A stretch of 64,000 bases of DNA. It comes from Candidatus Xenobia bacterium (GTDB taxonomy: Bacteria > Vulcanimicrobiota > Xenobia > Xenobiales > QWHO01). The translations under genes and the position numbers were made by a program. The notes below the pieces were generated by a model. That model was not told where the DNA came from and searched no databases. It saw only the letters and a program-made list of their open reading frames with translations. Shown here piece after piece: positions 1 through 64,000 of this stretch (its first letter is position 1; each line of letters begins with the position of its first letter). The stretch lies in contig BTUM01000018.1 of NCBI GenBank assembly GCA_045863235.1, positions 32,001 to 96,000 on the forward strand, read 5' to 3'.

Positions 1-145
1 TGGCAGGTTGGGTGCGCGGGGGTGGTGGCACAGGCTCGGGCTCGGGCTCCATGGCTCGGGCCAGCAGGGCGGCCGAGACCGCGGCCCCGCCCGCGAAGAG
101 CAGGTCGGCCAGGAACTGGCGGCGCTTTCGGGTCGGCTCGCTCAT
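1..145 (-). CDS. Twin-arginine-leader, Pro-rich small protein (third paralog; runs off the window edge)
   Basis: Not in the ORF track. Manual translation from the ATG at 145 gives MSEPTRKRRQFLADLLFAGGAAVSAALLARAMEPEPEPVPPPPRTQPA... It overlaps the upstream stop as ATGA (142-145) and shares its leader with the two upstream ORFs. Confidence 0.85.
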   Translation of the reverse strand, partial: MSEPTRKRRQFLADLLFAGGAAVSAALLARAMEPEPEPVPPPPRTQPA

Positions 146-420
146 TGCGGAGGAGCCACCACCTGTGGCTGGGGAGCCATCACCTGGCCCGGGACCAGCG
201 GACGAGCGCCGCCGTCGACGTTCGGCTCGACCGGCTCGCAGGTGCTGACCGGCGTGGGCGTGGGCGTGTTGACGGGCGCCACCTTGCCCATGACCTTAGG
301 CTCGGGCTCAGGAGGGGTGTTGCCCAGGTAGCGGGCTGCCAGGGCGGCCGCGCCCAGGGCCCCGCCCGCGAACAGGGCGTCGGCCAGAAATTGGCGTCGT
401 TTCAGTTTGTCGCCACTCAT
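142..420 (-). CDS. Twin-arginine-leader, Pro-rich small protein; putative radical SAM substrate (92 aa)
   Basis: Leader MSGDKLKRRQFLADALFAGGALGAAALAA, then Pro-rich repeats PKVMGKVAP, PNVDGGARP, PLVPGQVMAP. Start and stop overlap the neighbouring genes on both sides. Confidence 0.85.
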   Translation of the reverse strand: MSGDKLKRRQFLADALFAGGALGAAALAARYLGNTPPEPEPKVMGKVAPVNTPTPTPVSTCEPVEPNVDGGARPLVPGQVMAPQPQVVAPPQ

Positions 421-704
421 CGGGCTTTCACCTCGCCTTCCACGACCGGGGATGGGCTCTGGACGGGCCTCATCTCCCCCAGGGCCGGGGGAGCAACATC
501 GCCCTTGACCCGGGGCGCCTCCACCTCGCCCCGCATGCGCGGGGGCTCGGGCGATGGGGTGGACGACGGACTGGGCGGCGGTGTCGGGGGCGGATCCTTC
601 TGGGCCATGGCCCAGCGGCTCACCAGCCCGGCACCGGCCATGGCCGTGCCGGCGAACAGCATGTCGGCGATGAAGCGGCGGCGCTTGAGGCGATCTTCCG
701 ACAT
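417..704 (-). CDS. Twin-arginine-leader, Pro-rich small protein; putative radical SAM substrate (95 aa)
   Basis: 3' part of track ORF 417..1328. The ATG at 704 overlaps the rSAM stop (TGATG). Leader MSEDRLKRRRFIADMLFAGTAMAGAGLVSRWAMA, then PRMRGEVEA, PRVKGDVAP, PALGEMRP, PVVEGEVKA. Confidence 0.85.
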   Translation of the reverse strand: MSEDRLKRRRFIADMLFAGTAMAGAGLVSRWAMAQKDPPPTPPPSPSSTPSPEPPRMRGEVEAPRVKGDVAPPALGEMRPVQSPSPVVEGEVKAR

Positions 705-1735
705 CAGGCGGCCACCATCTGCAGCTCTTCGAGATACTGCCGGGCGGCTTCCACCGAGTCGCCGATCAGCTCGGCGAAGAAGCGGTGTACGCTCAACTGC
801 TGCTGGATGTCGCCCGGCATCAGCGACACGCAGGCGCAGGGGCCGCTGGTGCCGCACGAGGACATCTTCTCGGCCGAGCAGCTGGTCACCGCCTGCACCC
901 GATCGAGCAGCGGGCCGGTGTCCACCGTGCCTACCTGCACATCCACCCTGGTATCGGTGCCCACCAGGCGCGAGCAGGGGTAGAGCTTGCCCCGCGGCGA
1001 GACGGCCACGTCTTTGACCCCGAAGCTGCAGTGAGAGGTACGCGGCGCGCGCGGGTGCTGATCGGCAAACGGCGAGACGTGGTAGGGCTCGGGGGTGGCC
1101 ATGGAGAGGAAGACCACCCGGGCCATGTCGTGATAGACCCGGCGGGCCGTCTCGCGGGCGGCCTCGTCCCAGGCGGCCTCCATGTTGGGCAGCAGCGAGA
1201 CGCGCGAGACGCCCAGGCGGTACATCTGCTCCAGGGCGGCCGGAACCCCGCCGATGGTCTCGGGGTTGAGTACCATCAGCACGTGCAGGCGCTCGAGCGC
1301 TTCGGTGGCCGCCTCCAGGTTGCGCCACACCAGCTCGGAGGAGCTGCGCCCGTTGACGAAGGGGCGATGGCGGTCGTGGTCGGCCCCCATCCCGTCGATG
1401 CTGAGGGCCACCCAGAAGCCGTAATGGCGCAGGAAGTCGAGCTGCTTTTTGGTGAGGATGGTGGCGTTGGTGGTCAACGACAGCTCCAGGCGCCGGCCCT
1501 GGCGCTCTGCAAGGCGCGTGGCCAGGCGGGTCAGCCGGCTCATGGTCTTGAACTGCAGCATCGGCTCCCCGCCAAAGAACGAGACCCCCACGGTCTCCTC
1601 ACGCGGCCCGTGGAAGGCCATCTTGAGAGCCTTCCAGCCCAACTCCACCGGCATCGAGCGGTTGAACTTGTCGCCTGTGTAGCAGTAGCTGCAGGCCAGG
1701 TTGCACTGATGGGTCAGAACCAGCGAGACGCGCAC
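704..1735 (-). CDS. Radical SAM protein, SPASM/Twitch-type (anSME-like subgroup)
   Basis: CxxxCxxC (CNLACSYC), FFGGEP and LSIDG motifs. Auxiliary-cluster motif CSFG-x8-RGKLYPC plus further C-terminal Cys residues. GAGGGG RBS before the GTG start. Confidence 0.93.
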   Translation of the reverse strand: MRVSLVLTHQCNLACSYCYTGDKFNRSMPVELGWKALKMAFHGPREETVGVSFFGGEPMLQFKTMSRLTRLATRLAERQGRRLELSLTTNATILTKKQLDFLRHYGFWVALSIDGMGADHDRHRPFVNGRSSSELVWRNLEAATEALERLHVLMVLNPETIGGVPAALEQMYRLGVSRVSLLPNMEAAWDEAARETARRVYHDMARVVFLSMATPEPYHVSPFADQHPRAPRTSHCSFGVKDVAVSPRGKLYPCSRLVGTDTRVDVQVGTVDTGPLLDRVQAVTSCSAEKMSSCGTSGPCACVSLMPGDIQQQLSVHRFFAELIGDSVEAARQYLEELQMVAA

Positions 1736-1830
1736 GGGCTACCCCCTCGGGCGAAATGAGCTTTGCTTGCATGGTAGCAAACTCTCCCGGAATCTTCCCG
1801 GGCAACCGTCAAAAGGCCTGCGCTGGCTCG

Positions 1831-3255
1831 TCAGAGCAGGGGCACGAAAAGCCGGGCGACCCTGGTCCCCAGACGCGTGGCCAGGTTCAATCGCGTCAGC
1901 AGGTCGATGGAGAGCTTGCGAGCCACCGCAAAGTCGCTCGCGAGCATCGCTTCCATCTTCAGGGCGAAGGCCTGGTCAGCCACGATCAGGTTGCCCTCGA
2001 AGTTGAGGAACAAGGACCGGCTGTCCAGGTTCGAGCTGCCCACCCACGAGAGCCAGTCGTCCACCAGCATCACCTTGGAGTGGTTGTAATGGGGATACTC
2101 GTAGAACTGGATTCGGGTGTCACGAAGCTCGGGGATCAGGGCCAGCGCGGCCAGACGCATGGCGGGCTCGAAGCGAGCGGGGGGAAGAAGGATGCGCACC
2201 TCCACTCCCCGCAGATCGGCCATCTTCAAAGCTTTCAGGAGGGAAGAGTCGGGCAAGAAGTAGGGAGAGGCCAGCCACAGGCGGTGCCGGGCAGCGTTGA
2301 TGGACTCGAGGTAGGACATCACTCCAACCTGCATCGTATCGGCGGGCCCGCTGCTGAGGTAGGTGCAGGCCTGGTTTCCCCCGGCGGCCGGATGAGGCGT
2401 CCAGTCGACCGTGGGCAGCTCGCCCCGCGAGGCCCAGTAGAAGTCCTCGCAGAAGGCCAGCTGCACCCCCATCACGGCCGGCCCCTCGAGCACGGCATGA
2501 GTATCGCGCCAGGGGCCGAAGCGAGGGTCGCGGCCCAGGTGCCTGTCAGCGATGTTCATGCCTCCCACCAGGGCGACCCGCCCGTCCACCACGATGATCT
2601 TGCGATGGTTGCAGAAGTTCCACTGAAAGCTGTGACGCAGGCCTCGGGCGGCCCGGAAGGCCCTGGCATGGATGCCGGCTGCGCGCATCTCGTTGAGGAA
2701 GGCGCCTCGAATGGTGGGGCTGCCCAGCTCATCATAGACGAAGTAGACGCGCACTCCCTGGCGGGCCTTCTCGATCAGGTGTCGTTGCAGCGCCCGCCCG
2801 GAGTCGTCGTTGTGGACCTTGTAGAACAAGACCAGCACGTATTCCGTGGCCCGCTCGATCTCTTCGTGCATGCGAGCGTAGTGAGCCGGGCCGTCGATGA
2901 GTAGCTCCAGCTTGCACGAGTGGGTGAAAGGCGTGCGAGCGAGCTTCTCGAGCACCCGCAAGTTGGGGTCGTGGTAGCACCAGCGCGAAAGACCCTCCAG
3001 GATTTCGCGAATCGGCTGCGTCGAGCCTTGCCAGGCACTGGCTCTCAGCGGGTTGACGTAGCCTTCGAAGTGGGTGCTGCCGAAGACCAGGTAGAAGGGA
3101 AGCACCACGGCCGGGAAGGCCAGCAGGCTCAAAGACCAGGCCAGGGCTCCCTGGGGGGTGCTGGATTTCAAGATTGCATGCCCGGCGGCCAGCAGGCCCA
3201 GAAAGTGAAGGGTGGAGAGGACGATGAGCAAGGCTTCTCCCATGACGATGACCAT
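1831..3255 (-). CDS. cls: Cardiolipin synthase (phospholipase D family)
   Basis: Two HKD motifs (NHRKIIVVDG, NHSKVMLVDD), two N-terminal TM segments, and WRDTH, SPYFLP and GSSNLDSRS motifs. Confidence 0.92.
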   Translation of the reverse strand: MVIVMGEALLIVLSTLHFLGLLAAGHAILKSSTPQGALAWSLSLLAFPAVVLPFYLVFGSTHFEGYVNPLRASAWQGSTQPIREILEGLSRWCYHDPNLRVLEKLARTPFTHSCKLELLIDGPAHYARMHEEIERATEYVLVLFYKVHNDDSGRALQRHLIEKARQGVRVYFVYDELGSPTIRGAFLNEMRAAGIHARAFRAARGLRHSFQWNFCNHRKIIVVDGRVALVGGMNIADRHLGRDPRFGPWRDTHAVLEGPAVMGVQLAFCEDFYWASRGELPTVDWTPHPAAGGNQACTYLSSGPADTMQVGVMSYLESINAARHRLWLASPYFLPDSSLLKALKMADLRGVEVRILLPPARFEPAMRLAALALIPELRDTRIQFYEYPHYNHSKVMLVDDWLSWVGSSNLDSRSLFLNFEGNLIVADQAFALKMEAMLASDFAVARKLSIDLLTRLNLATRLGTRVARLFVPLL

Positions 3256-3336
3256 AGCGGTCTTTCCGCGGCCTGGGAATGACTCAGATCAATCCCGGGC
3301 AGGAGCGATCAGGCCGGCGGGACGAATCCGTCCCAG

Positions 3337-4305
3337 GTGCTGAGCCGACGCTGCTTTCTGGCCGGTCTGGTGGCGCTGGCCGCGGTCCCGGCCCGGGCCC
3401 GTCAGGCTACGGTCAGCCGGGCCCAGCTGAGCGACCTGATCAATCGCTCGAGCCCCCTCGCCCGCCAGATCCTGAACGGTTACGCGGCCGCCCCCGAGAG
3501 CTTTGGGGACGGCCTGCGCATTTCCCGCCTCGATCTCTGGCCCCTGGTCGAGGGCAAGCCGATGAACGACCTGGTGCAATGCGCCAACATCCTGGTCCAC
3601 GAGACATGTCATCTCTTTGCGCGCACTCAGGCCTTCGAGATGGATCGGCGGGCCCTGAGCGAGCCCGCCAGCCTGGTTGTTTTCCCAGAGCCGGGCAAGC
3701 GACTGTTCGTGCTCGGAGGGCCCAGCTTTCCGGCCCGTCAGGCGGTGAGCGCCTGCCCCGACTACCTGCGGGCCACTTTCCGCTTCAGCACCTACTTTGA
3801 CAGCTCCAACTCCCAACACGTCTGCCAGAAGGACGGCCTTTACGGCCTGCTCGACGAGATGAGCGCCTATTACTGCGGCAGCCGGGCGGCGGTCGAGCTG
3901 CTGACCTTCTTGAGCCAGAAACCGAAGCAGTATGCCGGCCTTTGGGCCGGGCTGCTGGCCGGTCCCGACGGTACCATGGCCGCCCAGCAAGAGTTCCGCG
4001 GCTACGTGCTGGCCTATCTCACCTGGGCTCGCGAGCACGAGAGCGAGGTGTTTCGCTCGCTGATGGCCAATCGCGGTCTGTGGCAGGCTTACGCGGCCAT
4101 CCAGAAGGCTTTCGCTGGCCTGGTGGAAGATTGGTATCATCGTCTGCCGGCACTGGCTCGGCAGGTGGGGGCCGAAGTGGCCCACGGGGCCATCCTGGTG
4201 CAGGGGCGGGGCTTGCGCCTGCAACAGGAGGGCTACCTCGAGCTCAAGTCCCGGTTGGACAAGGACCGCGAGCTGGGTGCCATGGAAGCTCGTTTGAAAG
4301 TATAA
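3337..4305 (+). CDS. Tat-signal hypothetical protein with HExxH motif (possible zincin)
   Basis: SRRCFLAG twin-arginine signal with an AxA site. ILVHETCH, plus a downstream DEMSAY as a possible third ligand. Confidence 0.65.
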   Translation: MLSRRCFLAGLVALAAVPARARQATVSRAQLSDLINRSSPLARQILNGYAAAPESFGDGLRISRLDLWPLVEGKPMNDLVQCANILVHETCHLFARTQAFEMDRRALSEPASLVVFPEPGKRLFVLGGPSFPARQAVSACPDYLRATFRFSTYFDSSNSQHVCQKDGLYGLLDEMSAYYCGSRAAVELLTFLSQKPKQYAGLWAGLLAGPDGTMAAQQEFRGYVLAYLTWAREHESEVFRSLMANRGLWQAYAAIQKAFAGLVEDWYHRLPALARQVGAEVAHGAILVQGRGLRLQQEGYLELKSRLDKDRELGAMEARLKV

Positions 4306-4329
4306 ACCTTCCAGGAGCGAGGAGGCGTC

Positions 4330-4686
4330 ATGGATCTCACCCCCGAGGATCGGATCAAGGTTTCTCAGGCCATCGCCAGCTGCTGGGCCATGCCCGAGTT
4401 CAAGGAACGCTTTCTGAGCGCTCCCCGCGAGGTGCTCGCCGAGCTTGGGGTGCAGATTCCTCCCGAGGTCGAGGTGCGCGTGGTCGCCGACACGCCCGAG
4501 GCGGTCTACGTCATTTTGCCTCGTCCCGATCTGCCCCAGTTCCTGGCCGCCGTGCTGCCCGGCGCCATCGGCCGCGAGCTGCGACTGGTGCAAAACGACG
4601 CGCGCCATCTGTACCTGCCGCTGCCCATGCCACCCTCGGGGTTGGTCAGCGCCATGCAGACCGGACTGGAGGGCATCGAGCCTTAG
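4330..4686 (+). CDS. NHLP-leader/nitrile hydratase alpha-like small protein without an evident core peptide
   Basis: WAMPEFKERFLSAPREVLAELGVQIPPEVEVRVVADTPEAVYVILP matches the NHLP leader pattern. Strong GGAGG RBS. No terminal double-Gly motif. Confidence 0.75.
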   Translation: MDLTPEDRIKVSQAIASCWAMPEFKERFLSAPREVLAELGVQIPPEVEVRVVADTPEAVYVILPRPDLPQFLAAVLPGAIGRELRLVQNDARHLYLPLPMPPSGLVSAMQTGLEGIEP

Positions 4687-4765
4687 GTCCTGGGCTGAGG
4701 GGCCTGCAAGTGGCATAAACGGGATAGAAGACCCGGCGAGAGCTGGGTGACGAATCCTGAGACGG

Positions 4766-7447
4766 TCAGGGTCTGGCGAGGAGGTACACCTTGCCGTCCG
4801 CGGCGGTGACGAGCGAGAAATTACCTCGCATCATGCGGCCACCGAGCCAGTTGAAGGGTCCCTCTGGATCGGGGTTTCCGGTACGTCGGGTCGATGCCAC
4901 CACCGTATCCAGAGCCGTGGGTGCCCCACTGCGCGAGAACAGGACCGGCCCGCCGGCGTTGGCTCCCGCAACCTCGCCCTGGTCATTGATGGCCAGCCCG
5001 CTGCCGTTGCCCAGCGATCTGCCATCCACGGTGATCCGACCGTTGTCGGTCGCCAGGATCTGTCCTTCGTTATTCAGATCGATAGAGAACGGAGGCCCCG
5101 GAGTCGACAGGTTGCCGGGCGGGGGCGGCACCGGGATCGGAATCTTGAGCTCGGTCAGCGGATCGACATTGTAGAGGTTTTCGAGTACCGAAGGCTCCCT
5201 TCTGTGATCCTGAACATATGGGGTAATCACGGGTTTGAGCACGCCGCTGCTCAAATCCAGGCTGAAGTTCAAACCCACGATTCGACTGATCAAGCGGAGT
5301 GTAACCTTCACAGGAGTCTTGTCAAAGAGGCCCTTGTAGTTCGTGACCTCTAATGTGTCGCCCGGCTGAGCAGTGTCCGGCCGCGACCCGTTCCCGATCA
5401 GGAGCAGGTCGTCGTTGAGACCCGCGAGGGTGAAGCTCGCGGAGCCAAGCTTGCTTGGGATGCCGACTGCTTGGGTCGGCGCAAAACCCTGGTCCAGAAG
5501 GTCTTTGGTATCGGCTTGAACCGCCACGGCGACCCAGGCATCAAGCCCCTCCTGGAAAGTCCCGACCGCGTATGACCCCACACCCTGGGAACCCTCGACA
5601 CGGTCAGTCAAGAACAGGGGAATGAAGCTCGTTAGGCTCGCGCCCTTCGGAGGAGTGACTTCGAGTCTCTGCCCCTCGGAGGAGACATAGAAGACCTTCT
5701 TGGATGATTCGTCTTTGTACAAGACATCATCGTCACTGTTCAAAGCGGCAGCCTGGGACCCGGTAGACGCGATCTGCACCGGGTCTGCGCCAAAGGGTTT
5801 GAGGAAAAGGCCACTCTGGGTGGAGTCACCCGAAGCCGCGTTGTAGAGCACCGTGCCAGCGTCGTTCACGCCCAGGTATTGCACGCCCGGAGGATTAGGA
5901 AGTTCGTAGAGGCCCGGTGGAAGGACTCGAAATGTGATCAGAATGCTGCGACGGTCCACCATGAATTCATAGGTGGCTTCAGATTCGACTGGAGCTCCCT
6001 CCGGAGCAATAAACTCAACTGCCAGATCGGGCAAGTATTCTTTGACGTCATCCTTGGTGCCGGGAGTAGGCCTGAAAAAGGGCGGGTCAAAATGATGTAT
6101 CTCCTGGATGCCAAAGAAGCTCGTCAAGTATTTACCCGCGGTTCTTCCTGGCGGCGTAGGGACGTTAAGACGACCCCCGATCTCATTCCTGATTTCCTTG
6201 ATCTTTGTAATCCCAAAAGCACCGTTATTGTGCAGGACAAATCGCGCACGCCGGGAGAACCCTACCACCACCACGCTCGGTCGACGGGGAGAAGCCTTCA
6301 CGACTTTGTCTCCGGGCAATAGACAGGCGAGGTCACCCATGTTGATCATCGAGCAATTTCGGCCCTTATGATTCTGGTAGCATGAAAGGTCGGCAAATTT
6401 CAAAGTCGGATCGTCTTGCTTATCCGCCCGCAACCTGGTCAAGACGTCCTCGGCATTCTCAACCACGTTGTCGCCGGAACCCTCGGGGAAGAGCAACGCT
6501 GGCAGCACGAGCACGAGCGAGCGACGCAGAAGCTCGTACTCAAGGTCAGAGGCAAAGTTTTCGTTGAGACACGCGTTGACTTTGATGAACTGATCGCAAG
6601 TACTGAAGAAATACTTGACTTCGGCAGGAACGTCATCTCGGAACCTGGCTATCCCGTCATCAATGACGCAGTTCTGAACTGCCTCTGCAGGGGTGGCCGC
6701 CGCGTAAGGAACCTTCGGATCCGCGTAGGTCCCCAACCTCCCGGCGACCAGTTGGCGACGCTTGTTAAACGATAGAAGGGGAGGGAGCAGATCCGCCTCA
6801 GATGGAGGATCGAGTGTAGGGCCAATGGCGGCCGCTTGAATCGGGTCGGTCGTCCGAGGCTGGAGCCGGCCGCAAAATTCATCGATGTCACCGAAGCTCA
6901 TCCCACAGGGTCCATTGAAAATGAGCGGAACAATGACGGGATGGCCTCGGTCTCTGGCGATGCCCAGTTGCTCCACGGTGAACTCAAACGCTAAGCCAGG
7001 CTCAGAGGGGTGATAGAAGAAGCCGACGCTAGCGTCCGCTGGCTCCTGAAAGGCGAATGCACCATCCGCGTCCACCAGCACCTGCTGACTGCCCAACTCG
7101 GCTGTCCAACCGGCGGCAGGGGAGAGCGGCCAGATCACCATCTCTCCCTCCCCCAAAACCTGAAGATCACCCGACTCGATCTCGGCTTTCCCCTGGAGCA
7201 CTGCGGCACGTTCGCGTTCTGGAACCGCCATGACGGCAAGGGTTGCAACTCTCCCGGAGAAGGCCGGCGTGGTAGGGACTTGCGGTTGAGGGTTGACCTC
7301 ACCCCCGCCAGCCCCGACTGTGGTGGAACCCGATCCGCCGCAACCGCCAGCGACAGGAGCCAGAAGCAGGAGAACCAGGCCGAGCATCACTGCCCAATGC
7401 GTTGGGCCGACAACCGGTGGTCGGGAAACCGCTCGAGGGATTTTCAT
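4766..7447 (-). CDS. Large putative lipoprotein of unknown function
   Basis: Hydrophobic signal ending in VAGG-C followed by a GGSGS linker. Cys-rich middle region. C-terminal INDQGEVAG/LNNEGQI-type beta repeats. Confidence 0.7.
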   Translation of the reverse strand: MKIPRAVSRPPVVGPTHWAVMLGLVLLLLAPVAGGCGGSGSTTVGAGGGEVNPQPQVPTTPAFSGRVATLAVMAVPERERAAVLQGKAEIESGDLQVLGEGEMVIWPLSPAAGWTAELGSQQVLVDADGAFAFQEPADASVGFFYHPSEPGLAFEFTVEQLGIARDRGHPVIVPLIFNGPCGMSFGDIDEFCGRLQPRTTDPIQAAAIGPTLDPPSEADLLPPLLSFNKRRQLVAGRLGTYADPKVPYAAATPAEAVQNCVIDDGIARFRDDVPAEVKYFFSTCDQFIKVNACLNENFASDLEYELLRRSLVLVLPALLFPEGSGDNVVENAEDVLTRLRADKQDDPTLKFADLSCYQNHKGRNCSMINMGDLACLLPGDKVVKASPRRPSVVVVGFSRRARFVLHNNGAFGITKIKEIRNEIGGRLNVPTPPGRTAGKYLTSFFGIQEIHHFDPPFFRPTPGTKDDVKEYLPDLAVEFIAPEGAPVESEATYEFMVDRRSILITFRVLPPGLYELPNPPGVQYLGVNDAGTVLYNAASGDSTQSGLFLKPFGADPVQIASTGSQAAALNSDDDVLYKDESSKKVFYVSSEGQRLEVTPPKGASLTSFIPLFLTDRVEGSQGVGSYAVGTFQEGLDAWVAVAVQADTKDLLDQGFAPTQAVGIPSKLGSASFTLAGLNDDLLLIGNGSRPDTAQPGDTLEVTNYKGLFDKTPVKVTLRLISRIVGLNFSLDLSSGVLKPVITPYVQDHRREPSVLENLYNVDPLTELKIPIPVPPPPGNLSTPGPPFSIDLNNEGQILATDNGRITVDGRSLGNGSGLAINDQGEVAGANAGGPVLFSRSGAPTALDTVVASTRRTGNPDPEGPFNWLGGRMMRGNFSLVTAADGKVYLLARP

Positions 7448-7457
7448 CTTACGCTCC

Positions 7458-10400
7458 TTAACGCGTAATGCCGAACGGGCTGTTGAACCCCGCGAACGGA
7501 GAACCCGTGATGGCGGTCAGTGCGGCTGTGGTCGGGTCCACCAGGAAGGCGGCCAACCGGGTCGAGGCGGTAACGTAGAGGCCGAACTGACCTCCGGTGA
7601 GGTTGAGGTCGGCAAACTGGTGCGGGTTTGCATTCCCGACCGGGACGGGAGCGCCAAGCGAGACCGGCTGACCGGCAGCATTGATGCTGAAAGCGGAGAT
7701 GGTGTCCTCCGGCGGACCGTTGGCGCAGAACAGCAGGTTCCCGACCACGGGATGCACCAGGTGGTGAAGAGCGCCGCTGGCCGCGCCTCCGGAAGGAACG
7801 CTTCCCAGGAAGCTCAGGCCGCCGGTAGCCAGATTGATGTCGAAGGCCGAAATCGTATCCGGAGCCGGGCCCTGGTTAGTGATATAGAGCCTGCTCCCGA
7901 CCACGGCCAGGCCTCCCGGATTCACGCCGACCCCGATGGGAGTTACCGGGCCCGGAGTCAAGAGCCCGGTCGCATTGTCGTAACTGAAGGAATGGACGTT
8001 GTTTCCGCCTCCGTTCCCCTGGATGACGAACAGGAGGTCGGGGCCCCCGCCGGTCGAGGCGCGGAACGCCAGCTCGTTGGGCTGCGAGCCGCCGGGAATG
8101 GGAACGGAGTTGGTGCTCAGCACATTGCCGGTGCTCGGGTCGAGGCGAATCGCGTAGACGTTGGCCTCGAACTCGGCCAGCACGAACACGGCATTCACCC
8201 CGTTGCTGGCGATGTGCAGCGGATTGAAGTTGGTGCTGAAGGGAGGGGCCGTTGGAGAACTGGCCGCCGGAGTCAAGGTCCCGGTCACCGAGTCATAATG
8301 GAAGACGCTGAGTTGGCAAGCTCCCGTCGCTTCCACGAGATCGGCACAGACGATCAGGTTCGACACCCTTTCGACTGCGTGCGTGCGGCCACTGGTCGCG
8401 AAGGGAGAGCCCGAGACAAGGACCGGAACGCCCCCCGAATCGACAGCCAGAGAATTGACCCCTCCGGTCCCGCTGTTGTCGTTGGCCACGAAGAGGTGAC
8501 CTACCAGAGCCATGCCAGGGTTCAACCTTACGTCGAACGCCTGCGTCGAAGCCGAGCCCAGCCCGGGGCTGGTGGCCAGAAGCACCCTGGAAAACCTCTC
8601 GGTATCCAACCTGAGGTTGTCGAACACGGCCACGCCGTTGACGGCCCTGCGCACCAGTTGGCCGCTTAGAGTGCCGTCAAATCCGGCGGCACTCTGGACG
8701 ATGGCCAGAGTGATCTCGTTGGTCGCTCCGGCCACCCGGCCATTGAGGTCCCAGACTTCTACAGTCAGGGTGAAAGGAGCGTTGGGGGCAACACTCGCCG
8801 GCGGCTGGCCGGTGACGACCAGGCGGACGGGTCCGAAGACCGTCACCTCCGCATCTGCAATCTCGTTGTCCAAAATCGCGCAAACTCTGGTCGTGCCGGC
8901 GGCCCGGGCCGTGGCCTGACCGTTGGCCCCGAACGAAAGAACCTCCGGGCGCAGGGAGATCCAGCGAACCCGATTCGTAAGGTCGCGAGACGAGCCGTCC
9001 ATGAAGACCCCCACCGCCCTGAACCCTGCGGTGGTCCCTTGATTGAGAGAAGCCGGCGATTGGATGCTCAAGCTCTGCAAGGCCGGATCCTGGACGAACA
9101 GGTCAACCCAGGTCCGGTTGCCTCCGAAGGAGGCCTCGATGTTCGTCCTTCCGGCCGCCAGGCCGGTCGCAAGTCCACCGCCCTCGATGCTGGCGACGGT
9201 CGCATCGCTGGAAGTGAAACGGGACTGGGAGGTGACCTCACGGACCGAGCCGTCGAGCAAGGTGCCGAGCACCCTGAAGGCGACCGTGGCACCGATCCCG
9301 ATGTAGTGGCCGACGGGCTCTCGATCCGTGATCGGCCGCGGCAGAAGTTGGAGGTGGCTTCCCGGAGGATACTCAATGGTGAACCGAGCGCTGCCGTCCT
9401 TCGCCTTCACGCGGGGAGAAGTGGGAAACGGAATGAGGGTGGGCCCGGACGGATTCAAGGTGGCGGTCACCGTGACCTGACCCGGGAATTCCCCACGCAA
9501 AAACTTCCCATCTAGAGAGGCGACTTCGCTGGCCTCGATCGAAAAGGCGGCCGAGTTCGTGACATCCTGGATCTCCCCGTCGCTCCAGGTCGCCGTGGCT
9601 CGAAGCGGGGCCACTTCGCCGGGCCGCAGCGGCCCCAGAAACTCGGTCTGCGAGACCTCGGGGGGCGCTCCCGGCGGAGCCAATTGGTCGCGCAGCGGCT
9701 CGCGAAGACTCACCGTGACTCTATCGACGGTGGGAGGCACGACCTGGATGAAGCCCTGGGTGGAGGCACCGCTAGGGTGTCGGCAAGTGATGATCACCAA
9801 CCCGTCCTTGAGGGCTTCCACCCGCGTCTTCTTGCCTCGGGCCTTGAGAACTCGGACTACCGTAGGATCACTGCTCTCCCATAAGCCAACGGCCGGGCTG
9901 AAAGGAGCTCCCTGGGCGAACGCGCCTTCTGCCTCCAACTCGAGGATCCGACCGATTCGCAAAAGCGTGGGCTGTTGGTCGAGCGCCTTGACGCTCATCG
10001 AAATGGGCAGGCGGGGATTCTCAAATGTCTTCCCCTGGAGAACGCGGTTGTCCGGGGGACCCTGGAAGTAGGATTTGTCCTTGCCAACCTGTTCCGTGAC
10101 GTCCACGGCCGAACGGTTGGACAGGTCCACGGCAAAACTGGTCCACTGGTGGTTGGCGGTCCACTGGAGAACGTGCTGCAGGGTGGACTCGAGAGTTGGA
10201 ACCTGGCCGCCGGTATCCGGGTAGCGGGTCTGCAAGCGTACCCGCAGCACATCCTGGCGAAGGGAGAGGTCATTGATGGCGATGGGTTGAGGAAACCCCG
10301 GCAAGCTCTGGAAGAACTTCGTCTTCGTGATGTCGGTCTTGATCTCCAGGAACCGCAGGTCGAAGTCGATATCGCTCTCCGGCGGCGTCACGACCTCGCC

Positions 10401-11429
10401 GGTCATGTTGCTGGCGTTGAATTCCTGGATCTGCGCCTGGCTGGAAAAGACGAACGCCTGGGAAATGTTGCCCGTGCGCGGGTCCGGGTAGCCCGTGAAG
10501 TAGCGCTGACCGAGCCGCGTCTCAACGCCCCAGTGCTCTTCGGGTTTCTCAGACTCCCTGTTTCCACCAGCAATCTTGAACTTGCAGGGAGTTTCAATGG
10601 ACCCGTTCCAGCGCAAGAAGAGTTGGCATTCGACGACCGGCGTGATGGCTCCCATAGGAGCCAGGTTAAAGGTTAGCGGCTTACACAGGTCAACTGTGCC
10701 GCCGCCTTCAGCGTCACTGACGGCTTCGAATTCAACATCGGCTCTGCAATGGCTGAACGGAACCAGGGAGAACTCAGCCACGCCTCCCCCTGCAACGTTG
10801 GCATCAGGCCGAACCAGGACGGACTGCTCGAAACCGTAAATGAGCTCGGCTTTGCCTTTCAGAAGACCGACGACCTGGCCGGTGTCATCCAGAACGGGGA
10901 CCTTGCCGAAGTCGATCTGAATCACCGGCGATGCGACGGCCCCGTCGGTCTCGTGGCGACCCTGAACCGTAGAGGCACTCAAGGTCAAGCCCGGGACAGC
11001 CGGCTCGAGTCGAGCCAGGACCTCGGACCCGATGAGCTGGGTTTGCTGGATATTGGCTGAGCTGTAGATTTCGGTCAGCCCGGCTGGTACGGTCTGCACC
11101 AGGGTCTGGGGGCCGTTCTGCTGGACGCTGACGACCTTGCGCTCGAAGACGAAGTCTCCCTCGTTCTTGATGATCACGGTATCGGGAACCAGCTCGGGAA
11201 CATTGCCGCCGAGGGTGACCGAGCTCTCCTCCACACTCACCACGGTGACATCCGGCCCCAGAATCAGGACGTTCCGCTGGAGGACGAACTCATTGGTGGC
11301 GGTGGTCACCAGACCGTCCGGCGAAGTGACCGGACCTTGCGCGCCGCCTGCCCCACTTCCCCCACTGCACCCGACGAAACAAAGGCAAGCAAGAGAGAGC
11401 AGACAAAGCCTGAGGAATGAATAGCGCAC
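7458..11429 (-). CDS. Large surface lipoprotein with Big_2 Ig-like repeats and a C-terminal beta-propeller
   Basis: Lipobox FVG-C. Repeats such as ATATWSDGEIQDVT and GTLLDGSVREVTSQSRFTSSDATVASI..GLATGLAAGRTNIEAS. C-terminal GSPF-containing lactonase-like blades. Confidence 0.8.
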   Translation of the reverse strand: MRYSFLRLCLLSLACLCFVGCSGGSGAGGAQGPVTSPDGLVTTATNEFVLQRNVLILGPDVTVVSVEESSVTLGGNVPELVPDTVIIKNEGDFVFERKVVSVQQNGPQTLVQTVPAGLTEIYSSANIQQTQLIGSEVLARLEPAVPGLTLSASTVQGRHETDGAVASPVIQIDFGKVPVLDDTGQVVGLLKGKAELIYGFEQSVLVRPDANVAGGGVAEFSLVPFSHCRADVEFEAVSDAEGGGTVDLCKPLTFNLAPMGAITPVVECQLFLRWNGSIETPCKFKIAGGNRESEKPEEHWGVETRLGQRYFTGYPDPRTGNISQAFVFSSQAQIQEFNASNMTGEVVTPPESDIDFDLRFLEIKTDITKTKFFQSLPGFPQPIAINDLSLRQDVLRVRLQTRYPDTGGQVPTLESTLQHVLQWTANHQWTSFAVDLSNRSAVDVTEQVGKDKSYFQGPPDNRVLQGKTFENPRLPISMSVKALDQQPTLLRIGRILELEAEGAFAQGAPFSPAVGLWESSDPTVVRVLKARGKKTRVEALKDGLVIITCRHPSGASTQGFIQVVPPTVDRVTVSLREPLRDQLAPPGAPPEVSQTEFLGPLRPGEVAPLRATATWSDGEIQDVTNSAAFSIEASEVASLDGKFLRGEFPGQVTVTATLNPSGPTLIPFPTSPRVKAKDGSARFTIEYPPGSHLQLLPRPITDREPVGHYIGIGATVAFRVLGTLLDGSVREVTSQSRFTSSDATVASIEGGGLATGLAAGRTNIEASFGGNRTWVDLFVQDPALQSLSIQSPASLNQGTTAGFRAVGVFMDGSSRDLTNRVRWISLRPEVLSFGANGQATARAAGTTRVCAILDNEIADAEVTVFGPVRLVVTGQPPASVAPNAPFTLTVEVWDLNGRVAGATNEITLAIVQSAAGFDGTLSGQLVRRAVNGVAVFDNLRLDTERFSRVLLATSPGLGSASTQAFDVRLNPGMALVGHLFVANDNSGTGGVNSLAVDSGGVPVLVSGSPFATSGRTHAVERVSNLIVCADLVEATGACQLSVFHYDSVTGTLTPAASSPTAPPFSTNFNPLHIASNGVNAVFVLAEFEANVYAIRLDPSTGNVLSTNSVPIPGGSQPNELAFRASTGGGPDLLFVIQGNGGGNNVHSFSYDNATGLLTPGPVTPIGVGVNPGGLAVVGSRLYITNQGPAPDTISAFDINLATGGLSFLGSVPSGGAASGALHHLVHPVVGNLLFCANGPPEDTISAFSINAAGQPVSLGAPVPVGNANPHQFADLNLTGGQFGLYVTASTRLAAFLVDPTTAALTAITGSPFAGFNSPFGITR

Positions 11430-11792
11430 GCCAACGACTCCCCGGTGGAAGGGCGTGCCAGTCGGTAGCCGGGCCCCTCTTAAAGTGCCCCGACCATTCG
11501 AGGCGCCGAGTGCTATCCCTTCCCCGCGACTACCGCGCTGTTCCGTTTCAGGCCATCTTCGGAATGGGCCGCCCCGCCAGCGGCAGCGCCCGCCAGCGGT
11601 TGGCCGTGTCCACCAGGCAAGTCTTCAAGGACCGCTGAGCTGGCTTGGATGGGGGACGACCGGGTGTTCATAATCTGGCAAGAAACCTGTTACTTTTTGT
11701 TTACTTGAAGGGGAACGACCTCGGGGTGCTTCCGGTTTTGACCTTCGAACGGCGCTGAGCAAGGCGCGATACGACGAAGGAGGAACTTCCCC

Positions 11793-11990
11793 ATGATCGA
11801 CTCCATCCGCGGCCTCAACTCCAACTACGGCAGCTACAGCCCCTCGGCGCTTTCGGGAGCCGGCTCTTCCTCGGGCGTGGGCTCCGCCGGCTCGGGCGAG
11901 GGAGGGGGGTGCTGCTGCTCGTGCAGCAGCCACGGGGACAGCCTCTCGCTCTCGCCCGAGGCGATGGAGCTGATGATGATGCAGCAGTGA
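11793..11990 (+). CDS. Small Ser/Gly-rich protein with a CCCSC cluster (65 aa)
   Basis: AAGGAGG RBS, AT-rich upstream region and an immediate downstream terminator. Contains DSLSLSPEA. Confidence 0.7.
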   Translation: MIDSIRGLNSNYGSYSPSALSGAGSSSGVGSAGSGEGGGCCCSCSSHGDSLSLSPEAMELMMMQQ

Positions 11991-12004
11991 CCTGCGCGAG
12001 CATC

Positions 12005-12033
12005 GGGCCGGCCTCTTCAGGCCGGCCCTTTTT
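12005..12033 (+). terminator. Rho-independent terminator
   Basis: GGGCCGGCCT-cttc-AGGCCGGCCC perfect 10-bp stem followed by TTTTT. Confidence 0.9.
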
Positions 12034-12075
12034 GCGTTCAAGGGCGTTTTCGGCGGGGCGTCGAAGGCCCGGGCC

Positions 12076-12465
12076 ATGAACTGCCCACGCTGCAATGTGC
12101 CCCTCAAGACCGTCGAGGCGGGCGGCGTCCAGGTCGACATGTGCCCTCAGTGCGAGGGCAGCTGGTATGATCTGGCCGAGCTGAACCGCATGTTCGCCCT
12201 GCAGGACAGGACCCTCCAGCCCAGCGGCCTGGCCGTCCCCCGCACCCGCGCGGCCGATCTGGATCGGCCGGTGGCCTGCCTCAAGTGCTCGCAGGAGATG
12301 GAGCGCGGGCGCTACCTCTCCGACTGCGACGTGCTGGTGGACCGCTGCCCCGAGCACGGCATCTGGCTCGACGGAGGCGAGCTCAAGGCCCTGCTCGACC
12401 ACATGGCCGGCACGGTCCAAGAGAAGCCCGGCCTGCTGCAGGCTCTGCGCAAGCTCTTCGGCTGA
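12076..12465 (+). CDS. zf-TFIIB double zinc-ribbon protein
   Basis: CPRC...VDMCPQCEGSWYD..EL and CLKC...VDRCPEHGIWLDGGEL repeats. Confidence 0.85.
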   Translation: MNCPRCNVPLKTVEAGGVQVDMCPQCEGSWYDLAELNRMFALQDRTLQPSGLAVPRTRAADLDRPVACLKCSQEMERGRYLSDCDVLVDRCPEHGIWLDGGELKALLDHMAGTVQEKPGLLQALRKLFG

Positions 12466-12468
12466 CTT

Positions 12469-12969
12469 CTATAAGCTGCCTCGATCGGTCCAGTTGAGGT
12501 ATTCCCAGAGAGTGGGGTTGGGGTTGCCCGGGTTGCCCCGCTCGCCTGGCAAGACATCCAGCTCGGCCTGCAGGGTGCGCGTGGACACCACCGTTCCGGC
12601 GCGCAGCACGCGACCCTCGGCGGTGATCAACAGCACCCCGTAAGGAGGGCCGGCCCAGCGGCTGTCCACCGTAACCGAGCAGTTGCCCAGCCGGGTGACT
12701 CCGTCCAGGTCGAAGATTTCCTCGGTATAGCTGAACCAGGACTGGTCCTGGGCGCTCTTGGGGGGAAACTCAATGTCTTTACTCAGTTTGGCCCGGCAGC
12801 GCTCCAGGCCGGCCCAGGCCAGACCCAGGGCTTGTTGCGACAGGGCTGCCTGGGTCGAGCTGCGGTAGCTAAAGACCTGCTTGCCGAGAAAGGCCATCCC
12901 CAGCACCAGCAGCAGCAGCACCAGAAACAGCACGATCATGAGGGCCGCGCCCCGCTTCAAGCCTCTCAT
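12469..12969 (-). CDS. PilX/GspK-like minor pilin
   Basis: KRG|AALMIVLFLV: class III signal lacking Glu+5, followed by QALGLAWAGLE. Confidence 0.75.
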   Translation of the reverse strand: MRGLKRGAALMIVLFLVLLLLVLGMAFLGKQVFSYRSSTQAALSQQALGLAWAGLERCRAKLSKDIEFPPKSAQDQSWFSYTEEIFDLDGVTRLGNCSVTVDSRWAGPPYGVLLITAEGRVLRAGTVVSTRTLQAELDVLPGERGNPGNPNPTLWEYLNWTDRGSL

Positions 12970-13526
12970 CGGAGCGGCAGAAAGACTTCCGTGCTCAGGT
13001 CCTGGAAGCGGCTCCCCTCGTCGATCCGTACGGTCACGTTCAGATTCTGGTCGGTGCCAATACTGGCTTGAAAGCCGGTGATCCCGCGAGCCAGCACTTC
13101 CGTCCGGGTGGTTCCATCGCTCTGGGTGGCCTCTCGCACCAGCGAGCCACCAACGACGTGAAAGCGAACCCTGGTCAGATCCGCGGGGTCGGCCGGATCC
13201 CAGCCGCCGACACCGAGGGGCCAGGGGAGGCGAGAGTTCACTGCCTCCGGGTCGATCCGGTCGAAGGTCACGGTGGACTCGACGGTGGCCCCCGCGGGCT
13301 CGATCAGGTTCACTCCCTGACGGGTCTCGCAGCGGATGCGGTCCAGGGCCACCTGCATCACGTTCAAGGTTCGCTCCTTGCCGCTGTCAAAGAGCATCAG
13401 GTTGGTATAGCGAGAGGACAAAGTTCCCACCACGGCCAGGAAGGCGGCCATCAGAGCGGTGGCCACGATGGCCTCCAGAAGGGTGAAGGCCCGACTATTG
13501 CAGGTTGAGCGGTACGGTCTGTTCAT
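12966..13526 (-). CDS. Prepilin-type minor pilin (PilW/GspJ-like)
   Basis: SRA|FTLLEAIVATAL N-terminal cleavage/methylation motif; overlaps its neighbours. Confidence 0.8.
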   Translation of the reverse strand: MNRPYRSTCNSRAFTLLEAIVATALMAAFLAVVGTLSSRYTNLMLFDSGKERTLNVMQVALDRIRCETRQGVNLIEPAGATVESTVTFDRIDPEAVNSRLPWPLGVGGWDPADPADLTRVRFHVVGGSLVREATQSDGTTRTEVLARGITGFQASIGTDQNLNVTVRIDEGSRFQDLSTEVFLPLR

Positions 13527-14274
13527 ACACATCCCCGAGATAGCGTGCTCGTGCCGTGACCCGGCAAAGACCCGGCCGAGGGATCAGAGTCTGGGTTCGC
13601 GGGTCGTAGAAGTGGTGCTTGACCGCCTGGCGGCGTCCATCACGGGTGCTCAGGCTCGGGTCAGGGGTGGCGTTGCCGGTCACGCCCACCACCTCCCAGC
13701 TGAAGGTGACGTCCTTGATTTCTGCCCCGCCGCTATCACGCAGTTGGGCCTCGTACTCCACCACGCCCAGAGGGGGAACCGGGTCCGGCGGCCCTCCCAC
13801 CCGATTGATGACCAGGGTTTGAGCCTGGCGTCTCGGCTCGGCCACCTCGGTCACCACCGTCACCTCTCGACTCGGCCCCCCGCCTTCCCAGCTGACCCGG
13901 ATGCGCACCGGCACGAGGGTGCTGGAGAGCTTGCGTTGAGCCGGGGCGTGCATATCCTCGATGCTCTGGCAGGGGGACATGATTTCGCGTCCGGCCGGAA
14001 TGCAGTCGGTCCGAATGGTGAACTGGGGCTCATCGGTCTCGCTCCAGGTGACCCCGTTGTAGGCTCCCCAACCGGTGGCGAACAGGGCGGGGTCGCGTGC
14101 GAAGGCGCGGATCCGGTCGGTAATGCGGTCGGCCAGCATGACCGCTCGGGCCAGCTTCTCGGCCCGCCGGTGCTCGCGCAGCGAGCTGTCGAACAGGGTC
14201 ACAACCACCAGCACCGAGGAGGCCAGCACGAACAGGGCCACCACGGTCTCGGCCAGGCTGAACCCGCGCTTCAC
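13495..14274 (-). CDS. Prepilin-type minor pilin (PilV/GspI-like) with C-terminal extension
   Basis: MKRG|FSLAETVVALFVL. GTGA overlap with the upstream stop at 14271-14274. Confidence 0.8.
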   Translation of the reverse strand: MKRGFSLAETVVALFVLASSVLVVVTLFDSSLREHRRAEKLARAVMLADRITDRIRAFARDPALFATGWGAYNGVTWSETDEPQFTIRTDCIPAGREIMSPCQSIEDMHAPAQRKLSSTLVPVRIRVSWEGGGPSREVTVVTEVAEPRRQAQTLVINRVGGPPDPVPPLGVVEYEAQLRDSGGAEIKDVTFSWEVVGVTGNATPDPSLSTRDGRRQAVKHHFYDPRTQTLIPRPGLCRVTARARYLGDVYEQTVPLNLQ

Positions 14275-16262
14275 GGGGCCCAGCACGGGTTCTTGTTGAC
14301 TCCCGCCGTGTTCGTTAGACGCTGGACCTGGGTCCCGTCGCTGTTCATGATGAAGATGTCCGAACCGCCGGAACGATCGGAGGCGAAGGCGATCTTGCTG
14401 CCATTGGGAGACCAGGTGGGAGCCCAGTCGCTGAAGGTGTCCGCGGTCAGATTGGTGCGCGCACCCAGAGCACCAGGCGCATAGTCTGCCACCCAGATGT
14501 CCCGGTTGGCCGACTCGGTGGATTCGAAGGCGAGCCGGGTGCCATCCGGGGAACAGGCGGCATCGTTGTGATCCCAGCCGTTGGCCGTGAGGGGCAGGGA
14601 GGTCCCGTCCAGGCGTCGCTCAAAGAGCTGCTGGTTGCCTGCGTTGGGTAAGTTGACCACGAAGCCTGCGGTGGGCGAGGTGAGGTCGTCTGGACGCCAA
14701 CCGGTGGTGCCCTGCTGGCCGGCCAGGGAGGTGGCGCCCAGCAGGTCCGGCTCGCGGAGCGAGGGATTGCTCGGCTTGCTGCCGTCAGAGTTGATCCAGT
14801 AGGTGTGCCAGCCACCGCCCGTCCTCCCCAGGAAGGAGATGCGGGTGCCGTCGGCCGACCAGCTCGGGGAGACGCACTCGAGAATCGTCGCCCAGGCTCC
14901 GCTTCCGTTCGTGTCCGTCAACCGTCGAAGACCGGTGCCATCCTCGTTGAGCACCACCAGATTGCCTGCCCCCATGAAACAGCTTTCGGCCACCAGCTTG
15001 CGACCGTCGGGAGAGAAGCGGGGCCGGGTGAAATAGCAGCCGAACTGGCCCTCGTTTCCGGTGATGCGGCGCTGGTTGCTACCGTCCCCATTCATGATGT
15101 AGAGCTGCGGGGCACCTCCATCCCGGGTGCTGTCGAAAGCGATCTTGCCCAGCCGGGTCAGCTCGACCTTGCCGGCGGCTCCCAGTGTTGCGGTGGAGCT
15201 GGCGCCGCGCTCGTCGGTCACGGTGCAGGTCAGCGTGACCACGTCGCCCGGTGCCAGGGCTGGCGGGGGAGGAGGCATCCAGGTCCAGATCGAGCGCCAG
15301 GCGCCGGCTCCTGCGTTGAGGGCCTGGTCCCACTCCATGTCGACCGCCGTGGAGGAAAAGGCTCCCCCCCGGTCACTTGTCCAGTTCACTCGGACTTTAT
15401 CGCCCTCGGCGTCATGGACCTCGGCGACCAGTGTGAGATGGCCTTCGTCCAGGTCCACGGTGGCGTCCGCTCCCGGGGGGAGGGTGGTCGAGTTGGGCCG
15501 GGGATAGAACTGGATCGCCACGCTGGGCGGGGTGTTGCCCAGCGCCGGTATGGCGGGTGGCGGGGCCGGCGCGGGCATGGCCAGGGTGGAACTGGCCAGC
15601 ACCTGCGAGGCATCGCTTCCCAACAGGCCCGGAGTGACACTGATCTCGCCGGCGCTGGTCAGGGTTACCGTCTGGGGCGCAAACACCTGCGAGATGGCGA
15701 AGCTGGCGGTGGAGCCCACGCTGGCGGGGGCCCAGCTGGCTCCTTCGCAGATCAAGATGTGGTAAGCCTGATCGAAGGCGACCCGATCGGAGACAACCCC
15801 TCCCGAAGGGGTGAAGACGAAGGTGTGGTCGCCCGGGCGGGGATGGTTCCAATCGCTCAGACTGAAGCCAGCTTCGGCGTTGGAGCTCAGCGAGCTGCTG
15901 CCAGGTGCGTTGGTGCCCGAGGTCAGCGCCCAGTGTCCGATGTAGATGTAGACGTCAGGCATCTCGGAAGCGAAGTGCTGCACCCGCAGGATGCGCGGGT
16001 TCTCGTTACCACTCAAAAGGTAAAGCGACTGGCTGTGGGGCAGGCTGACGCCTGCGCCGGGAAACACGACCGCCACGGGCTCCTTGCGGGAGATGGCCAG
16101 CTGGCGGGCGACCTTCAGCTCTCCCGCCACCCGCTCGGCCAGGGCCCGCGAGCTGGCCCGGGAGATGCCTCCCCGAAAGGAGAGAACCGCCAGCCCCAGC
16201 AGAAAGGCGAGCATGACCACGGTGATCACTACCTCGAGCATCGAGAAGCCGCGTCGGGTCAT
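14271..16262 (-). CDS. Prepilin-type (FimT/GspH-like) protein fused to an Ig-like domain and a TolB/PD40 beta-propeller
   Basis: RRG|FSMLEVVI at the N-terminus. C-terminal repeats PRFSPDGRKL, PSWSADGTRI, ACSPDGTRL and PTWSPNGSKIAFASDR. Confidence 0.85.
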   Translation of the reverse strand: MTRRGFSMLEVVITVVMLAFLLGLAVLSFRGGISRASSRALAERVAGELKVARQLAISRKEPVAVVFPGAGVSLPHSQSLYLLSGNENPRILRVQHFASEMPDVYIYIGHWALTSGTNAPGSSSLSSNAEAGFSLSDWNHPRPGDHTFVFTPSGGVVSDRVAFDQAYHILICEGASWAPASVGSTASFAISQVFAPQTVTLTSAGEISVTPGLLGSDASQVLASSTLAMPAPAPPPAIPALGNTPPSVAIQFYPRPNSTTLPPGADATVDLDEGHLTLVAEVHDAEGDKVRVNWTSDRGGAFSSTAVDMEWDQALNAGAGAWRSIWTWMPPPPPALAPGDVVTLTCTVTDERGASSTATLGAAGKVELTRLGKIAFDSTRDGGAPQLYIMNGDGSNQRRITGNEGQFGCYFTRPRFSPDGRKLVAESCFMGAGNLVVLNEDGTGLRRLTDTNGSGAWATILECVSPSWSADGTRISFLGRTGGGWHTYWINSDGSKPSNPSLREPDLLGATSLAGQQGTTGWRPDDLTSPTAGFVVNLPNAGNQQLFERRLDGTSLPLTANGWDHNDAACSPDGTRLAFESTESANRDIWVADYAPGALGARTNLTADTFSDWAPTWSPNGSKIAFASDRSGGSDIFIMNSDGTQVQRLTNTAGVNKNPCWAP

Positions 16263-16277
16263 CCGGACAGGTCTCCT

Positions 16278-16739
16278 TCAGTGGTGCTTGTGGGGTACAG
16301 CCCGGCTCACTCTCCGGGGTGCGAATGAAGGGGGTTGCTTCTTGAATTCTAGCACAGGAAGTTGCAGGCTGAGGGGATCGCCGCCGACCTGCAGGCCGCG
16401 GAGCACGATGCTCTGACAGCCGGGCAGGCGGGCTTCCACGCGGACCGAGCCTGGCAAACGATCGGGGGAGGTTTTGAGAGTGAGCTCTTGCTGGAACTGT
16501 CCAGGCTTCAAGTCGATGACAGTCAGATCGCAGGGCAGCTCGGGAAAGTGCAGCAACAGAGTCGCCTTCTCGGAGGAGGCTCCCACCGGGGCCTGCACCA
16601 CTCCCCGAAGCTGCAATACGACCTCGCGGGCCGCCGGCGGCCGCTCGATGCGAGCCTCGGCCGCGCTTCGTTGCCTCTCCCACAGGATGGAGACGATTCC
16701 GCCCAGGAGGATCAGTCCGCCCACGACCAGCGTGCGCAC
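16278..16739 (-). CDS. Hypothetical protein with an N-terminal membrane anchor
   Basis: Track ORF 16278..16850; the likely start is near GTG 16739 (GAGGAGG upstream). TM segment LVVGGLILLGGIVSILW. Lies directly upstream of the pilin cassette. Confidence 0.55.
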   Translation of the reverse strand: MRTLVVGGLILLGGIVSILWERQRSAAEARIERPPAAREVVLQLRGVVQAPVGASSEKATLLLHFPELPCDLTVIDLKPGQFQQELTLKTSPDRLPGSVRVEARLPGCQSIVLRGLQVGGDPLSLQLPVLEFKKQPPSFAPRRVSRAVPHKHH

Positions 16740-16830
16740 GTTGGAAGGCAAGTCGGGCCTCCTCTCTTGCAGGCACCCCCCGGATGGGTGTAGTTCCTGG
16801 AAATGGTGAGGACTCCTGTGATCGGTCCGG

Positions 16831-16994
16831 TCAGGCCGCCGGGGAGGCACCGCCCTCCTCGAGTCGGCTCAGTCTCTCTTCGACTCGGACCCGCCAGGCC
16901 TGATGCTCATCGATCTGGGCGGCCATTTCTTGGAGGGTCGCCTGGACCTTCTGCAGGTGGGTTCGAGGCGCTTGACTCTCTCTTCCAGGCTCAT
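16831..16994 (-). pseudogene. Small coiled-coil protein gene with an apparent 1-nt frameshift
   Basis: MSLEERVKRLE continues in another frame as HLQKVQATLQEMAAQIDEHQAWRVRVEERLSRLEEGGASPAA*. The span is 164 nt, one base short of 55 codons. Confidence 0.5.
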
Positions 16995-17113
16995 CGGAAA
17001 GAAGTTATCCACCCGGAGCCCATTTGCCTTCCAGGGGATTCGGGGCAGCAACATCCTCCCTTCGATCGACCGCATAGACGGGAAGTCTGCCCAGCACCCC
17101 TGTGCCCGGCTGG

Positions 17114-17178
17114 CTAGTCCTCCCGGGCCAGCCGCTGGCTGACCAGCGGCTCCCCGCAGCGCTCGGCAATGCGCCTGC
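17114..17178 (-). repeat. 65-bp imperfect direct repeat, copy 1 (orphan copy of the 3' end of the acyl-ligase fusion gene)
   Basis: Matches 23176..23240. 40 bp are identical (17139-17178 = 23201-23240). All 6 mismatches are silent; both copies encode RRIAERCGEPLVSQRLARED*. Confidence 0.95.
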
Positions 17179-17442
17179 TGCGCTCCGGGGTGCACGCGCC
17201 ACGAGAACCTGCAGGCCCACCACGTGGTGTTTCGCTCGCGCGGGGGCTCGAATGCCGACGAGAACCTGATCATGCTGTGCGTGGCCTGCCACCTGCGACT
17301 GGTGCACCGGGGCTACCTGCGCATCAGCGGGCAGGCGGGGGAGCTTCGTTTCGAGCGGGCCGGCGAGGTCTTGCTGGGGGAGATGCGGGTGGTGAGCGTT
17401 GCGCCGGGCGGAACAGGGTCGGTCGATCACCCCGAGACGTAG
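17176..17442 (+). pseudogene. 5'-truncated HNH endonuclease fragment
   Basis: CCAPGCTRHENLQAHHVVFRSRGGSNADENLIMLCVACHLRLVH is an HNH signature. An in-frame stop lies at 17140-17142 and there is no start codon before the motif. Confidence 0.8.
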
Positions 17443-19061
17443 CCATTGAGTCGACTGAAGAACTCGTCCAGGGTCATGGTGACGCGCGACATGCCCACCC
17501 GCTCACGCTGAGGGCCCTGTCCTCTGCCGTCGGGATTGCCCTGCTCGTTGGGACCGTGGGGGTTGTAAAGATAGACCTTTCCCCCCTCGATTTTCTCGAC
17601 CATCATGGCGTGATTGCGGTCGCGGCCGTCCTTCGCGAAGCGGATCGACACGTAGGTCCCGGCGTAGCGTCCGTTGAGCTGACGCTCGAATTCTCGCCTC
17701 CCCTCGGGGCTATTCTTGAAATCGACGACCTTGCGGTTGCGATCTTTGCCCAGCAGGCCGTCCAACACATCGCTGGCGCCTTCCATGTGCATCCCCCCGC
17801 TGCGGCCTTCCCGGCCGCCCTTCTTCCAGCGGGCCTTGTCTGTTTCATTGTCATACTCGACGCCGGGCCCGATGGGCTCCCCGTAAGCTCGCCTGGTGGC
17901 GTCGTCGAATTCAGTCTCCCACACGCGCCTCTGCTCGTCGGCGCTCAAGTCTTTCCACTGGCGGCCGTCCTTGACCCGGAGGTCGGGAGGGACGCCGGGG
18001 ATCGTTCCTTCCCAACCCCGCTGCATGAGGCTGGACTGGACCAGGCGATCCACCTGGTTGCGATCGCTGTTGTCCTCGTTGATCGAGCTGGGAACCCGTC
18101 GGAGCGTGGTGCCGTCGCGCAGCCGCACCCTGTCATCCATGCCTTCGATCAGACCAGAGACGATCCGGGCATACTCGGCCGGGTCCCGCCTGGCGAGCAT
18201 ATACTGGATGGTGGCCGCGGCACAGGTGTCGCGGCCGCCCTGCTTGATGCGCTCCGGCTCGGCGAGCTGGCCCACGACGGTGTTCAGGATTTCGACCCGG
18301 TCGATGCGCTCGTCCACGATCCCCTGGCCGATGCCGATGTCGTGCAGGCGGTTGATCAGGGGGATGCCTTCCGAGTCGGTCTGGTCGAGCTTGTCGAGGA
18401 TTTTCTGGAGGTCGGCCTTGTTCTTGATAAGGGGGAGCAGGGCTTTGAGCCGCTCCTGCTGATAGGGCTCGAGGTTCTTGACGCTGGGATGCTCGAGGAT
18501 CTCCTTGTCGCTCGGTCCCCCGGGAGTGGGCTTGTCGCGGGCATCCGATTCGCGTGTTGCGGGGCGCTCGACGTCAGGCCTGGCCGGCCTGGCGCCGGGG
18601 CCGCCCGATTGTTTGCCGACCTCACGGTCCGGGCCGTCAGGCTGCGGGCCCACGGGTTTGGGGGTGGGCTGGTTCTGACGGGTCGGTGCGGGCGGTGTGG
18701 CCCCGGGCTTCGGGGGCGCACTCTTGGGTTGCGCCTGGTTGGTCATGAAGTCTTCCACCCGGATGTTCGTCTGCAGGGCGGGCGGCATGGGGCTATCTTT
18801 GGGGCCGGCCATCTCCAGGGTCATCAGCTGGTCGCCCGGGGAATCGCTCATCAGGTCGCGGGCGGCGCTCACCTGGGCGGTGAGCACGCGGCGGCTCCCT
18901 TCTACGGAGGACTCCAGGCCCACGGGGCTCACGTCCAGGGCCTGAAAGGCCGGCAGAGCGGTCCTTGAGCTCTCCAACTCGGGAGCCAGCTCCTCCCCGC
19001 CGGTTTGCCAGCGGACAGCCTCCAGGGGATCGAATGGACTGGTCGGTTGGATCCTGTGCAT
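17427..19061 (-). CDS. Protein with a Pro-rich disordered N-terminus and a putative papain-like cysteine peptidase domain
   Basis: IKQGGRDTCAAAT (Q..C) and NHAMMV...KVYLYNPHG (H, N) are in catalytic-triad order. Likely start MHRIQP at 19061. Confidence 0.65.
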   Translation of the reverse strand: MHRIQPTSPFDPLEAVRWQTGGEELAPELESSRTALPAFQALDVSPVGLESSVEGSRRVLTAQVSAARDLMSDSPGDQLMTLEMAGPKDSPMPPALQTNIRVEDFMTNQAQPKSAPPKPGATPPAPTRQNQPTPKPVGPQPDGPDREVGKQSGGPGARPARPDVERPATRESDARDKPTPGGPSDKEILEHPSVKNLEPYQQERLKALLPLIKNKADLQKILDKLDQTDSEGIPLINRLHDIGIGQGIVDERIDRVEILNTVVGQLAEPERIKQGGRDTCAAATIQYMLARRDPAEYARIVSGLIEGMDDRVRLRDGTTLRRVPSSINEDNSDRNQVDRLVQSSLMQRGWEGTIPGVPPDLRVKDGRQWKDLSADEQRRVWETEFDDATRRAYGEPIGPGVEYDNETDKARWKKGGREGRSGGMHMEGASDVLDGLLGKDRNRKVVDFKNSPEGRREFERQLNGRYAGTYVSIRFAKDGRDRNHAMMVEKIEGGKVYLYNPHGPNEQGNPDGRGQGPQRERVGMSRVTMTLDEFFSRLNGYVSG

Positions 19062-19065
19062 GTGC

Positions 19066-19500
19066 TCATTGCAGGGCCCGATCGGAGGCCCGTTCTCCTC
19101 CCCAGCGCAAGGTGATCTGGTCGTCATACTTGTCGGCGATCAGCACCACGGCCATCACCGAGCTGCGCAGCTCGGGCGGGTCGCAGGTGCTGCCCAACAC
19201 GGAGTGCTGGAAGAACACGTCTCCTTTGCCCTCCATCCCGAACCCTCCGAACAGGGCCCGGTTGTTCTCGTGCAGCAGAAATTCCAGCAGCTCATAGGTG
19301 GGATCCACGCCGGTGGCCACGTAGGCGCGGGTGACCAGCACGGAGTCCTCCTCGCCGAAGGGCTTGACGCTGACCTGCGCCATGGCCGACCCTACGGCCA
19401 CCCCCAACGTCAGCTCGTCAGGCGATGCCACCACCCGCTCCACGCCAAACAGCTCCACCAGCCACTGGCGGGCTTTCTCGTAGCAGGCCTCAGGCGTCAT
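19066..19500 (-). CDS. YbjN/T3SS-chaperone-like (CesT fold) protein
   Basis: 144-aa acidic protein with GSAMAQVSV...ELLEFLLHENNRALFGGFGM..GDVFFQHSVLG..DPPEL...IADKYDD. Confidence 0.75.
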   Translation of the reverse strand: MTPEACYEKARQWLVELFGVERVVASPDELTLGVAVGSAMAQVSVKPFGEEDSVLVTRAYVATGVDPTYELLEFLLHENNRALFGGFGMEGKGDVFFQHSVLGSTCDPPELRSSVMAVVLIADKYDDQITLRWGGERASDRALQ

Positions 19501-20050
19501 AGCTCGCTCCCGTCGTGGTGGTCTGCCGGTCGAGGTGGTCGCCGTAGGCGACCAGGGCGGCCAGGCGGCGAGAGGCGGATTCGACCAGGGGTGCGGCCTC
19601 TTCGTCTTGCCCCTGCTCGATCAGGTCGAAGGCTTCCAGCCACTGCTCGATGGCGGTCTTGAGGAAGGCGTGGATGAGGACGCTCTCCTGGGTGACCTCG
19701 TGTTGCTCGACGAGGAGATTGGCGTAAAGCTCCCAGCGCTTTTCGACTTCGGCGCGGGCGCCTTGCACGTCGCCCTGGGCGACCTTCAGATAGGGTCCCT
19801 GCTGCCACTCAGGCTCAATCAGCCACTCGCCGACCTGGATGAGGGCCGACTCCAGCGGGCGCTGCTCCCAGATCTCTTCGCGCCGACGCACGAAACTGGC
19901 ATAGAGATCCTCCACGTTCGAGTGGGGCTGTTCGGCCGCCCAGCGGTTGAAGAGAGCGCGGTTCAAATCACTGGTCAGGTTCTTTTGTCTGGAGTCTTCG
20001 TCCTGCGCCGGGATGGTCACAGAGGGCACAAAGGGACCAGGTGCCAGCAA
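19490..20050 (-). CDS. Hypothetical helical protein
   Basis: Protein-like composition; overlaps the start of the chaperone gene. True start uncertain. Confidence 0.6.
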   Translation of the reverse strand: MLAPGPFVPSVTIPAQDEDSRQKNLTSDLNRALFNRWAAEQPHSNVEDLYASFVRRREEIWEQRPLESALIQVGEWLIEPEWQQGPYLKVAQGDVQGARAEVEKRWELYANLLVEQHEVTQESVLIHAFLKTAIEQWLEAFDLIEQGQDEEAAPLVESASRRLAALVAYGDHLDRQTTTTGASYDA

Positions 20051-20136
20051 GTGCGCACGAAACGTCTGCTAATCCTTCGGTGGGGTCGCACAACAGGGCC
20101 GGCACGCAGAACGGCAGCAAGCACGCGCTCGCCCCC

Positions 20137-21759
20137 TCACGACTCCCTGGTCACCGGCACCATCAGGTGCGCCTCGCCCAGGTGCAGCGTTACCCGCCCG
20201 GGCGGACCCGGTTGGTAGCCGGCGGGGAAGGCGCCCAGGATGGGGTTGCGCATGAAGAACCAGGTGCCCTGCAGATCCAGGCGCAGGACGTCGCCCGGGA
20301 AGAAGACCGTGGCGCTCGGCAGCAGTTGTAGCTCCAGCGTCACTTTCTGGCCCGGCGAGAGCGGCTTGAGCTCCGTGTGGCTGTGCACCGGCTCCCACGG
20401 CCTGGACTCCTCGAGCTGCCGGTGTGACGCCCGCAGCATGCCGATCGTGACAGGGCCCCGGTTGAAACCGTAGGAGCCCTCGAACGTGACCTCCTGGCCG
20501 CCGCGCAGCTTGCGCACCGCCGCGAAGAGGTGGACGTCCGGAGCCGCCGCCTCCAGCTCGACCAGCAGCTTCATGGGCCCCGTCAGCTCGATCTCGCGCT
20601 CGATCTTCCACGAGAAGCTGAGACGCCCGCCGCGGCTCTGAAAGCTCGGCGAGCCGCTTCCGGGCGTGAGCTGCAGAGTCTTGTCCGCGTGCAGGTAAAG
20701 CTTCGTCCAGCGCGTCGAGTCCAGCGGCCAGGCCGTCTCGGCCCGCACGTCGTGCACCGTGTCGCCCGTGTCCCGCACCTCGAGTCGGACGCGCGGAAGC
20801 TTCGGGGGCGGGCCGTCCTTGAGGAAGTGGTCCAGGAACTCCGTCTGGGCCGCCAGCCCCGCGGGCGAGTAATACTCGGCCCACTTGCCGCCCCGGTGCG
20901 TGTAGAGCCATTTCTGCTCGGACGCGATCCGGTCGAACGCGCGGAAACTGCCCCGCGTGTGGAGGTTGTGATCGGAGAAGCTGCCGCAGATCAGCGCGGG
21001 TGTGACGATCTGGCCGAGATTGGGCGTCAGCGCCCGGTACCACTCGTCGCGCAGGTCGCGCCTGGTCTGTTCCTCTCGCAGGCGCGTGCGGCAGCGCGGC
21101 TGGCGCCTCACGGCAAAGGACCAGATGATGGTGAACCCGTCCTCGCGCACCCCGCCGGGGCGGACCAGATCGCGGTAGAGGTCGCTAAAGCCCTCCCAGG
21201 CCACCATCGCGGCCAGGTGCGGAGGGCGCAGCGCCGCCATCTTCCACTGGCTGAGGCACAGGTAGGAGACGCCGTTCGTGGCCACCTTCCCGGTGCACCA
21301 GGGCTGCCCGGCCACCCACTCGATGAGGTCGTAATAGTCCTGCGCCTCCTGGTCGGAGAACAGGTCGCCCTCGCCCTCGGAGCGAAAGAATCCGCGCAGG
21401 TCGCAGTTCACCAGCGCGTAGCCGCGCGGCACCCAGTAGCCCGGGTCCGGGCCCTCCCAGCTCGTCCACTGGCTCACGCTGAACGCTCCGGACTGGCGCA
21501 TCACGCGGTAGGTGAACGGGATCTTGCCGATCGGCAGGTTGTCTTTGCCGTAGGGGTGGGCGCAGACGATCGCGGGCCAGGGGCCGTCTCCCTCGGGAAG
21601 GAACAGGTTGCAGCGCAGCACCGTGCCGTCGCGGACGTTGAGCTCCTGGTCCTTCAAGAACCGCACGCCCTCAGGGGGCTTGGTGAAGGTCACCGGAGGC
21701 GCCAAGAACCGCTTGATGCGATCCAGCGCGTAGCCCGCTCCTGGGAAGTCGTAGCTCAT
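20137..21759 (-). CDS. CocE/NonD family hydrolase (S15-like)
   Basis: VRDGTVLRCNLFLP, PYGKD, RGFFRSEG, nucleophile motif GVSYL, and C-terminal LTGPM and GDVLRLDL. Confidence 0.9.
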   Translation of the reverse strand: MSYDFPGAGYALDRIKRFLAPPVTFTKPPEGVRFLKDQELNVRDGTVLRCNLFLPEGDGPWPAIVCAHPYGKDNLPIGKIPFTYRVMRQSGAFSVSQWTSWEGPDPGYWVPRGYALVNCDLRGFFRSEGEGDLFSDQEAQDYYDLIEWVAGQPWCTGKVATNGVSYLCLSQWKMAALRPPHLAAMVAWEGFSDLYRDLVRPGGVREDGFTIIWSFAVRRQPRCRTRLREEQTRRDLRDEWYRALTPNLGQIVTPALICGSFSDHNLHTRGSFRAFDRIASEQKWLYTHRGGKWAEYYSPAGLAAQTEFLDHFLKDGPPPKLPRVRLEVRDTGDTVHDVRAETAWPLDSTRWTKLYLHADKTLQLTPGSGSPSFQSRGGRLSFSWKIEREIELTGPMKLLVELEAAAPDVHLFAAVRKLRGGQEVTFEGSYGFNRGPVTIGMLRASHRQLEESRPWEPVHSHTELKPLSPGQKVTLELQLLPSATVFFPGDVLRLDLQGTWFFMRNPILGAFPAGYQPGPPGRVTLHLGEAHLMVPVTRES

Positions 21760-21845
21760 GCTCGGCTGGCATTCCCGGCCCGAGAGGCCGAGCCCTGGTC
21801 CGGGGCGAACCCCGGCGCATGCGCACGGTTCGGGCCGAAGCTCAT

Positions 21846-22136
21846 ATTAAGACGATGGGTAGCAAAGTCGTCAAGCTACAGCCGATCAACGGCTTCGCCG
21901 CGGAATTGACTGCCGGCACCGTCCTGCTCACCAGCGGCACCCTGGGCTTCCCCGTCTCGACCACCCACGTCACCACCGGTGCCATTATGGGTGTGGGGGC
22001 CTCCAAGCGCGTCTCGGCCGTGCGCTGGGGTGTGGCCGGGAACATCCTGACCGCCTGGCTCCTGACCATTCCTGCCGCCGCTTTCGTGGGGGGCATGGCG
22101 ATGTTGCTCATTAAGGCCCTGTCTCCCAGCATTTGA
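21846..22136 (+). pseudogene. C-terminal remnant of a PiT-family inorganic phosphate transporter
   Basis: IKTMGSKVVKLQPINGFAAE...GFPVSTTHVTTGAIMGVG...VRWGVAGNILTAWLLTIP is the PiT C-terminal signature. The N-terminal part is absent. Confidence 0.85.
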
Positions 22137-22259
22137 TGGTGGCCAGGACCTCTACGATCGCCGGCCTGCGGGTTCTCGGCTGAAAGCGAGCCTGCAGCCA
22201 ACCTGGCCCACGCATCGCGTTCCTGGCCGATCTGGCTCATGCGCTGAGGAGGCGGGAGC

Positions 22260-23072
22260 TTAAGGTTTTGCCTGAAACACCAGAGACGTGCCTTTCAGGG
22301 ACACGGCCACCGGGTTCGGCTGCAGCGCGCAGGCCAGCGCCAGAGTCTGGGCCACCGGACGAGCCGAGACCCAGCACGTCACATTGCCCGAGGGAGGCTG
22401 CCCCTCGATCGACAGCTTCATCTCCTTGGCGCTGATCTGACAGACAAACGCCAGATCAGCCATCATGAAGTCCATCGAGACCTTTTTGACCGGCGCCTGG
22501 CTCAGAGAGCTCAGGTTCTGCTCGAAACGGGCCACGACGGCCTTCAGGCTGGTCTGCCGAGCCACGATGGTCACTCCTCGATGCTTCGTCCATCCAAAGG
22601 ACGTGTTCTGCAGGACCTGATCCATGGCCTGACTCGCCACGAAAACCGAGTGCAGCGTGACCTTTCCCGAGACGTCGGGTGCGATCTGCACTTCCTTGCG
22701 GTCGACCAGGCACACCAATTTGACCGCATGGGGAAGGCTGGCCCCTTGCAGTCGCAAGCTCGGACCCTGGGACAGCGCCGCGTTGGCATCGCCCGCCATC
22801 GCTATCGGAAACCTCGCCGAGCCGTAACCGAGCACGATCTGGTGGGGGTCAACCGCATGCACCACATAAGACCCGAGGCTCTGGCCCGGACGCACCAGGT
22901 AGGCCTCACCGCCAGTGACCCGGACGATCGCGTAGCGACCGCTCTTGCAGACGAGCAGGCCCTCCACAGAGACGCCCGGCTCGGAAACCTCCTCAGCGGA
23001 TACGGCCCCTGACAGACACAGGAGCGCCCACAACGCTACAATCAGCCGCGCAGAGAACGGGAATGCAAGCAT
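22260..23072 (-). CDS. Secreted protein with a PilP/GspC-like segment and two secretin-N0/STN-like segments
   Basis: Signal peptide ending VSA. RYAIVRV..EAYLVRPGQSL..YVVHAV segment; LRLQGASL..IAPDVSGKVTL and VSMDFMMADL..SGNVT segments. Confidence 0.55.
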   Translation of the reverse strand: MLAFPFSARLIVALWALLCLSGAVSAEEVSEPGVSVEGLLVCKSGRYAIVRVTGGEAYLVRPGQSLGSYVVHAVDPHQIVLGYGSARFPIAMAGDANAALSQGPSLRLQGASLPHAVKLVCLVDRKEVQIAPDVSGKVTLHSVFVASQAMDQVLQNTSFGWTKHRGVTIVARQTSLKAVVARFEQNLSSLSQAPVKKVSMDFMMADLAFVCQISAKEMKLSIEGQPPSGNVTCWVSARPVAQTLALACALQPNPVAVSLKGTSLVFQAKP

Positions 23073-23175
23073 GCCAGCATACTAATCCGAAACACAGAGG
23101 GTTTCAACTGCATGACAATCGGGCGAACGCGCAATCTGTTGAGCGGCGCCGGAACGAAGTTCCAGCGCAAGAGCT

Positions 23176-23240
23176 TCAATCTTCCCGCGCCAGCCGCTGA
23201 CTGACCAGCGGCTCCCCGCAGCGCTCGGCAATGCGCCTGC
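23176..23240 (-). repeat. 65-bp imperfect direct repeat, copy 2 (current 3' end of the acyl-ligase fusion gene)
   Basis: Matches 17114..17178. Confidence 0.95.
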
Positions 23241-25779
23241 GCGCCTCGTGGGCCAGGGCGAGGGCTTGCTCGAACCCCGGGCCCTCCGGCTCGAGCAGGC
23301 CCAGGAACTCCACCACCAGACGCCCCGGCCGCGGGATCAGGCGCGGCCAGGGCAGGGCCCGCCGGGTGCCGCGCAGGGCCACCACGCACACCGGCACGCC
23401 CGCCTCGGCGGCGGCCAGGAACAGCCCGAGCATGAACGGCCGCAGCCCGATGCTGATCTCCAGCCCCCCTTCCGGATAGCCGGCGATCGTCTCCCCGGCG
23501 CGCAAGATGGACGCTTGCTCGCGAGCCTGCTCGGCGGCCGCGTCGGCCCGGCCGCGCACCACCGCGATCAGCCCCAGGTTGCCCAGCACGGGACGCACCA
23601 GGGGCAGGCGGGCTACCCAGCTGGCCACCACGAAACGAAGCGGCAGGGGGCAGGCGGCCATCAGGGCCAACGAGTCGAGCAAGCTGGAGTGGTTGGCCAC
23701 CAGCACGCAGGGTTGGCGGGGTGGCTCCCCGCTGACCGCCAGCTTCAGTCCGGTCAGGCGGAGCAGGGCCCGGCACAGGGGCCGGGTCAGCCTGCGCGCC
23801 TTGCGCGGCCCGGCCGCCAGCAAGGTCAGCCATGAGGCGGCCGCCAGCAGCCAGCACCAGCCTCCATAAGCCCGGCGGATCCCCTCTTTCAGGCCTGCGC
23901 GCAGGCGTCTTTTCAGCTCGGCCAGCACCAGCCTCAGGCCCGGGCGGTCTGGCCCGAGCTTACCCTCAAGCGCCCGCTTCTTGCACTCCGAGCGGCGGAT
24001 CTTCCCGCTTGGCGTCTTGAGCACGGCCCCCGGTGGGGCGAGCAGCACCCTGTCCGGCGCCAGGCCCAGGCCCTCGAGAATGCGCGTGCGCACGGCCTGC
24101 TCGAGCTCGGGGGAGGGCGCGCGGGTCTCGCACAGCACCCACAGCTCCTCGGTGCCCGACTCGCCCGAGCTCACCCCGAAGGCGGCCACGCAGCCGCGGC
24201 GCACGCCCTCCACCTCGGCGGCCAGATCCTCCACGTCTTCCGGGTGCAGGTTGCGGCCGGCCTTCAGGATCAGGTCCTTGAGCCGCCCGGTCACGTAGAG
24301 CTCACCCTCGAAGAGATAGCCCTGGTCGCCCGTATCCACCCAACCCTCGGGGTCCTTGACCGGCTCGGGACGGCGGTAGTACTCGCAGAGCGAGGACGGG
24401 CCACGGAACTCGACGGGGCCCTCCTGCCGCTCGCCGCTCGCGCCCCGGATGCGCACCTCCATGTCGGGCAGGGCGCTGCCGCACGAGACCACGGCTCGCC
24501 CCTCGAACAGGTCCGTCTTCAGTCCCCGCCCCGGGGGAGGAAAGGTCACCCCCAGCGAGGCCTCGGCCAACCCGTAGGCGGGGAAGACGGCTCCGGGCCG
24601 GAACCCGTAGGGCGCATAGCGGCGGCAGAAGCGCTCCATGGTCTCGGGTCGCACCGCCTCGGCGCCGTTGAGGGCGATGCGCCAGCTGGAGAGCTCCAGA
24701 CCCTCCAGCTCGGCGTCGGGAATGCGCCGGGCGCAGATCTCATAGGCGAAGTTGGGCGCCGGGGAGATGGTGGCCCGGTGGTGGCTGATGGCCTGCAGCC
24801 AGCGCGAGGGGCGGGCCAGGAAGTCCTGCGGCCCCATCAGCACCAGCGGGATGCCGTGGTACAGCGAGCCGAGCAGCGAGCCGATCAGCCCCATGTCGTG
24901 GTAGAGCGGCAGCCAGCTCACGGTGATGTCTTCGGGCCCGATGGCCATGCCGCGCCCGTAGGAGCGCAGGTTGGCCAGCAGGTTGGCGTGGCTCAGCACC
25001 ACCCCCTTGGGCTGGCCGGTGCTGCCCGAGGTATACTGGATCAGCGCCACGCCGCTCGGCTGGCAGGGAGCGGCCACCTCCAGGGGGAGGCTCTCCACCG
25101 CGGCCACCCGCCACGACCCGCGCATCAGGTCGGCCACGGCCCGGGCCGCCTCCAGCGTGACCAGCACCTTCACCCGGGCGTTCTCGAGGATGGCATGCTG
25201 GCGTTTGAGATACTCTTCGAGCTGGTCGAGCCGGAAGGGGGGATAGAGCGGCACCGGGATGGCTCCCAGCCGCAGAATGCCAAAGTGCAGGCCCAGAAAG
25301 GGCAGGCCGGTGGGGAGCATGCTGCCCACCCGGTCGCCCGGCTCCACCCCCAGCTCGACCAGCCCGGCGGCGTAACGCTCGGCCTCGCGCCACAGCTGGG
25401 CATAGCTGACGGGCGGGAGGCCCTCGAGGTAGAGGAAGGGGCGGTCGTGGGCGGCCTGGTAGGCCAGCACCTCGATCAGGGTCTCGGCTTTGTCGGGCAG
25501 GGGAGGAACGGCCGTGATCTGGGCGACCGGTTGCCTTTCGGGTGGGCGACCCTCCAGGGCGGCCACCAGGTCGGCCACGGTGGCGGCCTGAAAGACCGCC
25601 TGCTCGTTCACCCGCTGCCCCAGCTCGGCCTCCAGGCGCTGCACCAGCTGCACCCGCTCCAGGCTGCCCAGGCCGAAGTCGCGCTCGAGGTGAGCGTGCT
25701 GGCCCAGCGCATTGACGTCGCGCTCGGGAGTCAACTCGGCCGAGAGCTGCCTGACCGCCTGCAAGATGCGGTCGGTCAC
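23176..25779 (-). CDS. ACP + fatty acyl-AMP ligase + PlsC-type acyltransferase fusion
   Basis: DFGLGSLERV carrier motif. QYTSGSTGQPKGV, SWLPLYHDMGLIG, YGLAE, TGD, GRLKD and KTPSGK adenylation motifs. NHSSLLD and YPEG acyltransferase motifs. GTG at 25779 overlaps the upstream stop. Confidence 0.9.
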   Translation of the reverse strand: MTDRILQAVRQLSAELTPERDVNALGQHAHLERDFGLGSLERVQLVQRLEAELGQRVNEQAVFQAATVADLVAALEGRPPERQPVAQITAVPPLPDKAETLIEVLAYQAAHDRPFLYLEGLPPVSYAQLWREAERYAAGLVELGVEPGDRVGSMLPTGLPFLGLHFGILRLGAIPVPLYPPFRLDQLEEYLKRQHAILENARVKVLVTLEAARAVADLMRGSWRVAAVESLPLEVAAPCQPSGVALIQYTSGSTGQPKGVVLSHANLLANLRSYGRGMAIGPEDITVSWLPLYHDMGLIGSLLGSLYHGIPLVLMGPQDFLARPSRWLQAISHHRATISPAPNFAYEICARRIPDAELEGLELSSWRIALNGAEAVRPETMERFCRRYAPYGFRPGAVFPAYGLAEASLGVTFPPPGRGLKTDLFEGRAVVSCGSALPDMEVRIRGASGERQEGPVEFRGPSSLCEYYRRPEPVKDPEGWVDTGDQGYLFEGELYVTGRLKDLILKAGRNLHPEDVEDLAAEVEGVRRGCVAAFGVSSGESGTEELWVLCETRAPSPELEQAVRTRILEGLGLAPDRVLLAPPGAVLKTPSGKIRRSECKKRALEGKLGPDRPGLRLVLAELKRRLRAGLKEGIRRAYGGWCWLLAAASWLTLLAAGPRKARRLTRPLCRALLRLTGLKLAVSGEPPRQPCVLVANHSSLLDSLALMAACPLPLRFVVASWVARLPLVRPVLGNLGLIAVVRGRADAAAEQAREQASILRAGETIAGYPEGGLEISIGLRPFMLGLFLAAAEAGVPVCVVALRGTRRALPWPRLIPRPGRLVVEFLGLLEPEGPGFEQALALAHEARRRIAERCGEPLVSQRLARED

Positions 25780-26513
25780 AGCCGGACCCTCGTCGTGATG
25801 GGAAAGTGGTCGGAGGGGAACTTCCCGTTCAGGTGGCGGTGCACGATCTCGGCATGCAGCACTTGCAGGCGGGGGCTGGCGAAGATGAAGTCGATGCGCG
25901 GCCCGCTGCGCGCTCCGCTGAAGCCATGGAAGGTGCCCTGGCGCCTGGCGGTGGGGTGGCTCAGGCGGAAGGTGTCCAGCCAGCCGGCCTCCTTGAGCAG
26001 CCGCACCGGCCGCGAGCCTTCCTGGGCGTTGAAGTCGCCCAGCAGCAGAGTCGGGTGCTCGGGACGCACCCGCTCGAGCACGGCCTGCAGACCGAACAGG
26101 CGCGACTTCTGGCCTAGGTAGTCGAGGTGAAAGTTGAACACGTCCAGCTCCGCGCTGCGCACGAAGGTGCAGATGCGCGGCAGGGCTGCGTCCCAGGCCC
26201 GGCGGCCCAGCAGGCCTCTGGGGTGCAGCGCGAAGGTCCCCCCCTGCTCGACGTGGAGCCGGTCCGAGCGCCAGAAAATGCAGCACTGCTCGCCCCGTCC
26301 GCGCCCGTTGCGTCCCTCGCCCAGGCTGGCGTAGCCTGGCAGCGCCTGCTCGAGATCGCGCCGCTGGCCGGGGAGCACCTCCTGAAAGCCGATCAGGTCG
26401 GGACGCTCCTCGCGCAGCAGCTCCAGTGCCAGGGGGCGGCGTCGGCTCCAGGAGTTGGAGCCGTCCAGCACGGTGGCAAAGCGCAGGTTGAAGCTCATAA
26501 CGGTCAGCTCCAT
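25776..26513 (-). CDS. Endonuclease/exonuclease/phosphatase family protein
   Basis: VMSFNLR, DLIGFQE, NFHLD, LGDFN, RIDFIF and PSDHFP motifs. Confidence 0.92.
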   Translation of the reverse strand: MELTVMSFNLRFATVLDGSNSWSRRRPLALELLREERPDLIGFQEVLPGQRRDLEQALPGYASLGEGRNGRGRGEQCCIFWRSDRLHVEQGGTFALHPRGLLGRRAWDAALPRICTFVRSAELDVFNFHLDYLGQKSRLFGLQAVLERVRPEHPTLLLGDFNAQEGSRPVRLLKEAGWLDTFRLSHPTARRQGTFHGFSGARSGPRIDFIFASPRLQVLHAEIVHRHLNGKFPSDHFPITTRVRL

Positions 26514-26674
26514 GGCCTGGACGCTTCCCGGATTGTCAGTTGGGCCCTGCTGAAAGGTCTATCCGGGGGGCGGGATGGCTCCCAGCTGGACCAGAAGAGG
26601 TATCCGAGGGGGGTCAGCCCCTGCCCGCGATTTCCTGGCAGGGCGCCTTCGCGCGCCGGACGAAGCCGGTGAGC

Positions 26675-27586
26675 ATGGACTTCCTGCGAGGCCTGCTCAG
26701 ACGAGGGAAGAAGCCGCAGCCCAGCCAGAGCCCCCCCCTCGCGCACGAGCCCATCCCCAGCCTGGCGCCCTTCCCCGCCACCGCTCTGGGGCCCACCGCG
26801 CCCGCCTGCCTCAAGCATCCGCCCGCTCTGGTGGGCTACCACACCAGCCCTGGCGGACTCGAGAAGCTGAGGGCCTCCGGGCTCGCTTTCCAGGAGATCC
26901 ATTCCGACCCCGATGCCAGCGTGCATCCCCGCGACAGGCCAGGACTGCAGGAGATCATCGGACCGGCCTGCGGGGGGCGCTGGGAGTTCCTGGTCGTTCC
27001 GGAGCTGGGCGAACTGGCCGTGGGGGCCGACCAGATGGGTCTTGAGATGGAGTTCTTGCGCGACGACCTGGAGGTCTACTCGCTGGCCGACCCTGAGCGC
27101 GTGTTGAGCGAGGATTACCGGGGCATGCGGGCCACCCTCGACCATCTGCTGCAATGCACCCGCTGGCGCTATTCCGACGATGTGGCCGCCCCTGCCCCCT
27201 CCGGGCTGGCGGAATTTGGGTCCTATCGCATCGGGGTGCCCTTCGGTTTCATCCGCTGGCTTCCGTCCGAGGACGTCCTCTACCTGGTGCGCAAGGGCGC
27301 CTCGCACGACGTGGTCACCGTACGCGTCACCGCTCACGGCATGGAGCCCGCCGATGACGGGCTGTTCAGCGAGTACCTGGCCGGGGTGGCCACCGGGGTG
27401 AGCCAGAACGAGCTGCTCGGGGGGGCTCGCTGCCTGGAGTTCATGGGCGCCAACGAGACCTGGTTCTACGAGCGCTGGTTCAGCAACTCGTTTGCTCAGG
27501 CCGGGGTTTCGGGGCTGGGCGGGCCAGGCGAGCGCGGCAAGCGGATCGGTCGGCTGGCGGTGGACAGCTTCGAGCAGGTGAGATGA
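26675..27586 (+). CDS. Hypothetical protein
   Basis: Long ORF with host-like codon usage; likely start MDFLRGLL. No recognised motif. Confidence 0.6.
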   Translation: MDFLRGLLRRGKKPQPSQSPPLAHEPIPSLAPFPATALGPTAPACLKHPPALVGYHTSPGGLEKLRASGLAFQEIHSDPDASVHPRDRPGLQEIIGPACGGRWEFLVVPELGELAVGADQMGLEMEFLRDDLEVYSLADPERVLSEDYRGMRATLDHLLQCTRWRYSDDVAAPAPSGLAEFGSYRIGVPFGFIRWLPSEDVLYLVRKGASHDVVTVRVTAHGMEPADDGLFSEYLAGVATGVSQNELLGGARCLEFMGANETWFYERWFSNSFAQAGVSGLGGPGERGKRIGRLAVDSFEQVR

Positions 27587-27632
27587 CCTGGAAGTCCGTC
27601 CCGATGAGAACATCAGGGGGCATGCCGTTGGT

Positions 27633-28058
27633 TCACCCCTTGCTGACCAGAACGATTCCCGCCACGATCAGTGCCCCGCCGGCCAGGACCGAAGGCGTGA
27701 CGTGCACCTGGCGGAACAAGAGCCAGGTGAAGAGCACCGTGAAGATGGGGTAGGAAAGCTCCACCAACCCCGCCAGGGTGGCGTTCTTGGCCTGGATTGA
27801 GAGCGAGATCAGGAGGTTGCCCAACCCGTAGGTAGCCAGCGCCCCCAGCGCCACCACCAAGGTGGAGCGGTCCGCCTGCAGGGCCCGCAAGTCCCCGCCG
27901 ACCTTGGGAAAGCCGACAGCCAGGGCGATCATGGCGCTGGCCAGCCCCTGGAAGATGAGCAGCGTGGCGGGCGAGACTTTCCCCTGGAAGACGCGCTCGT
28001 TGAGCGAGTAGTTGAGGCCCCACAGCATCGAGGCGGACAGGGCGTAGACCAGCCACAT
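27633..28058 (-). CDS. EamA/DMT family transporter
   Basis: About 5 TM segments; MWLVYALSASMLWG...LSYPIFTVLFTWLLF pattern. Confidence 0.85.
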   Translation of the reverse strand: MWLVYALSASMLWGLNYSLNERVFQGKVSPATLLIFQGLASAMIALAVGFPKVGGDLRALQADRSTLVVALGALATYGLGNLLISLSIQAKNATLAGLVELSYPIFTVLFTWLLFRQVHVTPSVLAGGALIVAGIVLVSKG

Positions 28059-28155
28059 GGTGTTCGCTTCTCCTTCGAGCAGAGATTCCATCAGGATCGC
28101 CTGATGCGCGGTTTCTTGCTTCGATCAGGCGATCTCTTGACCTCCGGAGCAGGGC

Positions 28156-28539
28156 TCAGACCTTTTGCGCAAGGGAGATGGTCGTGCCGTCTGGATCGAG
28201 CACGATGGCCGCCCAGAAGCCGAAATCCTCCAGATTGGTGGGCGGCTTGAGCACCTTGACTCCGCGAGCGACCAGCTCGGCAAAGGCAGCCTGCAGGTCG
28301 CTCACATAAAAACCGAACGAGCAGGTGCCAGCGGTCGGACGGGCAGGCAGCTCGGTGAGGTGCGGCACCGGCTCGGGGTCGCCCCAACCGTGCAGCACCA
28401 GGGTGGTGGGGCCGGTCGAGAACTCGCTCCACCCCGGCGACTCGAACCGCAGCGTGAGCCCCAGAACGTCGCGGTAGAAGGCAACCGAGCGCTGCATGTC
28501 GGTCACCATGACCATCATGTAGTGGGGATGCTGAAACAT
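28156..28539 (-). CDS. VOC/glyoxalase family protein
   Basis: VTDMQRSVAFYRDVLGL...FYVSDL...DPDGTTISL. Confidence 0.9.
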   Translation of the reverse strand: MFQHPHYMMVMVTDMQRSVAFYRDVLGLTLRFESPGWSEFSTGPTTLVLHGWGDPEPVPHLTELPARPTAGTCSFGFYVSDLQAAFAELVARGVKVLKPPTNLEDFGFWAAIVLDPDGTTISLAQKV

Positions 28540-28600
28540 GCTGGCGCAGTTCGGTCCTCGGAAGGCACGCCCTGCGTCGGCTGCGAAGCCTGGCAAGCTG

Positions 28601-29266
28601 ATGGCCTATCGCGCGGTTCTCTTCGACCTGGACGGCACCCTGATCGACTCCGAGCGCCACAACCTGGTGGCCTGGCGGGCGGCCTGCGCCCACCACGGAT
28701 TCGCTCTCAGCGACGCGTTCTACCACAGCCTGATCGGACTGAGCAAGGTGAAGGCCGACGAGCGCCTGCAAGAAGAGTTCGGGCCGGGGTGCGATGTGGT
28801 CGCCCTGCGCGAGACCCGTCGGGAGATTTTCTACCACGCCTGGGACAATGGCTCCCCCGTGCCCTGGAAACCCGGCCTGGATAGCCTGCTGCCCTGGCTC
28901 GAGCAGCGAGGCGTGGGTCGGGCCGTGGCCACCTCCAGCTCCCAGCCCGAAGCCTTCGCCAAGCTCACCCGGGCGCGTCTGGTGGAGCATTTCTCGGTGG
29001 TCGTGTGCGGCGACGAGGTCCCCGCCGGAAAGCCCGCGCCGGACATCTTCCTGGAGGCCGCCCGCCGACTCGACGTCGACCCTTCGCGCTGCCTCGTGGT
29101 GGAAGATTCGCCGTGGGGTGTGCTGGCCGCCCGCAGGGCGGGGATGGAGGTCGTCTACATTCCCGACCTGCTCGGCCCCGAGGGAGTCGAGGCGCGCGTG
29201 CTCGCGAGCCTGGCTGAGCTGCCGGTGCTCTTCGGGGGTCAACCTGATCAGAGGAGAAGCCCATGA
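28601..29266 (+). CDS. HAD family phosphatase
   Basis: FDLDGTLIDSE, ATSS, GKPAPDIF and VVEDS motifs. Confidence 0.92.
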   Translation: MAYRAVLFDLDGTLIDSERHNLVAWRAACAHHGFALSDAFYHSLIGLSKVKADERLQEEFGPGCDVVALRETRREIFYHAWDNGSPVPWKPGLDSLLPWLEQRGVGRAVATSSSQPEAFAKLTRARLVEHFSVVVCGDEVPAGKPAPDIFLEAARRLDVDPSRCLVVEDSPWGVLAARRAGMEVVYIPDLLGPEGVEARVLASLAELPVLFGGQPDQRRSP

Positions 29267-30081
29267 ACCAGCTCGAGTATTGGAACGGTCGCGCCGGGGA
29301 AACGTGGACCGCGCAGCGCGACAACCTGGACCGGATGCTGTCGAGTTGCACGGCCGCGCTGAGGGAGCGGGCTGGCCCGGTAGCGGGCTTGCGCCTTCTC
29401 GACATCGGTTGCGGCACGGGGGAGACCTGCGCTGTCTGGCTGGCCGAGGGAGCCGAGGTGACGGGGGTGGACATCTCGCGGGCGATGCTGGCCGTGGCCC
29501 GCAGCCGCACCGAGGGCAAGGCCCTGCTCCTGGAGGCGGACGCGTCCCGATGGCGGGATGAAAGGCCTTTCGACCTGGCTGTCTCCCGGTTTGGAGTGAT
29601 GTTCTTCGACGATCCCGAGGGCGGCTTTGCCAACATCGCGGCCAACCTGCGTCCGGGAGGACGGATGGTGTTCTGCTGCTGGCGGGCGCCCGAGGAGAAT
29701 CCCTGGGCCACGGTGCCGATTGAAGCCGTGCGCGACCTCGTGCCAGAGGCTCCACCCGCGGCGCCCTTCGCGCCCGGCCCCTTCGCCCTGGCCGACCGAG
29801 AGCGGCTGGCCGGAATCCTGGCTCGAGCGGGGTTTGTGGAGGTGACGCTGGAGCCGCTGGACTTCCCGGCCTGCCTGGCGAGTGAAGGGGGCGTGCGAGC
29901 GGCGGTGGATTTTGTCATGCAGGTTGGCCCGGCCGGTGCCGCCCTGGCCGAGGTCGGCCCCGAGACCCGTGCCCGGGCCGCGGAGCGGCTCGAGTCCGCC
30001 CTGGCTCCCCACGAGCAAGACGGCCAGGTGAGGCTGAGAGGCGCCGCCTGGATGGTAACGGGTGTGCGCCCGACCAGATGA
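29263..30081 (+). CDS. Class I SAM-dependent methyltransferase
   Basis: LLDIGCGTG, GVDIS, SRFGVMFFDDP and PGPFALAD motifs. Confidence 0.9.
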   Translation: MNQLEYWNGRAGETWTAQRDNLDRMLSSCTAALRERAGPVAGLRLLDIGCGTGETCAVWLAEGAEVTGVDISRAMLAVARSRTEGKALLLEADASRWRDERPFDLAVSRFGVMFFDDPEGGFANIAANLRPGGRMVFCCWRAPEENPWATVPIEAVRDLVPEAPPAAPFAPGPFALADRERLAGILARAGFVEVTLEPLDFPACLASEGGVRAAVDFVMQVGPAGAALAEVGPETRARAAERLESALAPHEQDGQVRLRGAAWMVTGVRPTR

Positions 30082-31142
30082 TGCGCGAAACCTTTCTGAA
30101 CGCCGCTCACGAGATGTTCGACGGCTATTGCGACCTCTACGCGGCCCTGAGCCGGGCCGGCGCGGAGTCGCCCGACGTGCTGGCGCTGGCCGAGCACGCC
30201 CGCCCCGGGCAGTCGCAACCCCTCCTGCTGCTGGACGTCGTCCACTACCTCCTGCGTGAGCGGCCGGAGCACGCGCTGGCCGACTACTACCGCAGCCTCA
30301 GGCCCGAGCCTCTGCCTGCCGCGGAGGCGATCGGACCCTACCTCAGCTTCTGTCGGGAGCACCGGGCGCAGATTGAGCAGTTGTTGCCGCAGCGCCAGGT
30401 GCAAACCAACGAGGTGCGCCGCGCGGCCACGCTGCTGCCGGTGCTGGGCCTGGCCTGGAAGCGCGTGGCCGAGCAGCCCCTGGCGCTGGTTGCGCTGGGC
30501 GCCAGCGGGGGTTTGCTGCTGATGCTGGACCGCTACCGTTACGACTACGGTCCGGCCGGACAGGTGGGGGACCCGGCCGCGCGCCTGGTGCTGACCTGCC
30601 AGGCACGCGGTCCGGTGCCGATTCCGCAGCGCATCCCGGTCCTGGCCAGCCGGGCCGGCATCGACCTCAATCCCATCGACGTGCGGGAGGATTCCCAGCG
30701 TCGCTGGCTTGAGGCCCAGATCTGGCCGACCGAAGCCTTCGACGACCGGGTCAGGCGGCTCGACCTGGCCGCGGAGGTGACGGCCCAGGATCCGCCCCGC
30801 CTCATTCGGGGCGATCTGCTGGCCGAGCTGGCACCGCTGGTGGCCTCCGTGCCCGCCGAGCAGGCAGTGTGCCTGATGCACAGCTACACGACCTACGAGA
30901 TGCCTCCGGAAGGCCGCGCCCGGCTGTCGGCCCTGGTGCGCCAGCTCGGCGAGACCCGGCCGGTGCTGTGCGCCGGGCTCGAGTGGGACAGCCACCGGGT
31001 AACCTGGCTCAACCTGCAGCACTTCGCGCCCGGGCAGGAGCCCTGGGAGCGCCAGTTGGGGCACGCGCAGGTCCACGGCGAGTGGGTCGAGTGGCTCGCG
31101 GATGGGAAAAACTCACAGACCGAGCTCGCGCCGGTCGAGTAG
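30078..31142 (+). CDS. DUF2332 family protein
   Basis: VQTNEVRR, LGASGGL..DRYRYDY, GIDLNPID and HGEWVEW motifs. Confidence 0.8.
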   Translation: MMRETFLNAAHEMFDGYCDLYAALSRAGAESPDVLALAEHARPGQSQPLLLLDVVHYLLRERPEHALADYYRSLRPEPLPAAEAIGPYLSFCREHRAQIEQLLPQRQVQTNEVRRAATLLPVLGLAWKRVAEQPLALVALGASGGLLLMLDRYRYDYGPAGQVGDPAARLVLTCQARGPVPIPQRIPVLASRAGIDLNPIDVREDSQRRWLEAQIWPTEAFDDRVRRLDLAAEVTAQDPPRLIRGDLLAELAPLVASVPAEQAVCLMHSYTTYEMPPEGRARLSALVRQLGETRPVLCAGLEWDSHRVTWLNLQHFAPGQEPWERQLGHAQVHGEWVEWLADGKNSQTELAPVE

Positions 31143-31172
31143 AATGGGGTCACGGTTCCCCGAACCCGCACG

Positions 31173-31313
31173 AAACGCAAGAATCGTCGCTCTTACCCGG
31201 GGAACCTACATGGGGCTACTTGAATGGCGCCCCGACTGGGTTTGCAGAGCGTGCTGGGTGGGTTTGCTCACCTCTTGCTCACCAAATCCGAAATTGCTTC
31301 GTTGAGCCATTTC
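31173..31313 (+). repeat. ~140-bp repeated element, copy 1 (att-like)
   Basis: 31173-31245 matches 33878-33950 at 69/73 positions. Then TGCTCACC twice (31265, 31276) and TTGAGCCAT (31302). Confidence 0.85.
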
Positions 31314-31366
31314 AAGAGTCACCAGCCGTCGTCCCTTTCGTGGCCCCCCGGTTCCCGGCTGCTCCG

Positions 31367-32674
31367 TCAGCTTCTTAGGAGCCAGCGCCAGACAGGAATT
31401 GTCTCCGCGCGTTCGACTCTGGCCAGCCGAGCATCTTCATTGGTCAATGTGAGCAGCAGGCCACACGCCTCGGGGAAATCTCTCAGGGCCTCCTCGAGAG
31501 CGCCAGCCTCCCGCTCGCGGGTGCCCTCCTCTGACATTCCCGCGCAGACCTGAATGAGCAACTCTGTGCCGTCATGAAGCCGAGCCTGAAAGTCCACCTC
31601 CTGGCCGCTCGCCGTGGTGCAGTAACCCCACTCTGAGCTCCGACGGGCCAACTCCAGGGCGACGGCCGTTTCCAGCCGAGAGCCGACGTTTCTCTTACCA
31701 CTCCGATCGAAAGCGCGGACCATTCCCGGATCGAGCGGGTAGATTTTGCGAGGGTTTGACTGGCGTCGGCGCTCGCTCGTGGTAGCCAGCGAGGCGGTCA
31801 CGAACAGGAATGCATCCTCCAGGTACGCCATCAACTCGTGCAGTGTCTGCTTGGAAACCGGCAGGCCCTGGCTGCGGAGGTCGTTGTAGAAGCGGTGTAC
31901 GCTGAATCGGCCGCCAGCGGCTCCAAGCAGTTGGCGAACGAGGCGCCGCAAAGCCTCGACGTTGGTGATCGAGTGACGCTCCACCACATCCCGCAAAATG
32001 ACAGAGTCCACATACCCCTGCAAGAGGCCGATCCGATCTCGCTCTTCCAGGCCCTGAGCCTCGGGAAATCCGCCTACCTCGAGATATTGCGCGAATGCAC
32101 CCTCCAAAAGCGAGACCTGTCTCTTGGGAACGAAATCGGGATCAGCGGGCACCGCCTGCCCGTGATGGATCAGGAACTCTCGGAAGCTATACGGGAATAT
32201 CACTGTTTCGGTGGACCGCCCCCTCAAAGAAGTAGCCACCTCCCGCGACAGGAGCCGGGCTGAGGAGCCGCTGACGAAAACCTCGACATTCTCCGTGTCG
32301 AGAATGCGACGAACAAAAGCTTCCCATCCAGGAACGACTTGAATCTCATCCAGGAGCAGCGTGACCGGTTCCGCATCTCGGTAGTCGGGAAACCTGCGGT
32401 AATAGTCCTCCAGGATCCAGGCCAGTTGTCCTGACCGAATGCCTGCCAGGCGATCGTCCTCCAGGTTGAAGTACACCAGACTCTCACGCGGCCGGCCGCG
32501 TGAGAGCCGCTCTTGCATGCACTGATAGAGGAACCAGGTCTTGCCCGCTCGCCTCATCCCGATTACAGCGTGGGCTTTGCCCGGGATGGCCGGTACCCGC
32601 GCCTCTCGCGGTGTAAGCGGGGGTAGCTTGAATGAAACAGCATCAGCCAGCTTCTGTTGGACGATCTCTTGCAT
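31367..32674 (-). CDS. AAA_14/DUF4143 ATP-binding protein
   Basis: Walker A GMRRAGKT and Walker B LLDEIQ. VSGSS, YLEVGGFPE, RKIYPLDPG and EVDF motifs. Confidence 0.9.
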   Translation of the reverse strand: MQEIVQQKLADAVSFKLPPLTPREARVPAIPGKAHAVIGMRRAGKTWFLYQCMQERLSRGRPRESLVYFNLEDDRLAGIRSGQLAWILEDYYRRFPDYRDAEPVTLLLDEIQVVPGWEAFVRRILDTENVEVFVSGSSARLLSREVATSLRGRSTETVIFPYSFREFLIHHGQAVPADPDFVPKRQVSLLEGAFAQYLEVGGFPEAQGLEERDRIGLLQGYVDSVILRDVVERHSITNVEALRRLVRQLLGAAGGRFSVHRFYNDLRSQGLPVSKQTLHELMAYLEDAFLFVTASLATTSERRRQSNPRKIYPLDPGMVRAFDRSGKRNVGSRLETAVALELARRSSEWGYCTTASGQEVDFQARLHDGTELLIQVCAGMSEEGTREREAGALEEALRDFPEACGLLLTLTNEDARLARVERAETIPVWRWLLRS

Positions 32675-32735
32675 CGGTACTCTCAGGGGGTTCTCTTAAA
32701 GTCAAATCTGTCCTTCTCAAAAGTACTGATTGCCT

Positions 32736-32871
32736 TCGTCGCCCTCACGCGGAGAACTTACACGCGAGCAAGAGAATGAAGTCCCGTCTGGATTTCCCGC
32801 ACCCCGCAGTTAGCTGGTCGGGTTTGAGCACGTCTTGATCACCGAATCCGGAATGCTGTCATTTGAGCCAT
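32736..32871 (+). repeat. ~140-bp repeated element, copy 2 (degenerate)
   Basis: TCGTCGCcCTcACgCGGaGAACTTACA...GtCCCGtCTGGaTTT aligns without gaps to copy 3. TGAGCACG/TGATCACC at 32825 and 32836; TTGAGCCAT at 32863. Confidence 0.7.
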
Positions 32872-32985
32872 CATGGCGCGTCGCGCTGGGGAGAAGCTGG
32901 CTTCTCACATCCGAAAGAGGTCGTCCGGCGTGAGCAAGAGCAGTCCCGGCTGGTCTATCAACTCAGGACTCCAAGACACGGTCAG

Positions 32986-33369
32986 TCAGCACTCAACGAC
33001 CCGTATTTCTTTTCCGGCCGTCGCCGCCAAGTGGCTGATATCGAGCGGATCGCTGGTAAGGACGATGTCTCCCGTGTCCGATACCAGGACGATTGTGGCG
33101 TCCATCGGGTCGCTCGTGCCTGCGAGACCGATCAGGATGCCGGCCTCCCGCCCAAGTTGCTCATCGACCGGTCGCACGTCGACTGCGGCAAGAATCCGAG
33201 AGAGTCGCGCCTGTCGCCCACGCCGGTCGCGCCAGACTTGCGCCAGTATGATTCCTGTGGTCCGAAGGTCCAAACCGTGTTGCTGGGCCGCTTTCAACCG
33301 CGCATGGACATCGCGGTCGTCTCGCTCCACAGCGACCAACGCACCAGCGTCGAGCACCAGCGCTCTCAA
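32986..33369 (-). CDS. PIN-domain (VapC-like) toxin
   Basis: LVLDAGAL, DPMDA and VLTSDPLD acidic PIN residues. Overlaps the upstream antitoxin gene. Confidence 0.8.
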   Translation of the reverse strand: MRALVLDAGALVAVERDDRDVHARLKAAQQHGLDLRTTGIILAQVWRDRRGRQARLSRILAAVDVRPVDEQLGREAGILIGLAGTSDPMDATIVLVSDTGDIVLTSDPLDISHLAATAGKEIRVVEC

Positions 33370-33599
33370 ACGTCAACAAGTCCTAGCTCTTTTTGAGCAC
33401 GACTCAGTTCCTCGGCGGTAATCCGGCCGTGCCGGCGTTCCCAGGATGCTAGATAATCTCGCAAGGCTTCGGAGCGGAGTTTTGCCCGTGCAGCCTGAGC
33501 CAGCCAGGTCGAAACTCCGATACCCGCTTTCTTGGCCGCGCTTCGGACCTCGTCGCCCAGGTCAGCTTCCAGTGAGATGCTCATCTTATCAACCTTCAT
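33366..33599 (-). CDS. Putative ribbon-helix-helix antitoxin
   Basis: KMSISLEADLGDEVRSAA...STWLAQAA...HGRITAEEL; directly upstream of the PIN gene. Confidence 0.75.
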   Translation of the reverse strand: MKVDKMSISLEADLGDEVRSAAKKAGIGVSTWLAQAARAKLRSEALRDYLASWERRHGRITAEELSRAQKELGLVDV

Positions 33600-33877
33600 G
33601 ACTCTATCATACCACGGTGTGTCCATACTTCGGTATGACCAGATTTAGACCGTCGTTGTTGCGCAGAGAACCTACGCGAGGACCTCAGGACTCAGCTCAG
33701 GCCTTGGTCACGGGGCGCTCAGTGAGGATCTCTGATCACCTGACTCCGGGCCGAAGCTGGCACCAGGACCTCGATTAGGAGCAGAACGGCTTCCGCTGAG
33801 GGAATTCCTGCATGTTCACCGTTTTGGCGCACCGAGAGTGGAGAAACCCCACCAGATTAGGGTTACTTATACTGACC

Positions 33878-34019
33878 AAACGCAAGAATCGTCGCTCTTA
33901 CCCGGGGAACTTACATGGGGCCTCTTCAATGGCGCCCCGACTGGGTTTGCGGGGCGGGTGGCGGGCGAAATGATCACCGTTTGATCACCGTTTACGGATC
34001 GGCACGGTTGAGCCATTTC
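33878..34019 (+). repeat. ~140-bp repeated element, copy 3 (att-like)
   Basis: 73-bp core as in copy 1. TGATCACC at 33971 and 33982; TTGAGCCAT at 34008. Confidence 0.85.
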
Positions 34020-34088
34020 TGCGCTAGCAACTGCCAGTGCCCCGAGTATCTTGCCCCCGTCCGGCGAAGTGGATAGAATGGGAAGACC

Positions 34089-34301
34089 ATGGAACTGACG
34101 ATCGAGATCGAACGGGAAACAGACGGACGCTGGCTGGCAGAGGTCTTGGAGCTTGCCGGCGTCATGGCTTACGGCGCCGACCGGGCCGAAGCTGTGGCCC
34201 GGGTTCAGGCCCTGGCACTGCAAGTGTTGGCGGACAAGCTGGAGCACGGCGAGCTTGCCCCGGTCCCGTCCGTCACGTTCTCGCAGCTCGAAGCGGCTTG
34301 A
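34089..34301 (+). CDS. hicB: HicB-family antitoxin
   Basis: LTIEIERETDGRWLAEVLELAGVMAYGADRAEAV is a typical short HicB. Confidence 0.85.
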   Translation: MELTIEIERETDGRWLAEVLELAGVMAYGADRAEAVARVQALALQVLADKLEHGELAPVPSVTFSQLEAA

Positions 34302-35524
34302 GCTGGTCGGCGACCAGAGCTCGGGTCGTCCTTCAGGCTCAGTCCAGTCTCGGTTTCGACAGGTCCGGGGAGTTCCCGCCGGAACATGTTGGGGTGCGAA
34401 GGATTGGGGGACGCGAAGTGCTCACGCTCTGGGGGGAACCTGTCAGCCGTGTCTACTGGGTTCTAGGAACGTGCATTTCTGGATGGGCAGCCTGGAGTCT
34501 GTTGCAGAAGGGACCGAGCCTCCTTGGGTTCCTGTGCCTCGTGGGAACCGCGGGATTTGTTGCGGCCGGAGCCATCGGAGTGTCGTTCCTAGCGTATGAT
34601 CCGAAGGCAAAGGAACTCTTGCGGGGGCGCAGGAATTGGCTGGGCTCCCGTCTGCAGCTGGAATCTGCGAGGATTCTAGGCGTTGCGGTCGTAGCACGTT
34701 ATGCGTTCGAAGGCGGCAACCGTGTTCAAAATTGGGGGGCCTGCCTGCTTACAGACGGCCAGGCCGTCTGGCTCGGACCCCTGCAGTCGGACCAGAACAG
34801 GGCGGAGTCGGAGGCCGACCGGGTAGCCTCGGAGTTGGGCCTTGGAAGAGTTGACCCGAGCATGATCGATCAATGTTCGGGAGGCACCCTCTTGCTGGAG
34901 TTCCCATCCCGTCTCCAGTCTCTTCTATCCTTCAGCGCGGCTTTTACAAGCGGCTTTGCAATTGTAGCGGCAAGCGTGTACTTCATGGTTTCCCCGCCCA
35001 TCCCCGTGGTGGGCCAGATCACTCTTGTCCTGACAACCCTCGGTTTCATTCTGGTGGCTATCCGCGTTCCTTTGCGAGAATCGGTGGTCGTGGATCCCCC
35101 GACCGGGAGGATTCTCCACGTGCGGCAATGGGCACGGGCCCGGTGGGAGACGTGCCTTTGCCGCTTTAATGATGTTCACGAGGTCGCCGTGGGCTGCGAG
35201 TTAGACGCGATGCGCTCGGAGCGAACCCTGTTGTACTACGCCCTGGTGGTCACAAAGACGGGGAAATTGTTGCCCCTGGGTTGGCACGGTCCCGATCCGG
35301 CCGACGCCGAGCGACTGGCGGGCGCTCTCGCGGTCACTGTCGGTGCACCACTTCGTCCGGTTGAACTCGAGCGAACGGTGCAATGGCTCTACGATGCCAC
35401 CGTCACCAGACCGCCGGGTAACAGCATGACGAGCACCATGCTACAGTTGATGATTCTTGGTATCTTTGCGTTGCCCATCCTGGCGTTTCTTGTTTACGAG
35501 TGGCTGAGCCTCCGGCAGCCTTAG
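34298..35524 (+). CDS. Multi-pass membrane hypothetical protein; first ~20 codons resemble a HicA N-terminus remnant
   Basis: TTG at 34298 overlaps the hicB stop and reads MSWSATRARVVLQA. About 5 TM segments follow in two similar halves. The true start may be downstream. Confidence 0.55.
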   Translation: MSWSATRARVVLQAQSSLGFDRSGEFPPEHVGVRRIGGREVLTLWGEPVSRVYWVLGTCISGWAAWSLLQKGPSLLGFLCLVGTAGFVAAGAIGVSFLAYDPKAKELLRGRRNWLGSRLQLESARILGVAVVARYAFEGGNRVQNWGACLLTDGQAVWLGPLQSDQNRAESEADRVASELGLGRVDPSMIDQCSGGTLLLEFPSRLQSLLSFSAAFTSGFAIVAASVYFMVSPPIPVVGQITLVLTTLGFILVAIRVPLRESVVVDPPTGRILHVRQWARARWETCLCRFNDVHEVAVGCELDAMRSERTLLYYALVVTKTGKLLPLGWHGPDPADAERLAGALAVTVGAPLRPVELERTVQWLYDATVTRPPGNSMTSTMLQLMILGIFALPILAFLVYEWLSLRQP

Positions 35525-35596
35525 CCGGCCAATGAGAGCACGACGCACAGCGCGATACCAGAATGCACGGTAGTCGTAACACGAGAAAGTGGAGTC

Positions 35597-36961
35597 TCAG
35601 GCCAGGATGCGCTGCAAGGTTGTCGGGTCGAAGTTGGCGTTGTGGTTGGCGCCGGGCAGGTGCAGGTAGGTCACGTTCCCGCCCGCCAGCTTGCTCACGG
35701 CCTGCGGGTCCACCAGGCGGTCGGCTCCGAAGTTGACCACTTGAATCGAATAGCGCCGGGAGGCCTGGTGCAGCTCGCCCGGGTCGATCCCCTTCTGCTT
35801 GAGCATACCGTGCATCGCCTCGTAAGCCCGATCGCGCCGGGCGAAGTTGCCCGGGCGGTCGGAGCGGCGATAGTAGCCGGCGTTGTGCTCGCGAATCTCC
35901 TCGGGGGCGTCCTTGAGGCCCAGCGAATGATCGACCACCAGTCGGCTGAGGGCGGGCAGGCTCTCGTCGGTCCACTGAATGAGAGGGGCGGTCAGGTCCC
36001 AGGCGCCCAGGGGGACCCACAGGCAGCCGACCAGCACCCCGTTCACCAGATCGCGGTGCGGTTGGAAGAAGGGCGTCGAGTCGGGCGAGCAGGCGGGGGC
36101 CAGCAGGTGGAAGGAGGCCGGCCCGGCGTGGCCGGCTTTGTCCAGAGCCACGGCCAGCTCTCCGGCGGCGGCGCCGCCCATCGAGTGACCCACGACCTTG
36201 AGCGGGCCCTGGCTCAGGAAGCCCAGCGCATCCAGGCATTCGAAGACCTGGAAGGCATACTGGCGCGGGGTGTAGGGAGCGCTGCCATCGGTGCGAGCGC
36301 TTCCGTCCGAGCCGAAGCCATCCAGGGCGACTCCCAGCGAGTTGGGGCCCAGCCAGGCTGGGGTGGTTCCATCCCAGATCTCCTTGTTGGACTGGAAGCC
36401 ATGCAAGAACACGGTGGTCTGGTCCAGGCCTGCCAGGCGCCACGCGACCAGGGCCCTCTGAGCCGACTCGGGCAAAGCGTCGCAGTTGGCCTGACCCATG
36501 GGCACGGTGAGCTTGAGGGGGATGTCCTGGGCGGCGTAGTCCTCGGCGATCTGGGCGGCGCGGGGATTGCCGGCCAGTAGCTCGCTCAGGCTGGTGGCGA
36601 TGACAGCGTAGACCTGGCCGTCTTTCGTCTCGAAGCTCAGCTCGCCGGCACGGGCCAGATCGGCCCTTGCGATGGCCGGCCCCCGCAAGGGCGGGTGCTC
36701 CCGTTCGGCGGCCAGGAGCGCGGGGAGGAAGTTGGGATGGCGCTCGCAGACCTCCTGCAACGATTGTCCCGAACGGCCTTCCACGGCCTTCCTGAGCTCG
36801 AGGCTGGTGGCATACTCGGCGCCGCTGTGCACGGTGTCGACCACGGCCTCGCGCAGCGAAGCGGAGAGGTGGGCGCTGTCGAGGGTCTTGTCTTGCAGGG
36901 GATCCCGGTCAGGCGGTGGTCGATGAGAGGAGAGGAAGACCTTGTCCGGACCGATGCGCAT
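35597..36961 (-). CDS. Alpha/beta hydrolase with an N-terminal extension
   Basis: VFLHGF, GFGS, GHSMGG nucleophile elbow, GADRLV and ANH motifs. Confidence 0.85.
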   Translation of the reverse strand: MRIGPDKVFLSSHRPPPDRDPLQDKTLDSAHLSASLREAVVDTVHSGAEYATSLELRKAVEGRSGQSLQEVCERHPNFLPALLAAEREHPPLRGPAIARADLARAGELSFETKDGQVYAVIATSLSELLAGNPRAAQIAEDYAAQDIPLKLTVPMGQANCDALPESAQRALVAWRLAGLDQTTVFLHGFQSNKEIWDGTTPAWLGPNSLGVALDGFGSDGSARTDGSAPYTPRQYAFQVFECLDALGFLSQGPLKVVGHSMGGAAAGELAVALDKAGHAGPASFHLLAPACSPDSTPFFQPHRDLVNGVLVGCLWVPLGAWDLTAPLIQWTDESLPALSRLVVDHSLGLKDAPEEIREHNAGYYRRSDRPGNFARRDRAYEAMHGMLKQKGIDPGELHQASRRYSIQVVNFGADRLVDPQAVSKLAGGNVTYLHLPGANHNANFDPTTLQRILA

Positions 36962-37096
36962 GCTCTTTCTTCACGCACCGGGCCCGGTCCGGTCAAGGCC
37001 GAGAGCAGACCAGAAGCCTGGCGCCTGGCCCTGCACCCCATTCCACACCGGGGGCGGCATCGCTCCCGTCGAGCCTGTTCACGTATTGGCAACAAT

Positions 37097-37113
37097 CTGT
37101 TAACAGTGTTAAC
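37097..37113. promoter_or_regulatory. Palindromic candidate operator CTGTTAACAG-TGTTAAC
   Basis: 10-bp palindrome in a divergent intergenic region; near-identical motif at 49946. Confidence 0.4.
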
Positions 37114-37163
37114 CTTTCCTTCTCTTCATGGATCCCCGAGAATCAAACCAGTAGATCTCGGAG

Positions 37164-37634
37164 GTGAAGTGGATGAGCCAGAGGGATGCCATCGGACCCG
37201 TCCAGGGAGGTGGCCACGGCCGCCCCGGCAATGCAGGCGGCGGACCCAGGCAGGGCGCCCCGACCGCCGGCGAGGGCGTCAATTCGACTTCGGAGTACAA
37301 AAACCACGGGCAGATGGTCTCAGCGGCCGCCCGCCAGGGTATTCATGGACGCGAGCTGTCCACGATCGCCCGGGGCGAAACCTCGCTTGAGGAATTGCTG
37401 GCCAGGCGTGAGGCGGACATCCGCCAGGCCGAAGCCGGCCAGAGCACGACCAGCGCAGTCGACGTCGATCCGACCCAGATTATTGAGGTCGTGCAGCCGA
37501 ATGCCCCCCAGCCAGCGCCGGCTGTCCCCACGCCGTGGGAGGCCATTGGGGCGGATCAGCAGGCCCTTGACTCTGTGGCCACAGAGTTTTTCCGCCAGTC
37601 AAGCGCCCACTTCCGGCGGCTGGGCGGCGCCTGA
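37164..37634 (+). CDS. Hypothetical protein
   Basis: GGAGGTG RBS and a downstream terminator. NHGQMVSAAARQG..GRELSTIAR segment. Confidence 0.6.
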   Translation: MKWMSQRDAIGPVQGGGHGRPGNAGGGPRQGAPTAGEGVNSTSEYKNHGQMVSAAARQGIHGRELSTIARGETSLEELLARREADIRQAEAGQSTTSAVDVDPTQIIEVVQPNAPQPAPAVPTPWEAIGADQQALDSVATEFFRQSSAHFRRLGGA

Positions 37635-37668
37635 ACGGCGAGTCTCGCTCCGCCTTCGCCAGCTTGAA

Positions 37669-37695
37669 GGGCCCCGCACGAGCGGGGCCCCTTTT
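37669..37695 (+). terminator. Rho-independent terminator
   Basis: GGGCCCCGC-acga-GCGGGGCCC followed by CTTTT, between convergent genes. Confidence 0.75.
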
Positions 37696-37715
37696 CGCCT
37701 CCGCTCAGAGGAGCA

Positions 37716-38651
37716 TCACAGCTCCAGCCGAGAACGGTGCAGTTGCACGCCGTTTCGGTCGGGTTGGGAAGGCCGGAACTGGTAGATCAGCTCCATCTCC
37801 ACCCCTGTGTCTCCGGCTGCCGGGTAGGTGAAGCTCCGGGTCGCTCCGCTCGGGATCTGCGTGTTCTCGCCGCTCTCGCCACGGAACGGGTTGCGAAAGC
37901 GCTCGCGGAACTCGCGGCCCGACGGCTTGAAGCGCACCACCAGCTCCATCGAGCGGCTGCGGCGACCGCTGGGGAGGTTGTGGCCGGCCCCGGAGTTGGT
38001 CACTTCGACCTTGACCGCCTGGCTCTCCAGGAAGGCCCGTAGCTCCACTGAGCGGCGCAGCGAGTCGTGGTCGTGGGCCCCGGGCATGGAGTGATCGCCT
38101 CCGGCCATGTGGCATGACAGACAGTCCTGGCCCTGGGCCGGAAAGCGGGAGGCGCGCCACTGGTCCACCGTGTTGTGGGCGTTGTGGCAAGACTGGCAGA
38201 GCTCGACCTTGACCAGCTCAGGCGTGTACACGGGGTTGCAGGCTCCGCGCGCGTCCTGGTGGGCACCGGCGATGGCCTCACCCTTCTGATGGCAGGTGAC
38301 GCAGCTGACCCCTTCCTCGAGCAGCCAGTCGCGCGTCAGCGGGGGTGTGCCGGGCGGGGCGTTCAGCACCGGCTCGGGGGTGTGGCAGGGCAGGCAGGCC
38401 TCCTGTTTCTCCGAGAAGGCCAGGTTGCGCGGCTGGACGGATACGAAGGCGCGGGCGTGCGGAGAGGAGGCCCACTGGGAATAGATCTCCTGGTGGCAAG
38501 GCTGGCAGCTCTTGGACTCGCGGTAGGGGTGACGCACGAACTCGGGCGGATCGTCGTTGCGCCGTCTGTGCTCAAACGACAGCGACAGGCCGAGCAGGGC
38601 CAGCCAGCCCAGGCCCAGGGCCAGCAAAGTGAGCCGCGCCAGGCTCTTCAT
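37716..38651 (-). CDS. Multiheme c-type cytochrome (5 CxxCH)
   Basis: CQPCH, CLPCH, CVTCH, CQSCH and CLSCH; N-terminal signal or anchor; NSGAGHNLPSG. Confidence 0.92.
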   Translation of the reverse strand: MKSLARLTLLALGLGWLALLGLSLSFEHRRRNDDPPEFVRHPYRESKSCQPCHQEIYSQWASSPHARAFVSVQPRNLAFSEKQEACLPCHTPEPVLNAPPGTPPLTRDWLLEEGVSCVTCHQKGEAIAGAHQDARGACNPVYTPELVKVELCQSCHNAHNTVDQWRASRFPAQGQDCLSCHMAGGDHSMPGAHDHDSLRRSVELRAFLESQAVKVEVTNSGAGHNLPSGRRSRSMELVVRFKPSGREFRERFRNPFRGESGENTQIPSGATRSFTYPAAGDTGVEMELIYQFRPSQPDRNGVQLHRSRLEL

Positions 38652-39514
38652 GGCCCCGCCTCCAGGCGGTCACCGGGGGTCGGGCGGCCAGGGACGAGCA
38701 TGCGGTAGAGGGTATCCTCCCGACGGGCCAGCACCAGGGCGTGCTCGCTTTGAAAGAGCACCCGCTCGACCACCGCCTGGCCGGCGGCCGGTTCGGGCGG
38801 TCCCGCCACGGGCGCGGCGGCCAGGCAGCCACACTCGAAGCCGGCAAACGAGGCGAAGGCAGGGCTGGCCGAGCGCAGCAGCACGTCCGGCATGGAGCCA
38901 GCCAGCTCCAGGCGGCCAGCGTGCAGAAAGAGCAACTGGTCGGCGATCAGGAGCGCGTCCTCCAGGTAGTGGGTGACGTACAGCACGGTCAGGCCCAGGC
39001 GCAGCTTGAGCCGCGCCAGCTCGGCCAGGAGACCGCGCCGAGAAGGTGGGTCGAGGTTCATGAAGGGCTCGTCCAGGAGCAGCAGCGTGGGCTTGCCGCC
39101 CAGCGCGCGGGCCAGGGCCAGCCGCTGGCGCTCTCCCCCGGAAAGCTGGCCAGGCCTGTCCTGCTCGCGTCCGGAAAAGCCCACCATGGCCAGCAGCTCA
39201 CGGGCCGATTCGGCGCTGCCGGCGCTGAAGCGAACATTTTCGAGCACGCTCATGTGCCCGAAGAGACCCAGGTCCTGAAAGACCATGCCGATGCCGCGCT
39301 TGTCGGGGGGGAGATCCTCGCTGCCGCTCACCGCGACCCGGCCGTGGTCGGGCCGATCCAGGCCGGCCAGCAGGCGCAGGGTGGTCGTCTTTCCGGCTCC
39401 CGAGAGCCCGGCCAGCACGGTGGTCGAGCCCTCCTCGAGCGAGAAGGAAACGCCCTCCAGCACGCTTCGTCCCCCGTACGACTTGCCCACTCCGACGAAG
39501 CTGGCCCGGCTCAC
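38648..39514 (-). CDS. ABC transporter ATP-binding protein (FbpC/PotA-like)
   Basis: GLSGAGKT, LSGGERQR, LLLDEP and YVTH motifs. Confidence 0.93.
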   Translation of the reverse strand: MSRASFVGVGKSYGGRSVLEGVSFSLEEGSTTVLAGLSGAGKTTTLRLLAGLDRPDHGRVAVSGSEDLPPDKRGIGMVFQDLGLFGHMSVLENVRFSAGSAESARELLAMVGFSGREQDRPGQLSGGERQRLALARALGGKPTLLLLDEPFMNLDPPSRRGLLAELARLKLRLGLTVLYVTHYLEDALLIADQLLFLHAGRLELAGSMPDVLLRSASPAFASFAGFECGCLAAAPVAGPPEPAAGQAVVERVLFQSEHALVLARREDTLYRMLVPGRPTPGDRLEAGP

Positions 39515-40887
39515 GCTCGCTCCTCCAGCACGCCCAGGCAGAGCGAGGCGACCAGCGGGCTCAAGCTGACCGCCATCAGGATGAGGCTGAGAGCCGCCAC
39601 CAGGTCGGGGCGGCCGTAGTGGGCCATGTTGAAGATCCTCATGCTCAAGCTGCCCCCGCCGGGGGGAGTCAGCAGCAGGCTGAGGGTCAGGTCGCCGGCC
39701 GCCAGGGCGAAGACCAGGCAGAAGCCGAGCCGGTAGACCGGACGGTGGAGATCGACGTAGAGCAGCCGTCGACCGCGCCCGGCCAGCCGCACGGCATCAT
39801 GGAGCGTGCGGGGAACCAGGGAGAAGGAAAGGCCGAGCAACAGCAAGGGGACGGCCAGATAGCGCCCGGTCAGTCCGCCGATCAGCTCGGGCCCATAGAG
39901 CCGCACGATTCCGAGCGCCAGCAAGGCGGGCGGAGAGGCCAGCAGCAGCAGGGCTCCCAGGTGCACCCAGCGGTCCGGCCTGCAAGCGAGCCAGCCGGCC
40001 AGCCCCACCGCCGTCAGGGCGGCTGCCAGCGAGAAGCCCAGGGTGTTGAGCAGGTCGCCGGAGGCCTCCCAGAGTCCCAGAGCGATGAGGCTCACCCGAT
40101 TGGCCCGGCTCACCAGGGCCAGGGGCGGGGTCAGCACGGCCGCCATCGCTGCCACCAGAAGCAGGGCCGCTGGCCAGCGCAGCCGGGGCTCGAGCCGGAA
40201 CCGGGCCGGGGCCACGGCGCGGGCCGAGAAGAGCTCGCGCAGCCGCGGGGCCGTCAAGCGCCAGGTGATGAGGGCCACTGCCGCGCCCAGCAGCCAGAGT
40301 GGCAGCGAGGCCCGGGCCGCGGCGCCGAAGTCGTGGTAGCCGTCGAGCAGGGCGAAGACCTCCACCGGGTAGGTATCCACCTGCAGCAGCGAGGGAACGC
40401 CGTAATCGGCCAGACCAAAGAGAAACGCCAGAGCCGTGCCGCCGCCCAGGACCGGGGCCACCATGGGGAGCAGCACCCGGCCCCAGGCGCGGGCCGGTCC
40501 GCGGGCCAGAAGGGCCGCCTCGGCGAGGCTGGCGTCGATGCGCGTGAGGGCTAGCAGCGCCGGGTAGAGCACCAGAGGCATCGTGTGCAGTCCCAGCACC
40601 ACCCCGGCAGCCCACCAGGTCGGGGGCCAGGGAAGCGCTACCGCCAGCAGGTAGGGGGGCAGCAAGAAGGGCACGGCCAGCACCGGCAGGGCCAGCCCCC
40701 GCAGGGGAAGGTTCCGGTGGCTGAGCAGCACCGCCAGCCCGGTCCCCAGGACCAGAGCCAGCAGACAGGCCAATCCGGCAACCGCGAGGCTGCGTCCCAG
40801 GAGGATCGTCTGGCGCAGGTCGGGTGCCTCGGCCGGGCCCGGGCCGAGCGTCCACACCGCCGCCAGGGGAGCCAGCAGGGCCAGCAC
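39511..40887 (-). CDS. ABC transporter permease (FbpB-like)
   Basis: Many TM segments, EAA loop (LAEAALLARG) and DYGVPSLL. Confidence 0.85.
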   Translation of the reverse strand: MLALLAPLAAVWTLGPGPAEAPDLRQTILLGRSLAVAGLACLLALVLGTGLAVLLSHRNLPLRGLALPVLAVPFLLPPYLLAVALPWPPTWWAAGVVLGLHTMPLVLYPALLALTRIDASLAEAALLARGPARAWGRVLLPMVAPVLGGGTALAFLFGLADYGVPSLLQVDTYPVEVFALLDGYHDFGAAARASLPLWLLGAAVALITWRLTAPRLRELFSARAVAPARFRLEPRLRWPAALLLVAAMAAVLTPPLALVSRANRVSLIALGLWEASGDLLNTLGFSLAAALTAVGLAGWLACRPDRWVHLGALLLLASPPALLALGIVRLYGPELIGGLTGRYLAVPLLLLGLSFSLVPRTLHDAVRLAGRGRRLLYVDLHRPVYRLGFCLVFALAAGDLTLSLLLTPPGGGSLSMRIFNMAHYGRPDLVAALSLILMAVSLSPLVASLCLGVLEERA

Positions 40888-40898
40888 GACCAGCCGCC

Positions 40899-41894
40899 TC
40901 AGCGTTGGAACCTCTCGCGCAGCAGGCCGACAACGGTTTGGAACTGCTCGGCCATGGCTGCCTGGTCCACTGCCATGGCCCTGACGCGGGTCAGGTCGGG
41001 GGTGTGAGGTCCACCCTGGGCCCCCTCGTGCAGGGGGATCTGCAGCGAGCGGCCGCGAGCAAGCTTCTCCTCCACGGCTGGCGAGAGCAGGAAGTCGATC
41101 AGCTTGCGGCCCTCGTCGGGGTGCGGGGCCCCGTGAATCAGGGCCACGGTATTGGGGATCACCAGCGTGCCCAGATCGTCTTGATCGGGTAGCACCATCT
41201 CCACGGCGGCTCCGTCCAGAATGGCTGCGTTGGCGTCGTCGGAGTCGGTCAGTCCCCAGGCCAGCTCGCCTGCCGCGACCCGGTCCTTGACCACCGAGTT
41301 TCCGTCCAGGATGGCGACCTCATTGGCGCGGGCCTGGTCGAGCAGCCGGGTGGCCTCGGAGGCACCCAACGCCTGGTGGAGCGCCACCCAGTGGGTCAGC
41401 GTGGTGCCGAACAGGGGTCGGGCCATGCCCGCCTGGCCTTTCCAGCGCGGGTCGCCCAGCTCGCGGATCGAACGAGGGGGGTCGCTCAGCCCCCGGCGCA
41501 CGATGAGCACGCGCAGGCGCGCGGCAAAGCCGGTCCAGCGGTTCTGGGGATCGCGCCACCTCGAAGGGATGGCCTGGGCGGAGGGCGAGCGGTAGGGCTC
41601 CAGGGCGCCGGCCCGGGCCAGCACCGCGGTCTGCAGCATCTCGTTGTTCCAAAAGACGTCGCAGCGCGGGTTGGCCTGCTCGAGCAGCAGCAGGTTCACC
41701 AGTCCGGAAGTCTTGGTGGCCTCCAGGTCATACTTGGCCAGCACCCGGATACCGCTCTGGCGCTCGAAATCGCGCAGAACAGGCTCGGAGTAGATCTGGT
41801 CCAGGGCGCAGTAGACCACCACCGAGGGGGTCTGAGGGCGAGCGCACCCGGTGAGCCAGAGGGCGAGCCAGAGAAACCCCACCAGCTTTCGCAT
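40899..41894 (-). CDS. ABC substrate-binding lipoprotein (Fe3+ FbpA/AfuA-like)
   Basis: Lipobox LTG-C; VVYCALDQ, NPRCDVFW and LTDSDDA. Start MRKLV at 41894. Confidence 0.85.
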   Translation of the reverse strand: MRKLVGFLWLALWLTGCARPQTPSVVVYCALDQIYSEPVLRDFERQSGIRVLAKYDLEATKTSGLVNLLLLEQANPRCDVFWNNEMLQTAVLARAGALEPYRSPSAQAIPSRWRDPQNRWTGFAARLRVLIVRRGLSDPPRSIRELGDPRWKGQAGMARPLFGTTLTHWVALHQALGASEATRLLDQARANEVAILDGNSVVKDRVAAGELAWGLTDSDDANAAILDGAAVEMVLPDQDDLGTLVIPNTVALIHGAPHPDEGRKLIDFLLSPAVEEKLARGRSLQIPLHEGAQGGPHTPDLTRVRAMAVDQAAMAEQFQTVVGLLRERFQR

Positions 41895-42099
41895 GGCGGC
41901 GAGGTTAGCTTTGCCACAATCGACCTCCTGCTCGGGCGGTCGAAGGAGCGGCTCGAAGCTCTGCTCGGAGCAAGCTCGACACCGCATTCGGGTCAGCACG
42001 TCCACGGCTCAGTGCAGGCGTTCGAGCCTCGGCAGGGTTCAGACTCTGTGGCGGGAACTCTGGCCCCATGAGCCTGGTTGCCCGCCCGCGCTAATCGGA

Positions 42100-44130
42100 A
42101 TGTCCCGTCTGCGTTTGTTCCTGGTCAGCTTCCTGATCCTCTACTTCGAGCTACTCTTCATCCGCTGGATCCCCGACGCCGTTCACGTCCTCGCGTTCAT
42201 GGGCAATTTCGTGCTGCTCTCTTGCTTCCTGGGGATGGGCGTGGGCCTGGCCCGCCCTCCCGGAGAGCGAGCCGACTCTACCTTCGTCCTGCGCTTTCTG
42301 GGCCTGGCCAGCGTGCTCGTGCTCCTCCTGGCGGTCTTCCTCTACTACCGTATCGACGTCCCACCCCCCAATGTGGACGTGTTCTTCAATGATGACGCCT
42401 TCATTCAAGGCCCCCGACCGCTGCACGTCAACCTTTACCTGACCATCGTGGTCTTCTGCGGTCTGATGGCCTCCCTGTTCGTGCCCCTGGGAACCCTGCT
42501 GCGACGTTATCTCGACCAGCACGCTTCGCTGGAGGGCTACTCGCTGAACATCCTGGCCAGCCTGGCGGGCATCTCGTTCTTTTCCCTGCTGAGCTACCTG
42601 AGCACGCCTCCCCCGGTCTGGCTGACCCTCGGGTTGCTGCTGCTCATCCCCTTCAGTGGGGGCAAGAGAACCGCGGTGGCTCTGCTCTCGGGGGTGCTCA
42701 TCCTGGGCACCTTCGTGCTCGACCCGATGCTCGAGAAAGCCCACGGCTACGAGAAATTCTGGTCCCCCTACTATAACCTCAGGCTGCACACTTTACCGCG
42801 CGGCGATCTGCAGATCTACATCGGTAACAGCTGCTTGTTGACGGCGGTCGACCTGAGCAGGGAGCGCACCCTCGAAAACCCCCACCACCTCTTCTACTCC
42901 TTTCCTTATCGGTTCCATCCCCATCCGAAGCGGGTGCTGGTGCTCGGCTCGGGCATGGGGAACGACGTGGCCGAAGCTCTGCTCCAGGGGGCCGAGCACG
43001 TGGATGCCGTGGAGATCGACCCGCAGGTGGCCCGCATCGGGCTCGAGCGGCATCCGTTGAAGCCTTACGCCGACCCTCGGGTGACCCTGATCAACGACGA
43101 CGCCCGTCACTTCCTGAACTCATGCCAGGAGAAGTATGACCTGATCATCTTCGGCACGCTCGACTCTCACGGCCTGTTCTCGCACATGTCCTCGCTCAAG
43201 ATGGAGAACTATGTCTACACCCAGGAGAGCTTCGAGCAGGCCGGTCGCCTCCTGGCCCCCGATGGGGTGCTGTATCTGACCGTCGGGTTCATGGGCAAGT
43301 TCGTTCCCGGCAGGTTGAACAACAGCCTCCAGAAGGCCTTCGGACACGAGCCCCAGTTTTACATCTTCAAGAACCTCTACTCGATGTTCATTGCCGGCAA
43401 CCCCTCTGTGCAGGATGCCGCCGAGCCGTCCCAGGATTTGGTCCGGGCCCGAATCGGGGACATCAAGGCCAGCGTCGAGGCCGGGCTGACCCCGACCGAC
43501 GACTGGCCCCAGCTCTATCTGGCCCGCAGGTCCATCCCGCGAGAATACCTGACGGCACTGAGCCTGTTGCTGGCGGTCTCGCTGGCCATGGTCTGGCTGG
43601 GAGTGCCCAAGTCCACGGGCTTCAAGCTGAACGGGCACTACTTCTTCCTGGGAGCCGGCTTCATGCTGCTCGAAACCAAGAGCATCACCGAGTTGGGTCT
43701 CCTGTTCGGCTCCACCTGGCTGGTCAACTCCATCGTGATCGGATTGATTCTCACGATGATCTTCCTGGCCAACCTCTATCTCCTCAAGGCCAGTCGAAAG
43801 CCCTCCCAGGTCGTCATGTACGCCCTCCTCTTCATGAGCATCGCGGGCCTTTACTTTGGCCATGTGCGCCACCTGGCCGTGGGGGGCGGGGGTGCCACCC
43901 TGACCGTCACCGTGGTGCTGCTCACCGTGCCCCTCCTGTTCGCGGCTCTGATCTTCGGCACTTCTTTCAAGCGCACCACTGAGCCCGGGAAGTCGCTGGC
44001 CTCCAATATCCTCGGTTCGATGGTCGGGGGGGCGCTGGAGTACACCTCCATGGTCTGGGGCTTGCAGGCCCTCTACCTGGTGGCCCTGGGGCTCTACGCC
44101 CTGAGCTTCGCCTTCCGCAGGCAGGCCTGA
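42100..44130 (+). CDS. Membrane-bound spermidine-synthase-like SAM-binding protein
   Basis: N- and C-terminal TM bundles. VLVLGSGMGNDV, AVEIDP, DDAR, YDLIIF, PTDDWP and FFLGAGFMLLE motifs. Confidence 0.85.
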   Translation: MSRLRLFLVSFLILYFELLFIRWIPDAVHVLAFMGNFVLLSCFLGMGVGLARPPGERADSTFVLRFLGLASVLVLLLAVFLYYRIDVPPPNVDVFFNDDAFIQGPRPLHVNLYLTIVVFCGLMASLFVPLGTLLRRYLDQHASLEGYSLNILASLAGISFFSLLSYLSTPPPVWLTLGLLLLIPFSGGKRTAVALLSGVLILGTFVLDPMLEKAHGYEKFWSPYYNLRLHTLPRGDLQIYIGNSCLLTAVDLSRERTLENPHHLFYSFPYRFHPHPKRVLVLGSGMGNDVAEALLQGAEHVDAVEIDPQVARIGLERHPLKPYADPRVTLINDDARHFLNSCQEKYDLIIFGTLDSHGLFSHMSSLKMENYVYTQESFEQAGRLLAPDGVLYLTVGFMGKFVPGRLNNSLQKAFGHEPQFYIFKNLYSMFIAGNPSVQDAAEPSQDLVRARIGDIKASVEAGLTPTDDWPQLYLARRSIPREYLTALSLLLAVSLAMVWLGVPKSTGFKLNGHYFFLGAGFMLLETKSITELGLLFGSTWLVNSIVIGLILTMIFLANLYLLKASRKPSQVVMYALLFMSIAGLYFGHVRHLAVGGGGATLTVTVVLLTVPLLFAALIFGTSFKRTTEPGKSLASNILGSMVGGALEYTSMVWGLQALYLVALGLYALSFAFRRQA

Positions 44131-44158
44131 GTCCGCGAAAAGGCCGGCGAGTCGGAAA

Positions 44159-45175
44159 TCAGCAGCTCGTCATGACCTGTGCCAGGCGGTCCAGAGCCGT
44201 TTCCACCTGCTCGGAGCTGACGTCGAGGTGGGTCACGGCCCGGAATCGGTTGGTGTCCATGCGCGAAAAGCGCACTCCGCGCTCGAGTGACTCGCGCTCG
44301 AAGCCGTCGGGATCGCCCTGAACCGAAAAGAAGACCATGTTGGTGCGGCGCTCGTTGGGCTCGACCTCGATGCCCTCGATGCTCGAGAGCCCCGCAGCGA
44401 GGCGGGCCGCGTGCAGGTGGTCCTCGGCCAGGCGCTCCGCGTGGTGGGCCAGGGCGTGCCGGCAGGCGGCGGCCAGGATGCCGCTCTGGCGCATGGCCCC
44501 GCCCATGATGTGCTTGCAGCGCCGGGCCTCCTCGCGCCGCGAGAGCCCCATGGCCAGCACCGCCCCCATGGGAGCTCCCAGCCCCTTGGAGAAGCACAGG
44601 GTCACCGTATCAAAGCCCCGACAGAGCTCGGCCGGAGCCAGCCCGGCCCAGGTGGCGGCGTTGAGCAGTCGGGCGCCATCCAGGTGGCGAGCCAGGCCTT
44701 CACTGGCGGCCAGCACGTCGTCGAGCTCGGCTCGGGTCCAGGGGAAGCCGCCCCCCTGGTTGGTGGTGTTCTCGACCACCACCAGTCGAGTGCGCGGGCA
44801 GTGATAGTGGTCGGGACGCCGGCGAGAGCGCACGTCTCGGCCCCGGAAGATGCCGTTTGGGGTGGGGATGCCCTGCGTCTGGGCCCGGGCGTGCACCGAG
44901 CAGGTCGCCGTCTCGTAGCACAGGATGTGGCCGCTCTCGGCGGCCAGCACCTCGTCGCCCGGTCGGCACTGGAGCTGCACGGCGATGGCGTTGGCCATCG
45001 TGGCCGAGGGCAGAAAGAGGGCCGTTTCCATGCCTAGCAGGCGGGCCGCCTCCTGCTCCAGCGCCAGGGTGGTGGGATCCTCATCGAGTTGCTCGTCGCC
45101 CACCACTGCCTCGGCAAGGGCCGCCCGCATCGCGGCCGTGGGCCGGGTGACCGTGTCGGAGAAAAAGTCGATCAC
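44159..45175 (-). CDS. ltaE: Low-specificity L-threonine aldolase
   Basis: [36 protein letters not shown] and GGAMRQSG motifs. GTGA overlap with the thiolase stop. Confidence 0.9.
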
Positions 45176-46341
45176 ACCCGCAGCAGTCCCGCCGCGCCCT
45201 GGCCTCCACCAACGCACATGGTGACCAGGCCCAACCCGCCTCCACGGCGCTTCAGCTCGCTCAGCGCGGTAACCACCAGCCTGGCCCCGGAGCAGCCCAG
45301 AGGGTGTCCCAGGGCGATCGCGCCCCCGTTGGGGTTGACCCGCTCCAGCGGGACCCGCAGCTCGCGCAGCACCGCCAGCGCCTGGGCCGCAAAGGCCTCA
45401 TTGAGCTCCATCAGGGCCACGTCCTTGAGGTTGACCCCGGCCCGGTCGAGCACGCGCGGCACCGCGTGCACCGGGCCGATCCCCATGTACTCGGGGGGGA
45501 CGCCGGCCACGGCGTAGTGAAGGAAGGTGCCCAGTGGCGTTAACCCGCGTCTTTTGGCGGTATCGGCGCTCATCAGCACCACCGCGGCGGCTCCGTCGGA
45601 GATGGGGGAGGAGTTGCCCGGGGTCACGGTGCCATCGGCCTTGAAGGCGGGCTTGAGGGCCGCCAGGCGCTCCATCGAGGTGTCGCGGCGCACCAGCTCG
45701 TCGCTGGAGAAGGGCATCATCCGGGTCTCGATGGTGACCCCGTGACGGGTGTCAACGCGCACCGGCACGGTGAGCAGCTCGTCCTGGAAGTAGCCTTTGT
45801 CCTGGGCAGAAGCTGCCAGCTGGTGGCTGCGCAGGGCGAACTCGTCCGACTCCTGGCGGGAAATCTCGAACTTGGCGGCCAGGTTCTCGGCTGTGACTCC
45901 CATCCCCATGTAGGTGCCCGGGCGCTTGACGAAGAGACCCAGGTTGGTGGAAGGCTTGTTTCCGCCCATGGGCACCATGCTCATGGACTCCACCCCGCCC
46001 GCCACCACCACCTCGGCCTGGCCCACGGCGATGGCGGCGGCACCCTGGGCGATGGCCTGCAGGCCGCTGGCGCAGAAGCGGTTGACGGTGACGGCGGCCG
46101 CCTTCTCGGGCAACCCGGCCAGTAAGCTGGCCAGTCGGGCCACGTTCAGCCCCTGCTCGCCCTCGGGCATGGCGCAGCCCATGATGACGTCCTCCACCGA
46201 GCCCGGGTCGATCCCAGAGCGCTTGACCGCCTCCCCGATGACCAGGGCGGCCAGATCGTCGGGCCGGGTGGTGGCCAGGGTACCCTTGATCCCGCGTCCG
46301 ATGGGGGTGCGCACCGCGCTGACGATGACAACTTCTTGCAT
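45172..46341 (-). CDS. fadA: Acetyl-CoA C-acyltransferase (thiolase)
   Basis: [20 protein letters not shown] and CVGGGQG motifs. Confidence 0.93.
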
Positions 46342-46440
46342 TGTACCTTCCTCACAGCCTGTTCAGATCAGTTGAGCTTTGCGTGCCCCAATCATGAGGG
46401 GTTCTCGCCGCCCGTTCCGGGAGCGGTCCGGGCACCGAAG

Positions 46441-48693
46441 TCAGTTCCTCAGGGTCTTTCCGGTCTTCAAAGTGTAGCCGATGCGCTCGCGCGTCTTCTC
46501 CTGCCCCACCAGGTGCAAGATGGCCTCGCGCTCGAGGTCGAGCAGCACCTGCTCGTCCACCACGTCGGGCCGGTTCATCACCCCGCCCGAGAGGATCTTG
46601 GCCAGCGCGCGGGCCAGCTGCACCTCGTAGTCGGTGATCTGGCCGGCCTGGTTCATCATCCAGGCGGCCAGACACAGGTTGGCGTAAGCCGCCTCGCCCA
46701 GCACCTGAACCTGCCGGCGCAGCGGGGGAGTATAGCCGGGAGCCAGCTCCAGCACCCGGGTCTTGGCCTCGCTGATCAGGCGATCCTGGTTGAAGGTGAT
46801 GTCGTCGTGGTCGGTCAGAAAGCCCCACTGTTTCGCCTCCAGGGCGCTGGTGGAGACCTTGCCCATCGCGATCAGCTCGAAGGCCGCCCGCACCGCCGTG
46901 AACGGGTCGGCCCCCGGCTGGAGCTTTGCATTCATGCGGATCAGCATCTCGGTGGTGCCGCCCCCGCCGGGGATGATCCCCACTCCCATCTCGACCAGCC
47001 CCGTGTAGAGCTCGGCCCCGGCCTGGCAAGCATCCGACCAGAGGGCCACCTCGCAGCCCCCGCCCAGGACCATGCGGAAGGGGGTGGAGACGACCGGGTA
47101 GGGGCAGTAGCGCAGCTTCGAGGTCATCCCCTGGAAGGCGCGCACGGCCGCGTCGATCTCGTCCCACTGAGCGTTGGAGGACAGGTGCAACAGCATGCCC
47201 AGGTCGGCTCCAGCGCAGAAGTTCTCGCCCTGATTGCCCACCACCAGACCCAGGAAGTGTTTCTCCACCTCCTGGTGGGCCTTCTCGAACATCTCCAGCA
47301 CGCCCCCGCCGATGGAATTGGCCTTGGAGTGGAACTCCAGGCAAGCCACCCCGTCGCCCAGGTCGATCAGGCTGGCATCGGCCTGCGAGATCACGGTGTG
47401 CCCGGCCTTGCGGTGGCGCAGCACGATGGGCCCGCTGGAGACGGTCGGCCGGGGAGGCAGGCTGATGGTGTCCAGCCCGAGCTTGCCGAAGGCCTCGCTG
47501 GTCACGTCCTGACCCAGCGCTTCGGCCATCTCCAGCGGCCCCAGGTCCCAACCAAAGCCCCATTTCATGGCGTTATCCACGTCTTGAGCCGTGTCGGCCA
47601 CCTCGCCCACCTTGCCGGCCGCGTAGTGGATCAGCTCGAACTGGGTGCGCCGGGTGAATTCGCCGATGGGCCCGGGCACTTCCAGCAGAGCCTTCACCCG
47701 CAGCTCCGGGGTGGGCAGCTTGAGGATCGGGCCCAACTCGTCCAACCGAACCTTGCCCCGATCCTCGTACTCGAAGCTGTCCAGGTTGAGGGTGAGGATC
47801 TTGGAGGCGCCGTCCTCGCCCTTCACCTTCTTGAAGAAGCCGCTCCCGGTCTTGTCCCCCAGCCATTTCTTCTCTTCGACCAGTTTGGCAAAGAACTCGG
47901 GCACGGCGAAGTCTTCCCCGGTGGCTTTGTTGAGATCGAGCGCCACCTGGTAGCAGATGTCCAGGCCCGACAGGTCCATGGTGCGGAAGGTGGCGCTCTT
48001 GGGGCGCCCGATGAGGGGACCGGTGAGCACGTCCACCACGTCGGGGGTGAGCTTGAGGTCCACCATGGCGCGCACGGCCCGCACCACGCCGTAGAGGCCG
48101 ATGCGGTTGGCGGCGAAGCCCGGCACGTCTTTGGCCAGCACCACCCCCTTGCCCAGCACCTGATCGCCGAAGTTGGCCAGGCGCGCCAACACGTGGGGAT
48201 CGGTGTCCTTGGTGGGGATCAGCTCGAGCAAGTGCAGGTAGCGCGGCGGGTTGAAGAAGTGGCTGCCCAGAAAGCGCCTGCGGAAGTCATCCGAGCGCCC
48301 CTTGATCTGGAGCGCCATGGGGATGCCGCTCGAGTTGGAGCTGACGATGGTGCTCGGCCCCACGTTTTGCTCCAGCTTCTCGAGCATCGAGCGCTTCACG
48401 TCCAGCTTCTCCAGGATGGCCTCCACCACCCAGTCCACCTCGGACAGCTTGCCGAGATCGTCCTCGGTGTTGCCCAGTGTGATGAGCTGCGAGCGCTCGC
48501 TCAGCATGAAGGCGGCGGGCTTGCTCTTGAGGGCCCGCTCGAGCCCCTTGCGGGCGGGCTCGTTGCGGTCGGCGCCGGAGCCGGGGATGTCGAGCAGCAG
48601 GGTGGGAATACCGGCGTTGGCGAGCTGGGCGGCGATGCCCGCCCCCATGGTGCCGGCGCCGATGACGGCGGCGCGGCGGATGCTCAGCGGCAT
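46441..48693 (-). CDS. fadN: 3-hydroxyacyl-CoA dehydrogenase/enoyl-CoA hydratase (FadN-type)
   Basis: GAGTMGAGIA, HFFNPPRYLHLLE and GRPKSATFRT. C-terminal crotonase part with FCAGADL and LGGGCE. Confidence 0.9.
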   Translation of the reverse strand: MPLSIRRAAVIGAGTMGAGIAAQLANAGIPTLLLDIPGSGADRNEPARKGLERALKSKPAAFMLSERSQLITLGNTEDDLGKLSEVDWVVEAILEKLDVKRSMLEKLEQNVGPSTIVSSNSSGIPMALQIKGRSDDFRRRFLGSHFFNPPRYLHLLELIPTKDTDPHVLARLANFGDQVLGKGVVLAKDVPGFAANRIGLYGVVRAVRAMVDLKLTPDVVDVLTGPLIGRPKSATFRTMDLSGLDICYQVALDLNKATGEDFAVPEFFAKLVEEKKWLGDKTGSGFFKKVKGEDGASKILTLNLDSFEYEDRGKVRLDELGPILKLPTPELRVKALLEVPGPIGEFTRRTQFELIHYAAGKVGEVADTAQDVDNAMKWGFGWDLGPLEMAEALGQDVTSEAFGKLGLDTISLPPRPTVSSGPIVLRHRKAGHTVISQADASLIDLGDGVACLEFHSKANSIGGGVLEMFEKAHQEVEKHFLGLVVGNQGENFCAGADLGMLLHLSSNAQWDEIDAAVRAFQGMTSKLRYCPYPVVSTPFRMVLGGGCEVALWSDACQAGAELYTGLVEMGVGIIPGGGGTTEMLIRMNAKLQPGADPFTAVRAAFELIAMGKVSTSALEAKQWGFLTDHDDITFNQDRLISEAKTRVLELAPGYTPPLRRQVQVLGEAAYANLCLAAWMMNQAGQITDYEVQLARALAKILSGGVMNRPDVVDEQVLLDLEREAILHLVGQEKTRERIGYTLKTGKTLRN

Positions 48694-48865
48694 GGTCGAG
48701 ATCCTCCTGAGGTCCCGCGCAGGCGGGTCCGAAAGTCCGAGCAGCTTCGCGGGGGGAGTCCGGGGTCCTACCGCGTCCCCTTTGAGGCACCGGGAACGCG
48801 CCTCATGAGGCGCACTTTGCCTGCCTCCGGGGGGATGGCTGCACGGCCTGCGCGAACCCCTGCGG

Positions 48866-49528
48866 ATGAAAGCAGCAAACCCCTGGAAGAACTGTCTCCT
48901 GATCGGCTGCGTGCTGGCGCTGCTGGGCGCCGGGGCCTGCGGGGCCGGCTTTTACTTCCTCTATCACAAAGCCAGCCAGGCCTTCATCACCGACCCGGCC
49001 CGAGTGGAGGCGCTGGCGCAGGAGATCATCCCCGGTGCGCACGTGCCGGCAGGCTATCAACCCCACTTCGGCCTGGAGGCGTTTGGAATGCAGGGCGCCG
49101 CCATCGGCCCTCCCGGCGAGGAGGATGCCGGGCCGGGTCAGTGCGAGATCATGCTGGTGCGCATGCCGCAGAGCGACCAGGTCAACATCAAGGCGATCCG
49201 CGCCCAGATGCAGAGTCCCGAAGGAGCCAGCCGGGACGAGCCGGGCCAGAAGCTGTTGTCGCACGATACCGTCACCATTTCGATGGGAGGTACCCAGGTG
49301 CCGGTCTACCACAGCGTGACCGAGAAGGATGGCGTCAAATCAGAGGATCTGGTCGCCGTTTTCGAAGATGCCGACAAGCGCCTGGTGGCCTGTTTTGCGA
49401 CCGGACCTCAGGAGGGATTTGAGCGCTCACCCGCGCGCTCGTTCTTCGAGGGCTTGAAGGTCACGGATCTCAAGGCTATGGATCCGACGCTTTACCAGGA
49501 AGGTCCGGCTGAAGCACCCAGCCCCTGA
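48866..49528 (+). CDS. Hypothetical membrane-anchored protein
   Basis: N-terminal CLLIGCVLALLGAGACGAGFYFL segment; host-like codon usage. Confidence 0.65.
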   Translation: MKAANPWKNCLLIGCVLALLGAGACGAGFYFLYHKASQAFITDPARVEALAQEIIPGAHVPAGYQPHFGLEAFGMQGAAIGPPGEEDAGPGQCEIMLVRMPQSDQVNIKAIRAQMQSPEGASRDEPGQKLLSHDTVTISMGGTQVPVYHSVTEKDGVKSEDLVAVFEDADKRLVACFATGPQEGFERSPARSFFEGLKVTDLKAMDPTLYQEGPAEAPSP

Positions 49529-49589
49529 ACTTCGAAGCGCCTGCAAAGACTGTCGTCTGGGATGGGCAGGACCGGAGATGCGACGATGT

Positions 49590-49820
49590 TCAGCGGCGGT
49601 CGCGGCACCAGACCACGTTGGTCTCGTTGCAGGACGTGCGGCGAGCATCGTGGCCCCACCACGTGCGCGTCCCGCGCAGATAGAGCTGGCGGGGGCGATC
49701 GGTGATCTTCTCGAGGAAGGCAGCCATCGCGGCCCTGGAAACGACTTCCTCAGCCGCGTTCAGCACGGCTTCCTGCTCGGAAACGGAAAGGGTGTTCTCT
49801 GCTACCATATCGACCTGCAA
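49590..49820 (-). CDS. Small hypothetical protein
   Basis: Fills the gap divergent from lon; GGAGG precedes the ATG. No recognised motif. Confidence 0.35.
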   Translation of the reverse strand: MQVDMVAENTLSVSEQEAVLNAAEEVVSRAAMAAFLEKITDRPRQLYLRGTRTWWGHDARRTSCNETNVVWCRDRR

Positions 49821-49945
49821 CCTCCAACTGGCTGCAGCGCTCTTGTCCCCACTCGTGCGCCTCGCGTTTGCCGGCGCGGTCTCTGGCGGACTCGCTGCTC
49901 GACACCCTGATCATACCCAGCCGGGTGGTCGGGGTTGTGAACTTG

Positions 49946-49962
49946 CTGTTAACAGGGTTACA
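49946..49962. promoter_or_regulatory. Palindromic candidate operator CTGTTAACAG-GGTTACA upstream of lon
   Basis: Matches the 37097 motif at 14 of the first 15 positions. Confidence 0.4.
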
Positions 49963-50015
49963 AACGGAACTCTCATAGATCACTAACGCAGGCCCAACTC
50001 GATGGCCCCTATCCT

Positions 50016-52385
<2,370 letters not shown>

Positions 52386-52400
52386 GCCCAGACCAGCCTG

Positions 52401-52432
52401 AAGGACCCGCCCCCCGGCGGGTCTTTTCTTTT
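52401..52432 (+). terminator. Rho-independent terminator after lon
   Basis: GACCCGCC-cccc-GGCGGGTC followed by TTTTCTTTT. Confidence 0.85.
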
Positions 52433-52479
52433 CCCCGCCAGGAGGATTTCGGAGCGGTGGCACTGATCTTGTCTGGCAC

Positions 52480-52869
52480 GTGTTTCTGGCCATCTTTGTT
52501 TTCATCGGCTGGGTGATCCAACTGGGAGAGAAACTCGGGCTTCTCGAGACCGAGAGTCGCGAGTCGTCCCACCAGGCCTATCGTCTGGCCATCCGGGCCC
52601 AGGAGCTGCTGAAGGTCGAGCTCAGTCCGGTGCGGGTCCGCGACTGCCAGGCCGACCGGTTGGAGTACGGGGATGGGAAAGCCCTCTGGGCGGATGGGCA
52701 GGGCAGGCTGTGGCGCTCTCAGGGCGAGTCGAGCGAGCTGCTGCTCGAGCTGGGTACCTTCGGAAAGGTCCGTTTCGCCCGTCGCGGCGAAATGCTCGAA
52801 GTACGCATCCGGGCCTCGGTCGAGCGTCGGCGGCACTGGGCCCGGATGCTGGTCCCTGTCGAGGACTGA
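52480..52869 (+). CDS. Hypothetical protein with an N-terminal hydrophobic segment
   Basis: Protein-like ORF; start uncertain. Confidence 0.5.
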   Translation: MFLAIFVFIGWVIQLGEKLGLLETESRESSHQAYRLAIRAQELLKVELSPVRVRDCQADRLEYGDGKALWADGQGRLWRSQGESSELLLELGTFGKVRFARRGEMLEVRIRASVERRRHWARMLVPVED

Positions 52870-53105
52870 GGTTGCTCGCAAAGCGCACGGTTGCGATCAG
52901 GAGCTGGTTGACTGTCGCACAAGCCCCCTCCTCGCGGAATGGACAGTTTTTAGTGTCTATTTTTGTCGATATTCATTCTGGTTTCCAGGCTCTGGTTTAG
53001 AAAAAGTTCATCCACTTTTAAAGAGTTGGAAACAAAATCGGATAGACAACCTTTGGCCGGGTCGGGATACACCCCTCGGAGAGAAAAATCGTGGAGGTTG
53101 TCAGA

Positions 53106-53753
53106 ATGTGCACTATTGCTCCCGGTGGCTGTCACCCCCAACCCCTGCCGTACCCGTTCCCGCCTGAGCCGCGTCCGTGGCCCGGGCCCTGGAACCGCGG
53201 ACCGAACACCGAGAACCTGCCCGACTCCTGGGTGGGAACCGAGCGGAAGGGCTGCTGGGGGTTCGATCCGGTCAAGGGCTACGGGCTGGATCTGAACGGT
53301 GACGGGCGCTACACCCGTGGCCAGGACGGCGTGCTGGCCTTCGACATCAACCGCGACGGCAAGGTCACCAACGAGGAGATCGAAGAGTCGAACGCCCGCC
53401 TGAAAGCCTTCGGGGGCAACTATGACGCCAATGGTGACGGCAAGACCAGCTTCTGTGAGCGCATCTCCGGTCAGCGCCGGCAGCGCGAGATGGCGCAGTA
53501 CGACCGCAATCAGGACGGCCGCCTGGACGCCAATGAGTTGAGCTCAGCCGGAGGTCGCGTGCTGGTCGACCGCAACCGTGACGGCCAGTTCCAGCCCTGG
53601 GAGAATCACAGCCCTTACGACTTCCCGACCCCCGGCTTCGGACGCGGCCGGCTCGACTTCGTCGACCCTTACAACAACAACAGCCGGGTCAGCAACAAGT
53701 GGAACTGGTGCCAGCCCCCCTACCCGCAGCCGCAGCCCTGCCGCTGCCACTGA
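53106..53753 (+). CDS. EF-hand-like (DxNxDG repeat) protein with Pro/Cys-rich termini
   Basis: DLNGDG, DINRDG, DANGDG, DRNQDG and DRNRDG. GGAGG RBS before the ATG at 53106; terminator downstream. Confidence 0.8.
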   Translation: MCTIAPGGCHPQPLPYPFPPEPRPWPGPWNRGPNTENLPDSWVGTERKGCWGFDPVKGYGLDLNGDGRYTRGQDGVLAFDINRDGKVTNEEIEESNARLKAFGGNYDANGDGKTSFCERISGQRRQREMAQYDRNQDGRLDANELSSAGGRVLVDRNRDGQFQPWENHSPYDFPTPGFGRGRLDFVDPYNNNSRVSNKWNWCQPPYPQPQPCRCH

Positions 53754-53780
53754 TTCAAACCGAGTCCCACCTCATGTGCG

Positions 53781-53810
53781 CCCTCCCCGAACAAGGGAGG
53801 GTTTTTTCTT
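53781..53810 (+). terminator. Rho-independent terminator
   Basis: CCCTCCC-loop-GGGAGGG followed by TTTTTT. Confidence 0.75.
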
Positions 53811-53813
53811 GGC

Positions 53814-54824
53814 CTACTCCAGATTGACCCCCACCGGTTGGCCTTCGCGCACCGAGCGCTCGATGGCGTGGATGATGCAGTAGTTCTCGTAAGCCTCGGC
53901 CAGGCAGTTGTGCATGGGCCCGTCGGCCTGGATGGCACGCACCAGGTCCTCGAACTGCAACCCGAGGTCCAGCACCGGCTGCTCCACCGGCAGGGTGACC
54001 GGGGTTTCCTCCACGTTGTCTCCACTGCGTCGGAAGAGCTGATTGCCGCGGATGCAGCCCTCCGACATCCAAAGCTCCAGGGAGAAGTCTCGGGGCAGAA
54101 AGGCGGAAGCCGACACCAGCAGCTCTCCCAGAGCCCCGTTCTCGAAGGCCAGCGAAACCGAGAAGGTGTCCGCCTTGAAGTCGTTGCCCAGCTCGAAGCC
54201 GCTGGCCCGGGCGAAGACCGAGCGCACCGGACCCCCGATCCACTGCAGGAGGTCGATGCAGTGAATTCCATTGCCGTGCAGGAAGAAGTAGGTCTCGTAG
54301 GGATGCTCGAACCACCACTCCTTCTCGCGCTTGCGACAGCGCTCGACCGAGTTGTAGAGGTAGACGCCACGGAGAAAACGCAGCCTGCCCAGCTGGCCTG
54401 ACTCGACCAGCGAGCGAGGGCGCCGATACTGGTCTCGGTAGCGGCAGTTCATGCCGACCTGCAGTACCTTGCCCGAGCTCTCCTGGGCCCGCCGCAGGCG
54501 ATGGAAGTCGGCCAGCTCGAGCGCCAGTGGCTTCTCGCAGAACACGTGCTTACCCGCCTCCAGGAAGGAGGCCGCGTAATGGGCGTGGGTGTTGTCCGGG
54601 CTGCACACGAAGATCAGGTCGATCTCGGGGTCGGCAGCCAGCTCTTCCCAGCTCTGGGTGTGCGTGCGAAAGCCGAACTCGCTCACGAAGGCCTCGGCCA
54701 CCGCTTTGCTGCGCCGGGTGGAATAGACCGTCCGCAGCTCAGCCAGAGGGTGCCCGGCCAGGACGGCCAGGTGCTTTCTCGCCATGTAACCGGTTCCGGC
54801 CATTGCCAGCCTGACGGGCTTCAT
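53814..54824 (-). CDS. Gfo/Idh/MocA family oxidoreductase
   Basis: AGTGYMA, SPDNTH, GKHVFCEKPLA and HCIDL motifs. Confidence 0.92.
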   Translation of the reverse strand: MKPVRLAMAGTGYMARKHLAVLAGHPLAELRTVYSTRRSKAVAEAFVSEFGFRTHTQSWEELAADPEIDLIFVCSPDNTHAHYAASFLEAGKHVFCEKPLALELADFHRLRRAQESSGKVLQVGMNCRYRDQYRRPRSLVESGQLGRLRFLRGVYLYNSVERCRKREKEWWFEHPYETYFFLHGNGIHCIDLLQWIGGPVRSVFARASGFELGNDFKADTFSVSLAFENGALGELLVSASAFLPRDFSLELWMSEGCIRGNQLFRRSGDNVEETPVTLPVEQPVLDLGLQFEDLVRAIQADGPMHNCLAEAYENYCIIHAIERSVREGQPVGVNLE

Positions 54825-54869
54825 GGCGCCCGGCTTCGCAGGCGGTCGAGTGGCTCCTGTTTTCGGCTG

Positions 54870-55292
54870 CTACTTCTTCTTGGCCGGCGGGGGAGGGGGC
54901 GGAGGCGCCGGAGCCGGGACTGCTGCCGCCGGCGCGGGCCGGAAGGAGCTGTACCAGAGCCCGCTCATGCTCTGTTGCAGGGCGATGCTGCGCAGCCGGG
55001 CCTCTTCCTGGGCTTTCTCGCTGTCCGAGCGAGCCTGGTTGACCAGCTGGTCACGGTGGATGCGGCGCCTCTGGGCCTCCTCGGCCATCTGGGCGAAGAT
55101 CTTGTTCAGCTCGGCGTCCTGCTCGGCCGGGTTCATCGGCGGGTCAGGAGTGCTGGTGGACGGGAGCGCGTCCGGCGGAAACCAACCTGCCCCATTGTTC
55201 AAAGCCCCGTTACTTCCCGGACCTGCGACCAAGGACTGTATGAGCATCCCTGCGGTTCCTTCCAGCATTTTCAGCGGCCTGTGGCCGACCAA
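54870..55292 (-). CDS. Hypothetical Pro-rich protein
   Basis: Helical centre (AELNKIFAQMAEEAQRRR) and a poly-Pro KKK tail; start uncertain. Confidence 0.5.
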   Translation of the reverse strand: MVGHRPLKMLEGTAGMLIQSLVAGPGSNGALNNGAGWFPPDALPSTSTPDPPMNPAEQDAELNKIFAQMAEEAQRRRIHRDQLVNQARSDSEKAQEEARLRSIALQQSMSGLWYSSFRPAPAAAVPAPAPPPPPPPAKKK

Positions 55293-55425
55293 GGGCGTCG
55301 GGCGGTAGTTCCCGGCGGGCTGTTGCCCACCTGAGCCTAATCCAGGGCAACCCGACGAGTCATTAAAAATTCCTGAAAAATCCGCCAGGGGGGATCCCGA
55401 CCTCTGGGAGGGAAGCCTGGAGCCG

Positions 55426-56091
55426 ATGCGTGGCGTCTGGACCAGCCTGATCTGGAACGCGGTCCTCCCGGTGCTCCTGTATCGCTACCTGAGCAAGTCT
55501 CTGGGCTGGCATGAGGTGAGCGCCCTGATCGCCGCCTCGATGTTCCCGGTTCTGGGCGCCATCTACAGCCTGGTACGCCTGAGGGTGTTCGATTTCATGA
55601 GCGGAATCACGCTGGGTGGCATCGTGGTGAGCGTTTCGGCGGTGCTCCTGGGCGGGGACCAGAAACTCATGCTGATCCGCGAGTCCTTCTTCACCCTTCT
55701 TCTTGGGGTGGGTTGCTTCGTGTCGCTCTTTGCCTGGCGCCGCCCTCTGATGTTCTACTTTGCTCGCTACTTCGAGTGCGGAAACGACGTCACCAAGCGC
55801 CTCGAATTCGATCAGGACTACCAGAACTACGCTCTGGCTCGCAAAGTCCATCGACTGCTCACCATCGTCTGGGGCCTCGCGTTCCTGGGCGAGTTCCTGT
55901 CCAAGGTGGTGATGGTTTACTCCTTCTCAGTCGAAGTGGTGCTGGGCGTCGGCCCGGTGATCTCCAACGGAATTCAGGTGGCCACGATCGTGTGGACGCT
56001 GGCCTACGTGCGCAGCGTGCGCTCGCGCGCTCTGGCCGAGGCCCAGGAGAGCAGCCAGGAAGTGGGTCAGGTCAAGGCGACAGGCGCTTGA
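55426..56091 (+). CDS. VC0807-like membrane protein
   Basis: About 6 TM segments; LIRESFFT...RPLMFYFAR...LTIVWG pattern. Confidence 0.75.
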   Translation: MRGVWTSLIWNAVLPVLLYRYLSKSLGWHEVSALIAASMFPVLGAIYSLVRLRVFDFMSGITLGGIVVSVSAVLLGGDQKLMLIRESFFTLLLGVGCFVSLFAWRRPLMFYFARYFECGNDVTKRLEFDQDYQNYALARKVHRLLTIVWGLAFLGEFLSKVVMVYSFSVEVVLGVGPVISNGIQVATIVWTLAYVRSVRSRALAEAQESSQEVGQVKATGA

Positions 56092-56821
56092 GCTGCCGGG
56101 CCACCTCGGCCCGTATGATCTTATCCTGGGCGGCCGTCAGGTCCTCAAAGGAGATGCAGTGGGCAAAGCGGCGCGTGCCCCGGTTCGGCACCACTCCCCG
56201 GACCAGGCCCTGAAGCTTGATGGGCCGACCCTTCTGGGAGGGCAGCACGATCTCCACCCGGCGCCCTTCCAGGATCGGCTCCATACTGTCGATCGAAAGA
56301 CCGCCGAGGGAAAGGTTGCGCACTGTGCCGGTGGTCTCCATGTCGATGGCCAGGGCCGGATCGCTGGCGAAAAGGTGAGCATCCATGCGGGTCTTGACGC
56401 GCAGGGTCTGGCGGCGCTCGTGCATGGTGTCGGGTGTGAAGCCGATGTCCTCGAGCACGAATTTGATCCAGGACTTGCTCATCATCAGCTTGTCCTCGGC
56501 GTAGGAGAGGCCGGCGATGGTGTCCATCTTGGCTTTGTTCTTGTAGGACCAGAGCACCGTGCAGCGGATCTTGTTGACCCACACCCCTGGCAGGTGCTCC
56601 TGGAACTCCAGGGCCATCAACTGCCCCCTGGGCAGTGGCTCATAGCAGCGGAGTCTCAAGCCGCCGAGTCCGGCGTCTACCACCACACCTTTGATGGAGC
56701 GCTGGGCAAGCTCGCCCTCATTGATGAGATAGGCTACCACTTCCGCGTAGCATTCTCGTCGCGCCAGCTTGCGCCGCTCGGCCAGGGCCGAGGCCGGTGT
56801 GCCACCCAACCAGCTCAGCAT
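56072..56821 (-). CDS. Tandem PilZ-domain protein
   Basis: Two RxxxR + [DN]xxxxG pairs: ERRKLAR/DAGLGG and ERRQTLR/NLSLGG. Start near 56821-56836. Confidence 0.85.
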   Translation of the reverse strand: MLSWLGGTPASALAERRKLARRECYAEVVAYLINEGELAQRSIKGVVVDAGLGGLRLRCYEPLPRGQLMALEFQEHLPGVWVNKIRCTVLWSYKNKAKMDTIAGLSYAEDKLMMSKSWIKFVLEDIGFTPDTMHERRQTLRVKTRMDAHLFASDPALAIDMETTGTVRNLSLGGLSIDSMEPILEGRRVEIVLPSQKGRPIKLQGLVRGVVPNRGTRRFAHCISFEDLTAAQDKIIRAEVARQLKRLSP

Positions 56822-56942
56822 TCGACAGGATTCCATAGGAAGGATGCGTTTCCTACCAGGGTTTTCTGGTAGGGAAATCCTGGTCGATCTCCGAGGGAAG
56901 CCGTGGCAGGTCCAAGAAGCATGGCTGAGAAGGGGGTAGTTC

Positions 56943-57335
56943 TTGAGGAATCTCAGGTCCGGATCGACGCTCATCGAGCTGCTGGTGTGCATGTTCCTGC
57001 TCTCAGTAGCTTTTCTCTCATTGCTGGGAGTGCTGGCCAACGGCCACAAGGCGACCGCTCTGGCCCGCGACAACACCATCGCCACCCAACTCGCCCGCGA
57101 GTACCTCGAGCAGTATCGCAAGAACGACTACAACGCCCTCTCCAGCGTTCCCGAGAACGAGGTCAAGGCCAGCGGGACCTACCAGGGGCGCGACTACGCG
57201 ACGATCTTTCAACGCAAGCTGGAGGTGGGCTCGGCTCTAAACGGTGAGGGCAAGAGCCTCAAGGCGGTCGTTCGCTGGCAGACCGGCAGCATGTGGCACA
57301 CTGTGGAGATGAGAACCCTTGTTGCGGCGCCTTAG
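56943..57335 (+). CDS. Prepilin-type minor pilin (PilV-like)
   Basis: RSG|STLIELLVCMFLL and ATQLAREYLE. Confidence 0.8.
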   Translation: MRNLRSGSTLIELLVCMFLLSVAFLSLLGVLANGHKATALARDNTIATQLAREYLEQYRKNDYNALSSVPENEVKASGTYQGRDYATIFQRKLEVGSALNGEGKSLKAVVRWQTGSMWHTVEMRTLVAAP

Positions 57336-57879
57336 GGGCCTGACCCTGATCGAGACCATGGTGGTCTGCACCCTGCTCGGGCTGCTGACCACCGGCCTGG
57401 TGGTGATCTTTGCCTCGTACGGACGCCAGATGGCCGAGACCGAGCGGCGCCGCGACTACATCACCTCGGCTCAGAAGGGCATCGGCCGGCTGGAGTTGGA
57501 GATGGGCAACACCAGCGCCAGCTATGTTTCGCTGGGGAAGAACCAGGTGATCTTTCCTTCGGCCCAGGCCAGCCTGGCCCAGCCCGTGGTGCTCGACGAT
57601 GCGGGCAAGCTGGTCTGGCAGCGCTGGATTGCCTACGCGGTGGACACCAAGAACCGCGAGTTGTGGCGCGGGGAAGTGAGCATCGCCAAGCCTTCCACCA
57701 ACCCGGGCACCCCCCCGGCCATCGCCAGCTTTTCCAAGAATCGCCTGCTGATCTCCGACCCGGCCCAGAGCCTGAGCGTGGTAGCCGGAACCGCCTCGGG
57801 CCTCTACGAGCTCACCTTGAAGGTGGGCGATGACACCAACGCCGTGCAACTCTCAAGTCAGGTAGGTGTGCGCAATTGA
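57319..57879 (+). CDS. Prepilin-type minor pilin (PilW-like)
   Basis: LRG|LTLIETMVVC; overlaps its neighbours. Confidence 0.8.
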   Translation: MLRRLRGLTLIETMVVCTLLGLLTTGLVVIFASYGRQMAETERRRDYITSAQKGIGRLELEMGNTSASYVSLGKNQVIFPSAQASLAQPVVLDDAGKLVWQRWIAYAVDTKNRELWRGEVSIAKPSTNPGTPPAIASFSKNRLLISDPAQSLSVVAGTASGLYELTLKVGDDTNAVQLSSQVGVRN

Positions 57880-59102
57880 GACGACGACAGCGGGGATACG
57901 CTCTGGCGCTGACCCTGGCCATGCTCTCGGTGCTGGTGCTGGTGATCGTGGGGATGGCCCGTAACGGGGACGCCAGTCTGAACGCAGCCCGCATCCAGCA
58001 ACGCTCAGACCGGGCTCTCTATGCCGCTGAGAGCGGCGTGGCCGCCGCTCTGGTGGGCCTCAAGAAGGATGCGGAGTTTTCCGGAACCAAAGCCACTCTG
58101 GGCCCCGAGAAGTATTCGGTCACCGTCTATCGCCCCGGCAGCAAGGTTCCCAACGAGGCCAGCGTGCCGGCGGGGTGCGTCTACATCCTCTCTACCGGTT
58201 CCCTGGGCAGCACCTCGCGCCAGGTGGGAGTGACCGTCAAGCTTGGGGCGGGCTCCCGGCCAGTGACCGGGGCCTACTACGCCAACTCGCTGACGCTGGG
58301 CGGAGGGAGTTGGACCGACTCGTACGACTCCACCAAAGGAAGTTACAGCTCCCAGACGCCCGGGACAAAGGGGGACATCTCCACCAACTCCAAGGACCCT
58401 GGCAGCATCCAGCTCTCGGGCGGTTCCTATGTCAAGGGCACCATCTACGTCGGGGTGGGGGGAGTGGTCGGCCCGGGAACCCCCAAGTCGTCTACAAAGA
58501 ACACCAAGAATACCGTTTGGAAAGACGCCAAGACCTACAGCCTGGAAGAGGAAGCGCTGAGCAAGAAGGTCGAGCTTCCTGCTGTCACCGTGCCCAGCCT
58601 GGGTGCTTCCAAGGGCGACTTGAAGGTCAACTCTCAGGGGGCCTCCCCCGAGCCGGGCCGCTACGAGGACGTCAGCGTCTCCGGCGGTGGCACCCTGACG
58701 CTGGGCGCGGGGACCTACGTGCTCGACAGCCTGAAACTGACCGGCGGCGCCAAGCTGAGCACCACCGGAGCGGTGAGGATCTATGTCCGCAAGGAGCTCG
58801 ACCTGAGCGGCGGCGGGGTCGTCAATACCAGCGAAAAGCCGGCCAACCTGGTGTGGATGCTGGCCGAGGGCGCCGACGCCAAGATCACAGGAGGGGCCAA
58901 GTCGGCCATGGTGGTCTACGGTCCCAAGGCGGAGATCAAGCTGTCGGGGGGCAACGATCTCTTTGGAGCCATCGTGGGGGACGAAGTCACCGCCTCGGGT
59001 GGCTCCAAGGTGCACTATGACGAGGCGCTCTCGACCTTCAGCCTGGACGGGGCCGCCGGCTCCTCAGCCACGCGCACGATTCTGAGCTGGCAGCGCTTTT
59101 AG
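57876..59102 (+). CDS. PilX-like pilin with a C-terminal Gly-rich beta-solenoid domain
   Basis: QRG|YALALTL lacks Glu+5; ALYAAESG; repeated L[ST]GG motifs; GAIVG...VHYDEAL. Confidence 0.8.
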   Translation: MRRRQRGYALALTLAMLSVLVLVIVGMARNGDASLNAARIQQRSDRALYAAESGVAAALVGLKKDAEFSGTKATLGPEKYSVTVYRPGSKVPNEASVPAGCVYILSTGSLGSTSRQVGVTVKLGAGSRPVTGAYYANSLTLGGGSWTDSYDSTKGSYSSQTPGTKGDISTNSKDPGSIQLSGGSYVKGTIYVGVGGVVGPGTPKSSTKNTKNTVWKDAKTYSLEEEALSKKVELPAVTVPSLGASKGDLKVNSQGASPEPGRYEDVSVSGGGTLTLGAGTYVLDSLKLTGGAKLSTTGAVRIYVRKELDLSGGGVVNTSEKPANLVWMLAEGADAKITGGAKSAMVVYGPKAEIKLSGGNDLFGAIVGDEVTASGGSKVHYDEALSTFSLDGAAGSSATRTILSWQRF

Positions 59103-59122
59103 AGCGGACAACAGCCCGTGGC

Positions 59123-59737
59123 TCACTCCGAATCGTCGCTATAATAAGGCCATTCCGGCTCTTCAGGCACCTCGCCCAGCAGGCGTTTGTACCGCCCCAG
59201 AAGCTGGGGCGGCAGGGGAGCGAGCTCCACCCCCAGCATGTGGTTGCCCGAGTCGTGCCGACTGCACCAGCGCACCACGCCGCTCACCGTCAGTGGGATG
59301 CCTTCCACTTCCATCCGCACGCTGACGCCTCGTCCGACTTCGAGCGGCTCGCTGACCCCGAGACGGAGCCCTGAATGGGAGAGGTCGATCACCACCGCCG
59401 GCACTTTCGGGTCCGTCAGGTCGACCCGGAAGACCTTGGAGACGCGCTCGGCGCGTCTGCGGTCCAGAGCTGTTCGGGCCTGGTCGACCGGGCCGAAGTG
59501 CTGAGCGAGCTGGCTGTGCGCATCCGGCGGACCGAGCACGACGGCGGTATAGGAGCTGTCGTGCGAGAAATACTCCTCCACGCGGGCCTCGAGCAGCAGT
59601 GCCTCGCCGGCGAGGGCAACCTGCAGCTCCTGGTCGCCCTGAACGAGCGTTTCCGGGCACGTAAAGTGCAATCGGCCCCCCACGTAGGCCGTGACCACGA
59701 TTGCCGGCACCCGAGGCTTTCGGAACCTGCCGAGCAT
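59123..59737 (-). CDS. PilZ-domain protein
   Basis: DRRRAER, DLSHSG and GVVRW...LGVEL. Confidence 0.85.
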   Translation of the reverse strand: MLGRFRKPRVPAIVVTAYVGGRLHFTCPETLVQGDQELQVALAGEALLLEARVEEYFSHDSSYTAVVLGPPDAHSQLAQHFGPVDQARTALDRRRAERVSKVFRVDLTDPKVPAVVIDLSHSGLRLGVSEPLEVGRGVSVRMEVEGIPLTVSGVVRWCSRHDSGNHMLGVELAPLPPQLLGRYKRLLGEVPEEPEWPYYSDDSE

Positions 59738-59859
59738 CCTGGTGACTTCGGCTGCCAAGCTGCACCTGCCTGCCTGCAGGAGAAGGTGGCCTGAACCGGT
59801 TCAGGCCACCCTCTGGCAGTGATTCGGAGACGCTCAACCCACCCAGAGGCTGGAGGCTC

Positions 59860-60345
59860 TTATGATTGCGCTGCCCCGGCTTTCCCCTTCAGCAGCTTGG
59901 GGAGCAGGCGGATCAGGTCGGTGGTGGTGACGATGCCCACTGCCTTGTCGTTGTGGGTGATGATCACACGGTGGATCTTGGCCTCCAGCATGATCTCCAC
60001 CAGGTCCTCCACCGGCGAGTTCTCGTCGGCCTGGTAGACGGCCGGAGTCATGATGTCGGCCACCGTCCGCGAGTCGACTTCCCCGATCGAGAAGCCGTCG
60101 AACTCCTCTTCCTCCATCCAGACGTCCCGGTAGTAGTGGGGCCGGGCGGCATGGGGCAACATCTCGCCCTGCATTCCGGCCGTGTTGGCGATGTCCGTCA
60201 TCGAGACCACGCCGATAGGTCGACCCAGGTCCACCACGGGAGCGCCCGAGATCCCCCTCGAGGAGAACAGCTCCGCCAGTTCGGTGACCAGCATGTCGGG
60301 GGGGACGGTGATCAGCTTGCGCTGCATGATCTCTTTGGCCTTCAT
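59860..60345 (-). CDS. CBS-domain pair protein
   Basis: AKEIM..ISGAPVV..GVVSMTD and VADIMT..IHRVII..GIVTTTD. Confidence 0.92.
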   Translation of the reverse strand: MKAKEIMQRKLITVPPDMLVTELAELFSSRGISGAPVVDLGRPIGVVSMTDIANTAGMQGEMLPHAARPHYYRDVWMEEEEFDGFSIGEVDSRTVADIMTPAVYQADENSPVEDLVEIMLEAKIHRVIITHNDKAVGIVTTTDLIRLLPKLLKGKAGAAQS

Positions 60346-60538
60346 CTGTTTGGGCTCCTTCGCTTTGGTACCTTCAGACTATCCAGGGCGGGAAGGCGCT
60401 GAAATGATCCAGGTCACCTGCCTCGGGGAGAATCGCGCCAGGGCGGAGAGATTCCTCCATTGCAAAGGGCTTCGCAGGGACCGACCTCGTGGCGGGAGAA
60501 GGCCCGAGCTTGCATCACTTCCGGTGGAGGACCGTCCC

Positions 60539-61753
60539 GTGCACATCCTGCTGGCCGACAAGCTCGATCCCCGCGCCATCGAGCTCTTCAAGCAACCCGG
60601 CGTTCAGCTGAGCAACCGCCCCGAGCTGGGCCCCGACGACCTGCCCGCCCACCTGGGCGACGTCGAGGTGCTGGTGGTGCGCTCCACCAAAGTCAACGCC
60701 AGGGCCATCGAGGCCGCCCCGCGTCTGGGCCTGATCATCCGGGCCGGCTCGGGGGTCAACACCATCGACGTCGAGGCCGCCTCGGCTCGAGGCATCTTCG
60801 TGGCCAACTGCCCGGGAAAGAATGCGGCCGCCGTGGCCGAGCTGGCGGTGGGGCTGATCCTGTGCCTTGATCGGCGCATCTCCGACAACGTGGCCGATCT
60901 CCGGGCCGGCAAGTGGAACAAGAAGGAGTTCAGCAAGGCCGAGGGCCTGAAGGGGAAGTCGGTGGGTCTGATCGGCACGGGCCAGATCGCCCAGGAAGTC
61001 ATGGCCCGCCTGCGTCCCTTCGGGGTGCGCTTCGTGGCCTGGTCACGGAGCCTCACCCCCGAGAAGGCTGAAGAGCTGGGAGTCACCCGCTGTGCCGACC
61101 GGCTGGAGGTGGCCCGCCACGCTGACATCGTCAGCGTGCACGTGGCTCTGACCTCCGATACGAAGGGCTTCCTCAACCAGGCGTTCTTCGAGGCCATGAA
61201 GCCCGGGGCGCTGTTCATCAACACCTCGCGGGCCGAGGTGGTGGACCAGGCAGCCATGCTCAAAGCCCTGGAGGCCGGCAAGATCCGCGTCGGCACCGAC
61301 GTCTTCGAGAGCGAGCCCTCGGGCGGGGCGGCCGAGTTCGTCAGCCCGGTCGCTCAGCATCCTCAGGTGGTGGGCACGCACCACATCGGGGCCTCCACCC
61401 AGCAGGCCGAGTTCGAGACGGGCGAGGAGGCGGCCCGGATCGCCAACGCTTACCTGACCGGCCAGCCCATTCCCAACTGCGTCAACCTGCGCGACACGCC
61501 GCCCAACAGCTATGGCCTGCTGGTACGCCACGAGGACCGGGTCGGCGTGCTGGCCGGCGTCTTCCAGACCCTCAAGGAAGAGGGTTTGAACGTTCAGGAG
61601 ATGGAGAACCTGGTCTTCCAGGGGGCCAGGGCCGCCTGCGCCCAGATCTTGCTCGACAGCCCGGTCACCGAGAATGCTCTGGCACGGCTGGAGAAGTGCG
61701 ACGGAGTGCTGTGCGCTCGCAGCACCGAGCCGCTGACGCCGGTCACGGCGTGA
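60539..61753 (+). CDS. serA: D-3-phosphoglycerate dehydrogenase with ACT domain
   Basis: RAGSGVNTID, GTGQIA, INTSR, HIGAST and C-terminal HEDRVGVLA. GTG start with GGAGG RBS. Confidence 0.85.
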   Translation: MHILLADKLDPRAIELFKQPGVQLSNRPELGPDDLPAHLGDVEVLVVRSTKVNARAIEAAPRLGLIIRAGSGVNTIDVEAASARGIFVANCPGKNAAAVAELAVGLILCLDRRISDNVADLRAGKWNKKEFSKAEGLKGKSVGLIGTGQIAQEVMARLRPFGVRFVAWSRSLTPEKAEELGVTRCADRLEVARHADIVSVHVALTSDTKGFLNQAFFEAMKPGALFINTSRAEVVDQAAMLKALEAGKIRVGTDVFESEPSGGAAEFVSPVAQHPQVVGTHHIGASTQQAEFETGEEAARIANAYLTGQPIPNCVNLRDTPPNSYGLLVRHEDRVGVLAGVFQTLKEEGLNVQEMENLVFQGARAACAQILLDSPVTENALARLEKCDGVLCARSTEPLTPVTA

Positions 61754-62721
61754 GCCGTTCGGCCCAACTGGTCGAGCGCATCCTTCAGGGAGACCGCCGG
61801 GCCGCCGCCCGGGCCATCAGCCTGCTGGAGAACCACGCCCCCGAGGCGCGCGCCATCGCCGAGGGCCTGGCAGGGCATCGGGGCAAGAGCTTTCGGGTGG
61901 GGATCACGGGCCCCCCGGGGGCCGGCAAGTCCACCCTGGTGGACGGCCTGGCCCGCGAGCTGCGCAAGCGCGACCGCACCGTGGGGGTGGTCGCTGTCGA
62001 CCCCAGCTCGCCCTTCTCAGGCGGTGCGCTGCTCGGTGACCGGGTGCGCATGGGCCGCGCCCTGGAGGATCCGGGCGTGTTCGTGCGCAGCATGGCCAGC
62101 CGGGGCACCATGGGCGGGCTGGCCCGCTCGGCCCAGGAGGCGGCCGACGTGCTGGACGCTCTGGGCAAGGACTGGCTCATTCTGGAAACCGTGGGAGTGG
62201 GCCAGAGCGAGCTGGCGGTGGCGGCAGCCTGCGACGTCACCGTGGTGGTGCTGGTGCCCGAGGCGGGGGGAGCGGTGCAGGCGATGAAGGCCGGCCTGAT
62301 GGAGATCGCCGACCTCTTCGTGGTCAACAAGAGCGACCGCCCGGGCGCCGACGAGATGGTGGCTCAGCTGCGCGAGACGGCTCATTACCTGGACCGCGAA
62401 GGTTGGAAGGTTCCCATCCTCAAGGTCATCGCCATCCAGGAGCAGGGCCTGGAGGCCCTGCTCGACCGTCTGGAGAGCTACCGCGCCTGGCTGCAGGAGG
62501 GGGAACGGCTGGAAGAGAAGCGGCTGCGCCAGGCTGCCCTCCGGATTCGCGATCTGGTGCGAGCGCGGCTGGAAGAGCGTCTCTGGTTCGACCCCGAGGT
62601 CGATGCCGTCGTCCAAGAGAACGCCCGGCACGTGCTCGCGGGGCAGCTGGCCGTGCACCAGGCCGCCATCAACGTGTGGGGAACGGTGCGCGAGCGCCTG
62701 ACGAAGCTGGAAGGCATATGA
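61750..62721 (+). CDS. meaB: Methylmalonyl-CoA mutase-associated GTPase
   Basis: [37 protein letters not shown] and NKSD motifs. Confidence 0.93.
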
Positions 62722-63137
62722 GCGAAGCGCCTCTCAAGATCTTGATCGCCAAGGCCGGGCTCGACGGTCACGACCGGGGGGCCAAAGTGGTGGCCCGAGC
62801 CCTGCGCGACGCTGGCATGGAGGTCGTGTACACCGGCCTGTTCCAAACCCCCGAAATGATCGTGGAGGCAGCCATCCAGGAGGATGCCGACGCTGTCTGT
62901 CTGTCGATCCTGTCGGGCGCCCACATGACGCTGTTCCCGCGGGTCAAGGAGCTACTGGACAAAGAGGGCCTGCAGCACGTGCTGGTCTCGGGCGGGGGCA
63001 TCATACCGGCCGACGACATGGTCGAGCTCCAGGCCCTGGGGATGGGCCGGTTGTTTGGCCCCGGCTCGGGGCTGGAGGAGATCATTTCCTACTTTCGCGA
63101 GGAGATCCCGCGCCGCCGGCTGGCGCGCAAAGACTGA
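62718..63137 (+). CDS. Cobalamin-binding subunit of methylmalonyl-CoA mutase
   Basis: [12 protein letters not shown] (DxHxxG), SILSGAH and GGIIP. ATGA overlap with meaB. Confidence 0.92.
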
Positions 63138-63146
63138 GGAGGAGCC

Positions 63147-64000
63147 TTGAATATCCACGAGTACCAGGGGAAAGAGCTGATGGCCCGCTTCGGCGTGCCC
63201 ACCCCGCGAGGCAAGGTGGCGGCCACGCCCGAGGAGGCGAAGGCCCACGCTGCGGAGTTTGGGGGTAAGGTGGCCGTCAAGGCCCAGGTGCACATCGGGG
63301 GCCGCGGCAAGGCCGGCGGCATCAAGCTTGCCAGCTCGCCCGACGAGGCGCAGGCTCACGCCAGCAAGATCCTCGGGATGGACATCAAGGGCCTGACCGT
63401 GCACAAGGTGCTGGTGGAAGAGGCGCTGGAACTCGACAAAGAGTTTTATCTGGGCATCATCCTCGATCGCACCCGCTCGGCTCACTGCATCATGTTCAGC
63501 CCGATGGGCGGCATGGACATCGAGGAGGTGGCCGAGAAGCATCCCGATCAACTCAAGAAGGTGCACGTCAATCCCCTGCTCGGCCTGCTCAAGCACCAGG
63601 TGCGCGAGCTCGTCTACGCCTATGACCTGCCCGATGCCACGCGCAAGGACCTGGCCAACTTCATCGAGACGCTCTACAAGCTCTACAGCGGCATGGACTG
63701 CCTGCTCTCGGAGATCAATCCGCTGGCCATCACCAAAGATGGCCGCATGATCGCCGCCGACGCCAAGTTCACCTTCGATGAGAACGCGCTGTTTCGCCAC
63801 CCCGAGTTGGAAGAGCTGCGCGAGGTGGCCGAGTCGGACCCCTTCGAGCAGCGCGCTCATGAGGAACGCCTGGCTTACGTGCGGCTGCACGGTGAAGTGG
63901 GCGTGATCGGCAATGGGGCCGGCCTGGTGATGGGCACCCTGGATACGGTCAGCCGGGTGGGCGGCAAGCCCGCCAACTTCCTGGACGTGGGGGGTGGGGC
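63147..64000 (+). CDS. sucC: Succinyl-CoA synthetase beta subunit (3' truncated by the window edge)
   Basis: Not in the ORF track. Manual translation from TTG 63147 gives MNIHEYQGKEL...KAQVHIGGRGKAGG...EINPL...GNGAGLVM...PANFLDVGG. GGAGGAG RBS. Confidence 0.95.
   Translation, partial: MNIHEYQGKELMARFGVPTPRGKVAATPEEAKAHAAEFGGKVAVKAQVHIGGRGKAGGIKLASSPDEAQAHASKILGMDIKGLTVHKVLVEEALELDKEFYLGIILDRTRSAHCIMFSPMGGMDIEEVAEKHPDQLKKVHVNPLLGLLKHQVRELVYAYDLPDATRKDLANFIETLYKLYSGMDCLLSEINPLAITKDGRMIAADAKFTFDENALFRHPELEELREVAESDPFEQRAHEERLAYVRLHGEVGVIGNGAGLVMGTLDTVSRVGGKPANFLDVGGG

Follow-up and report, generated by a model that had tools for sequence, protein, structure and literature searches.

A candidate radical SAM peptide-modification system with twin-arginine-like leaders in a Candidatus Xenobia bacterium

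The ranthipeptide systems CteB/CteA (SCIFF) and PapB/PapA, in which an enzyme gene likewise adjoins a peptide gene, come closest to the radical SAM (rSAM) enzyme described here. The enzyme passes no NCBIfam cut-off, its best match being PapB (NF047865; 170.6 bits against 340), and its closest fold is CteB (PDB 5wgg and 5why, TM 0.69-0.76, 19-21% identity). Unlike CteB and PapB, it scores at half the family cut-off, has no RRE, has lost three SPASM Cys and has gained one. Unlike ranthipeptides, two of its three predicted substrates are free of Cys and all begin with a Tat-like leader; ranthipeptide precursors are characterized by Cys donors set at a constant distance from their acceptors, a pattern not seen in these peptides.

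TvgB/TvgA and TigE/TigB resemble the present system in that an rSAM/SPASM enzyme works on aliphatic units that recur, contain Gly and offer neither a Cys nor an aromatic donor (available portions of PMC9062424 and PMC10878394). Unlike the enzyme here, TigE combines an RRE with two auxiliary clusters, as far as the accessible text of PMC10878394 goes; here, too, the GYW motif is absent and the repeats are loose, joined by Pro-rich linkers and placed behind an export-like leader. Two supplementary files of PMC9062424 were searched and gave no match for the family. HghB, of bicyclostreptin, performs rSAM chemistry at a Gly C-alpha that becomes joined to a backbone amide nitrogen; in the portions of PMC11002830 available its system has a second rSAM, an RRE and one His-Gly-His core, unlike that here, and we liken the two by description only. 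The HXS system (HxsA-D), in the part of PMC13128918 available, likewise features a repeat protein that is matured by rSAM enzymes, bears a signal peptide and reaches the periplasm, and its HxsA binds peptidoglycan, which may be set beside the LysM domains in two of 15 distant partners scanned here. It uses two rSAMs, HxsD and His-x-Ser repeats, whereas here there is one enzyme with Gly cores; His-x-Ser repeats are absent from our peptide sequences, and the enzyme matches the HxsB model at 81 bits against 370. The substrates of the MNIOs ChrH and DybH also carry RiPP cores behind export signals and are modified in the cytoplasm, but by another enzyme class, with recognition of the core only and with SPI or lipoprotein signals (PMC12636315, in the portion available). 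We observe that the genome studied here has an MNIO locus of the ChrH/DybH kind with a related leader.

Triceptides and spliceotides have an aromatic core residue (aromatic-x-x or Tyr-Gly), unlike the cores here, which have no aromatic position, and the enzyme scores far below the cut-offs of the triceptide and spliceotide enzyme models. With regard to the leader, the Tat proofreading chaperones TorD and DmsD hold on to the twin-arginine signal for as long as maturation lasts, and are not enzymes that act on the backbone of the passenger.

The locus lies at the left end of the window, by which we mean the whole stretch of 64,000 nucleotides analysed, and comprises the following features.

704-1735, minus strand: radical SAM enzyme gene, 343 aa, GTG start
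1682-1705, minus strand: CxxxCxxC radical SAM cluster motif (C11, C15, C18), invariant in 19/19 aligned orthologues
830-1030, minus strand: auxiliary-cluster region (C236, C254, C294, C300, C302), three other SPASM cysteines being lost
417-704, minus strand: precursor peptide 1, 95 aa, four Gly-core units, no Cys
618-686, minus strand: leader of peptide 1, twin-arginine motif plus a 15-residue uncharged helix; modelled docking face R8, R9, I12, A13, L16, F17
420-536, minus strand: core units of peptide 1 (MRGEVEAP, VKGDVAPP, ALGEMRP, VEGEVKAR), read from the sequence
142-420, minus strand: precursor peptide 2, 92 aa, one Cys; leader 334-402, core units 274-294 and 172-219
1-145, minus strand: 5' part of precursor peptide 3, no Cys; leader 59-127

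An earlier note on this DNA had described an rSAM gene chained to at least three short paralogous ORFs by start/stop overlaps, two of them hidden or missing in the ORF list, and both observations hold: the overlaps are TGATG at 704 and ATGA at 417-420 and at 142-145, a 303-aa frame conceals peptide 1 in its tail, and peptide 3 has an open 3' end. Inspection to the left of the window, which the note had advised, completes peptide 3 (93 aa, contig positions 31864-32145, ending 136 bases beyond the window, with two looser core units that both lie outside it) and fixes the array at exactly three peptides, the next long ORF leftward being on the opposite strand. From their sequences all three peptide ORFs are coding: codons that differ from those of same-genus orthologues do so mostly at third positions, with 24 synonymous-only against 10 amino-acid-changing differences in peptide 1, 27 against 12 in peptide 2 and 25 against 29 in peptide 3. 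A promoter scan gave no promoter-like site and two terminator-like sites, both inside genes, against 0.7 expected. RNA-library contigs (4/4 runs) span some of the peptide and enzyme sequence, as well as the flanks, at low depth, although such contigs cannot show transcription.

The enzyme is plainly a member of the radical SAM superfamily, with CxxxCxxC, a partial TIM barrel (AlphaFold model, pLDDT 85, and fold search) and a PF04055 match over residues 6-167 (E 4.6e-20; 72.9 bits against a cut-off of 29.5). The rSAM domain begins at residue 2-6, and domain search and AlphaFold model agree with the earlier observation that no N-terminal RRE precedes it; the genome has five matches to the RRE-type PqqD, none of them on the contig that carries the peptides and the enzyme. 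The assignment to a SPASM type stands only in part: there is an auxiliary-cluster region, in which C236, C254, C300 and C302 are kept in 13/13 Xenobia and 68/68 other clade members, but the SPASM domain is truncated. Canonical SPASM is CX2CX5CX3C plus a distal Cys (PMC10878394, portion available); three of its Cys columns are present in 97% of the 68 distant members and absent from the 13 Xenobia enzymes, so that the two-cluster pattern is found in the distant members and not in Xenobia, and PF13186 gives no match on the enzyme. A D-x-K motif retained across the rest of the clade is lost as well and, because of these losses, the chemistry of the Xenobia enzyme may differ from that of the remaining clade. 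The other ranthipeptide maturase models lie even further from their cut-offs (CteB, 99.8 against 425 bits; QhpD, 113.9 against 453), and four distant clade members reach 176-211 bits against the PapB cut-off of 340. PADLOC returned only a generic viperin rSAM domain, and in the ESM Atlas the best feature score was 0.86 with structure matches under threshold. Deep nodes of the FastTree clade tree are weak, and we therefore claim no order of events.

The pairing of enzyme and peptides recurs among relatives. Searches of Xenobia relatives gave 23 enzyme matches, two of which were dropped because contig ends cut them, and 18 of the remaining 21 genes directly precede leader peptides. When a leader HMM was tested for co-occurrence, as the note had suggested, enzyme and leader were each found in 18 of 61 genomes and together in 17, and of the 43 genomes that lack the enzyme 42 gave no leader match; these counts are not independent, most of them coming from two families with both and one with neither. 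The figures bear out a RiPP-like pairing; class-wide searches recovered 44 of these genomes again and lend it no independent support. Two weaker enzyme matches (G001 and G005, ~150 bits) were excluded, as they adjoin long genes that by eye resemble tail-fibre genes and no leader peptide was seen.

We consider it very probable that the peptides are substrates. The opposite view, that the enzyme has another, sulfatase-maturase-like client or serves only as a chaperone, could appeal to the eroded SPASM domain and to the three of 21 enzyme genes without an adjacent leader peptide. Both genomes concerned, however, encode leader peptides elsewhere, the rSAM motif is invariant, and the three further SPASM enzymes of the genome branch outside the clade. 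A sulfatase maturase with a sulfatase client, the alternative the note itself had raised, is not what is found here: TIGR03942 gives 69 bits against a cut-off of 349, and no sulfatase recurs among the neighbour gene clusters, read by eye. We regard this view as very improbable.

The leaders of peptides 1, 2 and 3 are KRRRFIADMLFAG, KRRQFLADALFAG and KRRQFLADLLFAG, and the shared element noticed earlier, RRxF[LI]ADxLFAG in KRR-type context followed by a hydrophobic stretch, is present in all three. The match is not a chance one, because the leader HMM, searched against the genome's 135,929 six-frame ORFs, finds its six training sequences (E<=1.1e-13) and one weak extra (E=0.074), the rest having E>=0.45. 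The spacing of RRx[FL][LI] is exactly that of the Tat consensus. The peptides carry RRxF[LI] with a weakly hydrophobic h-region as Tat substrates do, an uncharged stretch of at least 13 residues occurs in 58/58 leaders (mean hydropathy 1.7), and the genome encodes TatC; by resemblance of motif, this suggests Tat export. Alternatively, the RR motif might be no working Tat signal and instead the basic terminus of a helix that binds the enzyme and doubles as an uncleaved membrane anchor, which we think unlikely. Asp follows RRxFLA in 53/58 leaders and Asp or Asn follows RRxFLx in all 58, an AxA site occurs in only 25/58, none of the 58 has a lipobox, and at E<=1 the TIGR01409 Tat model picks up 13 of 33 peptides, the best at 0.0014, with no match to peptide 1; PF10399, the Rieske Tat-signal model, matches peptide 2 weakly (E 0.021). 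Against this alternative, in addition to the consensus spacing and TatC, RR is present in 119/119 database homologues whose leader was found without requiring it, one distant clade partner matches TIGR01409 above its cut-off, and no conserved transporter, protease or RRE gene, and hence no dedicated exporter, lies beside the Xenobia loci.

Modelling points to the leader as the likely docking site of the enzyme. The complex of enzyme and peptide 1 scored 0.81, a mark reached by 116/157 solved pairs and 2/215 mismatched pairs, and the best of three controls scored 0.01; the alignments were custom-made and small-molecule ligands were included, both of which fall outside the calibration of the tool. 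Separate runs share at least 85% of contacts (partner pLDDT at least 57), and in the model the conserved leader face sits against the enzyme, where expected errors are lowest within the interface, with R8 and R9 buried. The modelled interface also takes in the first core region (peptide 1 residues 54-57 and 59-60), and the enzyme patch is commoner in Xenobia (E169 7/12, Y172 8/12, R173 8/12) than in other subgroups. Because leader-bound rSAM structures have been solved (ChlB-ChlA, SuiB-SuiA and CteB, at 14-21% identity to the enzyme), the pass may reflect memory of these.

The earlier suggestion that the leader is the recognition element is thus favoured by the modelled docking but qualified by the genome itself, in which the same leader heads other RiPP types. 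It precedes a microviridin-type peptide (NF033738, 30.3 bits against a cut-off of 26), a weaker copy with a CPACGM core stands directly before an MNIO gene, and six YPSD-type peptides were among 28 stand-alone copies read. Since it heads microviridin-type and MNIO-linked peptides, the leader, judged by sequence, is not specific to the rSAM enzyme. It might be a shared export or anchoring module only, the enzyme recognizing the core motif as ChrH-type MNIOs recognize CPACGMG on proteins bearing signal peptides (PMC12636315, portion available), and distant clade members do combine other leaders (xPxYP..RR) with similar cores. Set against such an arrangement are the modelled placement of the leader face on the enzyme and the conservation of I/L12, L16 and F17 in 55-58 of 58 peptides, beyond the needs of export; we judge it improbable.

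Beyond the leaders, the tails were earlier taken to be divergent and Pro-rich; they are Pro-rich, but a defined Gly-centred motif, [VLIP]-x-G-[EDKR]-[VMP]-x-x-P, repeats within them, and the first two core units of peptide 1 match it strictly. The strict motif occurs 86 times in 56 tails, against 6.0+-2.5 in 1000 shuffles, and an EM search of 136 non-redundant tails without forced Gly returned Gly at 0.99 and Pro(+5) at 0.81 with ~3 sites per tail, both tests being partly circular in that motif and search profile derive from the same peptides. Beside the 68 distant enzymes a plain regex found no enrichment (0.39/kb against 0.33 and 0.32 in antisense and distal controls); a background-corrected Xenobia core profile, which replaced the regex after this null result, gave 0.198/kb on the sense strand within 1.5 kb against 0.054-0.070/kb, a ~3-fold excess, and both results stand.

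The most likely site of the predicted modification is the Gly C-alpha of each core. The radical might instead form beside the Gly, so that an aliphatic neighbour is epimerized, desaturated or cyclopropanated and the Gly is kept for steric access. A conserved Cys is the hydrogen donor in radical SAM epimerases, and the spare conserved Cys here could act as one; positions -2 and +2 are enriched in hydrophobic residues. TvgB and TigE, in the descriptions available, modify Val or Ile in Gly-containing repeats, and PlpX requires Tyr-Gly. We find this option rather doubtful, given that no flanking position except Pro(+5) exceeds 35% for a single residue and that the GYW of cyclopropyl synthases occurs in 0/19 and 0/84 enzyme sequences.

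Thioether chemistry as in CteB, PapB and QhpD, linking the one Cys of most peptides to a core residue of the same or another peptide, is suggested by the closest families and folds, which are thioether formers, and by the under-dispersion of Cys (exactly one in 85/136 tails; none in 24 against 48 expected). Yet peptides 1 and 3 have no Cys, nor do 19 of 125 core-bearing tails, cores outnumber Cys, and no single Cys-to-Gly spacing is seen in the 136 tails, which show only modest peaks at +6 and -14. C302, moreover, lies where CteB has Ala and could occupy the site that is open in CteB. A thioether thus seems quite unlikely. W, F and Y together make up <2% of tail residues.

Returning to modification at the Gly C-alpha, we propose a minimal RiPP-like system of one RRE-less rSAM enzyme with 1-8 tandem precursors, and more precursors elsewhere in the genome. 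According to the model, the RRxF[LI]ADxLF helix would quite probably dock on outer barrel helices (residues ~165-175 and 207-218), and we infer that the Pro-rich tether would pass each phi-x-G-x-phi-x-x-P unit into the barrel in turn. A 5'-deoxyadenosyl radical would then abstract hydrogen from the C-alpha of the Gly, which is almost invariant; the one auxiliary cluster left in the enzyme would oxidize the resulting radical, and a nucleophile from the nearby backbone or a side chain would trap it, for -2 Da per unit, an outcome analogous to that of HghB at His-Gly; we put abstraction and trapping together at somewhat less than an even chance, and the complex model yields no Gly-to-SAM distance. 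The released leader would probably serve as the Tat signal, the modified peptide being exported and then cleaved or anchored in the envelope. Chemistry apart, binding of the Tat-like leader, the role of the peptides as substrates, and export or anchoring of the product are together a reading we hold to be probable.

The locus looks like an undescribed peptide-modification system. Our literature search listed no paper on the family and found no rSAM modification of RiPPs linked to export via a Tat leader; two large rSAM-RiPP surveys cited in PMC11002830 could list the family in their tables. The bolder proposal is that the twin-arginine signal is itself the RiPP leader, held by an RRE-less enzyme with a single auxiliary cluster during modification of the Gly backbone so that export is gated, in a lineage that reuses the leader on microviridin- and MNIO-type cores, so as to yield a modular set of modified peptides bound for the envelope, and in an enzyme clade that spans several phyla; as a whole this is possible but on balance doubtful. 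The likeness to TorD and DmsD is an analogy drawn from the burial of R8 and R9 in one predicted complex.

This would be an unnamed clade of radical SAM maturases, and because the predicted substrates carry none of the Cys, aromatic or acidic donors of known classes, a new backbone chemistry is plausible. With just two components, the system lends itself to a test by simple co-expression. Should the leader serve both for docking and as a Tat signal, modification would be tied to export, and a leader shared by three RiPP types would represent natural leader-core shuffling.

We confirmed that a radical SAM gene is coupled to an array of leader-bearing peptides. The gene encodes 343 aa and is joined by TGATG and ATGA overlaps to three ORFs of 95, 92 and 93 aa. 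The third ends 136 bases to the left of the window, and as the next long ORF lies on the opposite strand the array has exactly three members; the earlier note had counted at least three short ORFs chained by start/stop overlaps, with a shared leader pattern that all three indeed match. Compared with a same-genus genome, the synonymous-only versus changed codons of peptides 1, 2 and 3 number 24/10, 27/12 and 25/29, so all three are coding in these frames. Within 142-1735 the peptides have diverged more at synonymous positions from their same-genus orthologues, with 24-27 of about 93 codons against 50 of 343 for the enzyme. Features noted in the window (G000:C18:32001-96000) are:

704-1735, minus strand: radical SAM gene
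1831-3255, minus strand: cardiolipin synthase gene, above the TIGR04265 cut-off; same strand as the enzyme and upstream of it
4330-4686, plus strand: NHLP-leader protein (TIGR03793 over cut-off); its leader-like segment is doubled and its tail short

In a neighbour comparison the cardiolipin synthase gene was common only to one same-genus enzyme locus. In another locus (L026) a homologue of the NHLP-leader protein is the immediate upstream neighbour of the enzyme and is oriented divergently.

Among the 61 genomes surveyed, the enzyme was found in 18 and the leader in 18, and the co-occurrence check suggested at the outset gave 17 genomes with both; the gene of the enzyme-only genome is cut by a contig end, and the leader-only genome is 65% complete. 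Since peptides adjoining these same enzymes went into the leader model, the informative part is that 42 of the 43 enzyme-lacking genomes gave no leader match, and we give no P value because the 61 genomes are kin. Leaving out two of the 23 enzyme matches for want of downstream DNA, 18 of 21 enzyme genes are directly followed by one to eight leader peptides. Of the other three, one shows a degenerate hydrophobic peptide some 350 bases downstream. No recurring transporter, protease or RRE gene was found adjoining the Xenobia loci.

The enzyme's radical SAM domain begins at residue 6 and no RRE was found, in keeping with the N-terminal absence read earlier from the sequence. It reached the cut-off of no NCBIfam model (PapB, 170.6 versus 340), and on the objection that it might be a sulfatase maturase, it scored 69 against a cut-off of 349. 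Four distant clade members, all those tested, also scored below cut-off (176-211 versus 340), and the GYW motif of cyclopropyl synthases was carried by none of the sequences searched (0/19 and 0/84). Among solved structures CteB is nearest (about 20% identity), and most close homologues bear the label Eremiobacterota, Vulcanimicrobiota or Xenobia. The system resembles radical SAM RiPP systems in its workings, yet by their defining tests it belongs to none of the named families considered; the literature searched, which covered few subscription papers, gave no published description, and the earlier note had likewise recognised no described family with such a layout.

When 13 Xenobia enzymes are aligned with 68 others of the clade, C236, C254, C300 and C302 prove invariant in both groups and C294 nearly so, and three Cys columns present in 97% of the 68 are missing from the 13. 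A distant member aligned to CteB has CX2CX5CX3C plus one extra Cys at a CteB Ala position. Taken with the ligand assignment for auxiliary-cluster cysteines in the available text of PMC10878394, the Xenobia pattern suggests that only auxiliary cluster I is kept, with a spare Cys that would fill the fourth site or donate hydrogen; the assignment of the ancestral Cys matching C294 is uncertain.

Beyond the observed gene structure, linkage, motifs and cysteine pattern, we consider it likely that the peptides are the substrates of the enzyme, and probable, at a lower level of confidence, that the leader docks on it. For a modelled complex of enzyme, peptide 1 residues 1-75, SAM and two clusters, the score was 0.81 and that of the best control 0.01; 0.81 is a mark reached by 116/157 solved and 2/215 mismatched pairs, counts that hold only roughly because our own alignments and ligands were used. 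At least 85% of contacts recur between runs, and partner pLDDT is at least 57; leader-bound radical SAM structures exist, so this pass may reflect likeness. In the tightest modelled contacts, enzyme residues 165-175 and 207-218 meet R8, R9, I12, A13, L16 and F17 of the peptide. The interface also takes in peptide residues 54-57 and 59-60, the first core Gly included, and enzyme barrel-strand residues 88, 108, 110, 153, 178, 180, 182 and 221, plus C236; the core would thus be seated in the barrel, the model having listed interface residues and not core-barrel pairs. One Xenobia subclade has a different docking patch, and position 13 of its peptides is Thr or Ser; this is a single lineage event and weak evidence.

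The leader also has twin-arginine features. RR is present in 119/119 database homologues with the leader located without requiring RR (120 examined, one without a leader match), in 58/58 leaders the motif precedes an uncharged run of 13 residues or more, and the genome encodes TatC. On balance we predict that the peptides are exported via Tat. Alternatively, the leader might be a non-Tat anchor: Asp or Asn interrupts after RRxFLx, an AxA site occurs in 25/58 leaders, a lipobox is absent from all 58 leaders examined, and curated Tat models match weakly (13/33 peptides at E<=1).

Not all leaders adjoin the enzyme: 40 of 69 matches do and 29 stand alone, and of the 28 stand-alone copies inspected and sorted by eye, 20 have Gly cores and 6 YPSD repeats, the remaining 2 being cut or degenerate. 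This genome (G000) has one YPSD peptide that exceeds the microviridin precursor cut-off (30.3 versus 26), and MvdD-like ligases lie on other contigs, below their family cut-off. Leader-headed microviridin-type YPSD repeats occur at L130:3370-3720 (G000:C93) and G000:C33:24439-24777, with orthologues in three other genomes; no ligase was seen adjoining these two, which are possibly exported graspetides modified in trans. Long multi-repeat YPSD precursors also lie on G000 contigs C53, C57, C84, C114 and C156, three of them on contigs with MvdD-like ATP-grasp ligases. A seventh, weaker leader match (E 0.074) heads a peptide with an internal CPACGM motif, directly before an MNIO gene (PF05114, E 2.6e-45), a probable chryseobasin-like locus:

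L131:3720-4909 (G000:C1, about 215,700-216,900): CPACGM peptide and MNIO gene

A leader common to several RiPP types weakens any claim that it is enzyme-specific. Of the proposal that it is the recognition element of this enzyme, docking is supported by the model and specificity is weakened by the YPSD and CPACGM peptides. Recognition of the core alone, as the available text of PMC12636315 describes for ChrH-type MNIOs, is a rival here; docking of the leader, with its modelled contacts, is the reading we prefer.

Proline makes up 26% of the tails, which contain a spaced repeat. Its strict pattern, itself drawn from these data, occurs 86 times in 56 tails (one from a distant member) against 6.0±2.5 in 1000 shuffles, of which the highest gave 17. 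From 136 non-redundant tails, collected with a profile already containing the motif, an EM search given no instruction to use Gly returned [VLIP]-x-G-[EDKR]-[VMP]-[VA]-[AP]-P (Gly 0.99, Pro 0.81, about three sites per tail). Gly is the sole near-invariant core residue, and a Gly C-alpha radical is stabilised; that this carbon is the radical site is plausible, though we hold it tentatively. According to the available text of PMC11002830, HghB couples Gly C-alpha to a backbone amide nitrogen, and with such a linkage a reactive side chain would not be required. Alternatively, a residue flanking Gly might be attacked, as in TvgB and TigE (available text of PMC9062424 and PMC10878394), or a thioether formed; these rival readings are not all mutually exclusive. 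Exactly one Cys occurs in 85 of the 136 tails and none in 24 versus 48 expected, and no single Cys-to-Gly spacing was found among them; our guess is that this mostly single Cys could serve a disulfide after export.

A wider clade surrounds the Xenobia enzymes. Among the best 80 of at least 568 confirmed relatives, 68 are distant (28-38% identity) and labelled Myxococcota, Planctomycetota, Verrucomicrobiota, Lentisphaerae, Acidobacteriota and others. Sorted by eye, 24 of these 68 loci pair the enzyme with proteins that have an xPxYP..RR leader and Gly units of a similar kind, a lipobox-like Cys or LysM being present in some (LysM in 2/15 scanned); 18 fall in no group, and the other two groups are:

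L047, L049, L050, L065, L070, L080, L082, L084, L090, L093, L102, L103 (12 loci): enzyme followed by a hydrophobic xGAxRSxRLx[WF] peptide, a signal peptidase I gene (TIGR02227 over cut-off) or both; possibly a separate system
L053, L056-L058, L061, L073, L077, L081, L083, L085, L088, L091, L097, L098 (14 loci): partner of 120-160 aa, GGxxxPHxH ahead of a helical domain, no obvious signal; no family match in three scanned

In the tree the 14 GGxxxPHxH loci form one branch and 11 of the 12 loci with xGAxRS and/or signal peptidase I another, with the 24 xPxYP..RR loci in a third together with most ungrouped loci. Barrel residues differ among the groups, so the chemistry may differ too; the feature common to them, by eye, is a Gly-centred motif. 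Beside the 68 enzymes the core regex, as an outside test, gave no enrichment, and a background-corrected core profile was about 3-fold enriched (37 hits, 0.198/kb versus 0.054-0.070/kb). An unrelated SPASM enzyme adjoins long genes resembling phage tail fibres in two genomes (loci L140:3369-6937 and L141); the small ORF beside the former is presumably IscU-like.

The LysM and lipobox-like partners suggest a putative role of the product at the cell envelope. In the HXS system, an exported repeat protein matured by a radical SAM enzyme is able to act in phage defence according to the available text of PMC13128918, and by this precedent the product could be imagined in such a role as well.
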